From positions 2,091-66,090 of the forward strand of contig CAZTNC010000019.1 in the NCBI GenBank assembly GCA_964614915.1: a DNA stretch of 64,000 bases, in the 5' to 3' direction. Positions 1 to 64,000 of this stretch are shown here, one piece after another. The position numbers were made by a program, and so were the translations under genes. The DNA is from an uncultured Thiotrichales bacterium (GTDB taxonomy: Bacteria > Pseudomonadota > Gammaproteobacteria > UBA4575). How positions within the stretch are numbered: position 1 is the stretch's first letter; each line of letters begins with the position of its first letter. The notes beneath the pieces are model-generated. The model saw only the letters and a list, made by a program, of their open reading frames with translations. It had not been told where the DNA came from and searched no databases.

Positions 1-286
1 AAGGCGTTACCCCTGCCATGCAAGCCGGATTGAGTGATTTACTTCTCTCCTGCATTCGCTTGGTGATGCTTAAGTTACAGGCCAGTAGGAAGAGGCGTGG
101 TTCACCATCTTGCCTGCTACAGGTGACTAACGAATCCAGATATCCCTTGCCGTATTCCTGCAGATAGGGCTGTTGAAATTTGGCCTACTTGGCAAGCACC
201 GCGACATTACCACATTCAATTCGACACTACCAAACTTGATTGTCCAGCAAGGGATACAATGGCCCTGTTTTATGCATAAGCTGAAA

Positions 287-970
287 CTACGCATTCAATA
301 GATCAATAATTTCCGAACATGACAAACGTCTACCACCTGTAAAGGTTCTCTTCATGGGCTCATAAATTTGCCACATCCTTCTGTAGTCCCCTATGGAGGG
401 ATCGTGAGAATTAAGGTCATGCTTTTTAAACTCTTGGAACCGATCCAGATGATTGATCAAAAACCAGGCGACACTGTGATGTTCGGGTTCTTCGTTTCCG
501 TCGAATCCAGGAAATTTCACAGGCTGTCCACTTGGCCCAGCCTTTATCCCGACTTCTTTTTTATCTTTATCTGAAAGTTTGGAGTAACTAAATTCAATCC
601 TGGACCACATCTCCAACACATCACAAACTTCTCTGACTACATGTTCCTGGTCCACATGGCTGTGAAACAAGCCAGAGTACTCCCATTCGAATCCCCAATA
701 GTGCCCTCCCCCAAGTGCCTCGCTGACGAAATCTGGGTCTATCTCCCCCTCAACTTTGTGGTGTTTGTAGAGATCTCGAAGCATCATCAGGACCAGCTTT
801 TCGCCGTCAGTGATACGAACGTCATCACGACCAAAGGCAGTCAATCCGGCATCTACAAGCCTTCGTACAGCTTCTGCGCGCGAAGGTTGATTCGGCTGTT
901 CAAATCGCCATGCATCTATCCGTTGCAAGGTATGCACATCCAGTCGCATCTCAAATCGCTCTGCTTTCAT
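287..970 (-). CDS. Ribbon-helix-helix (CopG/Arc-like) domain fused to a YfbU-family domain
   Basis: N-terminus 'RFEMRL...LQRIDAWR...SRAEAVRRLVDAGL' is RHH-like. C-terminal 'VCDVLEMWSRIE...FPGFDGNEE...DLNSH' motifs are typical of YfbU proteins. Confidence 0.8.
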   Translation of the reverse strand: MKAERFEMRLDVHTLQRIDAWRFEQPNQPSRAEAVRRLVDAGLTAFGRDDVRITDGEKLVLMMLRDLYKHHKVEGEIDPDFVSEALGGGHYWGFEWEYSGLFHSHVDQEHVVREVCDVLEMWSRIEFSYSKLSDKDKKEVGIKAGPSGQPVKFPGFDGNEEPEHHSVAWFLINHLDRFQEFKKHDLNSHDPSIGDYRRMWQIYEPMKRTFTGGRRLSCSEIIDLLNA

Positions 971-1018
971 CTTGGCCTCGCCCCTAAATTATTACGGTGT
1001 ATAGACGGAAAACCGTTA

Positions 1019-1034
1019 TATAATACGTATTATA
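1019..1034. promoter_or_regulatory. Perfect 16-bp palindrome TATAATACGTATTATA (TATAAT on both strands); probable promoter/operator of the RHH-YfbU gene
   Basis: Read directly from the sequence; lies about 50-65 bp upstream of the ATG at 970. Confidence 0.55.
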
Positions 1035-1193
1035 CGGCATATATACGTACTTTCAAGGAAAGACGGATAACAGAAAGCATCGCCATTTGTGAAATATCTT
1101 TGTCGGGGGGGATCTACTCTCAGACTGGCCTGCTAGGAATGTAACTTTGCCAGATCACATAACCTAGATTGAAAACCCTGAAACGAAGTTGGC

Positions 1194-1804
1194 CTACTCC
1201 CTTTTTGATGCGTTCTCCAAAAGTGACTTCATTCTGAAGAGAGCAAACCCTTTTTGTGCTAGAGAGGCTTTTGAACGGGGATAAGCATCCGCATAGGTCA
1301 CTGCAGCATGAACAAGCCCTTCCGTCGGCATCGGGTGTGCAGCCAGGATAGCCGGGACACTGTCGCCATTGGCCATCATCTCGCAATATCATGGACAGCC
1401 ACCCGGGTGCCTCTAAGACAAGGCGTGCCATTGAGAACATCCCCGTCAACTGTAACCATCCTCTTCGCTTTCTCCAGTGCTGTCAGTCTGCGCCGTACAT
1501 TGCTTTTCATCGGGCGGACATCGATTGAAACAGCATCTTCACGGACTGCCCTGGTTTCGGGATCATCGAACAGACGGCGGATAAAGCCCATCCTTCCCTT
1601 GAGGGTCAACATATCCGTCGTTTCATGTGCGAACTTCAGACTCACAAGTGCCTTGCCCAGAATGACCCGGCTGCCCTTTTCGCGCCTTACGGCATCCCCC
1701 AGCAGGCCCGCATCGATGATGCGATGCACTTGTTTCAAGGACACACCCGTTACCTTGGCTGCCTCATTTACAGACAGAACACGCTCGTCGAATTTCATGT
1801 TCAT
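1194..1804 (-). pseudogene. HTH + DUF433 antitoxin-like gene, split by a 1-nt frameshift near 1379-1384
   Basis: ORF 1376-1843 ends in the DUF433 motif 'DGDVLNGTPCLRGTRVAVHDIA'. The continuation 'MMANGDSVPAILAAHP...AVTYADAYP' is in the next frame (ORF 1194-1379): CAT GAT ATT GCG AGA TGA versus expected GCG GAG ATG ATG. Confidence 0.75.
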
Positions 1805-2134
1805 AATCTTTCCTTCAACGTGGAAAGATCTATGAGCGATCAAGGCAAAATATCAACTTTGAAAAGTTGCTGTAGCAGCCGCAAAATCGGGCCGTACTTG
1901 CCATGTAATAGCCAAATATTGCCCAGCACACGTTTTCGGCCCCCTTATGAAAGGGTAACTGACTACGTGGCCGGGACAAAAAGGCTATTGGGAAGCGCAA
2001 CATGCTACATTTATGAAATTGAATGGATTGGCTTGACGTCCGCTGGACCAGAGCTTTCAAGTGCTGGCCTTCGCGTTGGTATTTTTAGCGTTACACGATT
2101 TTCAACTGGCATTGGAACCCTCAAGGAACCCGAA

Positions 2135-2222
2135 ATGAAGAAGCCCGGCGTACCGGGCTTCTCAATTTTGTGACTCAGGTCTTGTTAACAGATTGACTTC
2201 AAATCTCAACAACCCTAGGCAC
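2135..2222 (-). ncRNA. Predicted tracrRNA (anti-repeat, nexus, terminal hairpin); ends approximate
   Basis: Minus strand reads TGAGATTTGAAGTCAATCTG (2208-2189), a perfect 20-nt complement of the repeat at 5583-5602. This is followed by TTAAC, a nexus-like AAGAC-CTGA-GTC and a 10-bp hairpin (2139-2162). An extended -10 TG-T-TATGGT lies at 2237-2229. Confidence 0.75.
2139..2162 (-). terminator. 10-bp stem hairpin (AGAAGCCCGG-TACG-CCGGGCTTCT) ending the predicted tracrRNA
   Basis: Perfect inverted repeat 2139-2148 / 2153-2162, followed on the minus strand by a weak TCATTTC tail. Confidence 0.6.
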
Positions 2223-2270
2223 GGATAAACCATAACACAAGAAGTGGTTCAGGCACCAAATGATCAAGCC

Positions 2271-5200
2271 ATGAACTGGCGACTGGGAGTCAGCCTCGGG
2301 ACCCACGCACTGGGGTGGTGGGCATTCCAGGTAAAGAAGACCGGTAAGCGCTGGCAGCCCCGGGCCTCCCTGAGGGGCGGGGTCTATATTTTCCCAAGCG
2401 GGCGCGAGCCTGCACGTCGGGGGCGCGTGGGGGACAGTCATGCGGTGAGGCGACGGCTGACCCGCAACGCACGTCGCAACCGCGACCGCAGGAAGACCCG
2501 GTTGCAAGCCTTCATGCGTGAACTGGTGGATCTGGGGCTGATGCCGGAGTCCATCGAGCAGCGAAGAGGGCTGTTTCAAACGTTGCCGGGATCGGCAGAT
2601 CCCCATCAGTTCAATCCCTATTTTCTGCGCGCCGAAGCCGTACACAGGACGCTGGCGCCCTACGAGCTGGGCCGAGCCCTGTTTCACCTTGGGCTTCGAC
2701 GCGGCTACAAATCGAACCAGATCGGGGAACAGGAGGAGAATGGCGGGGATTTCAAGGAACGGATCGTCAACCTCAAGCACGCGCTGGACGGGCAAACCCT
2801 TGGGCAATTCCAATGGAAGCGGATTAGGCAGGACCTGAAGCGGCAGCAGGTCGGTGAACCCCCTGTAGGGATTCGTTTTCGGGACCCAGGTAGTTTTTTC
2901 CCGGACCGCTCAATGTACGAGGCCGAGTTCGAAGCCATTCGGCAAAGACAGGCCCCCGAGCACGACCTGACGCAGGAAGACTGGGAGCGGCTGAGGGACC
3001 GCTACGTGCTGTTTCAGTGGCCGCTCAGGCCGATGTCTCGGGGGCCCTGCCGGTATTTTTCAAACGAGATAAGGCACTGGAAGGACACGCCGATCGCCCA
3101 TGACTTTCGCATCTACCGGGAACTGAACTTGCTCAAGTGGTTCGACCATGAATACCAAGGGCACGATCTGGATGCCGAGCAATACACTACGGTTCGCAAT
3201 CTGTTGCTGAGCCGCAAGTCGGAAGTCAAATTTGATGCCCTGCGCAAGCTGAAAAAGGCCGACCAATCCCTGCTGTTTCCTGACTGCTCCCACTTCAATC
3301 TGGAATCGGAGGACCGTAGCCGCAGGGGCATCGAGCCGCACGGCATGGTCAACATCCTTGGAAACCATCCCGTGCTGACCCCATTTTGGGCGCAGCGGTC
3401 CACGGACACCGGGGGGGGGGCTTGCTGGATGACATCTTCGCTGCATTGCTGGAGGAAACGGAACAGGAGGCGCTCAACGCCCGCCTGCTGGGAGAGTCCA
3501 ACCTGGAAGAGGAAGCCATCGAGACATTCAGGTCATTGAAGCTTTCCCGGGACACTGTCGGCGAATCACGCAAATTCCTGGAGAAGATCGTTCCCATCCT
3601 GCGCGATCAGCACCTGACGGTTTGGGAAGCCATCCGGGAAGTCAGGGATGACCGGGGCAAGCCCCTGCATCCTGGGCACGGGCCGAACCGCCATGATTAC
3701 GAGGAGCTTCCCTACTATGGGGAGATCCTGCGCGACTCGATGGCCGGCATGAATCCCGAAGCCGATCCTGCAATCGAACCCGAACTTCATTTTGGCAGGA
3801 TCGGTAACCCGACCGTGCATGTGGCACTGAACAACCTACGCCGGGTCGTGAATGCCCTTATCTCAAGATTTGGCACCTTGCCGGTCGAGATCTACATCGA
3901 GCTGTCCCGCGACCTGAAAAACAGCCGAAAGAAACGCAACATCGCATCCACGATCCAAGCCCGCAACAAGAAAGCCGACGACAAATATTGCGAGGAACTC
4001 AGGGAGTACGGGATACACAACCCTTCCGGGCGCGACCTCAAAAAATATAGGCTGTGGAAGGAGTTGGGCGAGGGAGATGCGGCCCGATGCTGTCCGTTTA
4101 CGGGCGAACACATCTCTGTTGCGCAGCTGCTCAGCGGCGAGGCCGAAATCGAGCATATCCTGCCCTTCAAGCGCACCCTCGATGATTCAATGGCGAACCT
4201 TACCGTAGCCATGTGCCGGGCAAATCGGATCAAGGGCAACCGGACACCCTTCGAGGCGTTTGCCGAAGGTGTCCATTCGAAAGACGGCATCCACTGGGAA
4301 ACCATCACCGAACGGGTGGCAAACCTGCCCCACCACAAGAAGTGGCGATTTGGCAAGAATGCCATGCAGATCTTCGAGCGCGAGTATGACTTCATTGCGC
4401 GCCAGTTGACGGACGATGCCTATATTGCACGAAGTGCAGCCCGCTACCTCGGATGCCTGAAAGGCGTTGAGCAAGTCGTTTCGAGCCGGGGCAGTCTGAC
4501 AGCACTTGTGCGTGGCAAATGGCACCTGAACGAGATTCTTTGCGAAGACAGCCGGAAAAGCCGCGACGATCACCGCCGCCATGCGATCGATGCGGCGGTC
4601 ACAGCCCTGGTGGACCAATCCCTTCTGAAAAGCGTTTCAAAACGAACCGCACGCGGGACCGACGGCAGGATTCACATCATGGTGCCCAAGCTGGATGACC
4701 GTATGAAAACTTCGATTCACCAGCAGGTGCACGAGATGGTCGTGGCGTTCAAGCCGGACCATGGACTGCAGGGCCAGATGTTCAATGAAACGGCGTACGG
4801 GCACATTGAACCTGACCGACGCGATCCGGACTTTCCGCAGCACACCCTTGTGACCCGCAAGTCGATCACAGCCCTGACGCCGAAAGAATGTGAATACATC
4901 CGGGACCCCGGCATCAGGAAAGCTGTATCTTCATGCTTGGGCAATGCCAGAAAAGCAGGTGAGGCGCATAAGAAGGCACTGCTTCGCTTTTCCCAAGAAC
5001 AAGGTATCCGCAGGGTTCGCATCCTCATCAAGGACCAGGTCGCCATACAAATCGAATCAGCACCCTACAAGCGGTATACGACCAGTGCGTATGCGTGTTG
5101 CGATATCTGGCGAGTACCCAAGGGCAAGGCCGGCCAGTATGTGCCGGGTGAATTTACTTGGCAGGGTGTTTTCTGGTCGTATGTGGATGTTTCTGGCGAA

Positions 5201-5470
5201 CATTCCAGCCCAGGGGAACGAAAGCCCCATCCCGGGGCCAGGTTCATCTGCCGGCTATACAAGAACGACATGATCGCCTGCAGGAAGAACGGGGAGATGC
5301 ACATCCTGCGGGTGGTCGGCTTCAGCACAACCAACAACAAGCTGAGCATCGCTCGCCATTATGCTGCGGACCCTGAACAGCGGTATGTCAGCATCAATCA
5401 ACTTGGGATCAATCAGCTTCAAAAGCTGCATGTTACCCCTGATGGGACAGTAAAAGGCCTTACAAAGTGA
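2271..5470 (+). pseudogene. cas9: Type II-C Cas9 (about 1065-1066 aa if in frame), frameshifted at G10 (3411-3420), RuvC-I Asp replaced by Ser
   Basis: N-terminal 'MNWRLGVSLGTHALGWW...GVYIFPSGREP', Arg-rich bridge helix, 'GRIGNPTVHVALNNLRRVVNALI', RuvC-II 'IYIELSRDLK', HNH 'EIEHILPF...NLTV...ANRIKGNRTPFEAF' and RuvC-III 'RDDHRRHAIDA'. ORFs 2244-3539 and 3386-5470 join at the G tract. Confidence 0.92.
3411..3420 (+). repeat. G10 homopolymer at the cas9 frameshift (G8 or G11 restores the frame)
   Basis: ...GACACC GGGGGGGGGG CTTGCTGGATGAC...; the downstream frame needs GGC TTG CTG GAT GAC. Confidence 0.9.
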
Positions 5471-5484
5471 CTCGAGGTCTTGTT
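5467..5484 (-). ncRNA. Second copy of the tracrRNA nexus-like motif (AACAAGAC-CTCGA-GTCAC) overlapping the cas9 stop codon
   Basis: Plus-strand GTGACTCGAGGTCTTGTT versus GTGACTC-AGGTCTTGTT at 2170-2186; the single indel lies in the predicted loop. Confidence 0.4.
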
Positions 5485-5546
5485 GGAATCGCCTGTGAGG
5501 GTCGGCGTCCCTGCGTGGATCGGGGATTTAACGAGGTGCTGGATAG

Positions 5547-5574
5547 CAATAAACTCTTGGCCGTGCCAAAAGAG
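5547..5574 (-). terminator. Hairpin plus T-rich tail directly after the lone repeat (CTCTTTTGGC-ACG-GCCAAGAG-TTTATT)
   Basis: Read on the minus strand; bulged 8-bp stem followed by TTTATT. Confidence 0.5.
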
Positions 5575-5606
5575 CAGGCCACTGAGATTTGAAGTCAATC
5601 TGCAAC
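5571..5606 (-). CRISPR. Single 36-nt type II-C-like repeat GTTGCAGATTGACTTCAAATCTCAGTGGCCTGCTCT; putative spacer at 5607 to about 5636; no array
   Basis: The 20-nt core is complementary to the tracr anti-repeat, and the GTT 5' end pairs with AAC of the tracr. Length and ends resemble type II-C repeats. I saw no second copy. Confidence 0.7.
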
Positions 5607-5634
5607 TTGCAGTATGTCATTACTCGTGGGCTTG

Positions 5635-5640
5635 AGTATA
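5635..5640 (-). promoter_or_regulatory. Candidate -10 box TATACT for the spacer-repeat RNA (start near 5628, about 22-nt guide)
   Basis: Plus-strand AGTATA at 5635-5640, where type II-C repeat-embedded -10 boxes normally sit relative to the next repeat. Confidence 0.45.
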
Positions 5641-5759
5641 CACTCGCAATCTTCATAAAGCCCTAAAATCATGTCCAGACGTGTACTCCAGATAATCAGT
5701 AAATGGCCTGTACTGATGAGAAAAGCGCAGAAATTTAGCTTATTTGGGGTGCAGGACGA

Positions 5760-5955
5760 AATCGATATCTCACGGGCCCCTGCGTTCTGGAGACGAATAT
5801 CAGCAGAACATCCAGATAACATTCACAGCGATTACGAATCTACGCACCCCTCGACTGCCGGGAGATTTGTGCGAATGGAAAACGTGACCAAGGAGATTCG
5901 TACAAAGGAAGAGGCAGGAAACCCACTGCCTCCAAACATGAAATCCGACAAGTAA
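5760..5955 (+). pseudogene. C-terminal remnant of an M48-family metallopeptidase
   Basis: 'DISRAPAFWRRISAEHP...STHPSTAGRFVRMENVTKEI' resembles the M48 C-terminus (FWRRM...STHP...ER). The HEXXH part is absent. Confidence 0.55.
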
Positions 5956-6170
5956 GAGAATTTATACCGCGCCCTCCACAGAGTGGACCGGGATCATTCC
6001 CTTTGTTAGCATTCCCGGCAGTAATGGCCCGAATCTGGACCTTGCCGCTTGGTTAGTGTGATTCCCAATGCGGACCATGATTCGGTCATTGCCTTCTCGG
6101 GGCAGCGTTACGTATCACAGTTGGATATGGCGCACATCGGTTGCCCTCACCTGACACGGAGACATCGGAA

Positions 6171-6260
6171 ATGAAGAGTTTTTTCGAAGCAAACGCAACC
6201 TTGGTTCTTGTGGTAGCTGCGGTCACTTTTGCAATCCTGACTGCTGTACTGGTTCAGTAG
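6171..6260 (+). CDS. 29-aa hydrophobic small protein MKSFFEANATLVLVVAAVTFAILTAVLVQ
   Basis: Translated by hand; GGAG about 9 nt upstream; one predicted transmembrane helix. Confidence 0.35.
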   Translation: MKSFFEANATLVLVVAAVTFAILTAVLVQ

Positions 6261-6558
6261 TACCGCGCCCTGCCATCAAGCCAGTACTTTTACTTGATCT
6301 CCCGTAAGCGCACCGCGATCTCTCGACTTTTGTCCAGCAGACACCATAGGGTGCTCAGCACCATAGCCTTCTGATGGTCATGCTCCAGATGGCAGGGCCA
6401 CCGCAATAGAGGTTGAAGATTTTACTTATAGCGGAACCTCTCCAAAGAACTCATACATCCTGCCATAACTGCTTACTCTAATTCTTACTTTCAATTCTAG
6501 GCTAAGAGGGTTACCCCTTAATTCTGTTGCATAGATTACCCAAAAACTTTGTTTTCCT

Positions 6559-6578
6559 CGGTACACTACCGGTACACT
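6559..6578 (+). repeat. Tandem CGGTACACT x2 with 11-bp periodicity; probable integrase arm-type binding sites
   Basis: Copies at 6559-6567 and 6570-6578, about 120 bp from the tRNA-derived att core. Confidence 0.5.
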
Positions 6579-6696
6579 CCCCAGTTTCGGCTACTCGCAC
6601 TAAACTAACCTAACATGCTGAATTAGCAAGATTCATACTAGCTCTACCGAGCATTACTTGTTTCAATATAATCAATGGCTTATCGATCATTTTGGC

Positions 6697-6742
6697 ACTG
6701 TTAATCACTAGGTCGGCGGTTCGAGCCCGTCCCGGGGAGCCA
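6697..6742 (+). mobile_element. att site: 3' half of tRNA-Asn(GTT) from anticodon loop to CCA; right boundary of an integrated island
   Basis: A-CTGTTAA-TCACT-AGGTC-GGCGG-TTCGAGC-CCGTC-CCGGGGA-G-CCA has a GTT anticodon, T-arm, G73 and CCA. Upstream sequence cannot form the 5' anticodon stem, D-arm or acceptor strand. Confidence 0.8.
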
Positions 6743-6846
6743 ATAAAAACAAAGACTCATGTAAATTCTGAAAAACCATAAAACATCGCATAACTACTAT
6801 TTAACCAAAGAGTCAGGTTGGCTCCCAAATTAGACAGACTATAACG

Positions 6847-8136
6847 ATGAGTACACAATTGATCACAGAGATACGTACGCACCGGGACAACTGTAAAGAG
6901 TCTTTGCGTAGTTTCAAAATAGCTGAACACCCAGGAAAATTCGGGCAAGAGCAAGAGTACACAGCTCAGAAGATTCTCGAAAATATAAATTTAATATTAG
7001 TTGGCGTTACATCGCTCACAAAAAAACCAATTAAATTTATTCAGAATTCAACGTGGAGTGAGCGAAGAGATTTAGCCGGATGGCTAAACGAGTTGAATGC
7101 CCATATCGTTAGTAAAGATTTACCTGCAATCATTAATACTCTTGAGAGCATTAAGCCATTTTTACGGAGCATAGGCATTTATTTTACGAATGAACGAGTC
7201 GAAGCCCATGAAGAATATATTAGAAGATTACTGGTAAATGCTTCCGGCCTTTCCCAACACATCATTAAAGCAGAAGCAATTGAATCAAAGACAAAAGAAA
7301 TAGAGCAGGAAATCAGCGAATCACATCAACAGCTTACAGAGATATATGGAGAACAATTACTACGCATAGAGACATTAGGAGAGACTATAAACTCAACTGA
7401 AAGAGAACGTGAGAAATTAGCTGGTATTGTCGAGCAAGACTCTGCTAGATCCCAAGAAGTAGAGAGAATTTTAACTGAAGCCAAAAGTCATAAAGGAGTT
7501 ATAGATGGCTTTGTCCAGAGAATTTCACAAAGAGAGTCTCAGTTGGAAGATCAAGAGGAAATGACAAGGGAGTACATTGAAAAACTAGAAGCCTTTAAGG
7601 CTGGTCATGAACGCTACAATTCAGAGGCTGATGAGCTAATAAAGCAATCAAAAAGTGCCTTGGAATTATCAACTTCAGTAGGACTCAGCAAAGCATTTTC
7701 TGCACAATACGATAAAGCTAATAAAAGATTTCCTAAATTCTTTTGGATTACTACAGCTGGAATTTTGGGTGGGCTAGCAGTGTATCTAGGTTGGCTGGCA
7801 TTGGACGAAACCAACAGCGTGGCAGCAGTTATGGGCAGGATATCACTACTACCAATATTGATTGCTGGGGCATGGTTCTGTGCTGGGCAATATGTGAAGC
7901 AAAAAAATATTGCAGAAGACTACGCATATAAAGCAGTTCTTGCCAAGTCAATCGTGGGTTTTTCTGACCAACTTTCGACAGAAAGTCAAAAAGGTGATGA
8001 TCACTCAATCTTTATGAGGTTGGCTCTCTACGAAATGATTAAAAATCCTCTTCGGAAACATCCACGGGAAGCTTCTAGTATGTCTGAACTCCTTAACAAA
8101 CTTTCAGGCCTATTTAAAATTAATACTCCCGAATGA
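6847..8136 (+). CDS. Hypothetical membrane protein: long coiled coil and two C-terminal TM helices
   Basis: 429-aa AT-rich ORF with an E/K/Q-rich central region and two hydrophobic segments before 'QYVKQKNIAEDYAYKA'. Confidence 0.75.
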   Translation: MSTQLITEIRTHRDNCKESLRSFKIAEHPGKFGQEQEYTAQKILENINLILVGVTSLTKKPIKFIQNSTWSERRDLAGWLNELNAHIVSKDLPAIINTLESIKPFLRSIGIYFTNERVEAHEEYIRRLLVNASGLSQHIIKAEAIESKTKEIEQEISESHQQLTEIYGEQLLRIETLGETINSTEREREKLAGIVEQDSARSQEVERILTEAKSHKGVIDGFVQRISQRESQLEDQEEMTREYIEKLEAFKAGHERYNSEADELIKQSKSALELSTSVGLSKAFSAQYDKANKRFPKFFWITTAGILGGLAVYLGWLALDETNSVAAVMGRISLLPILIAGAWFCAGQYVKQKNIAEDYAYKAVLAKSIVGFSDQLSTESQKGDDHSIFMRLALYEMIKNPLRKHPREASSMSELLNKLSGLFKINTPE

Positions 8137-8297
8137 ATCGTAGGAATTGCACAGTCATCACGATACCAATCTAGAAGGCTAGTGTTTGATAATGATTGAT
8201 GGCAAGCAAACAGCATAGCTAGTCCAACATTTTCTCTAGCTCTGTCAGGATATTCTCAACATCACGATTCTCACCTGTCTTGCAGGAGTCTTTTATA

Positions 8298-9290
8298 ATG
8301 TACTATCTTCATTTTGAGAATGTGACAACTATCGTGAGAACAGCCCTGTTCTACCCGTTCCGATATTTCATCGCAATATTTGGTTTGTGTGTTCTTGTCC
8401 TGACAGGAGCAGTACATGCAGAAGATGACCAAAGAAGGCACAGCGGCGTATATGTAGGTCTTGAGTTGGGATTTGTGAATGCCGAGGGGCTGTCGTCTGA
8501 CTTGTCGGGAATCAACCACCCTACGCAGTGTGACCAACTGCTCAAGGATGACGATCCGGCAACGGATGACAGGGTGGTAGACCTGTCGAATCCGGCATGT
8601 AATGTTGGTGACATACCCCAAACCTTGTCCGCCAATTCTTTTGATCTGGGCAATGAGCTACTGGGTGGTATCAGCGTGGGCTACGTGCGGGACAGGGTTC
8701 GCATCGAGCTTGAATACTCACACCGGGTTTACGATGGCAGCGATTCCTCGCCCTGGAGAATCCCCGGCTCAAACACCCCTCTTGCAAGCAAAAACAACGA
8801 AGTCAGCGAACTTGATCCACCGTCCGAACGGATATCGAATTTCGACGCCCACCAGCTTTTCGTGAACGCCTACTACGATTTTCCGAACTCCTCACGCTGG
8901 ACTCCCTATCTGGGTGCGGGTTTCGGCTGGGCTCGGACCCGGTTTGACTACATTGCCCGCTTTTTGCGCAAAACACACGCACAGGGATACCCGCCAGACA
9001 AACCACCGGCGGCTGCCGGTACGCTCGGCTACTGGGATACGAGGATCTCCGAGACGCTTTTCGGCTTCCAACTCCTGGGCGGTCTGGACTACGCGCTGAG
9101 TGAAAACCTCTCAATGGGCATCAAGGCACGCTGGGCCGAGTTCGAGGATTTCAGCCACAGCGGCACTTGGGATCTCATCCGCAGTCATGAGCCCGTGCAG
9201 GCCGATGGCGTGACCCCATGGAGGAGCACACTTGAGTTTGACGATGTCGAATACTGGGCCGTGAGCTACGTGGTCAAGTATCGATTCTAG
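8298..9290 (+). CDS. Outer-membrane beta-barrel protein (opacity/porin-like)
   Basis: Signal-peptide-like N-terminus, 'GVYVGLELG', 'FVNAYYDF', 'WTPYLGAGFG', 'GFQLLGGLDY' and C-terminal Phe. Start uncertain. Confidence 0.8.
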   Translation: MYYLHFENVTTIVRTALFYPFRYFIAIFGLCVLVLTGAVHAEDDQRRHSGVYVGLELGFVNAEGLSSDLSGINHPTQCDQLLKDDDPATDDRVVDLSNPACNVGDIPQTLSANSFDLGNELLGGISVGYVRDRVRIELEYSHRVYDGSDSSPWRIPGSNTPLASKNNEVSELDPPSERISNFDAHQLFVNAYYDFPNSSRWTPYLGAGFGWARTRFDYIARFLRKTHAQGYPPDKPPAAAGTLGYWDTRISETLFGFQLLGGLDYALSENLSMGIKARWAEFEDFSHSGTWDLIRSHEPVQADGVTPWRSTLEFDDVEYWAVSYVVKYRF

Positions 9291-9507
9291 TCAAGAAACC
9301 TCAGCTCACGGTGGTGTATCCGTTTGAAAAATTGTTTAGGATTTAGCTAAAAGACTTAGGTCAATTGCCAATTGAATAAGGCATTGCTGTATTGGCTCTT
9401 TTCCCATTTCCCTACTCCACCAGGCCTGTTTGCAGGATAGAGGATAGACCATAGCCTATGGTTTAATAACATGCTCCTGCGCATATAGCAGATTATAGGA
9501 GCTAGTT

Positions 9508-9933
9508 ATGAGCGATTCAAAAGGATGGGTATCTGCCAGAGCAAATTGTACAGTTGAAGTTGCTGCGCGTGCTATTCATGCGGCTATAAAATCAGATATT
9601 GAAGAATTCAACGATCTACCAACTGAAAAAAGAGGATGTCGCACTTTTAAAATTGATGATAGAGATTACACAAACGTAGGTATTGGGTTTAATGTAGACA
9701 ATAGGCATATAGCAGGTGCGCCAAGAACCTATTGGGCACTTACTTTTAAGGTTAATAAAAATAATATAAACGTATTTATTAACGATGCTAAGGAACAAAA
9801 AGAAAGTCTTTTATTTCCTATTGAAATTCAGTGGTGCGAAGAAACATCCCTATGCCAATACCTAGCGGACGAACAACCTGTAACACCAGAAGAAATTTCA
9901 CGAAAAGCATTATATCCGGTATTTTTTAAATAA
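9508..9933 (+). CDS. Hypothetical protein
   Basis: 141-aa AT-rich ORF with GGAG RBS. Confidence 0.6.
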   Translation: MSDSKGWVSARANCTVEVAARAIHAAIKSDIEEFNDLPTEKRGCRTFKIDDRDYTNVGIGFNVDNRHIAGAPRTYWALTFKVNKNNINVFINDAKEQKESLLFPIEIQWCEETSLCQYLADEQPVTPEEISRKALYPVFFK

Positions 9934-9935
9934 AA

Positions 9936-10157
9936 CTATTCATCACTGTTTAATGCTACTAGACAGGCACTAATCATAATTAGTGCCTGTCTAGTATAAT
10001 CAAGCTGTTCTTTAATTTGATTTATCTCGGATTCACAAACTCCAGGCTTACTATAATCTTTTGTAACATCAATACCTGTGTACATTTTTAGCTTTTTAAT
10101 ATCTGCCAATAAAGCATTTATGTTCTCGTCTATGCTTTCTTTTTTAGTTTTTGACAT
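9936..10157 (-). CDS. Hypothetical small helical protein
   Basis: 73-aa AT-rich ORF with GGAG RBS. Confidence 0.45.
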   Translation of the reverse strand: MSKTKKESIDENINALLADIKKLKMYTGIDVTKDYSKPGVCESEINQIKEQLDYTRQALIMISACLVALNSDE

Positions 10158-10194
10158 AAGATTCTCCTAATCGTTAAATATCAATGCGACAATA

Positions 10195-10581
10195 ATGTAT
10201 TCGAAACCTCTAAGTGAATTAACACCTTTTACGTGGCGTATACTTGTTCAAAGAGTGTCTGATGAGCATGTTAATTTCTATAGAAATAACAACATAACTA
10301 TCACGTATGGTGATCTAGCTTACATCCTAGGGATTCATGCCTTAAGCGTAAGCTATAACTTGAATCAAATTCATAGATTCTGTAATCGTAATAATTTACC
10401 TAGGTTAAATATAATTGTCGTACGTAAAGACACTAATAAACCTGGTAAAGGCATGCCTTCTGATGTAGTTGATTTTAACAAGGAGATAAGTCAAGTTAGA
10501 GAGCATGATTGGTACCAATACAAAATACCTACTAGTAACGATTTCTTATCAAATACCAGTCGTGTAGAAATTAAAAAATAA
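10195..10581 (+). CDS. Hypothetical protein with winged-HTH-like 'ITYGDLA...LP.L..IVV.K.T..PG.G' signature
   Basis: Motif recognised in the 128-aa translation; function unknown. Confidence 0.6.
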   Translation: MYSKPLSELTPFTWRILVQRVSDEHVNFYRNNNITITYGDLAYILGIHALSVSYNLNQIHRFCNRNNLPRLNIIVVRKDTNKPGKGMPSDVVDFNKEISQVREHDWYQYKIPTSNDFLSNTSRVEIKK

Positions 10582-10621
10582 TATTAGGTATCACATACCG
10601 TACCAAGACCGCGGCCATCGA

Positions 10622-11779
10622 TCAGTCCAGTCCCGGGACCACGGGAATCACCGTACCCCAGTAATGACAACTCGGACACTGCCAGTAGAGCCTCCTGCAA
10701 TGAAACCCGCACTGCGTGCACTGGTGCGAGTTGTGCTGGCTGACGAAGTTCTCAATGCTCATCTGGATGCGATCGGAAATCTGCTCGCGGAAAGACTCGT
10801 TTTGCAGCGGCACGTTCTTCAGGAACGCGTTCACTTCCAGCAGTGACAGCTCGGGCTTTTCCAGCAGCAGTTCCAGGATTTCATTTTTCCCAACCTCCCC
10901 GTCCGCCAGATCCGTCAGCAGGGAGGACATCACGATTCCGCTCAGTTTCGAGTCCTTGACCTTGAGCAGGAACTGTCGGAACCCTTCGGCATCGTCCTGG
11001 CTCAGGAAGGCTTCGTGCAGCTTTGCAAAAATTTCCGGCAGGTACTCCGGGGTCTGCTTGGCCACGTTTTTGTAATGCCGGGTGGCGGCCTTGTAGTTTT
11101 TCTCGTGCATGGCGTAATTGCCAAGCAGCACGTTGGCCCGCGCACAATGCCTGTCGTACGACAGTGCCTTTTTAGCAAGCTTCCCGGCCGCCTCACCTCC
11201 ATCGCTTTCCTCGTCGAACGCCTGCTCGCTCAGCTCACAGCAATAGTGTGCAATCATCGGACTCATGTCCTCATTGTTGACCTGCTCCAGCGCCTTGGCG
11301 GTCTCAATCGCCTTGCGCCACTCCTTTTCCTGCTCATACAGGCCAAGCAGCAGGGGGTAGGCTTCCAGTTTTTGCAAGCCAATCCGGATCACGTCGGAAA
11401 ACAGGGATTCGGCCCGGTCCAGCAGCCCGGCCTTGAGATAGTCCTTGCCCAGCTCCAGCAGTGCGGTTGAGCGATGGGTGGAAGACAGCGCCGGGCGCTC
11501 GATCAGGTTCTGGTGGATGCGGATGGCCCGGTCCACCTCACCGCGGCGCCGAAACATGTTGCCGATCGCGAGATGGGTCTCGACGGTCTCGGTGTCCACA
11601 TCCACCAACTCAATAAAGACTTCCAGCGCCTTGTCCGGCTGCTCATTCAGCAGGTAATTCAGGCCCTTGAGGTACTCACCCGGGATTTTCGGCTTGGACT
11701 TCTGATGATAGACGATATAGGCCAGGTACCAGCCCGCAAGGCCTGCCAGCAACAGCAGCAGCCAGTAGAGTTCCGGCAT
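10622..11779 (-). CDS. lapB: LPS assembly protein B (TPR repeats and rubredoxin domain)
   Basis: 'YLKGLNYLLNEQPDKA', 'THLAIGNMFRRRGEVDRAIRIHQNL', and C-terminal CxxC...CPSC. Confidence 0.95.
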   Translation of the reverse strand: MPELYWLLLLLAGLAGWYLAYIVYHQKSKPKIPGEYLKGLNYLLNEQPDKALEVFIELVDVDTETVETHLAIGNMFRRRGEVDRAIRIHQNLIERPALSSTHRSTALLELGKDYLKAGLLDRAESLFSDVIRIGLQKLEAYPLLLGLYEQEKEWRKAIETAKALEQVNNEDMSPMIAHYCCELSEQAFDEESDGGEAAGKLAKKALSYDRHCARANVLLGNYAMHEKNYKAATRHYKNVAKQTPEYLPEIFAKLHEAFLSQDDAEGFRQFLLKVKDSKLSGIVMSSLLTDLADGEVGKNEILELLLEKPELSLLEVNAFLKNVPLQNESFREQISDRIQMSIENFVSQHNSHQCTQCGFHCRRLYWQCPSCHYWGTVIPVVPGLD

Positions 11780-11905
11780 CAGTCAGGCCTCTTGTTCAGT
11801 AATGGATGAAGGTATGCGATTCATGTCGGCCCAAGTCATGCCTGAGACAACCCATCCTGCACGGCTTTTCTGGGATCAGGAATGAAGCGCTTTTCTGCCG
11901 CGGCG

Positions 11906-12202
11906 TTATTTGTCGGTCTGCGACCGGTTCACGCGTTCTCGCAGTTCCTTGCCTGGCTTGAAGTGGGGCACATGCTTGCCCGGCAGTGAGACGGCCTCCC
12001 CAGTCTTGGGGTTGCGCCCGATGCGGGGCGGTCGAAAATGCAATGAGAAACTTCCGAAACCGCGCACCTCGATGCGCTCGCCTCTGGCAAGCGAAGTGCT
12101 CATCTGTTCCAGGAGGCTTTTGATCGAGAGCTCGATATCCTTGTAGGCAAGATGATTTTGCTGTGAAGCAATATTTTCGATCAGCTCCGATTTCGTGATC
12201 AT
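11906..12202 (-). CDS. ihfB: Integration host factor beta subunit
   Basis: 'MITKSELIE...[29 protein letters not shown]...[14 protein letters not shown]'; follows rpsA. Confidence 0.96.
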
Positions 12203-12246
12203 GCTTTTCTGATCTCCAGTTCCCATGACACTCTCCTGCTTGATTA

Positions 12247-13938
12247 TTATTCTGATTCCTTGGAACTGTCCTTATTTTCCTCGATCGATTCCTTCAATAT
12301 GTCCCCCAGGTTGGTCGCAGCCGACTCGTTGCTGCTATAGTCCTGAACCGCTTCCGCCTCTTCCTGGGACTCCTTGGCCTTGATCGAAAGCGTGACCATC
12401 CTGGACTTCTTGTCCACCCCGGTAAACTTGGCCTCGATCTCCTGGCCTTCCTTGAGCACCGTGTGAATGTCCTCGATGCGGTCTCGGGCAATCTCCGAGG
12501 CCTTCAGCATGCCTTCGACCCCTTCCGCCAGCGAGATGGTGGCCGCCTTGGCATCCAGCTTGCTGACCGTGCCCTTGACGATGCTGCCCTTGGGGTTTTC
12601 CGCGATCCATGCAGAAAACGGATTCTGCACCAGTTGCTTGACGCCCAGCGAAATACGTTCGCGCTCGGCATCCACCGACAGCACCATGGCGCGGAGCTCA
12701 TCGCCTTTCTTGTAGGCGCGCACCGCTTCTTCGCCGGGCTGGTTCCACGACAGGTCCGACAGGTGCACGAGTCCGTCGATACCACCTTCCAGGCCCACGA
12801 AGATTCCAAAATCCGTGATCGACTTGATCATCCCGGTGGCCTCGCTGCCGCGGCTGTGCTTGCTGGCAAAGTCCTCCCAGGGGTTAGGCTGGCACTGCTT
12901 CATGCCAAGTGAAATCCTGCGGCGCTCCTTGTCGATGTCGAGGATCATGACCTCGACCTCATCGCCAAGCGAGGCAATCTTCGACGGGCTCACGTTCTTG
13001 TTGGTCCAGTCCATCTCGGAGACATGGGCCAGACCCTCGATGCCCTCCTCAATTTCTACGAAGCAGCCGTAATCGGCAATATTGGTGACCTTGCCAAATA
13101 CCCGGGTGCCCTCCGGATAACGGCGCTCAATGCCGCCCCAGGGGTCGTCGTTGAGCTGCTTCAGGCCCAGCGACACACGGGTCTTTTCCTTGTCGAACTT
13201 CAGCACCCGCACATTGATCTCATCACCGATCGATACGATCTCGCTGGGGTGCTTGACCCGCTTCCAGGCCATGTCGGTGATGTGCAGCAAACCGTCCACG
13301 CCGCCGAGGTCCAGGAAGGCCCCGTAGTCGGTCAGGTTCTTGACGATGCCCTTGACCACCGCACCCTCTTTCAGGGTGTTGATCAGTTCTTCGCGCTCGA
13401 CGCTGTATTCCGACTCCACCACGGCACGGCGCGAGACCACGATGTTGTTGCGCTTGGTGTCGATCTTGACGAGCTTGAATTCCAGTTCCCGGCCTTCGAG
13501 GTAGGTGGTGTCACGCACCGGGCGTATGTCGACCAGCGAGCTTGGCAGGAATGCGCGAAGATCACGAAGCTCCACGGTGAATCCGCCCTTGACCTTGCCG
13601 GTGATGATGCCGGTGACCGTCTCACCCGCCTCGTGGATGCGTTCGAGCTCGGTCCAGGCCCTCGCCCGCCGCGCCTTCTCGCGCGACAGCTTGGTCTCCC
13701 CGTAGCCGTCTTCCAGGGCATCCAGGGCGACCTCGACTTCGTCGCCGACTTCCACTTCCAGCTGGCCGTTGTCCATCTGGAACTGCTCGATTGGAATCAT
13801 GCCCTCGGACTTGAGTCCGGCGTTGACGACCACGGCATCTTTGCCGATGTCGACGACCGTACCGTTGATGATGGTCCCGGGCTGGGTATTGATGTTGTCT
13901 TCGCTCTCTTCCAGAAGCTGGGCAAAACTCTCGGCCAT
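12247..13938 (-). CDS. rpsA: 30S ribosomal protein S1
   Basis: '[12 protein letters not shown]', repeated S1 domains, cmk-rpsA-ihfB synteny. Confidence 0.98.
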
Positions 13939-13968
13939 AAAACTACTGTCGTTTCCTTGTATGCAAAT

Positions 13969-14664
13969 TTATCCTTGCTGTACCAGTGCGGCGATACGCG
14001 CCACTACCTGCAGGATCGATAAATCGGTTGAATCCACCCTGACCGCATCAGCGGCCGGTCTCAGTGGCGAGATGGGACGCTGCTTATCAAGGGTATCGCG
14101 CGTCTTGATCTCTGCCAAAAGACGGTCAAGGCTAGCACTAATCCCTTGTTTCATCAACTGTTTTTGTCGCCTGTGTGCACGCTCTTCGGCACTGGCCGTC
14201 AGGTAAATCTTGTGCGGTGCATCCGGGAAGACCACCGTGCCCATATCACGGCCTTCGGCGACCAGCCCGGGCACCTTGCGAAAGCTGAGCTGCTTTTTCA
14301 GCAGCGCCTCGCGCACCTCTGGGCGCACCGCAAGCCGGGAGGCTTCCCCGCCACATTCTTCGGTACGCAGCTCATCGGATACGTCGACCTCATTGACCAG
14401 CACCTGCACGTCCCCCTCATCGCCCTGGGGCTGGAAAACGATCTGCAGGGTTTCACAGTGCTTGAGCAATTCCTGAAGGTCGTCCGTCCCAGTCAGGTGG
14501 TGCAGCCGGTAGTGGGCCAAGATGCGGTACAGGCTGCCACTGCCGAGATAATGGTAGCCCAGTTGTTGTGCCAGCTTAACGGCGATGGTCCCCTTACCCG
14601 AGCCTGCAGGCCCGTCAATGGTCACCACTGGAACATTGGTCTCTGGCATCACCTGTACACTCAT
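13969..14664 (-). CDS. cmk: Cytidylate kinase
   Basis: 'VVTIDGPAGSGKGT', 'LVAEGRDMGTVVFPDA'. Confidence 0.97.
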   Translation of the reverse strand: MSVQVMPETNVPVVTIDGPAGSGKGTIAVKLAQQLGYHYLGSGSLYRILAHYRLHHLTGTDDLQELLKHCETLQIVFQPQGDEGDVQVLVNEVDVSDELRTEECGGEASRLAVRPEVREALLKKQLSFRKVPGLVAEGRDMGTVVFPDAPHKIYLTASAEERAHRRQKQLMKQGISASLDRLLAEIKTRDTLDKQRPISPLRPAADAVRVDSTDLSILQVVARIAALVQQG

Positions 14665-15962
14665 TCAAACAAAAGGCCCAGCTGTGAAGCCGAGTCCACG
14701 AAGCCGGGGAAGGATGTAGCCACGGCGTCTGTATCCGTGACCGTGACTGTGCCCGAGGCCGCCAGGGAAGCCATGGCAAAGGCCATCGCGACACGATGAT
14801 CGCCGCCACTGTCCACCGTCCCGCCACGAAGTTCACCTCCGGTGATTATCACCCCGTCCGGTCTTTCCTCGGCACCGATGCCGAGGGTTTGCAGGCCCGA
14901 CACCATGGTACGGATCCGGTCGGATTCCTTGGTGCGCAACTCCTCTGCACCACCCAGTTGCGTGGTGCCCTTCGCGCAGGCTGCGGCAATGAACAGGATG
15001 GGAAATTCGTCAATGGCATCGACCACCAGGTTCTGCGGGATGTCGATGCCGTGCAAGGAACTGCTGGTTACCACGAGATCGGCCACGGGCTCCTCACCAT
15101 AGTTTCTTTCATTTCGGATATCAATTTTCGCACCCATCTGCCGCAGTATTTCCAGCGCCCCGGTGCGGGTTGGATTGATGCCGACATTCTTGACTGTCAG
15201 TTGTGCATCCTGCGAGATCAGGGCACCGACGATAAAAAAAGCTGCCGAGGACAGGTCCCCGGGAATATCGATTTCCGTGGCCGCAAGTTCCCCACCCCCC
15301 TGCAGGCACACGCGGTGGTCTGCACGCTCGATCGCACAGGAGAAGGTGCGCAGCATGTTCTCGGTATGGTCACGGCAACGCACCGGCTCGGAGATGCAGG
15401 TACGACCCTTTGCATAGAGCCCCGCCAGCAGCAGGCACGACTTCACCTGGGCACTGGCCACCGGCAAGACATAATCGATGGCGTCCAGAGTCTCGCACGG
15501 GCGGATCTCCAGGGGCGCGGTACCTGCCGCACTCAGGGTGATGTCCGCGCCCATGGCCTGTAACGGCTCAGCAATGCGCTGCATGGGGCGGGCATTGAGC
15601 GAGGCATCCCCGCTCAGGGTGCTGGAAAACGTCTGCGCACACAGGATACCGGCCAGAAGCCGCATCGCCGTGCCAGAATTTCCCATGTCCAGTACGCCGC
15701 CCGGCGCCTGCAGGCCATGCAGTCCGACGCCTTGTACCCGGAGCCTGTCCGGTGCCAGCCAGTGCACCTGTACCCCCATGTTACGGAATGCCTCCAGGGT
15801 GGCCAGGCTGTCTCCGGAGGGCAAAAGCCCCCGGATCTCGCTGGTGCCCTGCGCCAGGGACGCCAGCATGATGGCGCGGTGCGAAATCGACTTGTCGCCA
15901 GGCGGATCCAGCTGGCCGGTGCACCGGCCCTGCGGGGCGAGTCGGAAACGGGTGCTTTCCAT
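14661..15962 (-). CDS. aroA: 3-phosphoshikimate 1-carboxyvinyltransferase
   Basis: 'PGDKSISHRA', 'DMGNSGTAMRL', 'SAQVKS', 'ELRTKESDRI', 'GDHRVAM'. Confidence 0.97.
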   Translation of the reverse strand: MESTRFRLAPQGRCTGQLDPPGDKSISHRAIMLASLAQGTSEIRGLLPSGDSLATLEAFRNMGVQVHWLAPDRLRVQGVGLHGLQAPGGVLDMGNSGTAMRLLAGILCAQTFSSTLSGDASLNARPMQRIAEPLQAMGADITLSAAGTAPLEIRPCETLDAIDYVLPVASAQVKSCLLLAGLYAKGRTCISEPVRCRDHTENMLRTFSCAIERADHRVCLQGGGELAATEIDIPGDLSSAAFFIVGALISQDAQLTVKNVGINPTRTGALEILRQMGAKIDIRNERNYGEEPVADLVVTSSSLHGIDIPQNLVVDAIDEFPILFIAAACAKGTTQLGGAEELRTKESDRIRTMVSGLQTLGIGAEERPDGVIITGGELRGGTVDSGGDHRVAMAFAMASLAASGTVTVTDTDAVATSFPGFVDSASQLGLLFE

Positions 15963-15985
15963 GGACACGGCGTGTAAAGGCGGCC

Positions 15986-16849
15986 CTACTTCTTTTTAGA
16001 GTTGTGATCGCGCAGGTGCTTGGCCTGCTCCAGGAAGGCATACAGGGCCTCTTCCTTGCCATCAGAGATCAGCGAGTGCAACTCCTTCAAAAGCTGTCCG
16101 AAGCCCTCGATGGAGACCAGCAACTGCTCGCGGTTGGCCAAGCAGATATCCGTCCACATGGCCGGACTGCTGGAGGCAATGCGCGTGAAATCATAAAAGC
16201 CAGCGGCCGCATAGTCGAAAATCTGTTCGGCCTCGGGCTTGGCTTCCAGGTAGTTCACCAGGGTATAGGCCACCATGTGAGGAAGATGGCTGGTAGCCGA
16301 CAGGATGAGGTCATGACGATCTGCGCTCAGTTCATCCACCTTAGCGCCCACTGCCTGCCACATGGCCTGGATGCGTTGCAGCGCCTGGGCGTCGGTGTCT
16401 TCGGTCGGGGTCAGGATCACCCTGCACCCATCGAACAGGCGTTCTTTCGCATGCTCGTAGCCGATCCGTTCGCTGCCTGCAATCGGGTGACCAGGAACGA
16501 ATTGCGCCGGCAACTCGCCAAATACCTGTTGGGCCGCCTGGATCACGCTGCACTTGGTGCTGCCAACGTCGGTCAGCAGGGTCGCTGAGCCCAAGCTCGG
16601 CCGGATCGCCTCTAGCGCCTCCGCGGTTTTCGCTACCGGCACGCCGAGGATCACCAGGTCCGCATCTGCCACATCCGCATCTGCCAGCAGGGCGTAGTCA
16701 TCGATCAGGCCCACAGACTGTGCACCAGCCAGGCGCGCGCGGTCTCGCCCAAGTCCTGTGATGGCCCGGGCCAGATCCAGGCGTTTCAGGTCTTTCGCAA
16801 GCGAGCCGTTGATCAGGCCCACGCCGACCAGGCAGACTTTACCGAACAT
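15986..16849 (-). CDS. tyrA: Prephenate dehydrogenase
   Basis: Rossmann 'VGVGLINGS', 'TDVGSTK', 'FVPGHPIAGSE', 'SHLPH'. Confidence 0.93.
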   Translation of the reverse strand: MFGKVCLVGVGLINGSLAKDLKRLDLARAITGLGRDRARLAGAQSVGLIDDYALLADADVADADLVILGVPVAKTAEALEAIRPSLGSATLLTDVGSTKCSVIQAAQQVFGELPAQFVPGHPIAGSERIGYEHAKERLFDGCRVILTPTEDTDAQALQRIQAMWQAVGAKVDELSADRHDLILSATSHLPHMVAYTLVNYLEAKPEAEQIFDYAAAGFYDFTRIASSSPAMWTDICLANREQLLVSIEGFGQLLKELHSLISDGKEEALYAFLEQAKHLRDHNSKKK

Positions 16850-16870
16850 CGATGCGTTTCGCCGGCGGCC

Positions 16871-17950
16871 TCAAAGCACGGCCTTGGGGTAGGATCCAAG
16901 GATCTTGAGCAGGCCGGCTTCGGCCTGCAGGGCTTCGAGCGAGTGCTTGACTGAAGGGTCTTCCCTGTGGCCGTCGAGGTCCAAGAAAAACACGTACTCC
17001 CAGTTCACGAAATGTGAGGGTCTGGATTCGATCCGCGTCATGCTGACGTTGTTGTCTGCCAGTGGCTTGAGCAGGCTGTAGAGGGCGCCGGGCTTGTTTT
17101 TTGCCGAGACCAGCAAGGTGGTCTTGTCGGTCCCGGTCGGCCCGATTTCCTGCTTGCCGATGATCAAAAAGCGCGTGGTATTGTCCGCGGCATCCTGGAT
17201 GCTTTTTTTCAGGACCGTCAACTGGTAGGTGCGCGCCGCCTCGATGCCTGCAATCGCCGCAGCATCCGACTCCTCAGCCGCACGCCGGGCAGCCTCGGCG
17301 TTGCTGTACACCGGCACCTGCGCAACCTCCGGCAGGTTGGCCCCCAGCCAGCGCTTGCACTGTGCCATGGACTGCTGGTGGGCATACAGTGTCTTGACTT
17401 CGGACAAGTCTGCGGCCTTGCTCATCAGGTGCTGGCGCACATGCAGCTCGACTTCTCCGACGATCTTGAGCACCGACTCAAGAAACATGTCCAGTGTGCT
17501 GTTGACGATGCCCTGCGTTGAATTCTCAATCGGCACGACCCCGTAATCGGCGTGGTCCGACTCCACCTCTCGAAACACATCGTCGATGGAATCTGCGGCC
17601 TGGGTGCGGATGGAATTTCCGAAATGCTTGTGTGCGGCCTCTTCGGTAAAGGTCCCGGACGGCCCGAGAAACGCCACCAGCAGCGGCTGCTGCAGGGCCA
17701 GGCAGGCGGACATGGTCTCGCGAATCAGGCGCGCCATTTCCTTGTCGGACAGCGGCCCCTGGTTGTGCTTGATCGTGTTCTTGACGACCAGGGCCTCGCG
17801 TTCCGGGTGATAGTAGCTCTGGTTCTTGCAGGTATCGGTTTTCACCTGCGCGATCTGCAATGCCAATTTCGCCCGCTCATTGATCAGTTCCACCAGGGAG
17901 CGGTCTACAGAGTCGATCTTGCGGCGCAGGTTTTCTAGTTCATTACTCAT
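16871..17950 (-). CDS. pheA: Chorismate mutase / prephenate dehydratase (P-protein)
   Basis: N-terminal CM domain 'LRRKIDSVD', 'VPIENST', 'DNTTRF', ACT domain 'MTRIESRPS'. Confidence 0.96.
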   Translation of the reverse strand: MSNELENLRRKIDSVDRSLVELINERAKLALQIAQVKTDTCKNQSYYHPEREALVVKNTIKHNQGPLSDKEMARLIRETMSACLALQQPLLVAFLGPSGTFTEEAAHKHFGNSIRTQAADSIDDVFREVESDHADYGVVPIENSTQGIVNSTLDMFLESVLKIVGEVELHVRQHLMSKAADLSEVKTLYAHQQSMAQCKRWLGANLPEVAQVPVYSNAEAARRAAEESDAAAIAGIEAARTYQLTVLKKSIQDAADNTTRFLIIGKQEIGPTGTDKTTLLVSAKNKPGALYSLLKPLADNNVSMTRIESRPSHFVNWEYVFFLDLDGHREDPSVKHSLEALQAEAGLLKILGSYPKAVL

Positions 17951-18150
17951 GGGAAACAGCGTCGGGGACGTAAACGAAGTGGCTTCAAGGCTGGAAAACG
18001 ATGTTAATTAATGTGCAAACCGCAAGAGCGTAGGATATTAACAAGAATCGATCAACCAAACCCGGAAAATCGGATCCGGACTCCATGCGCAAAGGACGGC
18101 CGGGACAATCCCCCCTATAATGGGCCTGCGCATCCGTAAAGCCATGATCA

Positions 18151-19752
18151 ATGCACGGGGATGAAACCACAGGCAAGGACATCCGGGCCTTGCAACATAA
18201 ATTCAGGGACGGCGGCATCAGCCGTCGCGATTTCCTTGCAGCCCTCGGCGCACTCGGTATCTCTGCTGCAGGAGCCCGATCCCATCTGGCCAATGCCAGT
18301 GCCCTGGCACTGAGCCCGCGCAAGGGCGGCACCGCCATCTATGCCAACAACCTGCACGGACCGGACGACCAGCTGGACCCGATCGTGTTCACGTCGGGCA
18401 TCGACTACACGCGCGGGCGCGCCTGCTACAACAACCTGACCCAGATTCTTGACCACCTGGCGCTGCACCCGGAGCTTGCAGAGGAGTGGAGCGCCAACCG
18501 CGATGGCACCGAATACACCTTCAAGATCCGAAAGGGCGTGGAATTCCATGACGGCTCGCCGCTGACCGCAGACGACGTCGTCTGGAGCATGAACCGTCAT
18601 CTCGGGGCAGATTCACCTTCGGTGATCAAGGCCTACTTCGCCTCGGTCACTGAATGGCGCAAGCTCGACAAACACACGGTCAGGGCCCGGCTCAGCACGC
18701 CAGACCGGGACCTGCCAATGAAGCTGGGTGAAAAACAGGCCAAGATCGTCAAGAAGGACACCACTGACTTTCGCAAGGGCATTGGCACCGGCCCGTATGT
18801 GCTCGAATCCTTTGAGCCCGGGGTGCGCTCGCTGCATACGCGAAATCCCAACTACTGGCGGGACGGACCGAACTTCGACGCCCTGGTGCTGACCGCGATC
18901 ACTGACCCGATCGCGCGGGTCAATGCGCTGATTGCAGGAGACGTACACCTCATCGCTTCGGTCAACTCCCGAAGTGTCCGGCTGATCGAAAACACCGAAG
19001 GCGTGCACGTGAACTCGACGCCGTCCGGGCGCTACGGCGGGATCTGCTGCCTCAAGAACACCCCGCCCGGTGAGAACGACCACTTTGTCAAGGGAATGCA
19101 GTACATCCAGGACCGCGAGCGCATTGTCCGCTCCATCCTCAAGGGACATGGCCAGGTCGGCAACGATCATCCGATCTCGCCTGCCTATGGGGCCGATCAT
19201 TGTGCTGACCTGCCGCAGCGACCGTATGATCCGGACAAGGCCAAGTGGCACCTGAAACAGGCGGGAATCTCGTCGGCCGAACTCTTTGTTGCCCCGGTGG
19301 CCGCCGGCATCGTGGAAACCAGTCTGCTGATGCAGGCCAACCTGAAGAAGATCGGTTTCGATCTGGCCATTCGGCAGGTCCCGACTGACGGCTACTGGGG
19401 GGCTGTCTGGATGAAGGAGCCTATGAACGTGGTCTCCTGGAACATGCGCCCGACGGCCAATTCCATGCTTGCCATCCAGTTTGCACCGGGTGCGGCGTGG
19501 AACGACACGTACTGGAACAACCCACGGTTCGGGGAACTGCTGCAGATGCAACTGGCTGAAACCGACTCGGTTAGGCGTTACGAGATGCTCTGCGAAATGC
19601 AGCGCCTCGTGCACGAGGGCAGTGGCATGGTCATCCCTTGCCACATCAACATCCTCGATGGCATCAGTGACAAGATTCATGGCATTCCCGTGGTCCCGCT
19701 GGGTGCGATGGGGGCCTACGAGTGGGTTGAATTTGCCTGGATGAGCGAGTGA
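18151..19752 (+). CDS. ABC transporter substrate-binding protein (family 5, peptide/nickel-type) with Tat signal
   Basis: 'SRRDFL' twin-arginine signal, 'YTFKIRKGVEFHDGSPLTADDV', 'GTGPY'. Confidence 0.92.
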   Translation: MHGDETTGKDIRALQHKFRDGGISRRDFLAALGALGISAAGARSHLANASALALSPRKGGTAIYANNLHGPDDQLDPIVFTSGIDYTRGRACYNNLTQILDHLALHPELAEEWSANRDGTEYTFKIRKGVEFHDGSPLTADDVVWSMNRHLGADSPSVIKAYFASVTEWRKLDKHTVRARLSTPDRDLPMKLGEKQAKIVKKDTTDFRKGIGTGPYVLESFEPGVRSLHTRNPNYWRDGPNFDALVLTAITDPIARVNALIAGDVHLIASVNSRSVRLIENTEGVHVNSTPSGRYGGICCLKNTPPGENDHFVKGMQYIQDRERIVRSILKGHGQVGNDHPISPAYGADHCADLPQRPYDPDKAKWHLKQAGISSAELFVAPVAAGIVETSLLMQANLKKIGFDLAIRQVPTDGYWGAVWMKEPMNVVSWNMRPTANSMLAIQFAPGAAWNDTYWNNPRFGELLQMQLAETDSVRRYEMLCEMQRLVHEGSGMVIPCHINILDGISDKIHGIPVVPLGAMGAYEWVEFAWMSE

Positions 19753-19777
19753 GCCCGAACTGCGGGCCGATACGCCC

Positions 19778-20746
19778 ATGCTGATGCGCGCCGTCCTGCA
19801 CCGGATAGCCACCGGCCTGGTCACCCTAGTCGTGGTGTCGGTACTGATTTTTCTTGGTACCAGCGTTCTGCCGGGGGATGTCGCGAGCATCATCCTGGGA
19901 CAGATGGCCACACCGGAATCCCTGGCAGCCCTTCGCAGCACACTCGGTCTCGACCAGCCCGCCTACGTACGCTACTTCCTTTGGCTGGGCGATCTTTTGA
20001 GCGGGGATCTCGGTATTTCCAAGGCCGGCGCGGGCGCCGGGACCGGCGGCACACCGATCTCCGAGATGATCGCGCCGCGCCTGATCAACACCGTACAGCT
20101 TGCCGGTGCGGTTGCCCTGATCGCCGTACCACTTTCCCTGGGGCTGGGACTCGTGGCAGCCACATACCCTGGAACCCGCCTGGATCGCAGCATCACGTTG
20201 AGCACCCTGGGCCTAGTATCCGTTCCGGAGTTCCTGGTGGCTACCGCCCTGGTGCTAGTCGTTGCCGTGTACCTGGGCTGGCTTCCGGCGACCGCCTACG
20301 TCAGCGGGACGGAAACCGGGATGGCCCTGCTCAAGACGCTGGCCCTGCCGACCCTGACCCTGGTGATCGTGGCATCCTCACAGATCATACGCATGACCCG
20401 GGCCAGCGTTCTCAACGTCATGAGTTCACCCTACATCGAGATGGCCGTCCTCAAGGGACTGCCGCGCAGGAGGATTGTCCTGCACCATGCACTTCCCAAT
20501 GCCGTGGGGCCCATCGTCAACGTGATTGCACTGAACCTGGCCTACCTGGTCAGCGGGGTGGTGATCGTTGAAACCATCTTCGCCTACCCGGGCCTTGCGA
20601 AATTGATGGTCGATGCGGTCCAGACCCGCGACCTGCCCCTCGTGCAGGCCTGCGCCATGATTTTCTGCAGCGCGTACATCCTGCTGGTTTTCATTGCCGA
20701 CCTGGCCTCGATCCTGTCCAACCCCAGGCTTCGGTATCCCCGATGA
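19778..20746 (+). CDS. ABC transporter permease (DppB-like)
   Basis: 'LPGDVASIILG', EAA loop 'YIEMAVLKGL', 'RDLPLVQ'. Confidence 0.92.
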   Translation: MLMRAVLHRIATGLVTLVVVSVLIFLGTSVLPGDVASIILGQMATPESLAALRSTLGLDQPAYVRYFLWLGDLLSGDLGISKAGAGAGTGGTPISEMIAPRLINTVQLAGAVALIAVPLSLGLGLVAATYPGTRLDRSITLSTLGLVSVPEFLVATALVLVVAVYLGWLPATAYVSGTETGMALLKTLALPTLTLVIVASSQIIRMTRASVLNVMSSPYIEMAVLKGLPRRRIVLHHALPNAVGPIVNVIALNLAYLVSGVVIVETIFAYPGLAKLMVDAVQTRDLPLVQACAMIFCSAYILLVFIADLASILSNPRLRYPR

Positions 20747-21675
20747 GCACCCCTGCGAACAGTCCGTCGGACCTCGACAGGCACGCCGGGCCCAAGGGGT
20801 TGCCGACACGCACTCTGCAGTTCTCTGGCGCCGGCAAGACCGGAATCGTCGTAATCCTGTTCTGGATCACCATGGTCTTCATCGGCCCCTGGGTGGCCCC
20901 CTTCCACGAGGCGGAATTCCTGGACGAAGCCCTTTTCATCGTGCCTGGTCTGGATGACCCCTATCCCGCCACCGACTTCCTGCCCCCGGGGGATGTTGCC
21001 TACCTGGGTACAGACTACTTGGGTCGCGATACCCTTTCGCGGCTGCTTTTTGGGGCCCGTACGACGATTGGAATCTCGCTGATCTCCACCCTGCTGGCCT
21101 ACCTCATCGGTATAACACTGGGCATCGCGGCGGCAGCAGGCGGCCGGGTCCTGGACAGTTCGCTCAGCCGGCTCAACGATGCCGTACTGTCCATGCCGAC
21201 CATCATGCTGGGCATGGTCGTGATCTCCGCATACGGCAGTTCCCTCCCTGTGCTGATCGTCCTCACCAGCCTGATTTATGCATCCAGCGTGTTCCGGATC
21301 GCACGCGCCTTCGGCCTGGACATCATGGTCAGCGATTTCGTGGATGCTGCACGGGTGCGCGGTGAGGGACTGGGATGGATCATCCGGCGCGAGGTTCTGC
21401 CCGGCATGATTCTTCCCATGGCAAGCGATTTTGGCCTGCGGTTCGTCTACATCATCCTGTTTCTCTCTGGCCTGAGCTTTCTTGGGCTGGGCGTACAGCC
21501 GCCTCAATCCGACTGGGGCAGCATGGTCAGGGAAAACCTGGCCGGGCTGCCCTACGGGGCCATCGCACCCCTGATCCCGGCCCTTGCGATTGCCACCCTG
21601 ACCGTTGCCATCAATCTGGTCGTCGACGACATTTCCGCCCACCACGGCGGCAAGCTTGCGGAGAAAATCATCTGA
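20743..21675 (+). CDS. ABC transporter permease (DppC-like)
   Basis: 'LGTDYLGRD', 'FVDAARVRGE', 'LSFLGLGVQPPQSDWG'. Confidence 0.92.
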   Translation: MSTPANSPSDLDRHAGPKGLPTRTLQFSGAGKTGIVVILFWITMVFIGPWVAPFHEAEFLDEALFIVPGLDDPYPATDFLPPGDVAYLGTDYLGRDTLSRLLFGARTTIGISLISTLLAYLIGITLGIAAAAGGRVLDSSLSRLNDAVLSMPTIMLGMVVISAYGSSLPVLIVLTSLIYASSVFRIARAFGLDIMVSDFVDAARVRGEGLGWIIRREVLPGMILPMASDFGLRFVYIILFLSGLSFLGLGVQPPQSDWGSMVRENLAGLPYGAIAPLIPALAIATLTVAINLVVDDISAHHGGKLAEKII

Positions 21676-23501
21676 TGCCCGCGCTGCTGGAAATCGAGAA
21701 CCTGGTCATCGAGGCTGCAGGCGGTGGGGACAGCCTGACGCCGGTTATCAGTGGCGTAAACCTGCAGCTCGGTGCGGGTGAAGTCCTGGCATTGATCGGC
21801 GAGTCCGGTTCCGGCAAGACCACGCTCGCATTATCGACCTTGGGGTATGCCAAGCCGGGCCTGGATTTCCGGGCAGGCAAAGTCCGACTTAACGGAGACG
21901 ACATCCTTGCCATGGCGGCGGATGAAAAACGAAGACTTCGCGGACAACGGGTTGCCTACCTTGCACAAAGTGCCGCCGCAGCCTTCAATCCCGCGCTCAG
22001 GATCGGGGCACAGGTGACCGAAGCATCCGTGCTCCACGGACAGCTCTCCCAGGCCGAGGCGGACCGGCGCGCGACCGACCTCTACCGTGCCCTGGGCCTG
22101 CCGGATCCGGATCACCTCGGCAGGCGCTACCCGCACCAGGTCTCAGGCGGTCAGCTGCAACGGCTCATGGCCGCGATGGCCCTGTGCGGCAGGCCTGACC
22201 TGCTGGTCCTGGATGAGCCCACCACGGCACTGGATGTGACCACGCAGATCGAGGTCCTCAAGGCATTCAAGGACGTCATCCGCCAGGAAGGTGCTGCCGC
22301 ACTGTACGTGACCCATGACCTTTCCATCGTGGCACAGATCGCAGATCGCATCGTCGTACTCTATGCCGGTGAGGTTGTGGAATACGGCACCGTCGATGAC
22401 ATCCTCAACCGACCCCAGCAGCGCTATACGCGCGAGCTGATCAGCGCCGTGCGCCCGCCTCCGGACAGCACCGTGGTACCGGGCGCCCCGAAAGAAACAA
22501 GACGAGACGTACCCGCACTGGAGGTGAAAAACCTCACCGCAGGTTACGGCAGAAAACATGCGAGCGGACACACGCTCAAGGTGCTTCGCGATGTTCACAT
22601 CACCGTCGAACGCGGTCACTCGCTGGGCGTGATCGGCGAGTCCGGGTGCGGCAAATCGACGCTTGCCCGGGTAATTTCGGGACTGCTCCCCGCCATGCAA
22701 GGCGATCTACTGCTCAAGGGCCAGCCATTGAAGCCCAGCCTCAGGCAGCGCGAACGCTGGCAATTACAGAAAATCCAGTTTGTGTTCCAGATGGCCGATA
22801 ACGCTCTCAACCCGCACCAGAGGGTCGACCAGCTTTTGGGCCGCCCACTCGAGTTCTACTTCGGACTCTCGGGCGAGGAGAAAAAACAACGCATCACCGA
22901 GTTGCTGCACATGGTTGAACTGCCCCCGGAATTTTCCCATCGCTACCCCGAAGAATTGTCCGGTGGCCAGAAGCAGCGCATCAACCTGGCACGAGCACTC
23001 GCCGCGTCCCCCGAGATCCTGTTGTGTGACGAGGTGATCTCAGCCCTGGACACCATTATTGGTGCCAGCATCATCGAGCTTCTCAAGCGCCTTCGCCAGC
23101 AAACCGATGTTTCCTTCATTTTCATCAGTCATGACCTGTCCGCGATTGCCTCCTTTGCCGATGACATCGCCGTGCTCTATGCCGGCCTGGTGGTGGAACA
23201 AGGCCCCGCAAACCGTGTGCTTGCACCGCCCTATCACCCGTACACCCGCTTACTGATCGCCTCGGTTCCGGAGCTGAGCCAGGGCTGGCTGGAGAGAACC
23301 CTCGAGATGCGTGAGACCCAGGCCGGCATCGACCAGGCCGTTGAGATCGCTGACCGGGGCTGCCCGTTTTATCGCCGCTGCCCGCTGGCCATTGCTGGAA
23401 CATGCAACCACGAGCCACCCCCCTTGCACAATCTAGGTCATGGCCATTCGATCGCATGCCACCGAAGTGAGGCAGAGCTTCGGCTTGGTTCGCCTACCTG
23501 A
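21675..23501 (+). CDS. ABC transporter ATP-binding protein (fused DppD/DppF-like)
   Basis: Two Walker A motifs (GESGSGKT, GESGCGKS) and 'YPHQVSGGQ' / 'YPEELSGGQ'; ATG overlaps the upstream stop. Confidence 0.93.
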   Translation: MPALLEIENLVIEAAGGGDSLTPVISGVNLQLGAGEVLALIGESGSGKTTLALSTLGYAKPGLDFRAGKVRLNGDDILAMAADEKRRLRGQRVAYLAQSAAAAFNPALRIGAQVTEASVLHGQLSQAEADRRATDLYRALGLPDPDHLGRRYPHQVSGGQLQRLMAAMALCGRPDLLVLDEPTTALDVTTQIEVLKAFKDVIRQEGAAALYVTHDLSIVAQIADRIVVLYAGEVVEYGTVDDILNRPQQRYTRELISAVRPPPDSTVVPGAPKETRRDVPALEVKNLTAGYGRKHASGHTLKVLRDVHITVERGHSLGVIGESGCGKSTLARVISGLLPAMQGDLLLKGQPLKPSLRQRERWQLQKIQFVFQMADNALNPHQRVDQLLGRPLEFYFGLSGEEKKQRITELLHMVELPPEFSHRYPEELSGGQKQRINLARALAASPEILLCDEVISALDTIIGASIIELLKRLRQQTDVSFIFISHDLSAIASFADDIAVLYAGLVVEQGPANRVLAPPYHPYTRLLIASVPELSQGWLERTLEMRETQAGIDQAVEIADRGCPFYRRCPLAIAGTCNHEPPPLHNLGHGHSIACHRSEAELRLGSPT

Positions 23502-23540
23502 TCCTGGCCGGAAACCCCAGCATCGGATGCCCTGGCGTCC

Positions 23541-24995
23541 TCAGGTGATGCCGCCCATGCACAAGTATTTGATTTCCAGGAATTCCTCGATCCCGTACTT
23601 GGATCCCTCGCGGCCGATGCCGGATTCCTTCACGCCTCCAAAGGGCGCCACCTCGGTTGAGATCAATCCGGTATTGATGCCGACGATGCCGTATTCCAAG
23701 GCTTCTGCGATCTTCCAGACACGAACGATATCGCGGGTGTAGAAGTAGGCCGCAAGACCGTACTCCGTATCGTTGGCCATCCTGATCGCATCCTCTTCGG
23801 TCTTGAAGCGGTATACCGGAGCAAGCGGCCCGAAGGTTTCTTCCCGGCTCAATGCCATGTCGGCAGTTGCATCCACCAGCACCGTGGGCGAGTAGAAATT
23901 TCCCTGCAGGTCGTGGCGCTGTCCGCCGGTGAGCACTCGCGCACCCTTGGCGTGGGCATCCCTGACATGGTGTTCGACCTTTTCGACCGCGTGCTGGTCA
24001 ATCAGCGGCCCGATCTCGGTCGCTTCATCCAAACCGTTGCCAACGTTCATGGCGCTGACCGCTGCAGCCAGTTTCTCGTTGAAGCGGTCATAGATGCCGT
24101 CCTGCACGAATATACGGTTCGCACAGACGCAGGTCTGCCCGGCGTTTCGAAACTTCGACTGTATTGCACCCTCAACGGCAGACTCGATGTCGGCATCGTC
24201 AAAAACGATGAACGGTGCATTGCCCCCCAACTCCATCGTTACCTTCTTCATAGTGCCGGCACATTGCTCCGTCAGCCGCTTGCCGACCTCAGATGAACCG
24301 GTAAAGCTGAGCTTGCGCACGGCCGGGTTGGATGTGATCTCGTCACCGATCTCGGAGCTGATGCCACACAGGACATTCAGCACACCTGCGGGAATGCCTG
24401 CCTGCTCGGCGAGCCTGGCCGCGGCAAGTGCTGTGTGGGGTGTCTGGGATGCAGGTTTGGCGATGACCGTGCATCCGGCGGCCAGTGCCGGTGCAACTTT
24501 GCGCGTCATCATGGCGAGCGGGAAATTCCAGGGGGTGATCGAGGCCACGACACCCACCGGCTCCTTGATCACCACGATGCGCTTGTCCTGCTGGTGACCG
24601 GGGATGGTGTCGCCGTAGATGCGCTTGCCCTCTTCTGCAAACCATTCGACGAAGGAAGCTCCATACCCGACTTCAGCCCGCGATTCCACCAGCGGTTTTC
24701 CCTGCTCGCTCGTCATGAGAACGGCAAGGTCCTCCTGGTTTTCCATGATCAGCTCAAACCAGTTGCGCAGGATACCCGCCCGCTCTTTTGCAGTGAGTGC
24801 CCGCCATTTCGGGAATGCTGCGCTCGCAGCCTGGATGGCGCGCCGGGTCTCAGCGGCACCCATCCTGGGCACCGAGCCGATGATCGTGCCATCGGCCGGA
24901 TTGTCGGTTTCGATCCTGCCGCCATCGTCCGCATCCACCCAGGTGCCATCGATGTAACACTGCTCGCAAAACAGCGAGGGATTGCTGAGATTCAT
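23541..24995 (-). CDS. gabD: NAD(P)-dependent succinate-semialdehyde dehydrogenase
   Basis: 'ITPWNFPLAMMTRK', 'FTGSSEVGK', 'MELGGNAPF', 'RNAGQTCVCAN', 'EETFGPLAP'. Confidence 0.93.
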   Translation of the reverse strand: MNLSNPSLFCEQCYIDGTWVDADDGGRIETDNPADGTIIGSVPRMGAAETRRAIQAASAAFPKWRALTAKERAGILRNWFELIMENQEDLAVLMTSEQGKPLVESRAEVGYGASFVEWFAEEGKRIYGDTIPGHQQDKRIVVIKEPVGVVASITPWNFPLAMMTRKVAPALAAGCTVIAKPASQTPHTALAAARLAEQAGIPAGVLNVLCGISSEIGDEITSNPAVRKLSFTGSSEVGKRLTEQCAGTMKKVTMELGGNAPFIVFDDADIESAVEGAIQSKFRNAGQTCVCANRIFVQDGIYDRFNEKLAAAVSAMNVGNGLDEATEIGPLIDQHAVEKVEHHVRDAHAKGARVLTGGQRHDLQGNFYSPTVLVDATADMALSREETFGPLAPVYRFKTEEDAIRMANDTEYGLAAYFYTRDIVRVWKIAEALEYGIVGINTGLISTEVAPFGGVKESGIGREGSKYGIEEFLEIKYLCMGGIT

Positions 24996-25141
24996 GGAAA
25001 ACTCCCCGTCAAGCTTCGGATGTGGGCCAGTTCGGGCCCATGTTAATTGATCCTGCCACCAAGATCACTGACAGGGGCCTAGCCTGATCACATGGTGGAC
25101 CCGACAGCATCTTGTCTTGAACAAGATTTCGGGAATAGACT

Positions 25142-26737
25142 GTGCCCATGTCCTTGCCACTCCACTCGCTCTTGCCAGCGCAGGCTCGGGAACGGCCTGA
25201 CAAGGTTGCACTCGAATACCGTGAAAAAAAGGTGTCCTATCACAGCCTGAATCTGGCATGTGAACAGTTCGCATGCGGCTGCCAGCGAGTCGGGCTATCG
25301 CAAGGAGCCCGCATCGGCGTGTATCTGCCACGATGTATCGAGACGGTAGTCGCCTTTTTCGGAGCCCTGCGGGCGGGCGCCTGTCTCGTGCCGGTCAACC
25401 CGGCCCTGAAATCCCAACAAGCGAGCCATATCCTGGAGGACTGCGGCGTAGAACTGCTGGTGACGACCTCAAGCCGGCTCGACACACTGCACGAGGCGCT
25501 CATGCACGACTCCCATTTACACACGGTGGTCGTGATCGACCAAGAGGCAATGCCCTCCAGCGACCCCGACCAGGCGGTTCGCATCGAAGGCTGGCGGGAA
25601 TTTTGCGTACAGTCCACACCGGCCAGCACGGACCTGCAGGATACGGATCTTGCGGCTATTTTCTACACTTCCGGCAGCACCGGCCTGCCCAAGGGGGTCA
25701 TGCTTACCCACAAGAACCTGTGCGCGGGCGCGGAAAGCGTGACCACGTACCTGGAAAATACATCGAAGGACCGGATCCTCGCCGTGCTGCCCTTCAGTTT
25801 TGACTACGGGTTCAGCCAGCTGAGTACGGCATTCAGTGTGGGGGCTACGGTGGTGATCCTCGACTACCTTCTGCCGCAGGATATTCTCAAGGCCATCGAG
25901 CGCGAGCGGATCACGGGTCTGGCCGGCGTCCCTGCCCTGTGGCAACAGCTTGGTCGGCTTGAATGGCCAAAGGCTGCCGGCGAGACGCTTCGCTACATCA
26001 CCAGTTCCGGGGATGTCCTGCCTGAGACCACCGTCAGGATGCTCACCGAGAAGCTTCCTGCGACTGACATGTACCTGATGTACGGCTTCACGGAGGCCTT
26101 CCGGTCCACCTACCTGCCGCCGCAGGAGATCCATCACCGGCCCACATCGATCGGCAAGGCCATCCCAGGCGCCTGGGTCGGGGTCGTGCGCCCGGACGGC
26201 TCCCCCTGTAACCCGGATGAGGTCGGGGAACTGGTGCATGGCGGACCCCTGGTAGCCCAGGGATACTGGAACCACTCCGTGGAAACCGGGGAACGGTTCA
26301 GGCCGCTTGCTACGGGCCCAGCCGACTCTCTGGAGGCCGGTGAGATCGTGGCCTGGTCCGGGGACCTTGTCCGTCAGGACCGGGACGGATACTTTTACTT
26401 CGTCGGGCGCAAGAACGACATGATCAAGACCTCGGGTTATCGCGTCAGTCCAGCCGAGATCGAGGGACCGGCAAGCCAGCACGATGCCGTTCGCGAAGCC
26501 GTGGCCTTTGGCGTGGACCATCCGCAACGCGGCCAGTCCATCGTTCTGACCTGCACTACCGACCATGAACCTGAACAGGCAGAAGCGGAGCTTGACCGGT
26601 ACCTGAAAGATGTCCTGCCGCTGTACATGGTACCGGAGCACTACGTCTGGACGGACGCGATCCCCTGCAACGACAATGGCAAGTTCGACCGCAAGCGTCT
26701 GGCAAGCCAGTACCAGGCGAGCGTAACAGGAACGTGA
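25142..26737 (+). CDS. Acyl-CoA ligase (AMP-forming), exosortase-A-system-associated type
   Basis: 'IFYTSGSTGLPKGVM', 'MYGFTEAFRSTYLPP', 'MIKTSGYRVSP'; paired with the PLP decarboxylase. Confidence 0.85.
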   Translation: MPMSLPLHSLLPAQARERPDKVALEYREKKVSYHSLNLACEQFACGCQRVGLSQGARIGVYLPRCIETVVAFFGALRAGACLVPVNPALKSQQASHILEDCGVELLVTTSSRLDTLHEALMHDSHLHTVVVIDQEAMPSSDPDQAVRIEGWREFCVQSTPASTDLQDTDLAAIFYTSGSTGLPKGVMLTHKNLCAGAESVTTYLENTSKDRILAVLPFSFDYGFSQLSTAFSVGATVVILDYLLPQDILKAIERERITGLAGVPALWQQLGRLEWPKAAGETLRYITSSGDVLPETTVRMLTEKLPATDMYLMYGFTEAFRSTYLPPQEIHHRPTSIGKAIPGAWVGVVRPDGSPCNPDEVGELVHGGPLVAQGYWNHSVETGERFRPLATGPADSLEAGEIVAWSGDLVRQDRDGYFYFVGRKNDMIKTSGYRVSPAEIEGPASQHDAVREAVAFGVDHPQRGQSIVLTCTTDHEPEQAEAELDRYLKDVLPLYMVPEHYVWTDAIPCNDNGKFDRKRLASQYQASVTGT

Positions 26738-26741
26738 TGGC

Positions 26742-27977
26742 ATGAGTCACTCTCCACCACAGCACTACAGCCCGCAGGAGCTCTTCGAGCGGGAAGGACC
26801 ACACCTAGTGGTCGCCGGTCAAACCTTGATGGATCTAGCCGGACAATGCGGGTCCACGCCGCTGTATGTCTACAGTAAACAAGCGATTAACGATCGTATC
26901 GCAGCCCTGAAAGCCGCACTGCCTGCACGCGTTCGCCTGCACTATGCCGTCAAGGCCAACCCGATGCAGGAGGTAATCGACTGTGTGGCCGAACAGGTGC
27001 ATGGACTGGATGTCTCCTCCGGAAATGAACTCAAGGCGGCGCTGCAAAGCGGTATCCGGGCAGAAAACATCAGCTTTGCCGGCCCCGGAAAGTCCTTGCA
27101 GGAACTAAAGGCCGGGATTGCCGCCGGCATTACCCTGAATGTCGAATCGGAAGTTGAGTTCACGCGTATCCTAAGTCTTTGTGATGAAACCGGGCAGGTG
27201 GCCCGCGTGGCCCTGCGCATCAACCCGGATTTCGAACTCAGGGCTTCCGGCATCAAGACCTCGGGCGGGCCCCAGCCGTTTGGCGTGGATGCGGAGGCCG
27301 CGCCGGAGTTGCTGGAGAAGATGTCCGCATCCGCCGTCGAGTTCACAGGCTTTCATATTTTCAGTGGTTCACAGGTCCTGCAGACCCGGACGCTCATCGA
27401 GGTCCACGAGAAAACCTTTGCGCTCGCCAGACAGCTTGCAGACCATGCCCGAGTGCCCGTACAGACCCTGAACATCGGTGGCGGCTTCGGCATCCCCTAT
27501 TTCCCTGGCGATGCTCCGCTTGAGGTGGCCCCGGTGATGGAAAACCTGGAGGGGTTGCTCGCTGAATACCGGGAAACCTTTGCCGAGACACAAATCATTC
27601 TCGAACTCGGCCGCTACCTGGTGGGCGAGGCCGGGCTGTACCTGACCCGTATCACGGACCGCAAGGTTTCCAGGGGCACTACCTACCTGGTGACCGACGG
27701 CGGGCTGCATCATCACCTCGCCGCGAGCGGCAACTTCGGTCAGGCGCTTCGCAGGAACTACCCGATCACCATTGGCAATCGGCTGGGAGAATCTACCGAG
27801 ACGGTAACCGTCGTCGGACCACTGTGCACCCCCCTGGATGTACTGGCCAAGGACATGGATTTGCCGAAAGCCGAAATCGGTGACCTGCTCGTGGTGTTCC
27901 AGTCCGGAGCGTACGGTTACAGTGCCAGCCCACTGGAATTCCTGAGCCATCCCAGACCCCAGGAAATTCTGGTGTAA
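26742..27977 (+). CDS. PLP-dependent decarboxylase (LysA/BtrK family), exosortase-A-system-associated type
   Basis: 'HYAVKANP', 'SFAGPGKS', 'NIGGGFGIPYF', 'ELGRYLV', 'GPLCTPLD', 'GAYG'. Confidence 0.87.
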   Translation: MSHSPPQHYSPQELFEREGPHLVVAGQTLMDLAGQCGSTPLYVYSKQAINDRIAALKAALPARVRLHYAVKANPMQEVIDCVAEQVHGLDVSSGNELKAALQSGIRAENISFAGPGKSLQELKAGIAAGITLNVESEVEFTRILSLCDETGQVARVALRINPDFELRASGIKTSGGPQPFGVDAEAAPELLEKMSASAVEFTGFHIFSGSQVLQTRTLIEVHEKTFALARQLADHARVPVQTLNIGGGFGIPYFPGDAPLEVAPVMENLEGLLAEYRETFAETQIILELGRYLVGEAGLYLTRITDRKVSRGTTYLVTDGGLHHHLAASGNFGQALRRNYPITIGNRLGESTETVTVVGPLCTPLDVLAKDMDLPKAEIGDLLVVFQSGAYGYSASPLEFLSHPRPQEILV

Positions 27978-28023
27978 GTTACAGGTACGTGGATTACAGA
28001 ATCGAAGGCGGGGCCGACAAGCC

Positions 28024-28281
28024 TCAGAGCCGGTTTTCCATTTTCGATGCAATCAGGTCGCGTAATGTGCCGACGGTCTGGAATGCCTTGGCATCCAGGT
28101 CGTCGTCATCAAAGACGATGTCAAAGCTTTTCTCCAGTCCGGCGATGATGCCGGTGATGGCCATCGAGTCCAGTTCCGGGATGGTGCCCAGAAGAGGTGC
28201 CTGTTCTCCCATTTCGTAGGTGGTTTCCGGCAGGGGCAAGGATTCCGCCAGCACTTCCAGCACCTGTTCAATTGCAATCAT
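28024..28281 (-). CDS. Acyl carrier protein
   Basis: Acidic 85-aa protein with the 'ELDSMA' phosphopantetheine Ser motif. Confidence 0.85.
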   Translation of the reverse strand: MIAIEQVLEVLAESLPLPETTYEMGEQAPLLGTIPELDSMAITGIIAGLEKSFDIVFDDDDLDAKAFQTVGTLRDLIASKMENRL

Positions 28282-28405
28282 CGAATTATCCTACACCTCG
28301 TCCCTGATTTACCGGTACATGAAACAGGCCCGCTCCTGACTGCCCGGGAGTGCCTGGCGGGGGATATGGTACAACAAGCGACAAAGTTGTAAACGTTCAA
28401 GTGTG

Positions 28406-29485
28406 CTACTGCGCGGCTTCAAACTCAGACATGAATTCTGTCAGGCGATCAACGCCGGCATCGGGCATCGCATTGTACAGGCTTACCCGGACGCCACCCG
28501 CACTCCGATGGCCCTGCAATCCGAGCAACTGGCGCTGCTCCGCCTGGTGCAAAAAGTCTTCCAGGGTCCCGGCATCGTGAATCGCAAAGGGGATGTTGAT
28601 GCTTGAGCGAAACTCGGGGGCGACCCGGTTTTCATACAGTCGGCTTTCATCGAGCACCCGGTACAATTGCGCCGATCGCGCCAGGCTTCTTTGGTGCAGG
28701 GCGGGTAGACCGCCCTGCTCCCGCACCCAGTCCAGCACCTCGCGCAGTACATAGATGGCAAACACCGGGAGGGTGTTCACCACAGAGTCCTCCCGGACAT
28801 AGCGCCGGTAATCGTACAGGCGCGGGAGCGGCTCGTTCGCCCGCTCAAGCAGGTCCTTTCGGATGATCACAACGCAAAGCCCGGCAATGCCCAGGTTTTT
28901 CTGGGTACTGGCATAGATGAGCGAAAATTTTGGAATCTCGACGGGGTGCATGAGCAGGGATGAGGTCATGTCGCACACCAGTGCCCCCCGGGGCGCCTCC
29001 GGAGCCCCGGGAAATGCAATCCCCTGGATGGTCTCGTTGTCACAGAAATGCAGGTAGGCGGCTTGCGGGTCCAGGTCCCATTCATGCCTGGGTGCGATGC
29101 TCAGCGACTCGCCCTCGCACAAGGCCTGGACCTTGCGCACCTCGGCAAAACGTGCGGCCTCAGCACAGGCCCGCGAAGACCAAAAGCCCGTGCACAGGTA
29201 GTCAGCGAAGCGCCCGGGCCCGAGGAAATTCATGGGTAACATGGAGAACTGGCTGGTGGCCCCGCCGTGCATGAACAGCACCGCGAACTCCTCCGGGATC
29301 TGCAGCAGTTCGCGCAGCCCCTGCACGGCCTGGTCGCGGATCTCGAAAAACGCATCGCTGCGGTGTGGCAGTTCGAGCACGGAAAGTCCAGTGCCCCTGT
29401 AGTCCAGCAACTCGTTGCGGATTTTTTCCAGGACCGACCGGGGCAAGGCCGCAGGACCGGAACCAAAATAAAAAACTTCCTGCAT
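28406..29485 (-). CDS. serC: Phosphoserine aminotransferase
   Basis: 'FGSGPAALP', 'HGGATSQF', 'CDNETIQG', 'YASTQKNLG', 'GHRSAGGVRVSLYNAMP'. Confidence 0.96.
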   Translation of the reverse strand: MQEVFYFGSGPAALPRSVLEKIRNELLDYRGTGLSVLELPHRSDAFFEIRDQAVQGLRELLQIPEEFAVLFMHGGATSQFSMLPMNFLGPGRFADYLCTGFWSSRACAEAARFAEVRKVQALCEGESLSIAPRHEWDLDPQAAYLHFCDNETIQGIAFPGAPEAPRGALVCDMTSSLLMHPVEIPKFSLIYASTQKNLGIAGLCVVIIRKDLLERANEPLPRLYDYRRYVREDSVVNTLPVFAIYVLREVLDWVREQGGLPALHQRSLARSAQLYRVLDESRLYENRVAPEFRSSINIPFAIHDAGTLEDFLHQAEQRQLLGLQGHRSAGGVRVSLYNAMPDAGVDRLTEFMSEFEAAQ

Positions 29486-29514
29486 GGAATGTGTTCAGGC
29501 CCGTGGATGGGCCG

Positions 29515-32070
29515 TCAGTCCGGATCGTCGAGTTTTTCGATCCTTTCGACCTCGACCAGCTTTTCCTCTTCTGACAGGCGAATCAGGCGCACCCCCTGGG
29601 TGTTGCGGCCGGTCTTGGACACACCCTCGACCGGGGTGCGGACCAGCGTGCCGTTGTCGGTGATCAGCATGATTTCATCTTCGCTGGAGACCGGCATGGC
29701 TCCGACTACCTTTCCATTGCGCTCTCCAGTCTGGATGGTGATCACGCCCTTGCCGGCGCGGCTTCGCACTGGATAGTCCTCGATCCGGGTGCGTTTGCCA
29801 AAGCCGTTTTCGGTGGCCACCAGGATGTCCGTGGCTTCCATGTCCGGGCGAACCACCAGCAGGCTGATGACCTTCTGCCCTTCGTCCAAGCGCATGCCAC
29901 GCACTCCCCGGCTGGTGCGCCCGGTGGCCGTGACATTCTTTTCATTGAAGCGAATCGCCTTGCCCGCATCACTGACCATCAAGAGGTCGGTGTCGCCGTG
30001 CGTCATGACCACGCCGATCAGGTAATCCTCATCCCGCAAGTTAACTGCGATGATGCCGCCTGCACGGGGTCTGGAAAATGCTGTCAGGCGGGTCTTCTTG
30101 ATCGTGCCGCTGCTTGCAGCCATCACCACGTAGGCATCCTCACTGTATTCCTTGACGGGCAGTACGGCATTGATCCGCTCGCCTTCTCCAAGCGGCAGGA
30201 GATTGACGATCGGTTTGCCGCGCGCCGTACGACCGGCCTGCGGCAACTCGTAGACCTTGAGCCAGTAGACCTTGCCGTGGCTGGAAAAGCACAGGATGGT
30301 GTCGTGGGTGTTGGCGACGAACAGCTGGTCGACGAAATCCTCGGCTTTCACCGAGGTGGCGGCCTTGCCCTTGCCTCCACGGTGCTGGGGATTGTAGGTA
30401 TCCAGCGGCTGGGACTTGGCGTAGCCGCCGTGGGACAGTGTCACCACCACGCCCTCGTCCTGAATCAGGTCTTCCAGGGTGAGGTCGACCCGCTCCTCGG
30501 AGATTTCCGTGCGCCGTGCATCCCCGTACTGTTTGCGGACGGTCTCGAGCTCTTCGCGGATGACCTGCATGAGCCGCTCCGGGTCGCGCAGGATGTCCAG
30601 CAGGTTGCTGATCTTGTCAAGCAGGTCGCCGTAGTCCTTGACGATCTTGTCCTGCTCCAGGCTGGTGAGGCGGTGCAGACGCAAATCCAGGATGGCCTGG
30701 GCCTGGGCTGGTGACAGGCGGTACTCTTCGCCCTGCATCCCGTATTCTTCTTCCAGGCCCTCCGGGCGCGAAACATCGGCTCCGGAGCGCTCCAGCATGC
30801 GGGTGACCTCGCCGGGTTTCCAGGCCCTGGCGATCAGCTCGTCCTTGGCGATGGCCGGGCTGGCTGAGCCCTTGATGAGCGCGATGATCTCGTCGATGTT
30901 GGTCAGGGCCACGGCCAGGCCTTCGAGTATGTGGGCCCGTTCGCGTGCCTTGCGCAGTTCGAATATGGTACGACGGGTGACGACATCGCGGCGGTGGCGG
31001 ATGAACACCTGCAGGATCTGCCTGAGGTTGAGCAACCGGGGCTGGCCGTCCACCAGGGCCACCATGTTCATGCTGAACACGCTTTGCATAGGCGTGTGCT
31101 TGAACAGGTTGTTGAGGATAACCCCGCTGACCTCGTCGCGGCGCAGCTCGATGACGATGCGCATGCCGTCCTTGTCCGATTCATCCCGAAGGCCGTTGGC
31201 GGCGATACCTTCCAGGCGCTTCTCCTTGACCAAGTCGGCGATCTTGACGATCAGGTTGGCCTTGTTCACCTGGTACGGAAGCTCGGTGACCACGATGCGC
31301 TCGCGACCGCTCTTGGCATCCTGCTCGATGTGAGTGCGGGCACGCATGTGCACGCGGCCGCGCCCCGTGCTGTAGGCCTCATGGATGCCTTCCCGGCCGT
31401 TGATGATGGCCGCCGTCGGGAAATCCGGCCCGGGCAGGTGCTGCATCAGTTCCAAGACGTCCATGGCAGGGTTCTCGATCATGGCGATGCAGGCGTTGAT
31501 GACTTCGGTCAGGTTGTGTGGCGGGATGTTGGTCGCCATCCCCACAGCGATCCCCGAGGAGCCGTTGACCAGCAGGTTGGGAATCCGGGTGGGCAAAACC
31601 GTCGGCTCGGTTTCGGAGTTGTCATAGTTGGATGCGAAATCGACCGTCTCCTTGTCCAGGTCGGCCAGGATCTCGTGGGTGATTCTCGCCATGCGCACCT
31701 CGGTGTAGCGCATGGCAGCCGGTGCATCGCCGTCCACCGAACCGAAATTGCCCTGCCCATCGATCAGCATGTAGCGCATGGAAAACGGCTGCGCCATGCG
31801 CACTAGGGTGTCGTACACGGCAGACTCCCCGTGCGGGTGGTATTTACCGATGACATCACCTACGACCCGCGCAGATTTCTTGTATGGCTTGTTCCAGTCG
31901 TTGCCAAGTTCATTCATGGCGTGCAGTGCCCGGCGGTGCACCGGCTTGAGGCCATCTCGCACATCCGGCAGGGCACGCCCGACGATCACGCTCATGGCGT
32001 AATCGAGATACGACTGGCGCATCTCGTCCTCAAGATTGACGGAAAGGACTTCTTTGGCGATGACAGCCAT
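29515..32070 (-). CDS. gyrA: DNA gyrase subunit A
   Basis: '[28 protein letters not shown]', '[12 protein letters not shown]', 'AAMRYTE', GyrA box 'QHRGGKG'. Confidence 0.99.
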
Positions 32071-32116
32071 TAGCGAAACGCGGGGAGGGGCTTAATACTC
32101 ATTTTCAGGCCCTAAA

Positions 32117-32125
32117 GTATAACAC
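32117..32125 (-). promoter_or_regulatory. Candidate extended -10 (TG-T-TATACT) of gyrA
   Basis: Plus-strand AGTATAACA about 50 bp upstream of the gyrA ATG. Confidence 0.45.
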
Positions 32126-32250
32126 ACGCCCCCGAATAGTAGCGTTGAAAAAAAGGCATCCAAAACGAAATAAAAATGCCCTGAAAGCAAAATTCAGAAT
32201 TTTTCGAGCGTGTTATTTTCCGTGGCCAGGAGAAAAAAGAGATTTTTGGC

Positions 32251-33291
<1,041 letters not shown>

Positions 33292-33410
33292 ACGGTTTGA
33301 TGATCACTGCGGCACGGGTGCGCAGGCCGTATTGCCTGTGCGAAGCATGCCATAGCATAATGCGTGGGCCGTTCCCCGATGAAGCCACACCCCAACCCGC
33401 AGGACGCGCA

Positions 33411-34739
33411 ATGAAACACGTAGACACCCTGATTCATGGAAAGCATGTCATCCCCGTCGATGACCATGGGCAGACGCTGGACGACACCGCCATTGCGGTG
33501 CATGAAGGGGGCATCGTCGACATCCTGCCGAGCGCTGCCGCAAAGAGCCGATACTCATCCGATGCATCATATACGTACGATCATCACCTTGTCATACCCG
33601 GGCTCATCAACGCGCACACCCACGCCGGCATGTCCCTGTTCCGCGGCATGGCCAGCGACCTGCCGCTGATGGAATGGCTCAACGACCACATCTGGCCAGC
33701 CGAGAAAAAATGGGTCAATGAAGATTTTGTCCGGCTGGGCACGCGGCTTGCCATTGCCGAGATGATTCGCGGCGGCGTCACCTGCTTCAACGACATGTAC
33801 TTCTTTGCCGAGATTGCAGCAGAAGAAGTAATGCAGTCCGGTATGCGCGCGCATCTGGGCATGATCGTGCTGGACTTTCCCACCGCCTATGCGAAAGATG
33901 CCGACGAGTACCTCGACAGGGGGCTGGAGCTGTATCACCGTTACCGCGACCCGTCCCGGGTGCAGTGCACGCTGGCCCCGCACGCCCCCTACACGGTCTC
34001 TGATGACCCGCTGAAACGCGTCGCCGAACTGGCACACGAACACGGCTTGCCGGTTCACATCCACGTGCATGAAACCGAAAACGAGATCTCGATGAGCCTG
34101 GAGCAGCACCGGTGCCGACCCCTGCAGCGCTTGAATGATCTCGGGCTGGTCAACGACCGACTGGTGGCCGTGCACATGACACAGCTGCAGGACGAGGAAA
34201 TCGCCTTGCTGGCCGAGGTCGGGGCCAGCATCGTGCACTGCCCGCAGTCGAACCTGAAACTGGCCAGCGGCTTCTGCCCGGTGCAAAAACTGCTGGATGC
34301 CCGGGTGAACGTCACCGTTGGCACCGACAGCTGCTCGAGCAATGACGACCTGGACCTTCTGGGTGAAATGCAAACCGCGGCCCTGCTGGCCAAGGGTGTG
34401 GCAGGCGATGCCGAAGCCCTGCCGGCCCACACTGCCCTGCGGTGCGCCACGATCAATGCCGCCAAAGCCCTGGGGATTGACGACAGGACCGGCTCACTGG
34501 AAGTCGGCAAGGCCGCGGACGTCACGGTCATCGACATCGAACGGATCGAGGCCCAGCCGCTGTATGACCCGGTGGCGCATGCGGTCTATGCCACGCAACG
34601 GGCGCAGGTATGTGATGTCTGGGTGGAAGGCGGACTGCTGCTGCACGACCAACAGCTGCAGACCCTGGATGCCGAGCGCATCCTGGCCGAAACCCGGGAC
34701 TGGAACAAAAAAATCTCGAACGGCAAAAACATCCACTGA
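33411..34739 (+). CDS. mtaD: TRZ/ATZ-family amidohydrolase (MTA/SAH/5'-deoxyadenosine deaminase)
   Basis: 'PGLINAHTHAGM', 'FNDMYF', 'APHAPYTV', 'HIHVHET', 'GTDSCSSN'; divergent from mtnA. Confidence 0.85.
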   Translation: MKHVDTLIHGKHVIPVDDHGQTLDDTAIAVHEGGIVDILPSAAAKSRYSSDASYTYDHHLVIPGLINAHTHAGMSLFRGMASDLPLMEWLNDHIWPAEKKWVNEDFVRLGTRLAIAEMIRGGVTCFNDMYFFAEIAAEEVMQSGMRAHLGMIVLDFPTAYAKDADEYLDRGLELYHRYRDPSRVQCTLAPHAPYTVSDDPLKRVAELAHEHGLPVHIHVHETENEISMSLEQHRCRPLQRLNDLGLVNDRLVAVHMTQLQDEEIALLAEVGASIVHCPQSNLKLASGFCPVQKLLDARVNVTVGTDSCSSNDDLDLLGEMQTAALLAKGVAGDAEALPAHTALRCATINAAKALGIDDRTGSLEVGKAADVTVIDIERIEAQPLYDPVAHAVYATQRAQVCDVWVEGGLLLHDQQLQTLDAERILAETRDWNKKISNGKNIH

Positions 34740-34809
34740 TGTATCGCGTTACACTATAGGCAACCACAACCCGATGCCTTCCACGCGGAGGATCCCCGAG
34801 CATAAAAGC

Positions 34810-35520
34810 ATGCTGTCCACACCCTCGAATCTTGACGAAAGCGAACTGGCGAAATTCGAAGCGCTTGCACAGCGCTGGTGGGACAGGGACGGGGCGTTCA
34901 AGGCCCTGCACGACATCAATCCCCTGCGCCTGGACTTTATCGAGGATCGCGCGGAACTAACTGGCAAGAAGGTGCTGGACATCGGTTGCGGCGGCGGCAT
35001 CCTGGCAGAAGGCCTGGCCCGGCGAGGGGCCGAGGTCAAGGCCATCGACCTGGGCGATGCCTCCCTGGCCGTAGCCCGCGCGCATGCAAGCGAACAGGGG
35101 CTTGAGATCGAATACCAGTCGATCGCAGCCGAAACATTGGCCGAGCAGGAGCCCGCATCGTTTGACGTGGTCACCTGCCTGGAGATGCTCGAGCACGTGC
35201 CGGACCCGTCAGCCATCGTTGAGGCCAGTGCACGACTGGTCAAACCGGGTGGCGACGTGTTCTTCTCCACGATCAACCGCAACCTCAGGGCCCTGCTGGT
35301 CATGATCGTGGGCGGCGAGTACGTCATGCAGATGGTGCCCCGGGGCACGCACGAATACGAGAAACTGATCCGCCCGGGTGAACTCGACCGCTGGATTCGC
35401 CGTGCAGGCATGCATGCGCAGGAGATCCGGGGGATGAGTTACAACCTGCTGAACCAGACCTATCGCCTGTCCGACGACCTGGGCACCAACTACCTGGTGC
35501 ATGCCTGCAGGCCCGCCTAG
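34810..35520 (+). CDS. ubiG: Ubiquinone biosynthesis O-methyltransferase
   Basis: 'ELAKFEALAQRWWD...LHDINPLRL', 'VLDIGCGGGIL', 'CLEMLEHVPDP'. Confidence 0.96.
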   Translation: MLSTPSNLDESELAKFEALAQRWWDRDGAFKALHDINPLRLDFIEDRAELTGKKVLDIGCGGGILAEGLARRGAEVKAIDLGDASLAVARAHASEQGLEIEYQSIAAETLAEQEPASFDVVTCLEMLEHVPDPSAIVEASARLVKPGGDVFFSTINRNLRALLVMIVGGEYVMQMVPRGTHEYEKLIRPGELDRWIRRAGMHAQEIRGMSYNLLNQTYRLSDDLGTNYLVHACRPA

Positions 35521-35529
35521 CCCTTCCAC

Positions 35530-36204
35530 ATGCCCAGTCCATCCCAGGTGCGTGCGGTCCTTTTCGATCTTGACGGGACCCTGGCCGATACGGCCCCGGA
35601 CATGAGCGATTCCCTGAATGAATTGCTGATGCGCCACGGCCGGCAAACGCTGGACTACCAGGAGGTGCGAAAACACACCTCGCGGGGAGGCCTCGCGCTG
35701 ATCAAGCTCGGCTACAACGGTACCCTGGACGCCGACGAGACGTTGCAGCTTCGCGATGAATTCCTGCAGATCTATGCCCGACGCCTGCATGACAAGACGC
35801 GCCTGTTCCCGGGCGTGCTGGCACTGCTCGACCACCTGGACGAGGCCGGGCTGCCCTGGGGCATCGTGACCAACAAGCCGGGCTGGCTGACCGAGCCGCT
35901 GGTCGAGAAACTGGAGCTCGCCCCGCGTGCAAGCTGCACCATCAGCGGGGACTCGCTGCCGGAGAGAAAACCCCGCCCCGAGCCGCTCTCAAGAGCTGCG
36001 GACCTGATGAACGTGGACCCGGCCGAGTGCCTCTACATGGGGGATGACCCACGCGACATCCAGGCCGGCAAGGCGGCCAGCATGAAAACGGCGGTGGCGG
36101 CCTACGGCTACATCCAGGATCACCAGGACCCGCATGCCTGGGGGGCGGACGTGGTGCTCGAGGCGGCCCTGGAACTGAAGGACTGGCTGAGTCTGCACGG
36201 CTGA
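35530..36204 (+). CDS. gph: Phosphoglycolate phosphatase-like HAD hydrolase
   Basis: 'LFDLDGTLADT', 'VTNKP', 'KPRPEPL', 'MGDDPRD'; follows ubiG. Confidence 0.85.
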   Translation: MPSPSQVRAVLFDLDGTLADTAPDMSDSLNELLMRHGRQTLDYQEVRKHTSRGGLALIKLGYNGTLDADETLQLRDEFLQIYARRLHDKTRLFPGVLALLDHLDEAGLPWGIVTNKPGWLTEPLVEKLELAPRASCTISGDSLPERKPRPEPLSRAADLMNVDPAECLYMGDDPRDIQAGKAASMKTAVAAYGYIQDHQDPHAWGADVVLEAALELKDWLSLHG

Positions 36205-36217
36205 GCCGGCTGCCATC

Positions 36218-37507
36218 ATGCCCGTTGCAGACCTCCAACATCCCGGCTTGCTGACCCTGCTCGGTGCCTGTCTGTTCGTGCTCGGCGCAGGACTCGGCGC
36301 ATGGATGGCACACCTTCGAAAACGCAGGGCCCTTGATGCCCTCGAAGCCGAGGTCCAGCGCCTTCGCATGCAGCTCGAACTTGAAAAAGAGCGCCATGCC
36401 GAGAAGCTGCAGAGTATCGAGGCGGTCAGCCTGCAACTGCAGCAAACCTTCACGAGCCTGTCACAGCAGGCCCTGCAGTCCAACAACGAGAATTTTCTTC
36501 GGCTGGCCAAGGAGAAGCTTTCGCAATACCAGATCCAGGCGGAAGCCAGCCTTGAGAAGAAGGAAAAGGCCATTGAAACCCTGCTGCAGCCCATCAACGA
36601 GGCCCTGAAACAGACGGAATCCCAGATCAGGGCGATCGAAAAGGAACGCAAGGAGTCGTACGGTTCGCTGACAGAGCATCTCAAGCTGATCAACGAATCC
36701 CAGAGCGAGCTGCGCACAGAGACCCAGAACCTGGTGCAGGCCCTGCGACGTCCCGAGGTGCGCGGACAGTGGGGTGAGCTGACGCTCAGGCGCATTGCCG
36801 AGCTCGCGGGCATGGTGAGCTACTGTGACTTCTACGAACAGCAGTCAGGCGAGGAGGATGACCGCCGCATGCGCCCGGACATGGTGGTTCGAATGCCGGA
36901 CCAAAGGGAGTTGATCGTGGATGCGAAAACACCGCTGGACGCCTACCTGAGCGCGGTCCAGACCCGGGACAGCAAAGAGCGAGAGGAGTTGCTGCACCGG
37001 CATGCGCGCCATGTTCGAGAACGCATGCGAGAGCTGGCCAGCAAGGCCTACTGGAACCAGTTCAGCCATTCCCCGGACTTTATCGTGCTGTTCATCCCCG
37101 GGGAGCAGTTCCTAGCCGCAGCCCTCGAACTGGACCCGCAACTGCTGGAAGATGCACTGGCCAACAAGGTGATCCTCGCCACCCCCACCAGCATCATCGC
37201 CCTGCTTCGCGCGGTGGCCTTCGGATGGCGCCAGCAGTCGGTTGCGAAAAACGCCGAGGAGATTCGGAAACTGGGCGAGGAATTGTATAAACGCCTGGCC
37301 ACTTTCGTTGAACACCTGCAGAAACTGGGCAAGAGCCTGGATGCCAGTGTGGATCAGTTCAACAAGGCGACCGGCTCGCTGGACCGTCAGGTGCTGCCGG
37401 GTGCACGAAAGTTCGATGAGCTTGGAATCGAGAAGAAAAAAGAGATTCCCGAGCTGAAAATGGTCGAATCGTCCGCACGCATAAAAGACAAGGCCGACCA
37501 TGCCTAG
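36218..37507 (+). CDS. rmuC: DNA recombination protein RmuC
   Basis: 'RGQWGELTLRRIAE', 'RPDMVVRMP...VDAK', 'DFIVLFIPGE', 'ATPTSIIALL'. Confidence 0.93.
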   Translation: MPVADLQHPGLLTLLGACLFVLGAGLGAWMAHLRKRRALDALEAEVQRLRMQLELEKERHAEKLQSIEAVSLQLQQTFTSLSQQALQSNNENFLRLAKEKLSQYQIQAEASLEKKEKAIETLLQPINEALKQTESQIRAIEKERKESYGSLTEHLKLINESQSELRTETQNLVQALRRPEVRGQWGELTLRRIAELAGMVSYCDFYEQQSGEEDDRRMRPDMVVRMPDQRELIVDAKTPLDAYLSAVQTRDSKEREELLHRHARHVRERMRELASKAYWNQFSHSPDFIVLFIPGEQFLAAALELDPQLLEDALANKVILATPTSIIALLRAVAFGWRQQSVAKNAEEIRKLGEELYKRLATFVEHLQKLGKSLDASVDQFNKATGSLDRQVLPGARKFDELGIEKKKEIPELKMVESSARIKDKADHA

Positions 37508-37557
37508 GGGCCACCTGGACTTCACCACTCTTGATTCAGCAGCTTAACGATTACCGC

Positions 37558-38289
37558 ATGGACGCGGGCGGCCTTGAAGGTCGCATGGTGCTCATTACCG
37601 GGGCCACCGGCGGCATCGGCCAGGCGCTCGCATCGTCTTGCGCTGAACACGGGGCCCGGCTTGTGCTGATGTCCAGAAATGAGCGCAAACTGGAGAAGCT
37701 GTGCCAGCAGCTGACCCGGGACTCCGGCCCGGTCCACCTGCACTATGCGATGGACCACGCGCGCTCAGGTGAGATCGATTATCTGCGCTTCGCCGAATTC
37801 CTGGAAAAGCAGGACTGTCCGCTGGATTCGCTGGTGATCAATGCAGGCTACATTGCAGCCCTGCAGGGGGTGAGAAATTATCCACTGGATACCTGGCTTC
37901 GCACCGTGACCATCAACCAGCATGCTGCATATTTGCTGGCTCGCTCCTGCATTCCGCAGCTCGAGGCCTCGACAGACCCCAGTATCGTGTTTTCCAACCA
38001 CGCCTGCACCAGTGCGTACTGGGGGGCCTATGCCGTGGCCAAGTCTGCATTGCAGGGGCTGATGGAGGTGCTGGCGGACGAGCTCGACGGCGACAAGCCC
38101 ATTCGCGTGAACGGCGTGGACCCGGCTCCGGTGTCCACCAAGCTCAGAATCGCGCATTTTCCTGGGGTTGACCCGAAATCCTACGCGCAGCCGCAAGACA
38201 TCATTGCCCCTTACCTGTACTTCATCGGACCCGACAGCCGGGGCACAACAGGTGCCAACTACAAGGTGAATCCCGACTACACCGGTTGA
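37558..38289 (+). CDS. YciK-like short-chain dehydrogenase/reductase
   Basis: 'LITGATGGIG', 'YWGAYAVAK', 'VNGVDPAP'. Start uncertain (37531 or 37558). Confidence 0.85.
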   Translation: MDAGGLEGRMVLITGATGGIGQALASSCAEHGARLVLMSRNERKLEKLCQQLTRDSGPVHLHYAMDHARSGEIDYLRFAEFLEKQDCPLDSLVINAGYIAALQGVRNYPLDTWLRTVTINQHAAYLLARSCIPQLEASTDPSIVFSNHACTSAYWGAYAVAKSALQGLMEVLADELDGDKPIRVNGVDPAPVSTKLRIAHFPGVDPKSYAQPQDIIAPYLYFIGPDSRGTTGANYKVNPDYTG

Positions 38290-38924
38290 TGCCGGTGCCT
38301 GTAAAACCGGCACGCCGAATTCAAACGACAGGCCCCGCACCTCGGTGCTGGCCAGCAGACTTCCTTGCCATGTCGCACAATCAGGGCGTGGAACTGTGCA
38401 AAGATGCCAGCGCGTCCGGCCAACTGCTGTTCGAAGACTGCGCGAAGCTCCTCGTACGCCTCATTCCCCTGGATGGCCCCCAGACGGGCAAAGATTCTAC
38501 GCGTGTAGGCATCGATCACGAACACCGGCCGGTGAAAGGCATACAGCAGTATGTCATCGGCGGTCTCCGGACCCACCCCGTGCACGCCCAGCAGGGCCTT
38601 TCGCAAACGCTGCGTGGGCCAGTAACGCAGCTTCCGGTACCCGCCTGCGTTCACGTACCAGTCACAGAAACATCCAAGCCGCCTGGCCTTCACATTGAAG
38701 TAGCCGGACGGGCGAATCAGCTGGGCCAGCAGGCCGGGGTCGGCACCCACGATGGCATCGGCGCACAGCATGTCCGCCGCCTTCAGGTTTGCGATGGCCT
38801 TCTCGACATTCGTCCAGGCCGTATTTTGCGTGAGGATGGCCCCGACCATGACCTCAAACCGGTCCTCGGCCGGCCACCAGTCCTGCGGGCCGTGCTGCTC
38901 AAGCAACATCGCATGGGCCCGCAT
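38277..38924 (-). CDS. Endonuclease III-like HhH-GPD protein with 4Fe-4S motif
   Basis: 'GPQDWWP', 'GAILTQNTAWTNV', 'GVGPETADDILLYA', 'CWPAPRCGACRLNSAC'. Start uncertain. Confidence 0.88.
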   Translation of the reverse strand: MRAHAMLLEQHGPQDWWPAEDRFEVMVGAILTQNTAWTNVEKAIANLKAADMLCADAIVGADPGLLAQLIRPSGYFNVKARRLGCFCDWYVNAGGYRKLRYWPTQRLRKALLGVHGVGPETADDILLYAFHRPVFVIDAYTRRIFARLGAIQGNEAYEELRAVFEQQLAGRAGIFAQFHALIVRHGKEVCWPAPRCGACRLNSACRFYRHRHQPV

Positions 38925-38982
38925 TGCCCATGGCCTGCGTGCATGCCGGTCGGGATCGATGGCCTTGCACACGGTCCGGGCT

Positions 38983-39732
38983 TCAGCCGATGGCACGATA
39001 CAGCTGCCCGACCTGGGTGGCCGACAACTCAAGCGATGTACCGGCTCGCAACGTGTCCGGCAAACTAAGCGGCCCAAATCGAATCCGGACCAGGCGGCTG
39101 ACTTCCAGCCCCTGTGACTCCCACAGCCTGCGCACGATGCGGTTTCGCCCTTCCCGCAGCACGGCCCGACACCAGGTATTGGTTCCCGTGGATGCCTGCA
39201 CATCCAGCACGTCCATTCGGGCTGTGCCGTCCTCGAGCCGCACGCCGGAGCGCAGCCTGGACACCATTTCCTCCGTGATCGTTCCGCGGACACGCACGCG
39301 GTATTCACGCTCCAGGCCGCTTCCGGGGTGCATCAATGCATGCGCCAGTGCACCGTCGGTGGTCAGCAGCAACAGGCCCGAGGTATTGAGGTCAAGTCGG
39401 CCCACCGCGACCCAGCGGCCCGAATCCAGGGATGGCAGTCGCTCGAACACCGTGGTGCGCTGCTGCGTGTCGCGGCGGGTGACGATCTCACCGACCGGCT
39501 TGTGATACAGGAGGACCCGGGTGGGGACCTGCGCATGCAGGTCCACCGGGGTACCGCACACCGAAATACGTTCATCACCCTGGATATGCTGCCCCGGCTC
39601 GCAGCGCCTGCCATTGACCAGTACATCGCCCGATGCAATCCAGCTTTCAATCTGACGGCGTGAGGCAATCCCCAGGTGGGCCAGTCGCTTTTGAATCCGT
39701 TGTGACACCTGCGGTACTTTGGGTGAGGCCAC
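38983..39732 (-). CDS. rluB: 23S rRNA pseudouridine synthase B
   Basis: S4 domain 'LGIASRRQIE', 'VGRLDLNTSGLLLLT', 'EGRNRIVRR'; scpAB synteny. Confidence 0.9.
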   Translation of the reverse strand: MASPKVPQVSQRIQKRLAHLGIASRRQIESWIASGDVLVNGRRCEPGQHIQGDERISVCGTPVDLHAQVPTRVLLYHKPVGEIVTRRDTQQRTTVFERLPSLDSGRWVAVGRLDLNTSGLLLLTTDGALAHALMHPGSGLEREYRVRVRGTITEEMVSRLRSGVRLEDGTARMDVLDVQASTGTNTWCRAVLREGRNRIVRRLWESQGLEVSRLVRIRFGPLSLPDTLRAGTSLELSATQVGQLYRAIG

Positions 39733-39774
39733 CGGGGCATGCCGGGTGCGGGAAGTGGCACCCGGGGTGCGAAG

Positions 39775-40416
39775 TCAATGACGGGTTTCGTGGGCCTCCA
39801 CCAGCTCCCCGGAGTCCGCCACCACGCGCAAGGGGGATTTTTCATCTGTTTGCGGGCTCGGCAAATCCAGTTCCGGATGCGCCAGGTCCAGATCCTTCAG
39901 CTCGGCGAGGCTCGGCATCTCTTCCAGCGACTTCAGGTTGAAGTAATCGAGGAACTGCTGGGTACTGCCGTACAAGGCCGGGCGCCCGGGAACTTCCTTG
40001 TGACCCACCACGCGTACCCATTCTCGCTCGAGCAGGGTCTTGATGATATTGCTGCTGACGCTGACCCCGCGCACCTCCTCGATTTCTCCGCGCGTGATCG
40101 GCTGGCGGTACACGATCAGCGACAGGGTCTCGAGCAGGGCCCGTGAATAGCGCGGAGGCTTTTCCTGCCACAGGCGCGCCACCCAGGGCTGCACGTCGGC
40201 ACGGGTCTGGTAACGCCAGCCGCTGGCGACCTTGCGAAGCTCAACGCCCCGGCCCTCGCATTCGCTCTGCAGGCTGGCAATGGCGGCCCTCACCTGCGCC
40301 CGGCCCGGCTGGTCGGCATCCTGCTCGAACAGGCGCATCAGCCGGTCGATGGTCAGTGCGCTATCCGCGGCCATCAGGGCCGCCTCAACGACGCGTTTGA
40401 CTTCGGTATCATTCAT
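39775..40416 (-). CDS. scpB: SMC-Scp complex subunit ScpB
   Basis: 'VVEAALMAA', 'YSRALLETL...YRQPITRGEIEEVRGV', 'PGRPALYG'. Confidence 0.95.
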   Translation of the reverse strand: MNDTEVKRVVEAALMAADSALTIDRLMRLFEQDADQPGRAQVRAAIASLQSECEGRGVELRKVASGWRYQTRADVQPWVARLWQEKPPRYSRALLETLSLIVYRQPITRGEIEEVRGVSVSSNIIKTLLEREWVRVVGHKEVPGRPALYGSTQQFLDYFNLKSLEEMPSLAELKDLDLAHPELDLPSPQTDEKSPLRVVADSGELVEAHETRH

Positions 40417-41248
40417 CGGTGTGCTCCTCCACGGGGCCCTTGACCGCCGGCTTGACATAGATGGGTGCAAAAGGCTTGGACTGGACCAGTTCAATGGCAT
40501 GGTTTTTCAGCAGTTCCAGCAAGGCCAGGAATGTCACGATGACGGCACCGCGTCCTTCCTGTGGATCGAACAGCCTGGGAAACTCGACAAAATCCTCAAC
40601 GCCCAGCATGCTCAGTATGCTGGTCATGCGCTCCCTGACCGACAGGCGCTCGCGCTCGATGTGGTGACTGGCAAACATCTGCGCGCGCTGCATGACTTCC
40701 TGGAAAGCGAACAGCAATTCCTTGAAATCCACGTCCGGGCGGGGACGCTCAAGGTGGTGTTCGGTCTGGATAACGGACACCCCGAACGTATCCCGGTGCA
40801 TGCGCGGCAGCGCATCGATCTGCTCCGAGGCCTGCTTGAACCTCTCGTATTCCTGCAGCCTGCGGATCAGTTCAGAACGCGGGTCCTCCTCCTCTTCCTC
40901 GACCGAAGGCTGGGGCAGCAGCATGCGTGACTTGATCTCCGCCAGCATGGCGGCCATGACCAGGTACTCGGCGGCAAGCTCCAGGCGCATTTCCTTCATG
41001 AGGCCGATGTATTCCATGTACTGCTGCGTGATCTGGAGGATGGGCAGGGCCACGATGTCCAGGTTCTGGCGCTTGATCAGGTACAGCAACAGGTCCAGCG
41101 GGCCCTCGAAGGCGTCCAGGAAGATTTCCAGGGCATCGGGAGGAATGTACAGGTCTTCGGGGGGAACCGTGATCGGCTCGCCCTTGACGACGGCAAACGG
41201 CAGCTCCGCCTGCGGATGATCCGGTGACTGGGAATCGGCTTTTCTCAT
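40409..41248 (-). CDS. scpA: Segregation/condensation protein A
   Basis: 'FEGPLDLLLYLI', 'AAEYLVMAAMLAEIKSRMLLP', 'VTFLALLEL'. Confidence 0.95.
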   Translation of the reverse strand: MRKADSQSPDHPQAELPFAVVKGEPITVPPEDLYIPPDALEIFLDAFEGPLDLLLYLIKRQNLDIVALPILQITQQYMEYIGLMKEMRLELAAEYLVMAAMLAEIKSRMLLPQPSVEEEEEDPRSELIRRLQEYERFKQASEQIDALPRMHRDTFGVSVIQTEHHLERPRPDVDFKELLFAFQEVMQRAQMFASHHIERERLSVRERMTSILSMLGVEDFVEFPRLFDPQEGRGAVIVTFLALLELLKNHAIELVQSKPFAPIYVKPAVKGPVEEHTDE

Positions 41249-41253
41249 GGCGG

Positions 41254-42471
41254 CTACCCGTAGGCCATCCCGATGGCCTCGCGGACATCGTCCAAGGTAG
41301 CACGCGCCACCTCGCGCGCCTTGTCACAGCCTTCCCGGATGATACCGCGCACGGTGGACGCATCCTGCTGGTACTCGTGGGCGCGCTCACGGATCGGCTT
41401 GAGCTCGGACTCGACGGCATCAATGACAGGCTGCTTGCATTCGATGCAGCCGATGCCGGCACTGCGACAGCCTTCCTGTACCCAGTGCTGGACCTCGTCG
41501 GAGGAATAGATCTTGTGCAGTTGCCAGACCGGGCACTTTTGCGGCTCACCCGGGTCGGTGCGCTTGATCCGGGACGGGTCGGTCGGCATGGTGCGTATTT
41601 TCTTTTCGGTAACGGCCGCCTCTTCGCGCAGGGAAATGGTGTTCTGGTAGGACTTGGACATCTTCTGCCCGTCCAGGCCGGTCATCTTCAGGGTCTTGGC
41701 CAGCAGCGGCTGGGGTTCGGGCAGGATGGTTTTCCCTTCGCCCCGCAGGTAGCCGAACAGGCACTCGCGGTCACGGATCGAGATATTCTGCTGGCTCTGC
41801 AGCAAGGCGTGCGCTATCTCCAAGGATTCCTGGTCTCCCTGTTCCTGGTACCGTTTGCGGTACTGGCGGTACAGCTTGGCATTCTTCTTGCCGATCTTGG
41901 CAATGGCAAGCTTTGCCTTCTCCTCGAAATCCGGTGCCTTCCCATACAGGAAATTGAACCTCCGTGCCACCTCGCGAGTCAGCTCGACATGCGCCACCTG
42001 GTCTTCACCGACGGGCACATGACTCGCTTTGTATACCAGAATATCCGCACTCTGTAAAAGCGGGTAGCCCAGAAACCCGTAGGTCGCCAGGTCCTTCTCC
42101 TTGAGTTTCTCCTGCTGGTCCTTGTAGGTCGGCACGCGCTCCAGCCAGCCCAGCGGCGTGATCATCGACAACAGCAGGTGCAATTCCGCATGTTCCGGGA
42201 TGTGCGACTGAACGAACAGCGTGGCCGCATTCGGATTGACGCCCACCGCGAGCCAGTCGACCACCATGTCCATCACGCTCTGGGAGATGACCCGGGAATT
42301 ATCGTACTCGGTGGTCAGGGCATGCCAGTCGGCAACGAAGAAAAAGCACTCGTGCGTGTGCTGCAGCTTGAGCCAGTTGTACAGCACGCCGTGCAGGTGT
42401 CCGAGGTGCAGTGCCCCGGTCGGGCGCATGCCTGAAAGCACGCGCTGGTTTTGTGAAGAGTCCGGGTTCAT
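41254..42471 (-). CDS. trpS: Tryptophan--tRNA ligase
   Basis: 'SGMRPTGALHLGH', 'YPLLQSADIL', 'VPVGEDQ', 'KMSKS'. Confidence 0.97.
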   Translation of the reverse strand: MNPDSSQNQRVLSGMRPTGALHLGHLHGVLYNWLKLQHTHECFFFVADWHALTTEYDNSRVISQSVMDMVVDWLAVGVNPNAATLFVQSHIPEHAELHLLLSMITPLGWLERVPTYKDQQEKLKEKDLATYGFLGYPLLQSADILVYKASHVPVGEDQVAHVELTREVARRFNFLYGKAPDFEEKAKLAIAKIGKKNAKLYRQYRKRYQEQGDQESLEIAHALLQSQQNISIRDRECLFGYLRGEGKTILPEPQPLLAKTLKMTGLDGQKMSKSYQNTISLREEAAVTEKKIRTMPTDPSRIKRTDPGEPQKCPVWQLHKIYSSDEVQHWVQEGCRSAGIGCIECKQPVIDAVESELKPIRERAHEYQQDASTVRGIIREGCDKAREVARATLDDVREAIGMAYG

Positions 42472-42476
42472 CGGCT

Positions 42477-43127
42477 TCAGACAGGGATTCCGAACAGTCT
42501 GCCGATGACAGAAGAGAAAAACTGCAGCAGCGGATGCAGGATAAACGTCAGGCCCCCGAGGGCCAGCAGCGCGAACACGATCAACATCCCCAGGGGTTCC
42601 ACTTTTTCGAGCACCGGCAGAAAACGCATAGGTGCCAGCCCCGCCAGGATCCGCCCGCCATCCAGTGGCGGGATGGGGATCAGGTTGACCAGACAGAGCA
42701 CCAGGTTGATGACGATCCCTGCCTGCCCGGCCAGGATCAGCGGCATAGCGACCCACTGCGACTCATCCAGCAACAGGAAGCCCAGCTTCATGACCAGGGC
42801 CCAGCCCAGGGCCATCACCACGTTGGCGGCAGGGCCTGCCGCCGCCACCCAGATCATGTCCCGCTTGGGGTTTCGCAACTGCGCGAAATTCACCGGCACG
42901 GGCTTGGCCCAGCCGAAGCCAAAGCCCACCAGCACGACCAGAATGATCGGCACCAGGACAGTGCCCAAAGGATCAATGTGTCGTAGAGGGTTCAGGCTCA
43001 GCCTACCGAGGATGGCCGCCGTGGGATCACCGTACTGCTTGGCGACCCAGCCATGCGCGACTTCATGTAGCGTGATAGCCAGCAGGACCGGGATGGCCCA
43101 GATGGCAATGGTTTGCATGACATTCAT
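42477..43127 (-). CDS. Site-2 protease (M50) family protein
   Basis: 'ITLHEVAHG' (HEXXH), 'AGPAAN', 'NLIPIPPLDGGRI'. Confidence 0.93.
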   Translation of the reverse strand: MNVMQTIAIWAIPVLLAITLHEVAHGWVAKQYGDPTAAILGRLSLNPLRHIDPLGTVLVPIILVVLVGFGFGWAKPVPVNFAQLRNPKRDMIWVAAAGPAANVVMALGWALVMKLGFLLLDESQWVAMPLILAGQAGIVINLVLCLVNLIPIPPLDGGRILAGLAPMRFLPVLEKVEPLGMLIVFALLALGGLTFILHPLLQFFSSVIGRLFGIPV

Positions 43128-43168
43128 CGGCGAGCTTTTATTATACGCCGCATCGCAGGCAAGTTGCA

Positions 43169-43798
43169 TTAAGCGGCATCCACCAGCCAGCCCGTATCCC
43201 CTTTCCCCTGCCGTTCAATGGTGGGGCTTTCCGTCGTCAGGTTGATGACGGTCGTGGCCTTCACCCCGCAATAGCCACCATCGATCACCAGGTCCACCTC
43301 ATGCTCCAGGCGCTCGCGCATGGTCTGCGGGTCCGACATCGGTTCGGCATCGCCGGGCAGGATCAGCGTGCTGCTCATCAGGGGTCCGCCGAGCTCTTCG
43401 CACAGCTGCAGGGCCACCGCATGGTCGGGCACCCTCAGCCCGATGGTCCGGCGCTTCGGAGACAGCAGGCGTCGCGGCACCTCGTGGGTTGCCTTAAGCA
43501 AAAAGGTGTAGGGTCCCGGGGTACAGCGCTTCATGAGCCGGTACGCGCTGTTGTCCACCATAGCGTAGGTGGACAGCTCGGACAGGTCCCGGCATACCAG
43601 GGTGAAGTGATGTTTCTCATTGACCTGGCGAATCCTGCGAATCCTCTGCATGGCATGCTTGTCACCGATGTGGCAGCCGAGCGCATAGCAGGAGTCGGTC
43701 GGATACACGATCAGCCCGCCCTGATCGATGATCTGCACGGCACGCTGGATCAGGCGTTTTTGTGCCGTTTTCGGATGGATGACGAAATACTGGGACAT
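43169..43798 (-). CDS. yciO: YciO / SUA5-TsaC family protein
   Basis: 'IVYPTDSCYALGC', 'HHFTLVCRDLSE', 'PGPYTFLL', 'TIGLRVP'. Confidence 0.9.
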   Translation of the reverse strand: MSQYFVIHPKTAQKRLIQRAVQIIDQGGLIVYPTDSCYALGCHIGDKHAMQRIRRIRQVNEKHHFTLVCRDLSELSTYAMVDNSAYRLMKRCTPGPYTFLLKATHEVPRRLLSPKRRTIGLRVPDHAVALQLCEELGGPLMSSTLILPGDAEPMSDPQTMRERLEHEVDLVIDGGYCGVKATTVINLTTESPTIERQGKGDTGWLVDAA

Positions 43799-43872
43799 TA
43801 TTGAGAAGAAACGATGGCTCGAGAAGGATTATACGCGCATGAACACTGTCCGGGTACGTAATGAGCCGTTAT

Positions 43873-44010
43873 CTGCTATGGGAATTATATACTTGAGTGC
43901 CGCACGCTAATGTGGCACTTCCGTACCCATTTGACGCTTCGCAGGCCAGCTGATGCTGCCACCTCCACGTCCAGTAGCCCCATTCCCGAAGGCCAATATA
44001 TTCCGTGCAG
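43873..44010 (-). ncRNA. Predicted TnpB omega-RNA overlapping the tnpB 3' end; limits uncertain
   Basis: GC-rich tail after the last RuvC Asp, a GTGCC-N12-GGCAC hairpin followed by TCAA, then the inverted repeat. Inferred from known TnpB loci. Confidence 0.55.
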
Positions 44011-45134
44011 CATTTATGTCTGCATGGTCCCAATACCCGCAGGCCACACATTCATGGTAGGTCCGGGTCTTTCTGTTCTTCCTGTCCGTGTGTCCGCACG
44101 CATGGCAGGTCTGGCTGGTGTACGCAGGATGTACCTTCATCACGCGGGCCTTGTACCCGAGGCACTGCTCCAGTTTGTACCAGCCGGAACCGAGGATCTC
44201 TCGATTCAATCCCGCTTTCTGTTTCACATGCTTGCCGGGATGCTCTTGGGTTCCTTTGGCAGATTTCGTCATCGCCTGGATGTTCAAATCCTCAAGATAG
44301 ACAAGGTCGTACTTTGACGCTATTTCTTTGCTGACCTGGTGGCACCAGTCGGTGCGCGCCTGTACGATCTTACGGTGGACTCTGGCGTGGAGTCGTTTCG
44401 CCTTCAGGTAGCGGTGGCTTGGTTTAATACCCTGCTTCCAGTTACCACACTGTCTCCTTGCCATCATGCGCTGATAGCGCCTTTTGCGGGCTTCCAGTGT
44501 GCCAACATCGGGGGTGTAGTGGATGGTGCCATCCGAGAGGGCGACCTGACCAACGTTGCGGTCGATGCCTACAGGCTTAAGGCTTTCAGCTTGCGTTGTA
44601 ACCACGACTTCATACACGATATACGCATACCATTTGCCGCACTCGTACTTGATCGTGCCGCTCTTGGCAATGCCGTCGGGATAGGGATTGTTCCCTATCA
44701 GCTTGAGTTGGCCGATGCGCTGCACGTGCAACCAGTCGCCCTGAATCCTGAACAGCCCAGTCCCCAGCGGAATAGAAGGCACATGCGTGTGCTTGCCGTG
44801 GAACTTCGGAAGACCGCCTTCACCCTTCCAGAACTGCTTGTAGGTGTTTTCAATAGGTTTCAGGGACAATTTGACGATGTTGGCCGAGTAGTCCTGCAGC
44901 CACGGGATTTGCTTCCTGAGATGGGTAAATCTCAGACCCAGTGAATACCAGCAAGTATCACATTTTCCGTATGCCTCATATTCGTCCCTGAGTACTTCAA
45001 CAAAGTGGTTCCAGACATATCTGCATGCGCCCGCCAGTTCATGCAGCCTGTGAGCCTTAGCCTGCGTGTTCGGATGCAGGCGATAGCGGATGGTACGGTG
45101 CGCTTCCATTGCGGCCTTAAAGTATATAATTCCC
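43880..45134 (-). mobile_element. 1255-bp non-autonomous element: tnpB between 15-bp terminal inverted repeats (GGGAATTATATACTT), flanked by an 8-bp target-site duplication (TCTGCTAT / TTTGCTAT)
   Basis: 43880-43894 and 45120-45134 are exact reverse complements. Flanks 43872-43879 and 45135-45142 match 7/8 as direct repeats. There is no transposase inside. Confidence 0.8.
43907..45109 (-). CDS. tnpB: RNA-guided endonuclease TnpB (400 aa), RuvC triad intact
   Basis: N-terminal HTH 'YRLHP...AGACRYVWN', RuvC 'VGIDRNV', 'LEDLNI' and 'HADINAARNI', zinc finger 'TSQTCHAC...CVAC'. Confidence 0.95.
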   Translation of the reverse strand: MEAHRTIRYRLHPNTQAKAHRLHELAGACRYVWNHFVEVLRDEYEAYGKCDTCWYSLGLRFTHLRKQIPWLQDYSANIVKLSLKPIENTYKQFWKGEGGLPKFHGKHTHVPSIPLGTGLFRIQGDWLHVQRIGQLKLIGNNPYPDGIAKSGTIKYECGKWYAYIVYEVVVTTQAESLKPVGIDRNVGQVALSDGTIHYTPDVGTLEARKRRYQRMMARRQCGNWKQGIKPSHRYLKAKRLHARVHRKIVQARTDWCHQVSKEIASKYDLVYLEDLNIQAMTKSAKGTQEHPGKHVKQKAGLNREILGSGWYKLEQCLGYKARVMKVHPAYTSQTCHACGHTDRKNRKTRTYHECVACGYWDHADINAARNILAFGNGATGRGGGSISWPAKRQMGTEVPH

Positions 45135-45221
45135 TTTGCTATCCTTTGCGCAATAAAATTATGTATATGTGGTCCGGGTCCTTCAGGACACCAAGCGGCC
45201 AGTATCCCTGAGTGAGCCATC

Positions 45222-45521
45222 ATGCTTTATGCCATTATCAGCCAAGATGTAGCAGACAGTCTAGCCAAGCGAAAGTCGGTCCGAGACCAGCACATCGCGC
45301 GTCTTGACGAGTTGAAAGACCAGGGCCGCCTGGTGCTGGCGGGCCCTCACCCGGCCGTCGACAGCCCCGACCCGGGAGAAGCCGGGTTCACGGGCAGCCT
45401 GATCGTAGCTGAATTCGAGTCCCTGCAGGCGGCGCAAGCGTGGGCCGATGCCGATCCCTACATTGCAGCCGGGGTCTATGAACAGGTGGTGGTCAAGCCT
45501 TTCAAGCGGGTCCTGCCGTAA
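45222..45521 (+). CDS. yciI: YciI family protein
   Basis: 'RDQHIARL', '[10 protein letters not shown]', 'GSLIVAEF', 'WADADPY'. Confidence 0.95.
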
Positions 45522-45565
45522 CCCACTACAGGTTTGCAGGATCACGGACCTGCAAGTTCGCGGTA

Positions 45566-46192
45566 CTACCGGATCAGTTCCATGAATTCGGCACGCGAGC
45601 GGGAATCGTCGCGGAAGGCTCCGAGCATGGAGCTGGTCACCGTCTTGCTGTTCTGCTTCTGCACGCCGCGCATGATCATGCAAAAATGACTGGCCTCAAG
45701 CACCACGGCCACGCCGTGTGCATCGAGCACGTCCAGCAGGCCGCTTGCGATCTGCGTGGTCAGTCTTTCCTGCACCTGCAGGCGTCTTGCAAACACGTCC
45801 ACGACGCGTGCAATCTTGCTCAGGCCGATGACGCGCCCCTTGGGCAGGTAGCCAATGTGCGCACGGCCATAGAACGGCAGGATGTGGTGCTCACACAGGG
45901 AATAGAATTCCACGTCCTTGACGATCACCATCTCCTCGCATTGCTCTTCGAACAGGGCATCGCTGACCACGTCTGAGACGCTGAGTTCATAGCCACTGGT
46001 CAAGAAATGCAGGGCTCTTGAGACGCGCTTGGGGGTATCGAGCAGGCCGTCACGCCCGGGATTCTCACCAAGCAGTTGCAACACCTTGCGCACCCCGGCC
46101 TCGAGCTCGGGGTCTCGATCGTCGTTGTCCGCAACCACATCTTCCTGCAGATAGCGACCACCGGCCAGTATTTCAAGCGCTTTTCTGTTCAT
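45566..46192 (-). CDS. folE: GTP cyclohydrolase I
   Basis: '[11 protein letters not shown]', '[11 protein letters not shown]', 'GLSKIARVV', '[10 protein letters not shown]', 'HFCMIMRGV'. Confidence 0.97.
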
Positions 46193-46283
46193 GCGCAAAC
46201 TCCAGAGTTCGGTGTGTCCATGGCACCACCGCCGTGATCATAGCAGCTTGCGGTGCAACAGTTAAAACCCGCGCAACCCGGCA

Positions 46284-47018
46284 CTATTCGTCATCCAGCT
46301 CTTCGTAGAGATCGTCGTCCAGAGGGACCTGGCCATCGCGGACCAGAAACTCGCGGTTGTCCAGGTAGGCGTCGCGGATGAAAACGTAACGCTCATGCCC
46401 GAGTTCATCGGTTCTGGCTTCCAGTTTCAGGTACTGGCTGCGTTCGTTGATGACATTGAGCGAAACCAGCGCGGTTTCCTCCGAGGCCGAAAGTTCCGGG
46501 AAGGTATTCATCCAAAAGGTGATGTCGGCCAGCCGGCCCGGGGCATCCCGCAGGTTGCTGGGACCGAGAAACGGCAGCACCACGTAGGGTCCTGTGCCGA
46601 TCCCCCAGTACCCCAGGGTCTGCCCGAAATCCTCGTCGTGCTTGGTCAGGCCGAGTTGACTGGCTACATCAAACCACCCTGCCAGACCGAGCGTTGTGTT
46701 GACCAGCACACGGCCGGTGTCCGAACCCGCCTCGGCAAACTTGAGCTGCAACAGGTTGTTGATGGCCACCCCGATGTCGCCAAGGTTCGAGAAGAAGTTT
46801 GCGACGCCGGTTTCGACTGCATCCGGTGCCACCGCCTGGTAGCCCCGGGTCACCGGGGTCAGCACGAGCCGGTCCACGGTTTCGTTGAAGTCGAATACCA
46901 TGCGGTTCAGCCCTTCCCAGGGGTCTCCAGGATGCTGAACCGGGTCTTCTGCCACAGCGCTCAGGCACAGCAGCATGCCCACGAAAATGGCCCAGGCGCG
47001 CCACGGTACTGTCTTCAT
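46284..47018 (-). CDS. mlaA: MlaA/VacJ family protein
   Basis: 'DPWEGLNR', 'NFFSNL', 'EDFGQTLGYWG', 'GPYVVLPFLGPS', 'DAYL'. Confidence 0.93.
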   Translation of the reverse strand: MKTVPWRAWAIFVGMLLCLSAVAEDPVQHPGDPWEGLNRMVFDFNETVDRLVLTPVTRGYQAVAPDAVETGVANFFSNLGDIGVAINNLLQLKFAEAGSDTGRVLVNTTLGLAGWFDVASQLGLTKHDEDFGQTLGYWGIGTGPYVVLPFLGPSNLRDAPGRLADITFWMNTFPELSASEETALVSLNVINERSQYLKLEARTDELGHERYVFIRDAYLDNREFLVRDGQVPLDDDLYEELDDE

Positions 47019-47046
47019 CCCTGTCTTAACCCGTGTATCCAATGTT

Positions 47047-48267
47047 TCAGCTTTGTGAAGCCTTGGATTTTGCCATAATTCGCATCCGCAGGGCATTCAA
47101 TTTTATGAAGCCGTCCGCATCCTGTTGATCATAGGCGCCTTTATCGTCCTCGAACGTGGCGATGCCCGGATCGAACAAGCTGTGGCTTTCCGATTTTCGC
47201 CCGACGATCTGCACGCTGCCCTTGTAGAGTTTGGCACGCACCGTACCGTTCACCTCGGCCTGCGTGGCATCGATCAGCTTCTGCATGGCGCCTCGCTCCG
47301 GACTCCACCAGTAGCCGTTGTAGACCAGGGCGGCATAGCGGGGCATCAGCTCGTCCTTGAGGTGTGCAACTTCCCGGTCCAGGGTCACGGACTCCATGGC
47401 CCGGTGGGCCTTGTGCAAAATCGTCCCCCCCGGGGTCTCGTAACAGCCGCGGGATTTCATGCCGACATAGCGGTTCTCCACGATATCCAGGCGGCCGATG
47501 CCGTGCATGCCGGCGATGGCATTCAGTTCGCGCAGCAGGTGCGACGGGCTGTGGCGCTCGCCGTCCAGGCTGACCGCATCGCCCTGCTCGAAGCCGATTT
47601 CAACGTAGCGGGGCTCGTCCGGGGCCTTGGCAGGGGAGCAGGTCAGCTGCCACATGTCCTCCTCGGGCTCCGCCCAGGGATCCTCCAGCCCACCTCCCTC
47701 GTACGAGACGTGCAGCAAATTGGCATCCATGGAATACGGCGAGGCCTGGCCCTGCTTGTGTTCAATGGGGATGTCGTGTCGGGCGGCGTACTCCAGCAGT
47801 TTCTCGCGCGAGTTCAGGTCCCATTCACGCCAGGGTGCGATAACCTTGATCTCCGGGTCGAGCGCGTAGGCGCCGAGTTCAAAGCGCACCTGGTCGTTGC
47901 CCTTTCCCGTGGCCCCGTGTGCAATAGCATCGCCGCCCACCTCCCGGGCAATTTCCACGAGGCGCTTGGCTATCAGGGGGCGGGCAATCGAGGTGCCCAG
48001 CAGGTACTCACCTTCGTAGACGGCATTGGCCCGCATCATGGGGAAGACGAAATCGCGCACGAATTCCTCGCACAGATCCTCGATGTAGATCTCGCGGACA
48101 CCGAGGGCCTCGGCCTTGGCCCGTGCGGATTCAATCTCCTTGCCCTGGCCGATATCCGCGGTAAATGTTACGACCTCGCACTGGTACGACTCGGCCAGCC
48201 ACTTGAGGATGACCGAGGTGTCCAGACCGCCCGAATAGGCAAGTACAACTTTTCGAACTGATGACAT
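47047..48267 (-). CDS. argG: Argininosuccinate synthase
   Basis: '[12 protein letters not shown]', '[10 protein letters not shown]', '[14 protein letters not shown]', '[16 protein letters not shown]'. Confidence 0.98.
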
Positions 48268-48357
48268 ACTATGCGCTTGAACAGTAGATGAAATGACCGG
48301 GTGAACTCACCCTGCGAAGTATAGCCTAAAGGCGCAACCCGCTTTGACAAATCACCG

Positions 48358-48981
48358 ATGAGTGACACACCCTCCCAGGATTGCGTTCCTATTGGCAATC
48401 GCTTTCGCGGCTTTTGCCCGGTGGTAGTGGACGTGGAAACCGGCGGCTTCAATGCCAGCACCGATGCCCTGCTTGAGGTCGCCGCCGTGCTGGTCGGCAT
48501 GGACCAGAAGCGGCAGTTTTATTGCCAGCGCACGATTGCAGCCCACGTGCGGCCCTTCGAAGGCGCCAACCTGGACCCCGCCTCGCTGGAGGTAAACGGC
48601 ATCGACCCCTTTCACCCGCTGAGAATCGCGCTGCCCGAAGAGGAGGCCCTGCAGAAAATCTTCGTGCCGGTCCACAGGCACGTCCAGGAAAACCGGTGCA
48701 CCCGCGCCATCCTGGTCGGCCACAATGCCTTTTTCGACCTGGGATTCATCAAGGCCGCCGTGGAGCGCACCGGCATCAAGAACAATCCCTTTCACCCGTT
48801 CAGCAACCTCGACACGGTCACGCTGGGCGCGCTGGCCTATGGCCAGACCGTGCTCTCAAGGATTGCCGTGGCAGCCAATCTCGACTGGGAATCCAGCAGC
48901 GCGCACTCGGCCGTCTACGATGCCGAAAAGACTGCTGCGATATTCTGCGAAGTGATGAACCGGTGGGAGATGCAGATCTAA
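48358..48981 (+). CDS. rnt: Ribonuclease T
   Basis: 'RFRGFCPVVVDVETGGFN', 'LVGHNAFFDLGF', 'NPFHPFS', 'AHSAVYDAEKTA'. Confidence 0.96.
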   Translation: MSDTPSQDCVPIGNRFRGFCPVVVDVETGGFNASTDALLEVAAVLVGMDQKRQFYCQRTIAAHVRPFEGANLDPASLEVNGIDPFHPLRIALPEEEALQKIFVPVHRHVQENRCTRAILVGHNAFFDLGFIKAAVERTGIKNNPFHPFSNLDTVTLGALAYGQTVLSRIAVAANLDWESSSAHSAVYDAEKTAAIFCEVMNRWEMQI

Positions 48982-49009
48982 AAGTGCCGCAGGCGCCTGC
49001 GCACCCCGT

Positions 49010-49330
49010 CTAGTCGCTGTCAGCGGCCGCACTCACCATCTTCTGCAGCTCACCGCGCTCATGCAGGTCCAGGGTGATGTCGCACCCGCCCACCAGTTCG
49101 CCCTGGATGTAGAGTTGCGGGAACGTGGGCCAATCGGCAAAACGCGGCAGGTTTTCGAATATCTCCGGGTCCATCAGGACATTCACGTAGGCAAACTCGT
49201 GACCGCAGGCCTTGAGCGCCTCGGCGGTACGGCTCGAAAAACCGCATTGAGGCATCTGCGGCGTACCTTTCATATACAGGATGACAGGATTTGACTCCAC
49301 CTGCTCCTTGATCCGGTCCAATACATCCAT
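49010..49330 (-). CDS. grxD: Monothiol glutaredoxin
   Basis: 'YMKGTPQMPQCGFS', 'WPTFPQLY', 'GGCDI'. Confidence 0.96.
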   Translation of the reverse strand: MDVLDRIKEQVESNPVILYMKGTPQMPQCGFSSRTAEALKACGHEFAYVNVLMDPEIFENLPRFADWPTFPQLYIQGELVGGCDITLDLHERGELQKMVSAAADSD

Positions 49331-49385
49331 GACCACGCTCTCCTGAAACATTTTGCTTGTGGACTTCTATTGTACTGCGGGGCGG

Positions 49386-51173
49386 CTAGCTGGCAAGCGC
49401 TGTATCCACATTGCGCTGCAGCCAAAGCTCAAGCAGGGCCAGATGCCATAACTTGCTGCCCTGGAGCGGGGTCATGTGCTGTTCCGGTTCGGCCAGCAGA
49501 CGCTCGACATGGGACGGCTGGAACAACCCGCGCTGGCGGCAGGCCCGAGAATGCAGCACTGCGCGCATGAATTCCACGAACTCACCGCGGATGTATTTCA
49601 GGGCGGGCACCGGGAAGTACCCCTTTTCGCGGTCGATGACCTGCGCCGGCAAAAAGTCCCGGGCAATCTGCTTCAGGACATGCTTGCCGCCTTGCGCCAG
49701 CTTGTGCTGCACGGGCATCTGCATGGCCAGTTCCACCAGTTCGTGATCCAGGAACGGCACCCGGGCCTCGAGCCCATGGGCCATGGTCATGTTGTCGACC
49801 CGTTTCACGGGGTCATCTACCACAAGGGTGGTGACATCCATGTGCAGCACGGCACGCACAAATTCCCGCGTGCCTGCCCGCCGCAGCAATCGCTGCACGG
49901 TCTGCGAGGTGAAATCCTCGCTGACCAGATCCGGGGGCAGCACCTCACGCATCTCGGCGTGGCTGCGGTCAAAATAGTGCTTGGCAAAACTCTCCGTGCT
50001 GAACGAGGCCTCGGCCTGCATTCTGGGATACCAGAAGTAGCCGCCGAAGACTTCATCGGCGCCCTGGCCGGACTGCACCACCGAGATGTGCTGGCTGACC
50101 TGCTCGGCCAGCAGGTAGAAGGCGATCGCATCCTGGCCCACCATGGGCTCGGCCATGTGTTCCACTGCCTCCGGCAGGCGCTCTAGCACTTCGTGGTTGT
50201 CGATGTGGATCTTGTGGTGGCGCGTGCCAAAGTGCTCGGCAACCGCATCCGAATATTCAAACTCGTTGCCGCGCTCCTCGGGCTGGTCCTCAAACCCCAC
50301 GGAATAGGTGCGCAGCTCGGGTACTCCGGACTCGGCCAAAAGACCCACCAGCAGGCTGGAGTCCAGGCCTCCTGACAACAGCACGCCCACCGGTACATCG
50401 GCCACGTGCAGGCGCTTTTCCACGGCTTCGCGCAGTGCGGCCTGAATGGCATGCTGCCATTCGCGCTCGGTTCTATGGGCTCCGGCGGAATCGGCCCGCA
50501 GCTGCCAGTAGGATTCCATCTCGGGTCTCCCGTGGGCTGGGATGCGCAGGGTGTGTCCTGGCGGCAGCTTTTTCAGCCCGCGCAGGATCGTACCGGGAGC
50601 CGGCACCACACCGTGCAGGCTCAGGTGGTGGTGCAGGCCGGGTGCATCGAGGCCGGTGTCCACCCCATGGGTGCGCAGCAGCGCCTGCGAGTTCGAGGCA
50701 AAGCGGAAAAAGCCCTTGCCCTGCGTGAAGTAGAGCGGCTTGACGCCCAGCCGGTCGCGAGCCAGGAACAGCTCCTCGGCCTGCACGTCCCAGATGGCAA
50801 AGGCAAACATCCCGGCCAGCTTTTCGACGCTGGATGGCCCCCACTGCGCATACGCCTTGAGGATAACCTCGGTATCTCCATGGGAGCGGAACGTGTGGCC
50901 CTGCGCGATCAGCTGCTCACGCAGCTGCGGGTAGTTGTAAATCGCGCCGTTGAAGACGATCGCACGCTGCGTGTCGGCATCGAACATCGGCTGGTTGGCC
51001 TTCGCCGAGAGGTCGATGACGGACAGGCGCCGATGGCCGAGACCGATCACCCCGGAAAAATAGTGGCCCTCGTGATCGGGCCCGCGACGCTGCAGGGTCT
51101 GCAACATGACATCGATCGTGCCCGGGTCCGGCGCGGTGCCGTCAAGGCGTAACTCGCCGCAAATTCCGCACAT
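49386..51173 (-). CDS. Asparagine-synthase-family glutamine amidotransferase (N-acetylglutaminylglutamine amidotransferase-like)
   Basis: 'MCGICGE', 'RRGPD', 'GHRRLSVIDLS', 'FNGAIYNY', 'LLSGGLDSS', 'DDPVKRVDNMTMAHGLEARVPFLD'. Confidence 0.85.
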   Translation of the reverse strand: MCGICGELRLDGTAPDPGTIDVMLQTLQRRGPDHEGHYFSGVIGLGHRRLSVIDLSAKANQPMFDADTQRAIVFNGAIYNYPQLREQLIAQGHTFRSHGDTEVILKAYAQWGPSSVEKLAGMFAFAIWDVQAEELFLARDRLGVKPLYFTQGKGFFRFASNSQALLRTHGVDTGLDAPGLHHHLSLHGVVPAPGTILRGLKKLPPGHTLRIPAHGRPEMESYWQLRADSAGAHRTEREWQHAIQAALREAVEKRLHVADVPVGVLLSGGLDSSLLVGLLAESGVPELRTYSVGFEDQPEERGNEFEYSDAVAEHFGTRHHKIHIDNHEVLERLPEAVEHMAEPMVGQDAIAFYLLAEQVSQHISVVQSGQGADEVFGGYFWYPRMQAEASFSTESFAKHYFDRSHAEMREVLPPDLVSEDFTSQTVQRLLRRAGTREFVRAVLHMDVTTLVVDDPVKRVDNMTMAHGLEARVPFLDHELVELAMQMPVQHKLAQGGKHVLKQIARDFLPAQVIDREKGYFPVPALKYIRGEFVEFMRAVLHSRACRQRGLFQPSHVERLLAEPEQHMTPLQGSKLWHLALLELWLQRNVDTALAS

Positions 51174-51179
51174 CAGGAT

Positions 51180-52715
51180 TCAGCTGGCAGGACCCCAGCC
51201 GCCACCGCCGGGCGACTCGATGCGAAGGCAGTCTCCGGCATGTACATCACGCCAGACCTTGCCCGGCATCGGTTTGCCATTCAGGAAATTCGCACCGGGT
51301 AGGGCCGCAGCCCCACCATGCAGCCCCCAGGGGCTGCGGGTGCGGCGCTCCGACAGGATCGTGAGCGTCGCGGGCTCAAGAAATTCGAGTTCCCGGACCA
51401 GCCCATCCCCGCCTGGGTGCCGGCCCGGGCCCCCCGAGCCTTTGCGGATGGCGTAACGCCGGATTCGCAACGGAAAATTGATCTCCAGTACTTCCACCGG
51501 GGTGTTTTGCGTGTTGGTCATGTGGGTCTGCACGGCCGACAGGCCGGGCGCATGTTTCGAGCCGCCCATGCCTCCGGCAATGGTTTCATAGTATCCCCAG
51601 GGCGTATCGCTCGAGCTGCCGAGGGCCAGATTGTTCATCGTGCCCTGGCTACAGGCCGGAATGGCATCGGGCAGTGCCTGGCCCAGAGCGCCGAGCACCG
51701 CATCGACGATGCGCGAACTAGTCTCCACGTTGCCAGCCGCCACCGCGGCCGGGCGCTTCGCATTCAGCAGGGAACCGGCAGGCGCCCTGAGCGTGAACGG
51801 AGCGAAACTGCCGGCGCATGCCGGGGTCTCATCCGGCATCAGGCACCGGAATACGTAAAACACTGCAGCCGCCGTTACCGACAGGGGGCAGTTGATGTTG
51901 CCCGCAACCTGCGCAGCCGTGCCGGTAAAGTCCACCTCGATGCAGTCATCGCCGACCTGCAGGGAAACACAAATGGCGAGATCGGTGCCGCCCTGCCCGT
52001 CATCGTCCATGTAGTCCGTGAACGTGTAGCTGCCGTTCGGAATCTTGGCAATCATGGAACAGGCGATCTGCCGGCCGTAGTCGTTGAGTTCGCCCAGTGC
52101 CTGCAGGAACTGCACCTCGCCGGTTTTCTCGACCAGTTCCTCGAGGCGCGCGATGCCGCGCCGGTTTGCGCTGCACTGCGCGGCCATGTCCCCCAGCGTG
52201 TCACGCAGGTTCCTGGCGTCCCTGAACAGCTCGGTGATCGCCTGCTGGTCGATTTCACCGCGGCGGCCGATCGCGGTCGGGGGGATCACCACACCCTCTT
52301 GCGAAAGGTCCGTGGACACGGGCATCGAGCCCGGGGTTTCCGCGCCGATGTCCGCATGGTGTGCCCGGTTGGCGACGAATCCCATCAGCCTTTCCCGGAT
52401 GAACACCGGGCAGACCACCGTCACGTCGGGCAAATGGGTGCCACCAAGATAGGGGTCATTCAGAGCCACGAAGTCGCCTGGTGCCCAGTTCCTTTGCGTG
52501 ACAATCTGCTGCATGGCATAGGCCATGCTGCCGAGATGCACTGGAATATGTGCGGCCTGTGCACACAGCCCGCCCTGTGCATCAAACACGGCGCAGGAGA
52601 AATCGAGGCGATCCCGGATATTCGGGGAGAAGGCCGCAAACCGCAGTTGTGCGCCCATCTCTTCGCACACCGCATCAATCCTGCGGGCGAAAATACTGAG
52701 CTCGATCGGGTTCAT
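51180..52715 (-). CDS. Hydantoinase B / oxoprolinase family protein
   Basis: 'FSPNIRDRLDFSCAVF', 'HIPVHLGSM', 'NDPYLGGTHLPD', 'HHAD', 'THMTNT.NTPVE'. Confidence 0.93.
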   Translation of the reverse strand: MNPIELSIFARRIDAVCEEMGAQLRFAAFSPNIRDRLDFSCAVFDAQGGLCAQAAHIPVHLGSMAYAMQQIVTQRNWAPGDFVALNDPYLGGTHLPDVTVVCPVFIRERLMGFVANRAHHADIGAETPGSMPVSTDLSQEGVVIPPTAIGRRGEIDQQAITELFRDARNLRDTLGDMAAQCSANRRGIARLEELVEKTGEVQFLQALGELNDYGRQIACSMIAKIPNGSYTFTDYMDDDGQGGTDLAICVSLQVGDDCIEVDFTGTAAQVAGNINCPLSVTAAAVFYVFRCLMPDETPACAGSFAPFTLRAPAGSLLNAKRPAAVAAGNVETSSRIVDAVLGALGQALPDAIPACSQGTMNNLALGSSSDTPWGYYETIAGGMGGSKHAPGLSAVQTHMTNTQNTPVEVLEINFPLRIRRYAIRKGSGGPGRHPGGDGLVRELEFLEPATLTILSERRTRSPWGLHGGAAALPGANFLNGKPMPGKVWRDVHAGDCLRIESPGGGGWGPAS

Positions 52716-52830
52716 GTGGCAGCTATAAATGGTTAAGTTTAGCGGGTGGATTCGTTATAATACCCATGCACAACAAGTCAAAACAGCAGTTTCGAACAGA
52801 CAGTGGAAAGCTTTTGAATAGGAGTATGGC

Positions 52831-53415
52831 ATGAACCCCCTGAATTCAATTACGGGCACGATCGTTGCGGGTGTCGTCCTTTCGATTTTGATCGGTCTTG
52901 GTTTTTCGCCTGCGATTGATCTGGTGGCATGGTCCCTGGCAGTCTGGCTACACGTCCTCGCCGGAATCGTCTGGATCGGTCTGCTGTACTACTTCAATTT
53001 CGTACAGGTCCCGGCCATGGGCGAGGCGACGGCGGACCAGTCCGGACCGGGTCCGGCCGCGATCGGAAAGTATGTGGCACCCCGTGCACTGCTGTGGTTT
53101 CGCTGGGCTGCGGTCGTCACCTGGCTGACAGGGGCCTGGGCTCTCGAGTATGTCGGTGGCTTTAACCAGAACTTCTTTGCAACCGAGGGAGTCACGACGA
53201 TCGGTGTCGGTGCCTGGCTGGGCACCATCATGATCTTCAATGTCTGGGTGCTGATCTGGCCCAACCAGAAAAAAGTGCTTGGCATGGTGCAGGCCAGCGA
53301 TGACGAAAAAGCCAAGGCCAAGCAGGTCGCCTTCATGGCCTCGCGAACCAATACCCTCCTTTCGATCCCCATGCTGGCATGCATGGTTGCAGCCGGTCAT
53401 GGTTTCTTTATCTAA
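52831..53415 (+). CDS. Urate hydroxylase PuuD-like membrane protein (DUF989)
   Basis: 'WLHVLAGIVWIGLLYYFNFVQ', 'ALLWFRWAA', 'NVWVLIWPNQKK', 'SRTNTLLSIPML'. Confidence 0.8.
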   Translation: MNPLNSITGTIVAGVVLSILIGLGFSPAIDLVAWSLAVWLHVLAGIVWIGLLYYFNFVQVPAMGEATADQSGPGPAAIGKYVAPRALLWFRWAAVVTWLTGAWALEYVGGFNQNFFATEGVTTIGVGAWLGTIMIFNVWVLIWPNQKKVLGMVQASDDEKAKAKQVAFMASRTNTLLSIPMLACMVAAGHGFFI

Positions 53416-53560
53416 GATAAGGCGAACTTCAGGTCGCGCCTGACCTGCAAGTTCGCACCCGGCCTTTACTGATCGCCAGACAAAAAGTGTGAACATGCAT
53501 TCCGGCGGCCCAGGTGGCTGCCGTTTTTATTTATATATTTGAAAGACAGTGTGACAGATC

Positions 53561-54775
53561 GTGATGGACAGTAAACATTTGATGAGCACCTATGCGCGCA
53601 AGCCGGTGGCGTTTGAGCGCGGAGACGGAGCTTGGCTGTATGCCGCAGACGGCGAGGACGAGCGCTATCTCGATGCACTGTCGGGGCTTGCAGTCTGTGG
53701 CCTGGGCCACGCGCACCCGGCCGTGAGCGCGGCCATTGCCGAGCAAAGTGCCAAGCTCATGCATACCTCCAATATCTACACCATCCCGTTGCAGGAAGAG
53801 CTGGCGGCACGGCTTTGCCGGGTATCGGGGCTGGATGCAGCCTTTTTCTGCAATTCCGGTGCCGAGGCCATCGAGGCCGCGATCAAGCTGGCCCGCCTGC
53901 ATGCACATGCCAAAAGCCAACCGGACGCGCGAATTATTGTCACCGAAAACAGCTTCCACGGGCGCACCCTGGCGGCACTGACGGCGACCGGCAACCCGGC
54001 GTTCCAGTCCGGATTCGAACCTTTGGTACCCGGTTTTGCACGTGTGCCCTTCAACGACCTGGAGGCCGTGCAGGCCGCTCTCGAGGAAAATCCGGGAGGT
54101 GCGGCCGTGCTGGTGGAGCCGATCCAGTGCGAGGGTGGAATCAACATCCCGGCCCCGGGCTACCTGTCCGGGTTGCGCGCCCTATGTGACCGCCACGGGG
54201 CCCTGCTGATCCTGGATGAAGTACAGACCGGCAACGGGCGCACCGGAAAGTGGTTCTGCTACCAGCACGAAGCCGTGCTCCCGGACATCACGGTCATGGC
54301 CAAGGGACTGGCAAATGGGGTGCCGATAGGGGCTTGCCTGGCTCGCCAGCCGGTGGCGGAATTGTTCTCGCCCGGAGCCCACGGCTCCACGTTTGGGGGA
54401 AATCCACTGGCCTGCCGGGCTGCGATCGCAACACTGGACACAATCGAGCAAAAGGACCTGTGTTCGCACGCGAGCGAACTGGGAGGCTACCTGCTTGACG
54501 CGCTTAAGACCCGGCTTTCGGACTGCTCCTGTGTCCGGGAAATTCGTGGCAAGGGCCTGATCCTCGCAATTGAATTAACGCAACCCTGCGCCTCGCTGGT
54601 CGACATGTGCCTAGAGCAGAAGCTGCTGATCAACGTGACCGCAGAGCGCGTCATCCGATTGCTGCCGCCCCTGATCCTGGAGCAGGACCAGGCCGATCGC
54701 CTCGTCGAGATCCTGGCCGGCTGCATCCTGCGTTTTGCCGAATCCGAGAAACCGGGCAACGGAGACCGAGCATGA
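53561..54775 (+). CDS. argD: Acetylornithine aminotransferase
   Basis: '[18 protein letters not shown]', 'FHGRT', 'DEVQTG', 'AKGLANG.PIGA', '[10 protein letters not shown]'; upstream of argF. Confidence 0.93.
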
Positions 54776-55674
54776 GCACGCGCCACTTTCTCAGCCTCCT
54801 GGATCTTGCGCCGCAGACGTTGCAGGATCTGCTGGTGCGCGCGGTCGAGCTGAAGAAATGGCTGAGAGCCGGCAAGACCCATATCCCGCTGGCGCAAAAA
54901 ACGCTGGCCATGGTCTTCGACAAGTCCTCCACCCGCACCCGCGTGTCGTTCGAGACGGGCATGATTCAACTGGGCGGACAGGCGATGTTCCTGTCGCCCC
55001 GCGACACCCAGTTCGGCCGCGGCGAGCCCATCGAGGACAGTGCGCGGGTGCTGTCCCGAATGGTGGATGCGGTGCTGATCCGCACCTATGAACATGCCAA
55101 CGTCGAGACGTTCGCCGCACATTCCTCGGTGCCTGTCATCAATGGCCTCACCGACCGTTACCATCCGTGCCAGCTGCTGGCCGACATGCAGACCTGGCTA
55201 GAACACCGGGGCAGCATCCGTGGGGCCACGGTCGCCTGGGTGGGAGACGGCAACAACATGTGCCATTCCTACATCAATGCGGCGCGCCAGTTCGACTTCC
55301 AGCTGAACATTGCCTGCCCTGAAAAGTATTCTCCCAAGGCCTCCGTGCTGGAGCCCGCCGGAGATCGCATCCGTCTGATGGACGAGGCTGCGGCTGCGGT
55401 AGAGGGATCTGACCTCGTCGTCACCGACGTGTGGGCCAGCATGGGACAGGAGCAGGAAGCCGATGAACGCCTCGACGTGTTCAAGGCCTACCAGGTGAAC
55501 GAGTCCCTGATGGCACTGGCAAGCAAGGATGCGCTGTTCATGCACTGTCTGCCTGCACATCGGGATGAAGAGGTCACCGAAGGCGTCCTGAACGGCCCGC
55601 AAAGTGTGGTCTGGGACGAGGCGGAAAACCGCCTCCATGCGCAAAAGGCCCTGCTGGAAATGCTGATGGGCTGA
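54772..55674 (+). CDS. argF: Ornithine carbamoyltransferase
   Basis: '[12 protein letters not shown]', 'HPCQLLAD', 'TDVWASMG', 'FMHCLPAHR', 'AENRLH'. Confidence 0.97.
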
Positions 55675-55701
55675 TGCACCGGGCGCATCCGCCGCCTGGG
55701 A

Positions 55702-56691
55702 TCAGCGTTTTCTTGCAAGCACCAGCGAAAAATACTCGTCGCCGGGTGCAAAATGCATGTCTTCGGTGAGGGCACTCCCTTCGAGCAGGTGGCGAATGGA
55801 GGCACGGGTGTACTTTCGGCTGATTTCGGTCAGGATCGTCTCACCCGCCGCAATGTCCAGGGTCTCGTCGAGGCCTGCCAGCAGGACCTGCTGGGCCTGC
55901 CGGGCCACGAGGTACATCTCGATCTGTTCCCGGGCCTCCTGATAGACGGCGCGGTGTGAGAAGTTCTCGAGCCTGAAATTTCCTCCCAGGCGGGTGTTCA
56001 GCACCTGCAGCACGTTCAGGTTGAACTGGGCCGTGATGCCTTCGTCATCATCATAGGCCTGCTCGAGGACCTTCCTGTCCTTGACCCGGTCCAGGCCCAG
56101 CAAAAAGGCATCCCCGGGGCTCATGATCCCGGACACACCGGCGAGAAGCTCCATTGCCTCGGCTTCAGTGAAATTGCCGATCGAACTGCCGATGAAGACA
56201 AACAGTATCGGCCCGTCGAGCTTTGGCAGGGCTTGAAGGGCACCCAGATACTCGCCTGTCAGGGCTTCGATCTGCAATCGGGGATAGTGGTACAGCAGGC
56301 GTGCGGCGGACTCGATCAGCACCTCCTCGCAAACATCGATTGGCACATAGGTGAAGGGTTGTGAGTCGGCGGCAAGTTTGGAGAGCAGGATTTCTGTTTT
56401 CACCGAGGTTCCTGCACCCAGTTCCACGCAGGCCCGTGGTTGCACGGCCGCAATGATCTCGCCCGCATGCTGTTCGAGCAGCCCGGACTCGGTGCGGGTC
56501 AGGTAGTAGTGCCGGGTCTTGCAGATGGCATCGAACAGCCTTGAGCCGGCCTCGTCATAGAAGTACTTGGGCGGCAGGCTGCGCGGTGTGCACAGCATGC
56601 CCTTCAGCACGTCGTGCTTTAGGGTTTTCAGTTCATCCTGAGGGGATAACGCCTTGATCCGGAAGCGCTCACGGGGCAGGTCCATGTCCAT
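55702..56691 (-). CDS. egtD: L-histidine N-alpha-methyltransferase
   Basis: 'LPPKYFYDEAGSRLF', 'YYLTRTE', 'ELGAGTSVKT', 'GSSIGNF', 'AYDDDEGITAQFNLN', 'TEISRKY'. Confidence 0.92.
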   Translation of the reverse strand: MDMDLPRERFRIKALSPQDELKTLKHDVLKGMLCTPRSLPPKYFYDEAGSRLFDAICKTRHYYLTRTESGLLEQHAGEIIAAVQPRACVELGAGTSVKTEILLSKLAADSQPFTYVPIDVCEEVLIESAARLLYHYPRLQIEALTGEYLGALQALPKLDGPILFVFIGSSIGNFTEAEAMELLAGVSGIMSPGDAFLLGLDRVKDRKVLEQAYDDDEGITAQFNLNVLQVLNTRLGGNFRLENFSHRAVYQEAREQIEMYLVARQAQQVLLAGLDETLDIAAGETILTEISRKYTRASIRHLLEGSALTEDMHFAPGDEYFSLVLARKR

Positions 56692-56882
56692 TCGATATAC
56701 TCTCGGTTTCAGGGTAGCATTGCAAGCGGGAGCTGTCTGACCGGAGTGGACAGGCGGTGCCTGCAATGGGATACATGACCGGCCCCCGCCACCCGGTCCG
56801 TTCATGAGGAATCCACACGTTGCCGAGCATAAACGAAAGCCAGTAACGAACGTATCGCAGGGAGCCGCTATGAAATTAAGGT

Positions 56883-57737
56883 GTGGAAATGAAACCTGCC
56901 GCCCATAACGAGGATGCGCTGAAAGATATTTGGCACACCGTGCGGGCTGCCCTGAAAGAGGACATCGGACAGGGCGATGCGACGGCGTCGCTGTTCAACA
57001 CCGGGGAGCAGGCCCGGGCTGCGGTGATCTGCCGGGAGGAGGCGGTCCTGTGCGGTCAGGACTGGTTCAACGAGACCCTGCACCAGCTGGATACCGAGCT
57101 GCAGGTCGACTGGAAAATGCGGGACGGCGATGCCATCGAAAAAGATGCGACCGTGTGCACCATGGAAGGCTCGGCAAAGGTGATCCTCAGTGGGGAACGC
57201 ACTGCGCTGAACTTCCTAGCGACCCTGTCGGCGACGGCCACCTGCACCCGAAAATTCGTGGAGCGCATCTCGGGAACTTCCGCACAAATTCTGGACACCC
57301 GCAAAACCCTGCCGGGGATGCGCTATGCACAGAAATACGCCGTCCAGTGCGGTGGTGGCATGAACCACCGGATGGGATTGTACGACGCCATCCTCATCAA
57401 GGAGAATCACATCGCCACTGCAGGCTCGATTGGCAAGGCGGCGGGGCTGGCCAAAAAGCATTTCCCGGCGCTGAAAATTGAAATCGAGGTCGAGAACTGC
57501 GAGGAGCTTGAAGAGGCCCTGGAAACAGAGGTGGATACGATTTTGCTGGACAACTTCTCCCTGTCCGAACTGCAGGCGGCCGTGGCCCTGAACAAGGACC
57601 GCAAAAAACTGGAGGCTTCGGGGAGCATCAACCTGGACAATGTCCGCGAGGTGGCCAAGACCGGGGTGCAGTACATTTCCGTCGGAGCCATCACCAAGAA
57701 CATTCAGGCAGTGGATTTCTCCATGCGCTTCGAGTGA
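56883..57737 (+). CDS. nadC: Nicotinate-nucleotide pyrophosphorylase (carboxylating)
   Basis: 'EDIGQGD', 'ERTALNFL', 'DTRKTLPG', 'NHRMGLYD', 'EIEVE', 'LDNF', 'EASG'. Confidence 0.97.
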   Translation: MEMKPAAHNEDALKDIWHTVRAALKEDIGQGDATASLFNTGEQARAAVICREEAVLCGQDWFNETLHQLDTELQVDWKMRDGDAIEKDATVCTMEGSAKVILSGERTALNFLATLSATATCTRKFVERISGTSAQILDTRKTLPGMRYAQKYAVQCGGGMNHRMGLYDAILIKENHIATAGSIGKAAGLAKKHFPALKIEIEVENCEELEEALETEVDTILLDNFSLSELQAAVALNKDRKKLEASGSINLDNVREVAKTGVQYISVGAITKNIQAVDFSMRFE

Positions 57738-57755
57738 TGCTGCGGGACTGCCGGG

Positions 57756-58523
57756 TTATTTGAGTTTGGCGGCTTGCCAGGCCTGTTCCATTTCTTCCAT
57801 CGAGCAGTTCGCCAGACTCTTCCCCTGTTGCGCCATCTGCTGTTCGATGCTGCGGAAACGGTGCCGGAATTTCTCGTTGCTTTTGCGAAGCGCCTCCTCT
57901 GCGCTGATATTCAGGTGCCGGCCCAGATTGACTACTGAGAACAGCAGGTCTCCGAGCTCCTCTGTGAGACGGCCTTGCTCATCCTCCGCTGCAAGTACTT
58001 CCTCGAGTTCGGCGAGTTCCTCGGCAATTTTCGAGAGCACTGGCCGGGCTTCCTGCCAGTCAAAACCGACTGAAGCCGCGCGTTCTTGAATTTTCCAGGC
58101 GCGCAGCAGCTGCGGCAACGCATCCGGGATATCGTCCAGCAAGGTGCCCGAGCCCGGTTTCGCCCTGCGCTCCGCCTCCTTGATGTCATCCCAGGTCGCC
58201 CCATCAGGCGCGCCCTGCTCTTCAAAAATGTTGGGATGACGGCGAACCAGCTTGTCACTGATACTTCTTGCCACATCGTCGAGATCAAACAAATCCTGCT
58301 CCCTTGCCATTTGCGCATAGAAAACGATTTGCAGCAGCAAGTCCCCCAACTCCTCCCTGAGCAGCGGGAAATCCTGCTTGTCGATCGCCGCGGCCACCTC
58401 GTAGACCTCCTCGATGGTATAGGGGAGCAGCGAGGCGAAGGTCTGGCGGTTGTCCCAGGGGCAGCCACGCTCCGGATCGCGCAGCAGTTGCATGAGGTTG
58501 ACCAGTCGGTACAAGTTGTCCAT
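57756..58523 (-). CDS. mazG: Nucleoside triphosphate pyrophosphohydrolase
   Basis: 'LRDPERGCPWD', 'EEVYEV', 'EELGDLLLQIVF', 'KLVRRHP', second 'EELGDLLFS'. Confidence 0.96.
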   Translation of the reverse strand: MDNLYRLVNLMQLLRDPERGCPWDNRQTFASLLPYTIEEVYEVAAAIDKQDFPLLREELGDLLLQIVFYAQMAREQDLFDLDDVARSISDKLVRRHPNIFEEQGAPDGATWDDIKEAERRAKPGSGTLLDDIPDALPQLLRAWKIQERAASVGFDWQEARPVLSKIAEELAELEEVLAAEDEQGRLTEELGDLLFSVVNLGRHLNISAEEALRKSNEKFRHRFRSIEQQMAQQGKSLANCSMEEMEQAWQAAKLK

Positions 58524-58842
58524 GGCAATATCGTCTATCGGCTTGTCGGCATGGCAGTGTGTTCCATTCTTCGCACGGTTTCCAATAAAAATACAGAACC
58601 GTCCGCCAGTTTTGCGGTTACACGGTGAAATCCGGCATTCCTGCACAACAAACGCGCAATTCCCGATGTATGCATGTCTCTTTAGGGATAGGAATACGGC
58701 AAACGCGCGGATAAAAAATTTTTAAGACTTATATATTTACATTCACGATGTATAATTAGCGGTTCTGACTTTTGTTTTCGGTGACCCTCACCAGTATCAC
58801 CGGACTCTATACACATTTACTGAATTTACAGGGAAATTTGAG

Positions 58843-60600
58843 ATGACAACAACGAATGATGCCCTCGCAAAGTGGGTAGACGAGGTGGCAGCACGAACCC
58901 GGCCGGACGAGATCGTCTGGTGTGACGGCAGTGACGCCGAGTTCGACAGGATGGTAGACCAGATGCTTGAAAGCGGCACGCTGATGAGACTGAACGAGGA
59001 GACGCATCCCAACTGCTATCTGCACCGTTCAGACCCCTCTGACGTGGCACGTGTGGAGCATCTTACCTACGTCTGCACCCGGGACGAGGAAGATGCTGGC
59101 CCCAACAACCACTGGATGGACCCGGATGAGGCGCACACCATGGTGGACGGCCTGTTTGAAGGCTGCATGGAAGGCCGGACCATGTACGTCATCCCCTATT
59201 GCATGGGACCGATCGACTCCCCCCTGTCCCGAAACGGGGTGGAAATTACTGACAGCCCGTACGTAGTGGCCAATATGAAGATCATGGCGCGTATCGGGAC
59301 CCCGGCACTGGAACGGATTGAACGGGACGGAACATTCGTCAGGGGGCTGCATTCCATTGGCGACCTGGATCCAGAGAAACGTTTCATCCTGCACTTCCCT
59401 GAAGAGTTGTATATCAAGAGCATCGGCTCGGGCTACGGCGGCAATGCGCTGCTGGGCAAGAAGTGCCATGCATTGCGTATCGCGAGCTGGCAGGCCCGCA
59501 CGGAAGGCTGGCTGGCCGAGCACATGCTGATTGTCGGGCTGGAAAGCCCGCAGGGTGAGACCCACTATATTGCATGTGCCTTCCCGTCCGCGTGCGGGAA
59601 AACCAATCTCGCCATGCTGATTCCGCCGGAACAGTACAAGGGATGGAAAGTGACCACGGTGGGAGATGACATCTGCTGGATGCATTTGCGTGACGACGGG
59701 CGGCTTTGGGCGATCAATCCCGAATCCGGTTATTTCGGAGTCGTGCCTGGCACCAACGAGTGGTCCAACAAAAACGCGTACGACACCCTGAAAAGTGATG
59801 CGATCTTTACAAACGTCGGGGTCACGGCCAACAACGAACCCTGGTGGGAAGAAAAGGATGACGGCAAGGAGCCGGTGCTGGACTGGAAAGGCAACCCGTA
59901 TGATGCCGAGGTGGGTCCTGCAGCCCACCCCAACTCACGGTTTACCGTATCCGCAAAGAACAATCCCGTCTACTCTCCCATGGCGGACCACCCGGATGGC
60001 GTACCGATTTCAGCCGTGGTATTCGGCGGACGCCGCAAAGACGTGGCGCCGCTGGTATACGAAGCGAAGGACTGGGATCATGGGGTGCTGGTCGGTGCTT
60101 CCTGCGCCTCGGAGATGACGGCTGCCGCGATTGGCGGGGCAGGACAGACCCGGCGTGATCCCATGGCCATGAAGCCATTCTGCGGGTATAACTTTGGAGA
60201 TTACTTTGCACACTGGCTCAGCTTCGGGGGCAAATCAGACAAGTTGCCCAAGATCTTCTGTGTAAACTGGTTCCGACGTGATCAGGACGGCAAGTTCCTG
60301 TGGCCGGGCTTTGGGGAAAACATGAGGGTCCTGGCCTGGATTGTGGAACGCTGCCAAGGCCAGCGTGATGCCCGGGAGACCCCGATCGGGTTCTTGCCCA
60401 AGGTCGAGGATATCGATATCGATGGTATCGATGTCTCCAGTGAGACGATGCAGGCATTGTTGTCGGTGGATCCGGAGTTGTGGAAACAGGAAACGGTGGC
60501 TATCAGTGAATACTTCGCCGAGTTTGGCGACCGTATACCACAGACCCTGATGACCGAGCTGGACAAGATAACCTCTGCCTTGCAGAGCAAGGCTGCCTGA
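58843..60600 (+). CDS. pckG: Phosphoenolpyruvate carboxykinase (GTP)
   Basis: 'SDVARVE', 'GSGYGGNALLGKKC', 'FPSACGKTNLAM', 'VGDDICW', 'AHPNSRF', 'VNWFR'. Confidence 0.97.
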   Translation: MTTTNDALAKWVDEVAARTRPDEIVWCDGSDAEFDRMVDQMLESGTLMRLNEETHPNCYLHRSDPSDVARVEHLTYVCTRDEEDAGPNNHWMDPDEAHTMVDGLFEGCMEGRTMYVIPYCMGPIDSPLSRNGVEITDSPYVVANMKIMARIGTPALERIERDGTFVRGLHSIGDLDPEKRFILHFPEELYIKSIGSGYGGNALLGKKCHALRIASWQARTEGWLAEHMLIVGLESPQGETHYIACAFPSACGKTNLAMLIPPEQYKGWKVTTVGDDICWMHLRDDGRLWAINPESGYFGVVPGTNEWSNKNAYDTLKSDAIFTNVGVTANNEPWWEEKDDGKEPVLDWKGNPYDAEVGPAAHPNSRFTVSAKNNPVYSPMADHPDGVPISAVVFGGRRKDVAPLVYEAKDWDHGVLVGASCASEMTAAAIGGAGQTRRDPMAMKPFCGYNFGDYFAHWLSFGGKSDKLPKIFCVNWFRRDQDGKFLWPGFGENMRVLAWIVERCQGQRDARETPIGFLPKVEDIDIDGIDVSSETMQALLSVDPELWKQETVAISEYFAEFGDRIPQTLMTELDKITSALQSKAA

Positions 60601-60620
60601 CGCAAATCACTTGTGTATCG

Positions 60621-60655
60621 AGCCCCATGACAGGATGTTCATGGGGCTTTCTTCT
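60621..60655 (+). terminator. Intrinsic terminator after pckG
   Basis: AGCCCCATGA...TCATGGGGCT stem followed by TTCTTCT. Confidence 0.7.
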
Positions 60656-60693
60656 GTGCCCTGGCTGCGTGCTGTCTACCGACCCTGTATCGG

Positions 60694-61206
60694 ATGACTT
60701 CACGCCGCACGTATCCTCTTGAGAAAATCATTTCAGGCGGTCAGACCGGTGTCGATCGGGCTGCGCTGGATGCCGCACTGCATCACCGGTTCCCATGTGG
60801 TGGCTACTGTCCGAAAGGCCGCAAGGCTGAGGATGGGGTCATACACGACCGCTATCCGCTCACAGAACACGCCAGTGCGGATTATGCAAAACGCACGCTT
60901 GCCAACATCGTTCACAGTCACGGCACATTGATCATCTACGCACAGACAATGAAAGGCGGCACAGCCCTCACGGCGGACTATTGCAGCCAATGTGAAAGGC
61001 CCTTTTTTCTGGTCGATGCCCACCGCCAAGACAGTGTGCAGGCCGCTGGTCTGGCTTTGGAATTTTTCCGCAAATTTGATGTCAGATGTCTGAACGTCGC
61101 GGGTCCCCGTCACAGCCAGTGGGATGCAGGCTACCGCTATACGTACCGTTGCATGGACCATATCCTCAAGACGTGCATGCAACCAAACGGGCGTCTTTCA
61201 AGTTAG
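60694..61206 (+). CDS. Putative molybdenum carrier / YpsA SLOG-family protein
   Basis: 'KIISGGQTGVDRAALDAA', 'GGYCPKGRKAEDG', 'GGTALT', 'LNVAGPR'. Confidence 0.88.
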   Translation: MTSRRTYPLEKIISGGQTGVDRAALDAALHHRFPCGGYCPKGRKAEDGVIHDRYPLTEHASADYAKRTLANIVHSHGTLIIYAQTMKGGTALTADYCSQCERPFFLVDAHRQDSVQAAGLALEFFRKFDVRCLNVAGPRHSQWDAGYRYTYRCMDHILKTCMQPNGRLSS

Positions 61207-61246
61207 ACCCGGACTAGGATTCTGCTACACTAACCGCACACACCCA

Positions 61247-61969
61247 ATGCCAGAGGACAGCATGCTAAGACACACCCTGATTCGCCTGATTTTCGCAGGT
61301 TTGTTTTCCATTCTCAGCTTGCAGAACGCACATGCCAGGGACATCGACACCGTGGCACTGGTGGATGCCGCTGCAACCTCGGTGGAAACGTTTTCCATTG
61401 ATCCGGACATGGAGTGGTTGCGTCACAACATGCACAAGGCTCGGGGCATTCTGATTGTTCCCCAGTTGATCAAGGGCGGGTTCTTCTTTGGCGGGTCAGG
61501 AGGCAGCGGCGTGCTGCTTACCAAAGGAGAGGACAATATCTGGAGCTATCCCGCGTTTTACACGATGGGTTCCGGCACCATCGGGTTCCAGATGGGGGTT
61601 GAGGTCGCAGAACTGATCCTGATCATCATGACGGATCGGGGCGTGGACGGACTGCTCACCTCTTCATTCAAGCTGGGAGGCGACATCAGCATTGCAACCG
61701 GGCCCATTGGCGCTGGTGCAAAAGCCCAGTCCGTGGATATCAAGGGCAAGTCTGCCGATATCCTGGCATTCTCAAGGACGAAGGGGTTTTACGGTGGTGT
61801 GAGTGCGGAAGGTGCGGTGCTCAAGGTTCGCGAGGATCTCAACCATGCCTATTATGGCGACGACACCAAGAGTCCCCGCGCCATACTCATCGAGCACACT
61901 GTCAGTAACCCACATGCCGATTCGCTGCGCTTAGCCGTCGCCCGGCTTGCAGAAATAAGCGGCCCGTAA
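61247..61969 (+). CDS. Lipid-binding SYLF (Ysc84) domain protein
   Basis: Signal peptide, 'GFFFGGSGGSG', 'GFQMGVE', 'ATGPIGAG', 'FSRTKGFYGGVS.EG'. Confidence 0.88.
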   Translation: MPEDSMLRHTLIRLIFAGLFSILSLQNAHARDIDTVALVDAAATSVETFSIDPDMEWLRHNMHKARGILIVPQLIKGGFFFGGSGGSGVLLTKGEDNIWSYPAFYTMGSGTIGFQMGVEVAELILIIMTDRGVDGLLTSSFKLGGDISIATGPIGAGAKAQSVDIKGKSADILAFSRTKGFYGGVSAEGAVLKVREDLNHAYYGDDTKSPRAILIEHTVSNPHADSLRLAVARLAEISGP

Positions 61970-62077
61970 ACCTGGTCGGGGTCCAAGCGGATGACCCCAC
62001 AGTTTGATACTTTGATTCCCGTCTCACCCGGCAATATCAGGCTTTCCTGACTCAAGAAACGCCACTCTGTAAGGCTT

Positions 62078-62557
62078 CTAGGGTGAATCCAGTTGTTCAG
62101 CCTCGGTGCGCTTTGCCTGCACCTTGCGCATACGTTCCGACCAGGTCGATTTGATGAATGCCAGGATATCCCAGATCTCCTGGTCGCTCAGCACCTGGCC
62201 GAACCCCGGCATGCCACTTTTAATGCCCTTGAGTCCCCGCGCGACGAATGTCGCCTCACCGCCATACTTGGTGTAGGCAAACAGCAGTCCGTCCCCATGA
62301 TGCCAGGTATGGCCTGTTTCATCATGAGGAGGGGCCGGGAACACCCCTTCTGCAGCCTGTTTGCGCCAGTCCTGCTGACCCTCCAAGCGTGCCCCATGGC
62401 AGGATGCGCAATGTTGTGCATACAGAATCTCGCCAGTTCTGATGTCCACGACTTCCGGCTGTACCGTCTCCCCCGGAGATGCGGCCAAAAGGTTACTGAT
62501 TCCGAATGCAAGAGCAGTTAAAACTACACCCCTGGCGAGCAGGATAGCTGGTTTCAT
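62078..62557 (-). CDS. c-type cytochrome
   Basis: Signal peptide, CXXCH 'CASCH', 'PAPPHDETGHTWHH', 'MPGF'. Confidence 0.9.
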   Translation of the reverse strand: MKPAILLARGVVLTALAFGISNLLAASPGETVQPEVVDIRTGEILYAQHCASCHGARLEGQQDWRKQAAEGVFPAPPHDETGHTWHHGDGLLFAYTKYGGEATFVARGLKGIKSGMPGFGQVLSDQEIWDILAFIKSTWSERMRKVQAKRTEAEQLDSP

Positions 62558-62653
62558 GCCTGCATCCCGGTCCGCACCTTCATGCCCGAATCCTGATGGC
62601 GTAACGTGTGGCAGCGAAATGGCATGTAACCAAGGCAGTTTCTGCAGGCCTTG

Positions 62654-64000
62654 TCAGCCCGGTGAAGCAGCTCGCACGAGCGGTTCTCCCCGTTCATCGA
62701 AGTACTTCCTTGTGACCCGGAACACCATCGGTGCAAGCAGCAGCAGCCCGATGAGGTTCGGCACCGCCATCAGCCCGTTAAGGGTGTCCGACAGGTTCCA
62801 GACGAAATCCACCTTCACGTTCGCGAAGGACAGTGCTGCCAGCACCCACAGCGCGCGATAGATCACGAGGCTTCGCTCGCTGAACAGGTACTGCCAGCAG
62901 CGCTCGCCGTAGTAGCTCCACCCGAGGATAGTGGTGAAAGCGAACACCGCAAGGGCGATCGTGACAATGTACTGGCCCCCGGCGATCGACTCCTGGAAGC
63001 CGGTCGATGTGAGCACCGCCCCGGTCAGCCCGCCGCCGTCAGCGCCGGTCATGGTCCAGGCACCGGAGGTGAGAATGACCAGTGCGGTCATGGTGCAGAC
63101 GATGAGCGTGTCGATGAACGTGCCGAGCATGGCGATGATGCCCTGCCGGACCGGGCTGTTGGTCTGCGCGGCCGCGTGGGCGATGGCCGCTGATCCAAGG
63201 CCGGACTCGTTCGAGAACACGCCGCGGGCCACCCCGAATCGGATGGCTGCGGCTACGGCTGCTCCGGCGAACCCGCCCGTTGCTGCAGCAGGCGTGAAGG
63301 CGTAGGTGAAGATGAGCCCGATCGCTTCGGGGACTTTGGTGATGTTGATGGCAATGATGAGCAGCGCCGCCCCGAGGTACAGCACGATCATGGCGGGTAC
63401 CAGTTTCCCGGCGACTTCACCGATCCTGCGGATACCCCCGATGATGACCACGCCGACGAGTCCAGCAACGACGACTCCGGTCACCCACTGGGGCACGCTG
63501 AAACTGTTCCCAAGTGCCACGGCCATCGAGTTCACCTGAACCGCGTTGCCGATGCCGAACGCAGCGACCGCGCCGAAGATGGCAAATGCAAGCCCAAGGT
63601 ACTTGCCGAGTTCCGGAGCAAATTCCCCGACGCCGTTGCTCAGGTAGTACATCGGGCCGCCGACATACTTGCCGTTGGCGTCGACTTCCCGGTAGGTGAC
63701 CGCGCAGACGGCTTCCGCGTATTTCGTCGCCATCCCGAACAAGGCGATGAGCCACATGTAGAAGATGGCCCCGGGGCCGCCGAGGGCAATCGCGGTCGCC
63801 ACGCCGGCGATGTTACCGGTTCCCACCGTGGCGGACAGCGCGGTCATCAGTGCGTTGAAAGGCTTGACTTCACCTTCGCCCGTCACCTGGTCCTTGTCGA
63901 ACAACAGCCGGAACCCGTAACCAACCTTGCGCCACGGCATGAACACGAGCCCAAGCGTCAGCAACAACCCGGTCACTCCGAGAATGCCCAGCATGGGCGG
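62654..64000 (-). CDS. Alanine/glycine:cation symporter (AGCS family), 5' end outside the window
   Basis: 'LSATVGTGNIAGVATA', 'GGPGAIFYMW', 'GGPMYY', 'RGVFSNESGLGSA', 'LGTFIDT'. Confidence 0.93.
   Translation of the reverse strand, partial: PPMLGILGVTGLLLTLGLVFMPWRKVGYGFRLLFDKDQVTGEGEVKPFNALMTALSATVGTGNIAGVATAIALGGPGAIFYMWLIALFGMATKYAEAVCAVTYREVDANGKYVGGPMYYLSNGVGEFAPELGKYLGLAFAIFGAVAAFGIGNAVQVNSMAVALGNSFSVPQWVTGVVVAGLVGVVIIGGIRRIGEVAGKLVPAMIVLYLGAALLIIAINITKVPEAIGLIFTYAFTPAAATGGFAGAAVAAAIRFGVARGVFSNESGLGSAAIAHAAAQTNSPVRQGIIAMLGTFIDTLIVCTMTALVILTSGAWTMTGADGGGLTGAVLTSTGFQESIAGGQYIVTIALAVFAFTTILGWSYYGERCWQYLFSERSLVIYRALWVLAALSFANVKVDFVWNLSDTLNGLMAVPNLIGLLLLAPMVFRVTRKYFDERGEPLVRAASPG

What the first reader, a model, noticed from the sequence alone, without database searches (positions are those of the whole stretch)
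2271..5470. Orphan type II-C Cas9 with the RuvC-I catalytic Asp replaced by Ser but HNH intact: natural nickase or DNA-binding regulator
Seen: the N-terminus is 'RLGVSLGTHALGWW' where Cas9s have 'LGLDLGTNSLGW'. The Ser codon AGC (2292-2294) needs at least two substitutions from GAC/GAT, so a single-base error is unlikely. RuvC-III also reads 'HRRHAID' instead of 'HRHHAID'. The RuvC-II Glu and the HNH residues (EIEH...N...N) are retained. There is no cas1, cas2 or array on either side. Established: loss of this Asp (D10 in SpCas9) makes a nickase. Inference: a Cas9 repurposed by an integrative element for a non-adaptive role (nicking, repression or element competition). Simple decay is the alternative, given the frameshift.
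Basis: partly seen in the sequence, partly recalled or inferred. Interest (0 to 1): 0.8.

Follow-up and report, generated by a model that had tools for sequence, protein, structure and literature searches.

The report
Decaying Cas9 locus, RuvC Asp lost
This is a real type II-C Cas9 gene whose first RuvC catalytic aspartate is a serine, but it sits in a stripped-down, decaying CRISPR locus and is itself frameshifted, so this copy is most likely a recently dead remnant rather than a working natural nickase.

Summary
Window 2271-5470 encodes a 1066-aa type II-C Cas9. Ser (AGC, 2292-2294) replaces the RuvC-I Asp that 112 of 114 aligned homologues keep. The RuvC-II Glu, RuvC-III His and Asp, and the HNH residues are intact. 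A one-base deficit in a G10 run (3411-3420) splits the ORF.

The locus is not completely bare. It has a conserved tracrRNA on the minus strand (about 2131-2222), a 28-codon cas1 stump (5467-5550) and one solitary 36-nt repeat (5571-5606) with a terminator. It has no spacers and no cas2.

Relatives form a decay series:
- Cas9s at 61% identity or less sit in complete cas9-cas1-cas2-array loci.
- Those at 70-75% keep the Asp, but most have lost cas1/cas2.
- A sister lineage (about 93% identical, several sponge metagenomes) shares the Ser and the solitary repeat, has an intact 1067-aa ORF, and has lost a second RuvC residue (RuvC-III Asp to Asn).

Since the two lineages split, dN/dS is about 0.3-0.6. 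No stop codon has arisen, where about 7 are expected under neutrality. The Ser protein was therefore retained by selection for some time.

Verdict: a degraded immune locus with a RuvC-dead Cas9 and a newly broken copy here. The nickase/regulator reading stays open for the sister lineage but is unproven.

The parts
2271..5470 (+). cas9 (type II-C), 1066 codons once the frame is corrected. As it stands it is two ORFs: 2271-3539 (422 aa) and a C-terminal frame running from 3419 to the stop at 5470.
   Evidence: ORF list and translation. Pfam HNH_4 and RuvC_III. NCBIfam TIGR01865 Cas9 equivalog above its cut-off for both halves. Best solved relatives are GeoCas9 and NmeCas9, E 6e-45. 380 homologues were found.
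2292..2294 (+). Ser codon AGC at the position of the RuvC-I catalytic Asp (SpCas9 D10, GeoCas9 D8). It lies within the altered motif GVSLGTHALGWW; the family consensus is GIDLGTNSLGWW.
   Evidence: The codon is identical in sister loci L001 and L032. All other relatives examined have GAC or GAT.
3411..3420 (+). G10 run carrying the frameshift. The sister lineage reads GGGGATGGGGG here (11 nt, Gly-Asp-Gly-Gly, in frame).
   Evidence: An independent Logan contig of run X1 reproduces G10. It is the longest homopolymer in the 64 kb.
3899..3901 (+). RuvC-II catalytic Glu (E544), retained.
   Evidence: E in 120 of 121 aligned sequences.
4091..4252 (+). HNH nuclease domain. The catalytic His is at 4154-4156 (EIEH), and the two Asn (NLTV, KGNRTP) are retained.
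   Evidence: Pfam HNH_4, E 4e-17, residues 608-661. Alignment to GeoCas9. Census of catalytic residues.
4571..4597 (+). RuvC-III motif HRRHAIDAA. The catalytic His (4580-4582) and Asp (4589-4591) are retained. The non-catalytic His before them is Arg.
   Evidence: In the sister lineage the Asp is Asn (HAINAA).
2131..2222 (-). tracrRNA gene, divergent from cas9. On + coordinates it comprises the anti-repeat (2185-2208), a small GAC-NNNN-GUC hairpin (2170-2184) and a terminator hairpin (2139-2162) followed by a U-rich tail. The 5' end was not determined.
   Evidence: A 20-nt perfect inverted repeat with the solitary repeat (I2). The element is conserved upstream of cas9 in 17 loci, and its anti-repeat co-varies with each locus's repeat. 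The consensus fold has 10 of 17 pairs with compensatory changes. The terminator-like hairpin was detected. There are 0 differences from the sister lineage across 2131-2218, against 4-8% in the flanks.
5467..5550 (+). cas1 stump: about 28 degenerate codons starting at a GTG that overlaps the cas9 stop. It reads VTRGLVGIACEGRRPCVDRGFNEVLD; intact Cas1 reads MIGGLVEIADEGRHLCVYRGFLKVLD.
   Evidence: comparison with the cas9/cas1 junctions of 16 loci. One search shows no other cas1 or cas2 in the window.
5571..5606 (-). Solitary 36-nt CRISPR repeat (GTTGCAGATTGACTTCAAATCTCAGTGGCCTGCTCT), with no spacer. The flank on its crRNA-5' side (5607-5618, GACATACTGCAA) matches the cas-distal flank of relatives' arrays.
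   Evidence: Relatives carry 2-14 copies of this repeat with 30-nt spacers. The sister lineage has the same single repeat.
5554..5574 (-). Terminator-like hairpin plus T-run just downstream of the solitary repeat on the minus strand. It lies at the presumed deletion junction.
6711..6742 (+). 3' fragment of a tRNA gene (T-arm, acceptor strand and CCA). It marks the exact right end of the 5.5-kb block (1218-6742) shared with the sister lineage, so it is a likely att-site remnant of a genomic island.
   Evidence: ARAGORN finds no complete tRNA in the window.

Best explanation
This is the remnant of an ordinary type II-C CRISPR-Cas9 immune locus (tracrRNA, cas9, cas1, cas2, array) in a sponge-associated gammaproteobacterium. 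It is being dismantled step by step.

- Shown: a deletion removed cas1 beyond codon 28 or so, all of cas2, and every spacer. What remains is a cas1 stump and one repeat.
- Shown: the RuvC-I Asp codon took two substitutions to become Ser before the window's lineage split from a sister lineage.
- Shown: the sister lineage then lost a second RuvC residue (RuvC-III Asp to Asn). The window's lineage lost one base in a G-run, which split cas9.
- Inferred from established Cas9 biochemistry: without the RuvC-I carboxylate the RuvC site cannot hold its metal ions. The full-length Ser protein could therefore at most nick the target strand with HNH, or simply bind DNA.
- Shown: after the Asp was lost the ORF stayed under purifying selection, apparently somewhat relaxed. 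The RuvC-dead protein therefore still did something useful for a while.
- Inferred: in this window, with a frameshift and no spacer-derived guide, the gene is now a recently inactivated pseudogene and the locus has no immune function.
For: - Identity as a II-C Cas9.
- Decay series among relatives:
  - cas1 and cas2 lie directly downstream of cas9 in 18 loci whose Cas9 is 61% identical or less, and these carry arrays of 36-nt repeats.
  - L030 (70%) keeps cas1, a short cas2 and 14 repeats.
  - L003, L006, L005, L029 and L007 (70-75%) have no cas1/cas2, only 0-28-codon cas1 stumps and 2-7 repeats.
  - The window and its sister have one repeat plus a stump.
- Scattered catalytic loss: deviations at catalytic positions occur only in the window, its sister P0001/P0124, P0006 (E-to-A, H-to-Y, H-to-Q) and P0009 (D-to-N). 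These same four proteins deviate most at columns that are at least 95% conserved (5-8%, against a median of 1.1%).
- Frameshift: an independent assembly reproduces it and NCBI annotates two CDS. The corrected ORF has no other lesion, which fits recent inactivation.
- Selection after Asp-to-Ser:
  - Polarised counts are 31 synonymous and 30 replacement changes on the window branch, and 29 and 39 on the sister branch.
  - dN/dS is 0.30 and 0.41, or 0.46 and 0.63 when corrected for the strong transition bias. Pooled over both branches it is below 1 at every kappa tested (p 2e-9 to 5e-4). The sister branch alone is borderline (p 0.04-0.08) at kappa 8 or more.
  - No nonsense change occurred where 6.5-10.6 are expected under neutrality (p about 1e-3).
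- RNA parts: the tracrRNA is unchanged between the two lineages. Compared with relatives, the repeat and anti-repeat share a compensatory G-to-A / C-to-U change.
Against: - dN/dS clearly below 1, an intact 1067-aa sister ORF seen in several samples, and a perfectly kept tracrRNA are not what a long-dead locus looks like. The 'remnant' label may undersell a still-functional RuvC-dead Cas9 in the sister lineage.
- The frameshift rests on low-coverage short-read data (about 6x) in a homopolymer. If it is an error or a phase-variable state, the window's copy is intact as well.
- The raised dN/dS is not significantly higher than in the closest Asp-keeping pair, L003/L006 (44 replacement and 60 synonymous changes, against 74 and 67). 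Relaxation specific to the Ser lineage is therefore not demonstrated.
Confidence: 0.55

Rival explanations
1. The locus is a working natural HNH-only nickase or DNA-binding regulator. In this reading the Ser-lineage Cas9 is an exapted, RuvC-dead effector that pairs with its tracrRNA and an RNA transcribed through the solitary repeat. The guide would be the fixed flank sequence 5607-5630 on the minus strand, or a partial-match target as with scaRNA or long tracrRNA. The complex would nick or repress a fixed target. The G10 run would be an assembly error or a phase-variable OFF state.
For: - The Ser is shared by two lineages with about 10% synonymous divergence, and the sister has an intact ORF in several sponge metagenomes.
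- dN/dS is below 1 and no stop codon has arisen since the split.
- Both catalytic changes in the lineage fall in RuvC (S8, then Asp to Asn in RuvC-III), and HNH is untouched.
- The tracrRNA is invariant, and there is a compensatory change in the repeat:anti-repeat duplex.
- The solitary repeat has its own minus-strand terminator.
- A TATACT -10-like hexamer lies about 30 nt upstream of the repeat. This was read directly from the sequence and was not found by the promoter scan.
- G10 is the only long homopolymer in 64 kb. G runs of this length are classic slippage sites (own knowledge).
Against: - The consensus scan finds no promoter.
- No match to the flank-derived guide was found in the window, in any fetched locus or in viral contigs beyond chance.
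- The low divergence around the repeat (2 differences in 185 nt) extends over the adjacent 660 nt of coding sequence, synonymous sites included. It therefore looks like recent recombination rather than constraint on the RNA.
- With so few changes, having two RuvC hits and no HNH hit has no statistical weight.
- Replacements on both branches fall on otherwise invariant positions about as often as chance predicts (17 of 30 and 16 of 39, against 54% of columns).
- No RNA data exist.
- The frameshift is reproduced by a second assembler.
Confidence: 0.27
2. The gene has decayed neutrally ever since the Asp was lost. In this reading the Asp-to-Ser change, or the loss of cas1/cas2 and spacers, ended all function. 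The apparent purifying selection is an artefact of recombination between lineages, of ancestral polymorphism, or of short time depth.
For: - Divergence along the gene is uneven: 1-25 differences per 200 nt, and three-fold lower across 4800-5655. This shows recombination between the lineages.
- Four substitutions sit inside the otherwise invariant 12-residue RuvC-I motif.
- The Ser lineage ranks highest for deviations at conserved columns.
- Replacements do not avoid conserved positions.
- The window's copy is frameshifted.
Against: - Pooled over both lineages the replacement-to-synonymous ratio is below the neutral expectation under every transition bias tried. On the sister branch alone it is only borderline at kappa 8 or more.
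- No nonsense mutation arose where about 7 are expected.
- The only indel in the sister is an in-frame AGG.
- The tracrRNA has no change in 88 nt while its flanks are 4-8% diverged.
Confidence: 0.13
3. The Ser is part of a still-active RuvC site. A rearranged active site (for example S8 together with the neighbouring N12H change) would keep double-strand cutting, so the protein would be an ordinary nuclease.
For: The only support is that the rest of the RuvC tetrad is intact in the window, and that a His appears four residues after the Ser.
Against: - This Asp is invariant in 112 of 114 aligned relatives and throughout solved Cas9s.
- Replacing it is the standard way to make a nickase (established knowledge).
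- The sister lineage has additionally lost the RuvC-III Asp, which would not be tolerated in an active site.
- P0006 also has the His at that position yet keeps the Asp, so the His is not a compensating change.
Confidence: 0.03

Closest known systems
Type II-C CRISPR-Cas9 systems (GeoCas9, NmeCas9, CjeCas9)
   Same: - The domain order is RuvC-I / bridge helix / REC / RuvC-II / HNH / RuvC-III / PI, in about 1066 aa.
- The best solved-structure matches are GeoCas9 and NmeCas9, and the protein hits the TIGR01865 equivalog.
- It has a 36-nt repeat starting GTTG, read antisense to cas9.
- It has a tracrRNA with an anti-repeat, a small hairpin and a terminator.
- Its more distant relatives have the cas9-cas1-cas2-array layout without csn2 or cas4.
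   Different: - The RuvC-I Asp is Ser.
- cas1 is reduced to a 28-codon stump and cas2 is absent.
- The array is reduced to one repeat with no spacers.
- The ORF is frameshifted.
Engineered Cas9 D10A nickase (SpCas9 D10A; equivalents in Nme and Geo)
   Same: The same catalytic carboxylate is missing while HNH is intact. By analogy, the expected activity is a nick in the guide-complementary strand (established knowledge, not tested here).
   Different: - The change here is natural, to Ser by two substitutions, and is fixed in a lineage.
- It is accompanied by three more changes in the same motif and, in the sister lineage, by loss of the RuvC-III Asp.
- No activity has been measured.
Nuclease-independent regulatory uses of Cas9: Francisella novicida Cas9 with scaRNA/tracrRNA, and autorepression of the cas9 promoter by long-form tracrRNA in S. 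pyogenes (own knowledge)
   Same: This is a possible mode of action for a Cas9 that has a tracrRNA but no spacers: binding at partially matched targets without cutting.
   Different: Those Cas9s keep all catalytic residues and sit in complete loci. Here no scaRNA, no long tracrRNA form and no target was found.
Naturally nuclease-impaired RNA-guided effectors without adaptation genes: Cas12k in type V-K CAST, Tn7-like type I-F3/I-B systems, and IsrB (a natural nickase lacking HNH) (own knowledge)
   Same: An effector that has lost a nuclease activity, has no cas1/cas2 and carries a very short array or fixed guide.
   Different: - No transposase (TnsB/C/TniQ) or TnpA/TnpB-type gene accompanies cas9.
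- The loss here is in RuvC, whereas IsrB lacks HNH.
- The cas1 stump shows a recent deletion from a standard locus rather than an old dedicated architecture.
Incomplete or degenerate type II loci noted in surveys of Cas9 and tracrRNA families (Chylinski et al. 2013, PMC3737331)
   Same: That survey records some type II loci as 'incomplete', departing from the minimal cas9-cas1-cas2 operon, and it excluded truncated Cas9 sequences. This locus is of that general kind.
   Different: Here the decay can be followed stage by stage across close relatives. It also includes a fixed catalytic-site loss that then stayed under purifying selection.

Membership tests
Type II-C Cas9 effector | Full-length match to Cas9 profile models, with RuvC and HNH domains in the Cas9 order | tested here: met
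   TIGR01865 scores 133 and 305 bits for the two halves and 444 bits for the sister, against a cut-off of 100. Pfam HNH_4 and RuvC_III hit. GeoCas9 and NmeCas9 are the best solved relatives.
Type II-C Cas9 effector | Complete RuvC catalytic tetrad (Asp-Glu-His-Asp) | tested here: not met
   The tetrad reads Ser-Glu-His-Asp. The first position is Ser, where 112 of 114 aligned relatives have Asp.
Type II-C Cas9 effector | HNH catalytic residues (Asp/Glu-His ... Asn ... Asn) | tested here: met
   EIEH, NLTV and KGNRTP align to the GeoCas9 catalytic motif and match the family consensus.
Type II-C Cas9 effector | Uninterrupted open reading frame | tested here: not met
   There is a one-base deficit in the G10 run at 3411-3420. 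It is reproduced in an independent assembly. The sister lineage is intact.
Type II-C CRISPR-Cas locus | tracrRNA whose anti-repeat pairs with the CRISPR repeat | tested here: met
   There are 20 perfect base pairs plus a GUUG/UAAC extension with the solitary repeat. The element is conserved, and its structure co-varies across 13-17 loci. Transcription was not tested.
Type II-C CRISPR-Cas locus | Repeat-spacer array | tested here: not met
   There is one repeat only and no spacer. No other contig in the source or sister metagenomes matches the repeat.
Type II-C CRISPR-Cas locus | cas1 and cas2 adaptation genes next to cas9 | tested here: not met
   tblastn with Cas1 and Cas2 from relatives finds nothing in the 64 kb. 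Only a 28-codon cas1 stump remains.
Type II-C CRISPR-Cas locus | RNA-guided cleavage of both DNA strands next to a PAM | not testable with these tools
   This needs biochemistry. It is expected to fail for the RuvC strand.
   The sister lineage (P0124, 1067 aa, loci L032 and L033; also L001, L002, L034 and runs X3-X5) has the same AGC codon, an intact ORF, a single repeat and no cas1/cas2. This is only one lineage. All other orphan relatives keep the Asp.
   dN/dS is 0.3-0.6. Pooled over both branches it is below 1 (p 2e-9 to 5e-4), and the sister branch alone is borderline at high kappa. No nonsense change occurred where about 7 are expected. dN/dS is higher than in most comparisons within the family, though not significantly higher than in the L003/L006 pair.
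   The solitary repeat has a terminator, but no promoter was predicted. No target was found in the window, related loci or viral contigs. Whole genomes could not be searched.
   The gene is frameshifted. It could be rescued only if the G10 run is an error or slips.
Effector co-opted by a mobile or integrative element (CAST-like) | Physical linkage to transposase or integrase genes and element ends | tested here: inconclusive
   No such gene lies within 1-17 kb. The neighbours are YfbU, HTH/DUF433, an unknown 429-aa protein, an OMP and then housekeeping genes. However, the 5.5-kb block shared with the sister lineage ends at a tRNA 3' fragment, and the window starts inside the block's left context.

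The most novel reading that the evidence does not exclude
The Ser-lineage protein, intact in the sister genomes, could be a naturally evolved HNH-only Cas9. It would have been kept by selection after losing RuvC activity, the adaptation genes and all spacers. It would work with its tracrRNA and a single-repeat RNA of fixed sequence as a target-strand nickase or a CRISPRi-like repressor. The G10 run in this window would then act as an on/off slippage switch.

More broadly, this sponge-symbiont subclade may be turning Cas9 into nuclease-poor, fixed-guide DNA binders. P0006 has lost three catalytic residues in an intact ORF. A guide-length trailer spacer is conserved across 70%-identical loci.
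Probability: 0.2. Interest if true: 0.75.

Novelty: new member of a known kind. Interest (0 to 1): 0.42.

Why it matters
If this is only decay, the locus and its relatives give an unusually clear step-by-step picture of how a type II-C CRISPR-Cas9 system is dismantled in symbiont genomes. The adaptation genes go first, then the spacers, then the catalytic residues and finally the reading frame.

The one point that goes beyond this is that the protein stayed under purifying selection after its RuvC Asp was lost. If that reflects a real activity, it would be the first natural counterpart of the engineered D10A nickase. It would also add a case of a Cas9 kept for something other than double-strand cutting. 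That can be tested directly with the intact sister protein.

Tried and rejected
- Guide from the flank of the solitary repeat. I searched GAGTAATGACATACTGCAA and shorter seeds in the window and all fetched loci, and found only the sequence itself. A 16-mer scan of viral contigs gave 12 hits, none extending beyond the 16 nt, which is consistent with chance.
- Conserved trailer spacer of relatives (...CTTTGATAAGTGTAATGA). There was no second copy in any related locus down to 10-nt seeds. The 4 viral and 45 metagenome hits to the 18-mer were unrelated AT-rich sequences.
- Arrays with this repeat on viral contigs: none.
- Low divergence around the solitary repeat as evidence of selection on that RNA. 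I rejected this because the low-divergence tract covers 4800-5655, including synonymous sites of cas9, which points to recombination.
- Rfam found no known RNA family in 1-12 kb, only sub-threshold noise.
- RNA-seq runs holding the region: none listed.
- The flanking 20-nt inverted repeat as transposon ends. I rejected this because it is the repeat:anti-repeat pair, which co-varies in every related locus.
- Literature searches for a described natural Cas9 lacking the RuvC-I Asp returned only reviews and engineered nickases.
- Raw reads for counting G10 against G11 were not available. The runs are held only as contigs.


Full report
**1. What is at 2271-5470**

The region holds two overlapping ORFs on the + strand: 2244/2271-3539, and 3386-5470 in another frame. 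Adding one G to the G10 run at 3411-3420 joins them into a 1066-aa protein with no other lesion.

- The protein matches Pfam HNH_4 and RuvC_III.
- It matches the NCBIfam Cas9 equivalog TIGR01865 above its cut-off.
- Among solved structures it is closest to the type II-C enzymes GeoCas9 and NmeCas9, E 6e-45.

In the alignment to GeoCas9 the window's 'RLGVSLGTHALGW' lies on 'KIGLDIGITSIGW', so Ser8 takes the place of the catalytic Asp. The codon is AGC at 2292-2294. Every relative examined has GAC or GAT, so two substitutions were needed.

The RuvC-II Glu (3899-3901), the HNH His (4154-4156) and the two HNH Asn are present. In RuvC-III (DHRRHAIDAA) the His that became Arg is the non-catalytic one. 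The catalytic His (4580-4582) and Asp (4589-4591) are retained.

**2. Is the frameshift real?**

A sponge-metagenome run (X1) holds 93% of the region's sampled words. Its independently built contigs match the window with no difference across the G10 run, at about 6x depth. NCBI's annotation of the source contig (317 kb) carries the gene as two CDS of 422 and 644 aa.

The sister lineage reads GGGGATGGGGG at this place, which is in frame and encodes Gly-Asp-Gly-Gly. The window has therefore lost one base and changed another. The resulting run is the longest homopolymer in the 64 kb. Raw reads were not available, so a homopolymer error or a mixed population cannot be excluded.

**3. The locus is not bare**

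- **Repeat and anti-repeat.** A perfect 20-nt inverted repeat flanks cas9, at 2189-2208 and 5583-5602. Comparison with relatives shows what it is. Downstream of related cas9 genes lie arrays of a 36-nt repeat, GTTGCGGATTGACTTCAAATCTCA..., read on the strand opposite to cas9, with 30-nt spacers. The window has exactly one copy (5571-5606, minus strand) and no spacer.
- **tracrRNA.** Upstream of cas9, also on the minus strand, is a tracrRNA gene. It consists of an anti-repeat, a GAC-NNNN-GUC hairpin and a G+C-rich terminator hairpin. It is conserved in 17 loci, and the anti-repeat changes in step with each locus's repeat. In the consensus fold, 10 of 17 pairs show compensatory changes.
- **cas1 stump.** Directly after the cas9 stop, a GTG that overlaps the stop opens about 28 degenerate codons of cas1: VTRGLVGIACEGRRPCVDRGFNEVLD, against MIGGLVEIADEGRHLCVYRGFLKVLD in intact genes.
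- **No other cas genes.** tblastn finds no other cas1 or cas2 sequence in the window.
- **Array collapse.** The flank of the solitary repeat (GACATACTGCAA) is the cas-distal flank of the arrays in L003, L006 and L029. The array therefore collapsed, and cas1-cas2 were deleted, from an ordinary cas9-cas1-cas2-array locus.

**4. Relatives form a decay series**

Of the 120 best homologues, all with an aligned N-terminus keep the Asp except P0001, which is 92% identical.

| Cas9 identity to the window's Cas9 | Loci | State of the locus |
|---|---|---|
| 61% or less (as measured to the query P0004) | 18 loci | cas1 and cas2 immediately downstream, plus arrays |
| 70% | L030 | cas1, a short cas2 and 14 repeats |
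| 70-75% | L003, L006, L005, L029, L007 | no cas1/cas2, only stumps and 2-7 repeats |
| about 93% | sister lineage | one repeat plus a cas1 stump, no spacers, like the window |

Catalytic-residue losses are confined to this neighbourhood:

- the window (Asp to Ser);
- its sister (Asp to Ser, plus RuvC-III Asp to Asn);
- P0006 (RuvC-II Glu to Ala, HNH His to Tyr, RuvC-III His to Gln, in an intact 1066-aa ORF);
- P0009 (RuvC-III Asp to Asn).

The same four proteins deviate most from columns that are at least 95% conserved in the family: 5-8%, against a median of 1.1%. The losses hit both nuclease domains in different lineages. That looks like erosion of an immune effector whose adaptation machinery has gone, not a single directed change.

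**5. The sister lineage and selection after the Asp loss**

The cluster of P0001 contains a full-length 1067-aa protein, P0124. It lies on a 912-kb scaffold and on the contig seen in runs X3-X5. It has the same AGC codon, an intact frame, HAINAA in RuvC-III, an intact HNH, an identical tracrRNA and the same solitary repeat. No other contig in these metagenomes matches the repeat.

I polarised the differences between the window and the sister with six outgroups.

| Measure | Window branch | Sister branch |
|---|---|---|
| Synonymous changes | 31 | 29 |
| Replacement changes | 30 | 39 |
| dN/dS, no transition bias | 0.30 | 0.41 |
| dN/dS, kappa 8 | 0.46 | 0.63 |

- Pooled over both branches the ratio is below 1 at every kappa tested (p 2e-9 to 5e-4). 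The sister branch alone is borderline at kappa 8 or more.
- Neither lineage has acquired a stop codon, although 6.5-10.6 nonsense changes are expected in total under neutrality (p about 1e-3).
- The tracrRNA has no difference in 88 nt, while its flanks differ by 4-8%.
- Compared with other relatives, the repeat and anti-repeat of this lineage carry a matched G-to-A / C-to-U change that preserves their pairing.

The Asp-to-Ser change therefore did not end selection on the gene. Constraint does look loosened, for three reasons:

- dN/dS is higher than in most comparisons within the family, which give 0.13-0.23.
- Replacements fall on otherwise invariant positions about as often as chance predicts: 17 of 30 and 16 of 39, where 54% of columns are invariant.
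- The excess over the closest Asp-keeping pair, L003/L006, is not significant.

**6. What cannot be claimed**

The stretch holding the solitary repeat is very similar between the two lineages (2 differences in 185 nt). The same low divergence covers the preceding 660 nt of cas9, synonymous sites included. It therefore indicates recent recombination rather than selection on that RNA, and it means the array collapse may be younger than the Asp loss.

The consensus scan finds no promoter. By eye, a TATACT hexamer lies about 30 nt upstream of the repeat on the minus strand. No target for a flank-derived guide was found in the window, the related loci or viral contigs. No RNA data exist.

**7. Setting**

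From 10.6 kb onward the window carries housekeeping genes: lapB-like, rpsA, cmk, aroA, tyrA and pheA. The first 10.5 kb has mixed, mostly lower G+C.

The window and the sister scaffold share only the block 1218-6742, at 94.6% identity. The block comprises an HTH/DUF433 gene, the tracrRNA, cas9, the repeat and 1.1 kb more. It ends exactly at a tRNA 3' fragment...GGTTCGAGCCCGTCCCGGGGAGCCA (6711-6742). The window contains no complete tRNA.

This looks like the att-side edge of a genomic island, so an island setting is plausible. No integrase or transposase is linked to cas9 within the window, however.

**8. Verdict**

The best reading is a degraded type II-C locus. The RuvC-dead Cas9 was still useful enough to be kept for a while, but in this window it has recently been broken and has no spacer-derived guide.

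The natural-nickase or regulator idea is not excluded for the intact sister protein, and it is directly testable. At present it rests only on evolutionary retention, not on any identified guide, target or transcript.

Noticed in passing
window 2170-2186 and 5467-5484: A 17-of-18-nt direct repeat, GTGACTC(G)AGGTCTTGTT. One copy lies inside the tracrRNA gene (antisense to its small hairpin). The other overlaps the cas9 stop and the start of the cas1 stump. The cas9/cas1 junction of the mRNA would therefore be complementary to the tracrRNA. Intact cas1 starts in relatives resemble it less closely. This could be chance, gene conversion or antisense regulation.
   Followed up: partly
L005/L013 10001-13201 (protein P0006; 1.87-Mb MAG chromosome OZ243969.1): A 70%-identical orphan Cas9 with an intact 1066-aa ORF has lost three catalytic residues: RuvC-II Glu to Ala, HNH His to Tyr and RuvC-III His to Gln. 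It keeps a tracrRNA, one full repeat, one degenerate repeat and a single spacer. It may be a natural 'dead' Cas9. A rough estimate of its branch dN/dS is 0.28.
   Followed up: partly
L003 13444-13472, L006 13437-13465, L005 13620-13650, L007 8588-8616, L030 10136-10166 (minus strand): The spacer next to the cas-distal, degenerate end of the array is shared by loci whose Cas9s are only about 70-75% identical. Its repeat-proximal 15-20 nt (...CTTTGATAAGTGTAATGA) are nearly invariant, while its distal 10 nt have diverged. That is the pattern expected for a guide under selection. No target was found. The spacer is absent from the window.
   Followed up: partly
window 6711-6742: A tRNA 3'-end fragment (T-arm, acceptor strand, CCA) lies exactly where similarity to the sister scaffold stops. 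The next 3.8 kb (6743-10500) is low in G+C and differs between the two genomes. This suggests tandem islands at a tRNA site.
   Followed up: partly
window 4800-5655 compared with L032/L033: Divergence from the sister lineage drops about three-fold here (13 differences in about 850 nt, against about 5% elsewhere), including at synonymous sites. This indicates recent recombination between the two lineages across the 3' end of cas9 and the repeat.
   Followed up: yes
L029 5391-9001: In the locus of P0002 the CRISPR array is split by a 3.6-kb insertion. The insertion carries an IS1595-family transposase, a HindIII-like restriction enzyme and an N6/N4 DNA methylase.
   Followed up: no
L006 and L008 (same MAG, CBDBDH01): One gammaproteobacterial MAG carries both an orphan locus of this subclade (no cas1/cas2, 3 repeats) and a complete cas9-cas1-cas2-array locus. 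The second locus has a Cas9 61% identical to P0004, and its repeat differs at 6 of 24 core positions. Cross-use of guides therefore looks unlikely.
   Followed up: partly
L010 10001-14062: A Binatia chromosome (Cas9 56% identical to P0004) has a 12-repeat array directly after cas9 but gives no cas1/cas2 hit. This is another adaptation-less locus, in a different phylum.
   Followed up: no
window 6847-8136 (+): A 429-aa ORF with a long coiled-coil-like N-terminal part and hydrophobic C-terminal segments. It has no Pfam match. It lies in the low-G+C segment next to an outer-membrane beta-barrel gene (8280-9290).
   Followed up: no
window 287-970 (-) and 1376-1843 (-): Upstream of the tracrRNA lie a YfbU-domain protein and an HTH_17 protein ending in a partial DUF433 domain. 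The HTH/DUF433 gene belongs to the block shared with the sister lineage.
   Followed up: no
window 9947-10003: Both strands give weak, sub-threshold matches to microRNA hairpin models. This means a strong local palindrome in the low-G+C segment, and its meaning is unknown.
   Followed up: no

Follow-up and report, generated by a model that had tools for sequence, protein, structure and literature searches.

The small RNA scaRNA pairs with tracrRNA and gives Cas9 one fixed guide (PMC10120712, PMC13431127), and the tracr-L RNA of Streptococcus pyogenes is also a fixed guide, which repurposes Cas9 by means of a short seed of 11 bp (PMC10120712). Mini-arrays have been reported in ~6% of type II loci (PMC10120712). 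In addition, the type II-C2 group comprises phage-encoded Cas9 proteins in which RuvC is inactivated and HNH is apparently active, and an anti-CRISPR function has been suggested for them (PMC12669027).

Here, we analysed a 64-kb stretch of DNA (the whole of which is called the window below) from a sponge symbiont. Two features of a type II-C locus, cas9 and the tracrRNA, are present in the window, whereas an array and cas1/cas2 are absent; a single spacer-repeat unit lies beyond the end of cas9. The window sequence occurs in sponge metagenomes, and no prior description of these sponge-symbiont loci was found in the literature searched. We lean towards the reading that the unit is the last, trailer-end spacer-repeat unit of a type II-C array and that it belonged to a one-guide set that was in use rather than being dead weight.

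Results

The crRNA unit and its tracrRNA

The crRNA unit is read from the minus strand. It begins with a -10-like box recognised by sequence, TATACT (5640-5635), which is followed by the 28-nt spacer A (5634-5607), an old trailer-end spacer whose last 22 nt are CACGAGTAATGACATACTGCAA, and by a single 36-nt type II-C CRISPR repeat, R1 (GTTGCAGATTGACTTCAAATCTCAGTGGCCTGCTCT, 5606-5571). Folding and a terminator scan placed a terminator-like 8-bp hairpin at 5572-5554, with TTTATT at 5553-5548 directly after it. An original prediction, made by reading the letters of this DNA, had listed the TATACT box, the repeat and the hairpin with TTTATT, and all of them were found on the minus strand at the positions that it gave. 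The full 36-nt extent of R1 is correct, as 31 of its 36 positions match the repeat of a related 15-repeat array. R1 is unique in the window even at three mismatches, and no CRISPR array of at least two repeats was detected in the 64 kb, either as a second copy of R1 (≤ 3 mismatches) or as tandem repeats. The search of Rfam returned no family match for the crRNA or the tracrRNA, only a sub-threshold CRISPR-DR match that lies inside cas9. The mature guide is likely to consist of the 3' 20-24 nt of spacer A. The locus sits in a low-GC stretch and adjoins a tRNA 3' fragment.

The minus-strand RNA upstream of cas9 is the tracrRNA (2132-2222, ends approximate), as delimited by sequence, fold, conservation and co-folding. 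Its anti-repeat has a core at 2208-2189, which wobble pairs extend to ~2217-2185, and it further contains a small nexus hairpin (GAC-CUGA-GUC) and a terminator hairpin (2162-2139) followed by UUCAUUU. The predicted fold has an energy of -32.7 kcal/mol (z = -3.5), and a terminator-like site was also called here by the scan. A putative extended -10 promoter (TGTTATGGT) lies at 2229-2237 on the minus strand; its box is conserved, and a TGnTATGAT/TATTAT box is found at equal spacing from the anti-repeat in the related loci L001, L002, L004, L005 and L012. In a sister strain of the window, described below, the box reads TATGAT owing to a change at position 2230. Furthermore, a near-identical tracrRNA, extended -10 box and terminator included, sits upstream of cas9 in eight related loci.

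The two RNAs match each other closely. Positions 2189-2208 of the plus strand and 5583-5602 of the minus strand form a perfect 20-nt match, and two such copies were seen in 0 of 100 shuffles. We considered a chance match of repeat and anti-repeat, which was ruled out by the shuffles together with the uniqueness of the repeat. Co-folding of crRNA and tracrRNA pairs repeat positions 1-31 with the anti-repeat, in which one tracrRNA base bulges out, and gives -65.8 kcal/mol compared to -43.9 ± 3.0 kcal/mol with shuffled crRNA. Repeat position 6 forms an A:U pair in the window and a G:C pair in the relatives, so that both strands have changed in a lineage-specific manner, and repeat and anti-repeat co-vary in the more distant L014 family too. 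The two complementary sites have cas9 between them, and the orientation of the tracrRNA fixes the reading direction of the repeat and thus the guide as 5634-5607. The perfect complementarity over 20 nt to 2189-2208 that had been proposed earlier therefore holds and reaches ~31 nt when wobbles are counted, and so does the proposal of a real crRNA and tracrRNA pair beside cas9, with both RNAs read from the minus strand.

Origin of the unit

The related loci were retrieved through a contig scan with one protein, which gave one locus, and through exact-protein look-ups for the remaining loci; the set covers all relatives with a Cas9 identity of at least 70% and some at ~60%. The relatives share the repeat GTTGCGGATTGACTTCAAATCTCAGTGATCTATTCT, read towards cas9, and the repeats of the family follow the pattern GTTGC(A/G)GATTGACTTC. 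The loci differ in how much of the system is left. In L004, cas9-cas1-cas2, a leader and ~15 repeats are present. Both cas1 and cas2 are absent from L012 (7 repeats), L005 (4 repeats and 1 more displaced by an IS1595 and restriction-modification insertion), L002 (3 repeats), L001 (2 repeats) and the window (1 repeat).

Next to the single repeat, the window carries a stub of cas1 that comprises about its first 31 codons (5474-5565, plus strand), with a deletion junction at ~5566-5570. The stub shares 77% identity with the first 93 nt of L004 cas1 (positions 7987-8079; E = 6e-13), and tblastn aligned GLVGIACEGRRPCVDRGF with GLVEIADEGRHLCVYRGF. This 92-nt stub is all that was found of the adaptation genes, since tblastn with Cas1 and Cas2 of L004 detected no further cas1 or cas2 in the window. 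A longer cas1 pseudogene (5476-5994), suggested by one tblastn alignment, was rejected; once the N-terminal anchor was taken away nothing was left of it (E = 14-51). Other loci retain other remnants: the start of cas1 is fused to the end of cas2 in L005 and L002, it is fused to the repeat in L012 and the window, at different points, and L001 keeps a middle piece of cas1. As the remnants differ among the loci, the adaptation genes were lost at least 3-4 separate times.

In L004 the leader adjoins cas2, and degenerate repeats occupy the far end of the array, which is the 5' end in the crRNA sense. This far end is opposite the leader and is therefore the old end of the array. Starting from that end, a partial repeat (R0) precedes spacer A, which is followed by a variant repeat with CTTATCCT as its end, by spacer B and by the younger units. 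The spacer of the window (...CGAGTAATGACATACTGCAA) is homologous to the spacer at the A position of L002 (...CGAGGACATACTGCAA), with an identical 3' end (12 of 12 nt) and an indel just upstream of it. The displaced unit of L005 (...GAGCAGACTGCAA) is likewise homologous to spacer A and has recognisable repeats on both flanks. Spacer A is thus common to three relatives, two of which have a near-identical 3' end; its place in the array is the same in L002 and L005, and the spacer at this place is more diverged and not conserved in L004 and L012. Spacer B (...TTTGATAAGTGTAATGA) is retained in L001, L002, L004 and L012, with 15-20 identical nt, and is absent from the window.

Taken together, comparison with the related loci demonstrates, at the level of sequence, an origin by a deletion that left the cas1 stub joined almost directly to the repeat, and by the same alignments the unit is a trailer-end remnant of a deleted array and a real spacer-repeat unit. 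The stand-alone crRNA gene of the original prediction is therefore better described as what a deletion left of a normal array. Such a leftover had also been named there as the outcome that would speak against the gene, coupled with a 'spacer' made of leader or random sequence; the first half of that description is right, and the second is not, as the spacer is a true old spacer. Conservation of the spacer in homologous loci, a check that had been proposed at the same time, was seen in L002 and largely in L005 but not in L004 or L012.

The same comparison bears on how the unit may be transcribed and where its transcript may end. No full -35/-10 promoter was scored upstream of spacer A. Promoters are reportedly located inside the repeats of type II-C arrays. 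The repeats of the present family end in TAnnnT (TATTCT, TACTCT, TATCCT, TAGCCT and TAACCT), with the exception of terminal repeats, which have no spacer to drive, and the 3' end of R1 (GGCCTGCTCT) is without this -10-like box. The sequence TGAAGATTGCGAGTGTATACT, which precedes the window spacer, shows a weak alignment with R0 of L002, L004, L005 and L012. A decayed upstream repeat that retains TATACT can thus be placed at 5635-5655 of the minus strand, on a homology that is weak in the window. TATACT lies within 2 nt of the TAnnnT position and 28 nt before the repeat, and it is plausible that it marks the -10 box of the now decayed repeat and that the promoter was inherited. A -10-like box is present just before the spacer, as had been predicted, at the spacing expected for type II-C promoters borne by repeats. 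The predicted terminator fared less well. The hairpin with TTTATT exists, but because the cas1 stub occupies 5474-5565, the 'terminator' at 5572-5548 is made up of the last repeat bases in its 5' part and of the cas1 stub in the remainder. In the sister strain, changes at 5549 and 5551 turn UUUAUU into UUCACU, so that the U-tract of the hairpin is not conserved, and terminator-like sites are not enriched in the window overall (7 sites compared to 5.3 expected from shuffles). The terminator-like hairpin after R1 is probably fortuitous.

We also compared how far the old spacers are conserved. At an interspecies dS of 0.64-1.1 for cas9, spacer A keeps only its 12 repeat-proximal nt, and spacer B keeps only 15-20 nt. 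In the adjoining non-coding flank, 76% of the aligned columns are identical, gaps are numerous, and some blocks are conserved to an equal degree. This conservation pattern, read from the alignments, is suggestive but not decisive, and recombination between co-resident symbionts could be its source. The old spacer that survives differs by lineage (A in the window, B in L001), which fits random survival as well as selection.

cas9 carries a frameshift and lacks the RuvC-I aspartate

The cas9 gene of the window (2271-5470, plus strand; from open reading frames, Pfam and homologues) is of type II-C and has a read-through product of 1066 aa. Owing to a 1-nt frameshift at its G10 tract (3411-3420), the gene falls into two separate frames, 2271-3539 and 3386-5470, and one added base in the tract repairs it. 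In the Logan assembly of run X1, which is independent, the tract is likewise G10 (depth ~6), and X1 is the sole support for the frameshift. With the frame broken in G10, the set has been inactivated very recently, is switched off, or has been misread at a homopolymer.

Pfam matches in the protein are HNH_4 and RuvC_III, its best matches among solved structures are type II-C Cas9 proteins, and its homologues, 70-92% identical, are named Cas9 or Csn1, the closest being from Gammaproteobacteria genome bins. Residue 8 is Ser where the catalytic Asp of RuvC-I is expected (GVSLGT at the N-terminus compared to GxDxGT). This Ser8 aligns with the catalytic Asp8 of the solved type II-C Cas9 9ar4, and the column is Asp in 107 of the 109 relatives aligned there in a table of the catalytic residues of 115 relatives. 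The Glu, His and Asp of RuvC-II/-III and the His and Asn of HNH are retained. By analogy with D10A-type mutants, from which the effect of the Asp-to-Ser change on RuvC was deduced, the window Cas9 would at most nick the guide-paired strand via HNH, or would only bind. Both the frameshift and the absent RuvC-I aspartate had escaped the original prediction.

cas9 remained under purifying selection in the one-guide state

A sister strain of the window (runs X3-X5, Cas9 protein P0001) has ~95% nucleotide identity to it and is collinear with it across the tracrRNA, cas9, the cas1 stub, the repeat, the spacer and TATACT. As the sister shares the stub and the single unit, the deletion predates the split of the two. 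The Cas9 of the sister has Ser8 and, in addition, Asp774Asn in RuvC-III; its reading frame is intact with no premature stop, and the tract that corresponds to G10 reads GGGGATGGGGG in frame (Thr-Gly-Asp-Gly-Gly).

Over 868 codons of cas9, the window and the sister differ with dN 0.035 and dS 0.105, a ratio of 0.33. The changes comprise 68.5 non-synonymous and 60.5 synonymous ones, compared to ~3:1 expected under neutrality (P = 4e-9). When they were polarised with five outgroups, 23 non-synonymous and 25 synonymous changes fell on the window branch and 27 and 26, respectively, on the sister branch. As judged from these codon comparisons, cas9 has been under purifying selection on both branches since the split, to about the same degree. 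Since this constraint acted in both lineages while they had one guide and Ser8, the frameshift of the window must be very recent or an error. The crRNA unit itself is identical in the two strains, and we considered this as proof of constraint on the unit and rejected it: local divergence is only ~2% and identical runs of 88-114 nt are also found inside cas9, so the identity of the unit is uninformative.

The single fixed guide that had been predicted is borne out in that the locus offers exactly one, and this one-guide state is shared with the sister. Because cas9 stayed under purifying selection in both the sister and the window branches, the one-guide Cas9 set was probably in use. The selection could also reflect guides that come from an array elsewhere in the genome.

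Nuclease residues are eroded in some loci that lack cas1 and cas2

In the table of 115 relatives, with the variable Asn of the GNR motif left aside, core catalytic residues deviate in only five proteins. These are the window Cas9 (Asp8Ser), P0001 of the sister strain (Asp8Ser and Asp774Asn), P0004 of L002 (Asn-to-Ser in HNH, at the position of N863 in SpCas9), P0006 of L001 (Glu-to-Ala in RuvC-II, His-to-Tyr and Asn-to-Ser in HNH and His-to-Gln in RuvC-III) and P0009 of L013 (Asp-to-Asn in RuvC-III). The window, P0001, P0004 and P0006 all belong to loci that have neither cas1 nor cas2; L013, whose contig ends 1.1 kb after cas9, yielded no cas1 call and no repeat in that last stretch. The L001 sequence was confirmed at a depth of ~150; its cas9 reading frame is intact, and its Cas9 is doubly nuclease-dead as far as the residues go. 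A rough dN/dS for the L001 branch is ~0.28, compared to ~0.18 for its neighbours. We looked for a sister strain of this nuclease-dead Cas9 in order to date the inactivation, and only identical copies were found. A search for RNA runs that contain the window sequence found none, and an RNA run that carries the species label of the host of L001 contained nothing from the L001 locus.

No protospacer was found for the old spacers

In the window, no protospacer of spacer A was detected with up to 3 mismatches or with 12-14-nt seeds, which agrees with the failure to find one by eye in the original prediction. A search for seed matches of the old spacers in their own loci (8 related loci), near cas9, the tracrRNA and the neighbouring genes, gave none of at least 9 nt beyond one 9-nt match, as expected by chance. 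The phage and plasmid databases, which had been recommended as a place to look, also yielded no protospacer: INPHARED phages and PLSDB plasmids contained only chance-like matches of 17-20 nt to spacer A (E. coli phages and similar), and no exact 19-mer of it occurs in IMG/VR. For spacer B, an 18-mer search of IMG/VR gave 4 chance matches. The repeat R1 is absent from IMG/VR. In the JGI metagenomes, exact 18-mers of spacer A had 27 matches, none of which reaches further into the spacer in the 5' direction. A family of matches seen repeatedly, with six contigs and probably eukaryotic DNA, is devoid of long open reading frames; two of these contigs match beyond the spacer on its other side, over 4 nt of the repeat.

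Discussion

The unit described here most likely provided a RuvC-dead Cas9 with its sole guide up to the very recent past, or does so to this day in the sister strain. A single deletion took cas1 after ~codon 31 along with cas2, the leader and every younger unit. According to this reading, transcription would start a few bases into the spacer, from the -10-like box inherited from R0, and the crRNA would pair with the tracrRNA via the first 31 nt of its repeat. Whether trimmed by RNase III or left unprocessed, the crRNA would load Cas9 with one fixed guide of ~22 nt.

A less probable but serious alternative is that the unit is an inert relic. The spacer, the repeat and the -10-like box would be neutral leftovers that give no useful RNA, cas9 would be dying, and its constraint would come from another role or from guides elsewhere. 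The decay series across the related loci is consistent with this, with the loss of nuclease residues confined to loci without cas1/cas2 (the window, P0001, P0004, P0006 and probably P0009), and so are the frameshift in the window cas9, the lack of a target in the searches, the survival of a different old spacer in different lineages and the accidental, non-conserved terminator. However, a relic does not readily account for both branches showing a dN/dS of 0.33 once the one-repeat state and Ser8 were in place, or for the 3.2-kb reading frame that is intact in the sister and even in the doubly nuclease-dead L001. The promoter, anti-repeat and terminator of the tracrRNA are also intact, and the A:U pair at repeat position 6 is compensatory.

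It is unlikely, though close to the idea of the original prediction, that the guide is a seed-only regulator, which would pair over ~12 PAM-proximal nt with a chromosomal promoter or 5' UTR and repress it without cutting; such a device would resemble the Francisella scaRNA and the Streptococcus tracr-L. The old spacers have kept just their 3' (PAM-proximal) part across species, next to a non-coding flank in which many gaps occur and 76% of the aligned columns are identical, and the loss of nuclease residues would make self-targeting harmless. On the other hand, the neighbouring flank has conserved blocks as well, spacer A is not conserved in L004/L012 and spacer B is absent from the window, and near cas9, the tracrRNA and the neighbours no seed of at least 9 nt was found, bar one 9-nt chance match. 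Quite improbable is immunity against a single target, with the guide defending against a persistent phage or plasmid of the sponge community by nicking or binding. The normal crRNA architecture, the full-length spacer and the purifying selection on cas9 speak for it, but the viral, phage, plasmid and metagenome collections hold no protospacer, interference by a nickase is weak, and a spacer shared by species with 70% identical Cas9 is unlikely to still match a fast-evolving mobile element. Finally, a solitary-repeat decoy (an RNA anti-CRISPR) or a mini-array of a mobile element, which the low-GC stretch beside the tRNA 3' fragment might bring to mind, is hardly credible, as the repeat is absent from IMG/VR and the unit is located where the relatives have their chromosomal arrays, with its own cas9 and tracrRNA alongside.

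If the one-guide set is functional, an adaptive immune locus has been stripped down to a hard-wired RNA-guided protein, with no acquisition, one inherited guide and no double-strand breaks. Relatives of Cas12 and TnpB took such a stripped-down route; to our knowledge, it is barely documented for Cas9. A wider and more doubtful reading is that the whole clade has been converted from adaptive immunity to fixed-guide devices, in which cas1/cas2 were lost at least 3-4 times independently, arrays shrank to 1-7 repeats, old spacers were kept with 12-20 PAM-proximal nt conserved across species, and Cas9 was eroded and yet constrained, as a natural form of CRISPR interference. If true, natural nickase or dead Cas9 proteins (RuvC-dead in the window, both domains dead in L001) would serve as RNA-guided regulators. 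The related loci form a natural series, from a full system through nickase-like to nuclease-dead Cas9 with one or two guides. If the loci are merely decaying, they offer a clean, dated case of type II-C breakdown in host-associated bacteria, in which the adaptation genes would go first, then the array from the leader side and then the catalytic residues.

Compared with canonical type II-C systems (Neisseria meningitidis, Campylobacter jejuni), the locus has a Cas9 of the usual size (~1070 aa) with HNH and RuvC, a divergent tracrRNA upstream of cas9, a 36-nt repeat that starts with GTTG and reads towards cas9, and, in its family, repeats whose 3' end carries a -10-like TAnnnT box, ~28-30 nt ahead of the following repeat. 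It differs from them in that the window is without cas1/cas2 (apart from the stub), leader and array, in the Ser of RuvC-I and in the frameshifted cas9.

Among the fixed-guide systems, scaRNA, which is known from Francisella novicida and has been predicted or studied in type II loci including the II-C locus of N. meningitidis, is likewise a solitary repeat-like RNA beside cas9. In Francisella, however, a full array and an active Cas9 are present as well, and the partially complementary target of scaRNA is known, whereas the unit of the window is the array remnant itself. The cas9 promoter is the target of tracr-L, an elongated tracrRNA, whereas no seed match of the window spacer to the cas9/tracrRNA region was found. 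The unit also resembles the regulatory mini-arrays CreA and CreR, with a degenerate repeat, a spacer-like segment and a repeat that adjoins cas genes; those mini-arrays usually stand beside a working array and match a promoter of the same locus, while the unit of the window derives from the trailer end, and no such match was found for it. Unlike the solitary repeats that act as RNA anti-CRISPRs, which are found on viruses or plasmids, it lies beside its own cas9 and tracrRNA. As in type II-C2, a natural Cas9 has a RuvC residue replaced and HNH kept, a likeness of residues from which a loss of activity may be expected; in contrast to the phage-borne II-C2 proteins, the window has a single Asp-to-Ser change, and its Cas9 is otherwise an ordinary type II-C protein encoded on the chromosome of a sponge symbiont.

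Loss of cas1 and cas2 in related loci

The junctions of the cas1 and cas2 deletions 3' of cas9 were found to differ among lineages (the related loci L001, L002, L005 and L012, and the window), and the losses were therefore independent, with at least 3–4 events. Each loss spared cas9 and the tracrRNA. In L005, an insertion with IS1595 transposase genes and a HindIII-like restriction-modification pair splits the array (L005 5443–9314), and the old end of the array, displaced by 3.6 kb, now lies at 8994–9092.

Conservation of the old spacers

Spacer B, an old trailer-end spacer, is located at 13620–13648 in L001, 9444–9472 in L002, 10136–10166 in L004 and 8588–8616 in L012. Its repeat-proximal 15–20 nt are identical across these four lineages, the cas9 genes of which are ~0.64–0.9 apart in dS. 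No target of spacer B was found in its own loci or, using an 18-mer, in IMG/VR. At the spacer-repeat junction of the window (5607–5619, minus strand), CTGCAA, the final 6 nt of spacer A (the window's spacer), is the reverse complement of TTGCAG at repeat positions 2–7, and the two make a 13-bp palindrome. This palindrome is likely a coincidence, because L002 shows one mismatch in it.

Other features of the window

A solitary sequence resembling a tRNA 3' end, with T-arm, acceptor stem and terminal CCA, was observed at 6711–6742 (plus strand), while ARAGORN detected no complete tRNA in the whole 64-kb window; the fragment probably remains from the attachment site of an integrated element. GC content is 42–58% over positions 1–12000 versus ~60% in the remainder. 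In addition, AACAAGACCTCGAGTCAC, which covers the end of cas9 and the start of the cas1 stub (5467–5486, minus strand), is similar to the tracrRNA segment AACAAGACCTGAGTCAC directly after the anti-repeat (2168–2185, minus strand). The former stretch encodes protein, and its similarity to the tracrRNA segment is probably due to chance. An inverted repeat of 30 nt (83% complementary, 4-nt loop), flanked by two small ORFs, was also noted at 9945–10008, for which Rfam returned only weak, meaningless matches to microRNA models.

Catalytic residues of Cas9

In the window, Ser replaces the RuvC-I catalytic Asp at Cas9 residue 8 (2292–2294); the sister strain carries the same substitution and a second change, Asp774Asn. 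Since the HNH residues are all kept despite the loss of this Asp, the window Cas9 is predicted to be a natural nickase or binder. A G10 tract at 3411–3420, read from one sample only at a depth of ~6, causes a frameshift that interrupts cas9, while the corresponding tract in the sister strain is GGGGATGGGGG and the frame is kept. Possible explanations are that cas9 was inactivated recently, that slippage in the tract switches the gene on and off, or that the homopolymer was miscalled. Furthermore, P0006, the full-length Cas9 of L001 (10001–13198; sequence confirmed at a depth of ~150), carries four catalytic substitutions: Glu to Ala in RuvC-II, His to Tyr and Asn to Ser in HNH, and His to Gln in RuvC-III. 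The tracrRNA next to its gene is intact and the adjacent mini-array has two repeats; cas1 and cas2 are absent. P0006 is a candidate natural dead Cas9.

What the first reader, a model, noticed from the sequence alone, without database searches (positions are those of the whole stretch)
43872..45142. Active-site-intact TnpB packaged in an IS1595/ISNwi-like inverted-repeat element with an 8-bp target-site duplication
Seen: tnpB fills almost all of a 1255-bp unit. GGGAATTATATACTT (43880-43894) lies 12 bp past the stop codon, and its exact reverse complement (45120-45134) lies 10 bp before the ATG. The flanks TCTGCTAT (43872-43879) and TTTGCTAT (45135-45142) form a 7/8 direct repeat. Established: IS200/IS605 and IS607 elements, the usual TnpB carriers, have neither terminal inverted repeats nor duplications. 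Inverted repeats starting GG with an 8-bp duplication are typical of the IS1595 family, and from memory the ISNwi subgroup end consensus is 'ggnnatTAT', which GGGAATTAT fits (verify in ISfinder). Inference: an RNA-guided nuclease has been captured as the sole cargo of a non-autonomous DDE-mobilised cassette. I do not know of a described TnpB-IS1595 pairing, but have not searched.
Basis: partly seen in the sequence, partly recalled or inferred. Interest (0 to 1): 0.88.

Follow-up and report, generated by a model that had tools for sequence, protein, structure and literature searches.

The report
TnpB cassette with IS1595-type ends
An RNA-guided nuclease gene (tnpB) sits alone inside a 1.25-kb mobile cassette whose inverted ends and 8-bp target duplication are those of IS1595-family "cut-with-a-DDE-enzyme" insertion sequences found in related genomes, so it is moved by a borrowed transposase of a kind not previously named as a TnpB partner.

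Summary
GGGAATTATATACTT (43880-43894) and its exact reverse complement (45120-45134) bracket an intact 400-aa tnpB. The repeat extends to about 25 nt (22/25), and the flanks match 7/8.

It is not chance. In 37 homologous copies from sponge and coral symbiont Gammaproteobacteria, the same ends recur. Twenty copies have 8-bp flanks matching at 7/8 or better exactly in register, against 0-1 in shifted controls. Two empty sites carry a single copy of the 8-mer.

Four elements encoding true IS1595-family transposases (Zn-ribbon plus DDE_Tnp_IS1595) carry ends 22-24/24 identical to those of cassette subfamilies and also make 8-bp duplications. None lies in the window's 64 kb.

Three further results:
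- A covarying RNA structure, like an omega-RNA scaffold, overlaps the tnpB 3' end and runs into the right end.
- A tnpB-oriented target bias (purine 30/33, never C, just 5' of the duplication) looks like a TAM.
- End modules are swapped as matched pairs between copies.

TnpB in DDE/TIR elements, including solo copies moved in trans, was described in 2023 (IS630, ISL2, IS1031). IS1595 was not named. The ISNwi1 subgroup assignment could not be tested.

The parts
43860..43879 (-). Predicted guide template: the first ~20 nt beyond the right end on the tnpB strand (ATAGCAGA + TAACGGCTCATT), that is, the duplicated 8-mer plus flank
   Evidence: Inference only, by analogy with TnpB omega-RNAs whose guide is read from DNA just beyond the transposon's right end (PMC10691335). 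No RNA data are available.
43872..43879 (.). Target-site duplication, copy on the tnpB 3' side (TCTGCTAT)
   Evidence: Matches 45135-45142 at 7/8.
43880..43904 (.). Right terminal inverted repeat (tnpB 3' side), about 25 nt, with the outer 15 nt exact
   Evidence: (I1). The same outer 15-16 nt are found on the IS1595 transposase elements L009 9640-12022 and L116 2406-4803.
43896..43919 (-). Hairpin formed by the inner part of the right repeat and the sequence just upstream (AGUGCCAC...GUGCGGCACU). It contains the stop codon and is specific to the window's subfamily.
   Evidence: MFE fold of the last 150 nt. The same insertion and hairpin are present in L117, L118 and L120.
43907..45109 (-). 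tnpB, 400 aa, with intact RuvC D-E-D and CCCC zinc finger
43933..44051 (-). Conserved structured RNA (five helices) overlapping the 3' end of tnpB: an omega-RNA-like scaffold
   Evidence: RNAalifold on 23 copies. Pair counts: 97.6% of cells paired against 29-42% with slid partners; 85 double-sided changes against 5-12; 0/500 shuffles reach the observed score.
43982..43987 (-). Invariant GGGAAU loop of helix 3, complementary to the terminal AUUCCC of the right end (a possible pseudoknot next to the guide)
   Evidence: All six pairs are possible in 22 of 23 copies. Both sides are nearly invariant, so there is no covariation test.
45110..45134 (.). Left terminal inverted repeat (tnpB 5' side), ending 10 bp (outer 15-mer) before the ATG
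45135..45142 (.). Target-site duplication, copy on the tnpB 5' side (TTTGCTAT)
45143..45144 (-). TAM-like positions just 5' of the duplicated 8-mer (GG on the tnpB strand in this copy)
   Evidence: Across 33 independent copies the proximal base is a purine in 30 and never C. The next base is T in 18. The mirror positions on the other side are at background. The functional reading is inference.

Best explanation
Window 43880-45134 is a non-autonomous insertion cassette of the IS1595 family. Its only gene is tnpB, an RNA-guided nuclease.

Mobility (anatomy shown, mechanism inferred). About 24-nt terminal inverted repeats beginning GGGAATTAT are the binding sites of an IS1595-family DDE transposase (Zn-ribbon plus DDE_Tnp_IS1595) encoded elsewhere. 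The enzyme makes 8-bp staggered cuts at A+T-rich targets, which leaves the 8-bp duplication. The window's copy is an older insertion: arms 22/25, duplication 7/8, and 78% identity to its nearest known relative. No partner transposase lies in these 64 kb.

Cargo (structure shown in silico, function inferred). tnpB keeps its catalytic residues. A covarying structured RNA overlaps its last ~180 nt and continues into the right repeat. In most relatives the stop codon lies inside that repeat. The likely guide is therefore read from the DNA just outside the right end, namely the duplicated 8-mer plus flank. That sequence matches only the unoccupied target site.

An orientation-specific bias just 5' of the left copy of the duplication (T, then a purine, never C) fits a short TAM. 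The element's own right end finishes in CC, which would spare the occupied site. I infer that TnpB cuts empty alleles and so favours retention or re-copying of the cassette. Empty alleles could be regenerated by duplication-mediated precise excision or brought in by recombination. This would parallel what TnpB does for IS605 and IS607.
For: Ends and duplications. 18/29 genome copies have 8-bp flanks matching at 7/8 or better exactly in register, against 0-1 in nine shifted registers. Two further 8/8 cases are. A motif-blind finder gives terminal inverted 14-mers matching at 13 or more positions in 21/30 family copies, against 2/61 distant TnpBs, none of which has a duplication.

Empty sites. 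L012 is empty for the L004 insertion and L015 is empty for the L017 insertion. Each has a single 8-mer.

Cognate transposases. L013 3238-4519, L009 9640-12022, L113/L114 2106-4785 and L116 2406-4803 encode proteins that pass NF033547 (199-225 bits, cut-off 75) and hit PF12760 plus PF12762. They have 23-24/24 inverted repeats, and three of the four have 8/8 duplications.

Shared ends. The L113 end GGGAATTATGTAGCAAAATCTGCA is 23/24 identical to cassettes L001, L004 and L005. The L013 IS end is 22/24 identical to cassettes L017 and L019 of the same genome. The window shares the outer 15 nt with the L009 and L116 elements.

Matched-pair end swapping. L001 and L003 have 93-100% identical bodies but unrelated end modules. 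Within-genome copies at different sites are up to 97% identical.

Protein..

RNA..

Asymmetric target bias. Purine in 30/33 (p about 4e-7) and T in 18/33 (p about 0.003), with the mirror side at 16/31 and 5/31.

Family definition. [quoted passage not shown]
Against: - No transposase with these ends is in the window or visibly on its contig, and trans-mobilisation has not been shown experimentally anywhere.
- 17 of 37 copies lack an in-register duplication. One of them (L015) lacks it even against its own empty site.
- The window's own empty site was not found. All sampled sponge and coral metagenomes that reach a junction carry the filled allele.
- No RNA data are available and there is no Rfam match. 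The RNA's existence, ends and guide are therefore inferred.
- Much of the covariation separates two large clades, so it represents few independent events.
- The TAM reading rests on 33 sites, and the control set is only 4 transposase-bearing elements.
Confidence: 0.85

Rival explanations
1. It is an ordinary IS200/IS605 (IS1341-group) tnpB-only element moved by a Y1 TnpA in trans. On this view the inverted repeat and flank match are incidental or are subterminal hairpins.
For: TnpB is normally carried by IS200/IS605 or IS607 elements. tnpB-only elements were described as lacking TIRs and TSDs (PMC3627910). The protein scores 160.9 bits on the IS200_TnpB model.
Against: That score is far below the model's cut-off of 425. 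About 24-nt terminal repeats and in-register 8-bp duplications recur at unrelated sites. Empty sites show a single 8-mer. Identical ends flank IS1595 transposase genes. No conserved 4-5-nt target motif abuts the left end. No copy has room for a tnpA. Distant IS605-type TnpBs used as an outgroup lack both features.
Confidence: 0.03
2. The window's copy is a stranded, no longer mobile relic. It has IS1595-type ends but no partner transposase in this genome. tnpB persists either by its own RNA-guided activity or as a host-retained gene.
For: The arms match 22/25 and the duplication 7/8. The nearest relative is only 78% identical in DNA. There is no IS1595 transposase in 64 kb. None of the best 120 relatives of the cognate transposase lies on a 317,239-bp contig. 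The same filled allele is seen in two sponge runs and a coral run. TnpB clusters are reported to be mostly immobile (PMC10691335).
Against: The ORF and catalytic residues are intact. The outer 15 nt of both ends are perfect. A second family copy (P0002, 81% identity) appears to lie on the same contig. Depth over the element's 3' part in X1 is about 5-6 times the flanks, and another flank is joined to the same end, so related copies exist in the community. The rest of the genome was not available to search.
Confidence: 0.45
3. The terminal repeats serve the RNA rather than a transposase, for example by pairing the 5' and 3' ends of the tnpB transcript or by acting themselves as the guide. On this view the cassette's mobility has another cause.
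For: The right repeat is part of the transcript and lies next to a covarying RNA structure. A GGGAAU loop can pair with the terminal AUUCCC in 22/23 copies. The repeats differ between subfamilies yet stay matched.
Against: The same repeats bound elements that carry no tnpB at all. Those elements carry an IS1595 transposase plus a methylase-HNH gene or Mom and PvuII-like genes. 8-bp duplications and single-copy empty sites are the signature of staggered-cut DNA transposition. An RNA role for the outermost bases may coexist with the DNA role, but it cannot replace it.
Confidence: 0.05

Closest known systems
DDE-transposase-associated TnpB branches (DDE-1 to DDE-6) of Altae-Tran et al. 2023, PNAS (PMC10691335); families named there or in the 2026 review PMC13565253: IS630, ISL2, IS1031
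   Same: TnpB lies inside elements with symmetrical inverted terminal repeats. The tnpB 3' end is within 250 bp of the transposon end. Solo tnpB copies are bounded by ends nearly identical to those of transposase-bearing elements, implying mobilisation in trans.
   Different: The partner here is an IS1595-family transposase, which is not mentioned in the main text of either paper (0 occurrences; the supplements are not held). In about 40 copies the transposase and tnpB are never in one element. The stop codon and RNA run into the terminal repeat, and the presumptive guide starts with the 8-bp duplication.
IS1595 family insertion sequences (ISfinder; related to eukaryotic Merlin), including members with passenger genes
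   Same: Both have 8-bp target duplications and inverted repeats beginning GG. The cognate elements encode the Zn_ribbon_IS1595 plus DDE_Tnp_IS1595 transposase (definition in PMC8101967; tests). The related autonomous elements here also carry cargo: a methylase-HNH gene, or Mom plus PvuII-like genes.
   Different: The window element has no transposase, and its only gene is tnpB. Membership of the ISNwi1 subgroup rests on a remembered end consensus and could not be checked. The nearest annotated plasmid transposases are 44% identical or less, are named only at family level, and show no comparable ends.
IS200/IS605 family, IS1341 group (tnpB-only elements)
   Same: Both have a single tnpB gene of the same domain architecture, about 1.2-1.4 kb long, presumed to be moved in trans.
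   Different: IS200/IS605 elements have no terminal inverted repeats and make no duplication. They have subterminal hairpins and insert 3' of a fixed 4-5-nt motif (PMC13565253; PMC3627910). Here both repeats and duplications are present.
Fanzor1 genes captured by eukaryotic TIR/DDE transposons (Mariner, Sola, IS4, MuDR; Bao and Jurka 2013, PMC3627910)
   Same: A TnpB-type nuclease is carried as cargo of cut-and-paste DDE elements that make target duplications.
   Different: Those are eukaryotic or viral, much more divergent proteins, with different transposase superfamilies. No Merlin/IS1595-type carrier is mentioned in that paper.
Mobile insertion cassettes and MITE-like non-autonomous derivatives of bacterial IS (concept recalled from the ISfinder literature, not checked here)
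   Same: IS ends bracket passenger DNA without a transposase, and the unit is moved by the parent IS in trans.
   Different: The passenger here is itself a selfish RNA-guided nuclease with its own RNA, not a host-benefit gene or non-coding filler.

Membership tests
IS1595 family (as a non-autonomous derivative) | 8-bp target-site duplication | tested here: met
   The window copy matches 7/8. 20 of 37 family copies match at 7/8 or better in register, against 0-1 in shifted controls. The family definition is from PMC8101967.
IS1595 family (as a non-autonomous derivative) | Terminal inverted repeats shared with elements that encode the family's transposase | tested here: met
   The four transposase-bearing elements have 23-24/24 repeats. 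Their ends are 23/24 (L113 against L001/L004/L005) and 22/24 (L013 against L017/L019, same genome) identical to cassette ends. The window shares the outer 15 nt with the L009 and L116 elements.
IS1595 family (as a non-autonomous derivative) | Element encodes a transposase with Zn_ribbon_IS1595 and DDE_Tnp_IS1595 domains | tested here: not met
   The window element and all ~40 cassette copies encode only TnpB. The domains are present in the cognate elements. The cassette is therefore a non-autonomous derivative, not an IS in its own right.
IS1595 family (as a non-autonomous derivative) | Mobilisation by an IS1595 transposase | not testable with these tools
   This needs a transposition assay. 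Only the footprints (repeats, duplications, empty sites, multi-copy state) were observed.
ISNwi1 subgroup of IS1595 | End consensus 'ggnnatTAT' and transposase clustering with ISNwi1 | not testable with these tools
ISfinder is not available, the papers held do not give it, and database names stop at 'IS1595 family transposase'.
IS200/IS605 family (IS1341 group) | No terminal inverted repeats and no target duplication; subterminal hairpins; insertion next to a fixed 4-5-nt motif | tested here: not met
   Repeats and duplications are present. Only a 2-nt bias lies 9-10 nt upstream of the left end. The definition is from PMC13565253.
IS200/IS605 family (IS1341 group) | TnpB reaching the IS200/IS605-specific NCBIfam model cut-off | tested here: not met
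   NF038281 scores 160.9 bits against a cut-off of 425, and NF038280 (IS607) scores 97.6 against 350.
TnpB / OMEGA RNA-guided nucleases | HTH, OrfB_IS605 (RuvC) and zinc-ribbon architecture with catalytic D-E-D | tested here: met
   NF040570 at 219.8 bits, cut-off 100; D183, E273, D364 and four Cys invariant; full-length alignment to ISDra2 TnpB.
TnpB / OMEGA RNA-guided nucleases | Structured omega-RNA overlapping the tnpB 3' end and reaching the transposon's right end | tested here: met
   Five helices have compensatory changes well above the slid and shuffled controls. This is in silico only. No transcript data are available and there is no Rfam family.
TnpB / OMEGA RNA-guided nucleases | Transposon-adjacent motif next to the target matched by the guide | tested here: inconclusive
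   There is a one-sided bias (purine 30/33, C 0/33; T 18/33) at the position a TAM would occupy in the empty site. It is short, and there is no biochemical test.
DDE-associated TnpB (Altae-Tran 2023) | Inverted terminal repeats, tnpB 3' end within 250 bp of the end, and solo copies sharing ends with transposase-bearing elements | tested here: met
   The criteria are from PMC10691335.
DDE-associated TnpB (Altae-Tran 2023) | Transposase and tnpB together in one element in at least some members | tested here: not met
   No such element is among the ~40 cassettes or the four transposase-bearing elements examined. This is not an exhaustive search.

The most novel reading that the evidence does not exclude
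TnpB here has been adapted to a duplication-making DDE transposon. Its guide starts with the 8-bp target duplication, it needs only a relaxed 2-nt TAM (T-purine, never C), and the element's own terminal CC acts as the self-protection signal. The nuclease would then cut only the pre-insertion allele. That would make these cassettes the first bacterial case in which RNA-guided homing is coupled to IS1595-type transposition, and it would shape which insertions survive. The outermost repeat bases would do double duty, as the transposase site in DNA and as a pseudoknot strand in the RNA.
Probability: 0.3. Interest if true: 0.8.

Novelty: new variant of a known kind. Interest (0 to 1): 0.62.

Why it matters
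TnpB is the ancestor of Cas12. Its known role, cutting the scarless empty site so that the transposon is copied back, was worked out for IS605 and IS607, which leave no duplication. A 2026 review (PMC13565253) treats it as an open question why, and how, the OMEGA system would serve DDE transposons, which already leave a break at the donor.

This family offers a compact natural system of about 1.25 kb for asking that question. It has many copies, defined ends, identified candidate partner transposases, a predicted RNA and a predicted short TAM.

It also affects annotation. These genes are labelled "transposase" or IS200/IS605 accessory proteins, but they belong to IS1595-type cassettes. The IS1595 clade that moves them also carries restriction-modification-like cargo.

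Finally, a TnpB with a very short TAM would be of practical interest as a small genome-editing nuclease.

Tried and rejected
- The metagenome scan with a family alignment returned only ~30%-identical TnpBs because the back-translated patterns were generic. I used them only as an outgroup.
- The look-up of P0002, the second copy on the window's contig, found no record.
- Rfam gave no match at E of 1 or below in 43600-45400.
- No RNA sequencing run holds the element.
- Laying sponge and coral metagenome contigs on the locus gave no empty-allele joint. The only contig encoding the window's YciI is the same filled allele. No fetched locus has a yciO-yciI junction.
- I tried to verify the ISNwi1 end consensus in the literature and through annotated plasmid relatives. 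Neither worked: the names stop at family level, and the distant elements show no comparable ends.
- Plasmid records hold no close TnpB relative (35% identity or less).
- I considered that the upstream T-purine-A-W-W bias is a flank-supplied -10 promoter box. I rejected this because the second position is G as often as A. The promoter scan was at background.
- I suspected a CRISPR-like array beside the L013 IS. It is a plain 68-nt tandem repeat.
- The supplements of Altae-Tran 2023, which would settle whether any DDE branch is IS1595-linked, are not held.
Full report
**Observation**

- GGGAATTATATACTT is at 43880-43894, and its exact reverse complement at 45120-45134.
- These lie 12 bp beyond the stop codon and 10 bp before the ATG of a minus-strand ORF (43907-45109).
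- The flanking octamers TCTGCTAT and TTTGCTAT match at 7/8.
- The repeat finder extends the inverted repeat inwards to about 25 nt per arm, matching at 22/25.
- The 15-mer occurs nowhere else in the window. Shuffles yield a mean of 0.5 matches even when three mismatches are allowed.

The ORF is a complete TnpB.
- It has HTH_OrfB_IS605, OrfB_IS605 and Cas12f1-like_TNB domains.
- It passes NCBIfam guided_TnpB, but falls far below the IS200-specific and IS607-specific cut-offs.
- It aligns over its full length with the solved ISDra2 TnpB.
- In a 14-member family alignment, D183, E273, D364 and the four zinc-finger cysteines are invariant.
- The ORF listing reports a longer 438-aa frame starting at 45223, but the family alignment puts the start at 45109.

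**Is it more than chance? Relatives.**

A scan of one genome per species returned 31 loci encoding 52-75%-identical TnpBs. All come from gammaproteobacterial MAGs of the sponge-symbiont type (Candidatus Porisulfidus, Oxydemutatoraceae and unnamed lineages), often with several copies per genome. Public runs that hold the window's locus are sponge and coral metagenomes.

Nearly every copy has GGGAATTAT... a few to a few dozen bases upstream of the ATG and ...ATAATTCCC at the other end. In most copies the stop codon TAA lies inside that right terminus.

Of 29 copies where both ends could be placed, 13 have identical 8-bp flanks and 5 match at 7/8, all exactly in register. In nine shifted registers, 0-1 copies reach 7/8, and mean identity is 6.3 against about 2.3. 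Eight further copies, obtained by exact-protein look-up, add two 8/8 cases, one 6/8 case, and one perfect 8-mer displaced by 5 nt.

The duplicated octamers all differ from one another and are 74% A+T, in genomes of 43-58% G+C.

A motif-blind search finds terminal inverted 14-mers matching at 13 or more positions in 21/30 family copies. Among ~30%-identical TnpBs fetched from metagenomes, it finds them in 2/61, and none of those has a duplication.

Two empty sites were found among the loci.
- L012 has one octamer where L004 has the element between two.
- L015 has one CTATAATT where L017 has the element between two.

Within genomes, copies at different sites are up to 94-97% identical, so movement has been fairly recent.

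**The partner transposase**

Scanning all fetched DNA for further pairs of such ends turned up two other elements. Look-ups of transposase homologues that share a genome or contig with cassettes gave two more.

| Locus | Length | Inverted repeat (match between arms) | Duplication | Cargo besides the transposase |
|---|---|---|---|---|
| L013 3238-4519 | 1282 bp | 24/24 | ATTGCCGC, 8/8 | none |
| L009 9640-12022 | 2383 bp | 23/24 | TTTGCTTT, 8/8 | DNA methylase-HNH |
| L113/L114 2106-4785 | 2680 bp | 24/24 | AAATGGCC, 8/8 | methylase-HNH |
| L116 2406-4803 | 2398 bp | 24/24 | none | Mom-like and PvuII-like genes |

Each encodes a protein of about 305-313 aa with Zn_ribbon_IS1595 and DDE_Tnp_IS1595 domains. 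The two scanned against NCBIfam (from L009 and L013) score 199-225 bits on the IS1595 transposase model, whose cut-off is 75. For the L113/L114 and L116 transposases the two Pfam domains come from the look-up tables.

The ends co-vary with those of cassette subfamilies.
- The L113 element's GGGAATTATGTAGCAAAATCTGCA is 23/24 identical to the ends of cassettes L001, L004 and L005.
- The L013 element's GGGAACTATATACTATTCTGCACA is 22/24 identical to cassettes L017 and L019 of the same genome.
- The window's outer 15 nt are identical to those of the L009 and L116 elements.

The published definition of the IS1595 family is 8-bp duplications, a single transposase, and the Zn_Tnp_IS1595 and DDE_Tnp_IS1595 domains (PMC8101967). 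The autonomous elements meet it. The cassette meets it except that it has no transposase.

The window itself holds no IS1595 transposase. None of the best 120 relatives of the cognate enzyme lies on a contig of the window's length.

**Modularity of the ends**

L001 and L003 lie in one genome. From the ATG to ...GTCAAACGG they are 93-100% identical in mosaic blocks. Everything outside that is unrelated apart from the terminal GGGAAT.AT: the left repeat plus leader, and the last ~40 nt including the right repeat.

Both ends have therefore been exchanged as a matched pair. That is expected if the repeats are a recognition module for a particular transposase. It is hard to explain if they were part of the nuclease's own machinery.

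**The RNA**

I aligned the last 260 nt of 23 copies. Stretches are invariant at third codon positions, although the proteins are only about 55% identical.

RNAalifold predicts five helices. For these helices, 97.6% of cells pair, against 29-42% when partners are slid by 1-3 columns. There are 85 double-sided changes against 5-12, and no shuffle out of 500 reaches the observed covariation. The caveat is that many of the changes separate two large clades.

In the window the helices span 43933-44051 on the minus strand. They are followed by a subfamily-specific hairpin (43896-43919) and the right repeat.

The invariant GGGAAU loop of helix 3 can pair with the terminal AUUCCC in 22/23 copies. This suggests a pseudoknot next to the guide, but it cannot be tested by covariation.

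There is no Rfam match, and no RNA run holds the element.

**A one-sided target bias**

I oriented every copy by tnpB. The base just 5' of the left copy of the duplication is 9 nt upstream of the left end.
- It is a purine in 30 of 33 independent insertions and never C (p about 4e-7).
- The base before it is T in 18 of 33 (p about 0.003).
- The mirror positions beyond the right copy are at background: 16/31 and 5/31.

A simple IS transposase with near-identical ends should show a symmetrical preference. Something that senses tnpB's orientation seems to shape which insertions are seen.

If the guide is read from the DNA just beyond the right end (the duplication plus flank), these positions are exactly where a TAM would lie in the empty site. 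The element's own right end finishes in CC, the bases that are absent or nearly absent there.

This is inference. The four transposase-bearing elements are too few to serve as a control.

**How it most likely works**

Shown:
- The anatomy of a non-autonomous IS1595-type cassette.
- Footprints of staggered-cut transposition at many sites.
- Candidate partner transposases with matching ends in related genomes.
- An intact nuclease gene.
- A conserved RNA structure.

Inferred:
- Trans-mobilisation by those transposases.
- A guide made of the duplication plus flank.
- A short T-purine TAM.
- A role in eliminating empty alleles and thereby retaining the cassette.

The window's copy is probably an older insertion. 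Its arms match 22/25 and its duplication 7/8, it is 78% identical to its nearest known relative, and the same filled allele appears in several metagenomes. It may currently be stranded.

**Comparison with what is known**

tnpB-only elements were long described as lacking inverted repeats and duplications (PMC3627910). IS200/IS605 and IS607 elements have neither (PMC13565253). The element fails those defining features.

Altae-Tran et al. 2023 (PMC10691335) reported six TnpB branches associated with DDE transposases. All have inverted terminal repeats, and some solo TnpBs share those ends, from which the authors inferred mobilisation in trans. That paper names IS630, and the 2026 review adds ISL2 and IS1031.

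IS1595 appears in neither main text. None of the nine papers in the held library that mention both TnpB and IS1595 appears, from its title and abstract, to describe such a pairing. The 2023 supplements are not held, so priority cannot be fully settled.

I therefore rate this a new variant of a known kind. The principle is published. The following appear to be new:
- The IS1595 partner.
- The tight packaging, with the ORF and RNA running into the repeat.
- A guide that would begin with the duplication.
- The TAM-like bias.
- The swapping of ends as matched pairs.

The ISNwi1 subgroup assignment remains unverified.

**Verdict**

Noticed in passing
L009 9640-12022; L113/L114 2106-4785; L116 2406-4803: The IS1595-family elements that share ends with the tnpB cassettes carry their own cargo downstream of the transposase. 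In L113/L114 it is an intact 399-aa N6/N4 DNA methylase fused to an HNH nuclease. In L009 the same gene is split into two ORFs. In L116 it is a Mom-like gene plus a PvuII-like endonuclease gene. This IS1595 clade therefore seems to be a general carrier of nuclease and modification genes.
   Followed up: partly
L015 5956-7214 against L017 ~7250-7275: The L015 cassette has no 8-bp duplication, although L017 carries the matching uninterrupted site (...ctatgaaaaaaGatgttag...). It either inserted without a duplication or lost it later. It is also one of only three copies with a pyrimidine at the TAM-like position.
   Followed up: partly
L001 5978-7220 against L003 5965-7223: These two copies lie in one genome. 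Their bodies are 93-100% identical in mosaic blocks, with alternating perfect and ~80% stretches that suggest gene conversion between copies. Both end modules are unrelated.
   Followed up: partly
L013 4677-4907 (also near 10040 and 10426, inverted): A 68-nt tandem repeat of 3.4 units at 98% identity sits directly beside the IS1595 element. Each unit contains GGGAATTGTCTAGTGCAGAACCAC, which resembles an IS end. The whole unit is conserved, so it is not CRISPR-like.
   Followed up: partly
L016 and L030, about 3025-4137: Fragments of an IS1595 transposase gene (two tblastn pieces on opposite strands) lie about 1.8 kb upstream of the tnpB cassette. They are probably a decayed or rearranged autonomous element.
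   Followed up: no
window 43863-44076, run X1: In sponge metagenome X1, contig depth over the conserved 3' part of the element is about 100, against 16-19 in the flanks. One contig joins the same terminal sequence at 43878 to a different flank. The community therefore holds several related copies at other sites.
   Followed up: partly
window 7661-7675 and 23563-23577: Two 12/15 matches to the terminal 15-mer have no partner end nearby. They are probably chance.
   Followed up: partly
L112 2921-4217: A perfect AGTATTAA lies on both sides of this cassette. On the left it is separated from the GGG terminus by five extra bases (TGGAA), which suggests an imprecise or remodelled left end.
   Followed up: no
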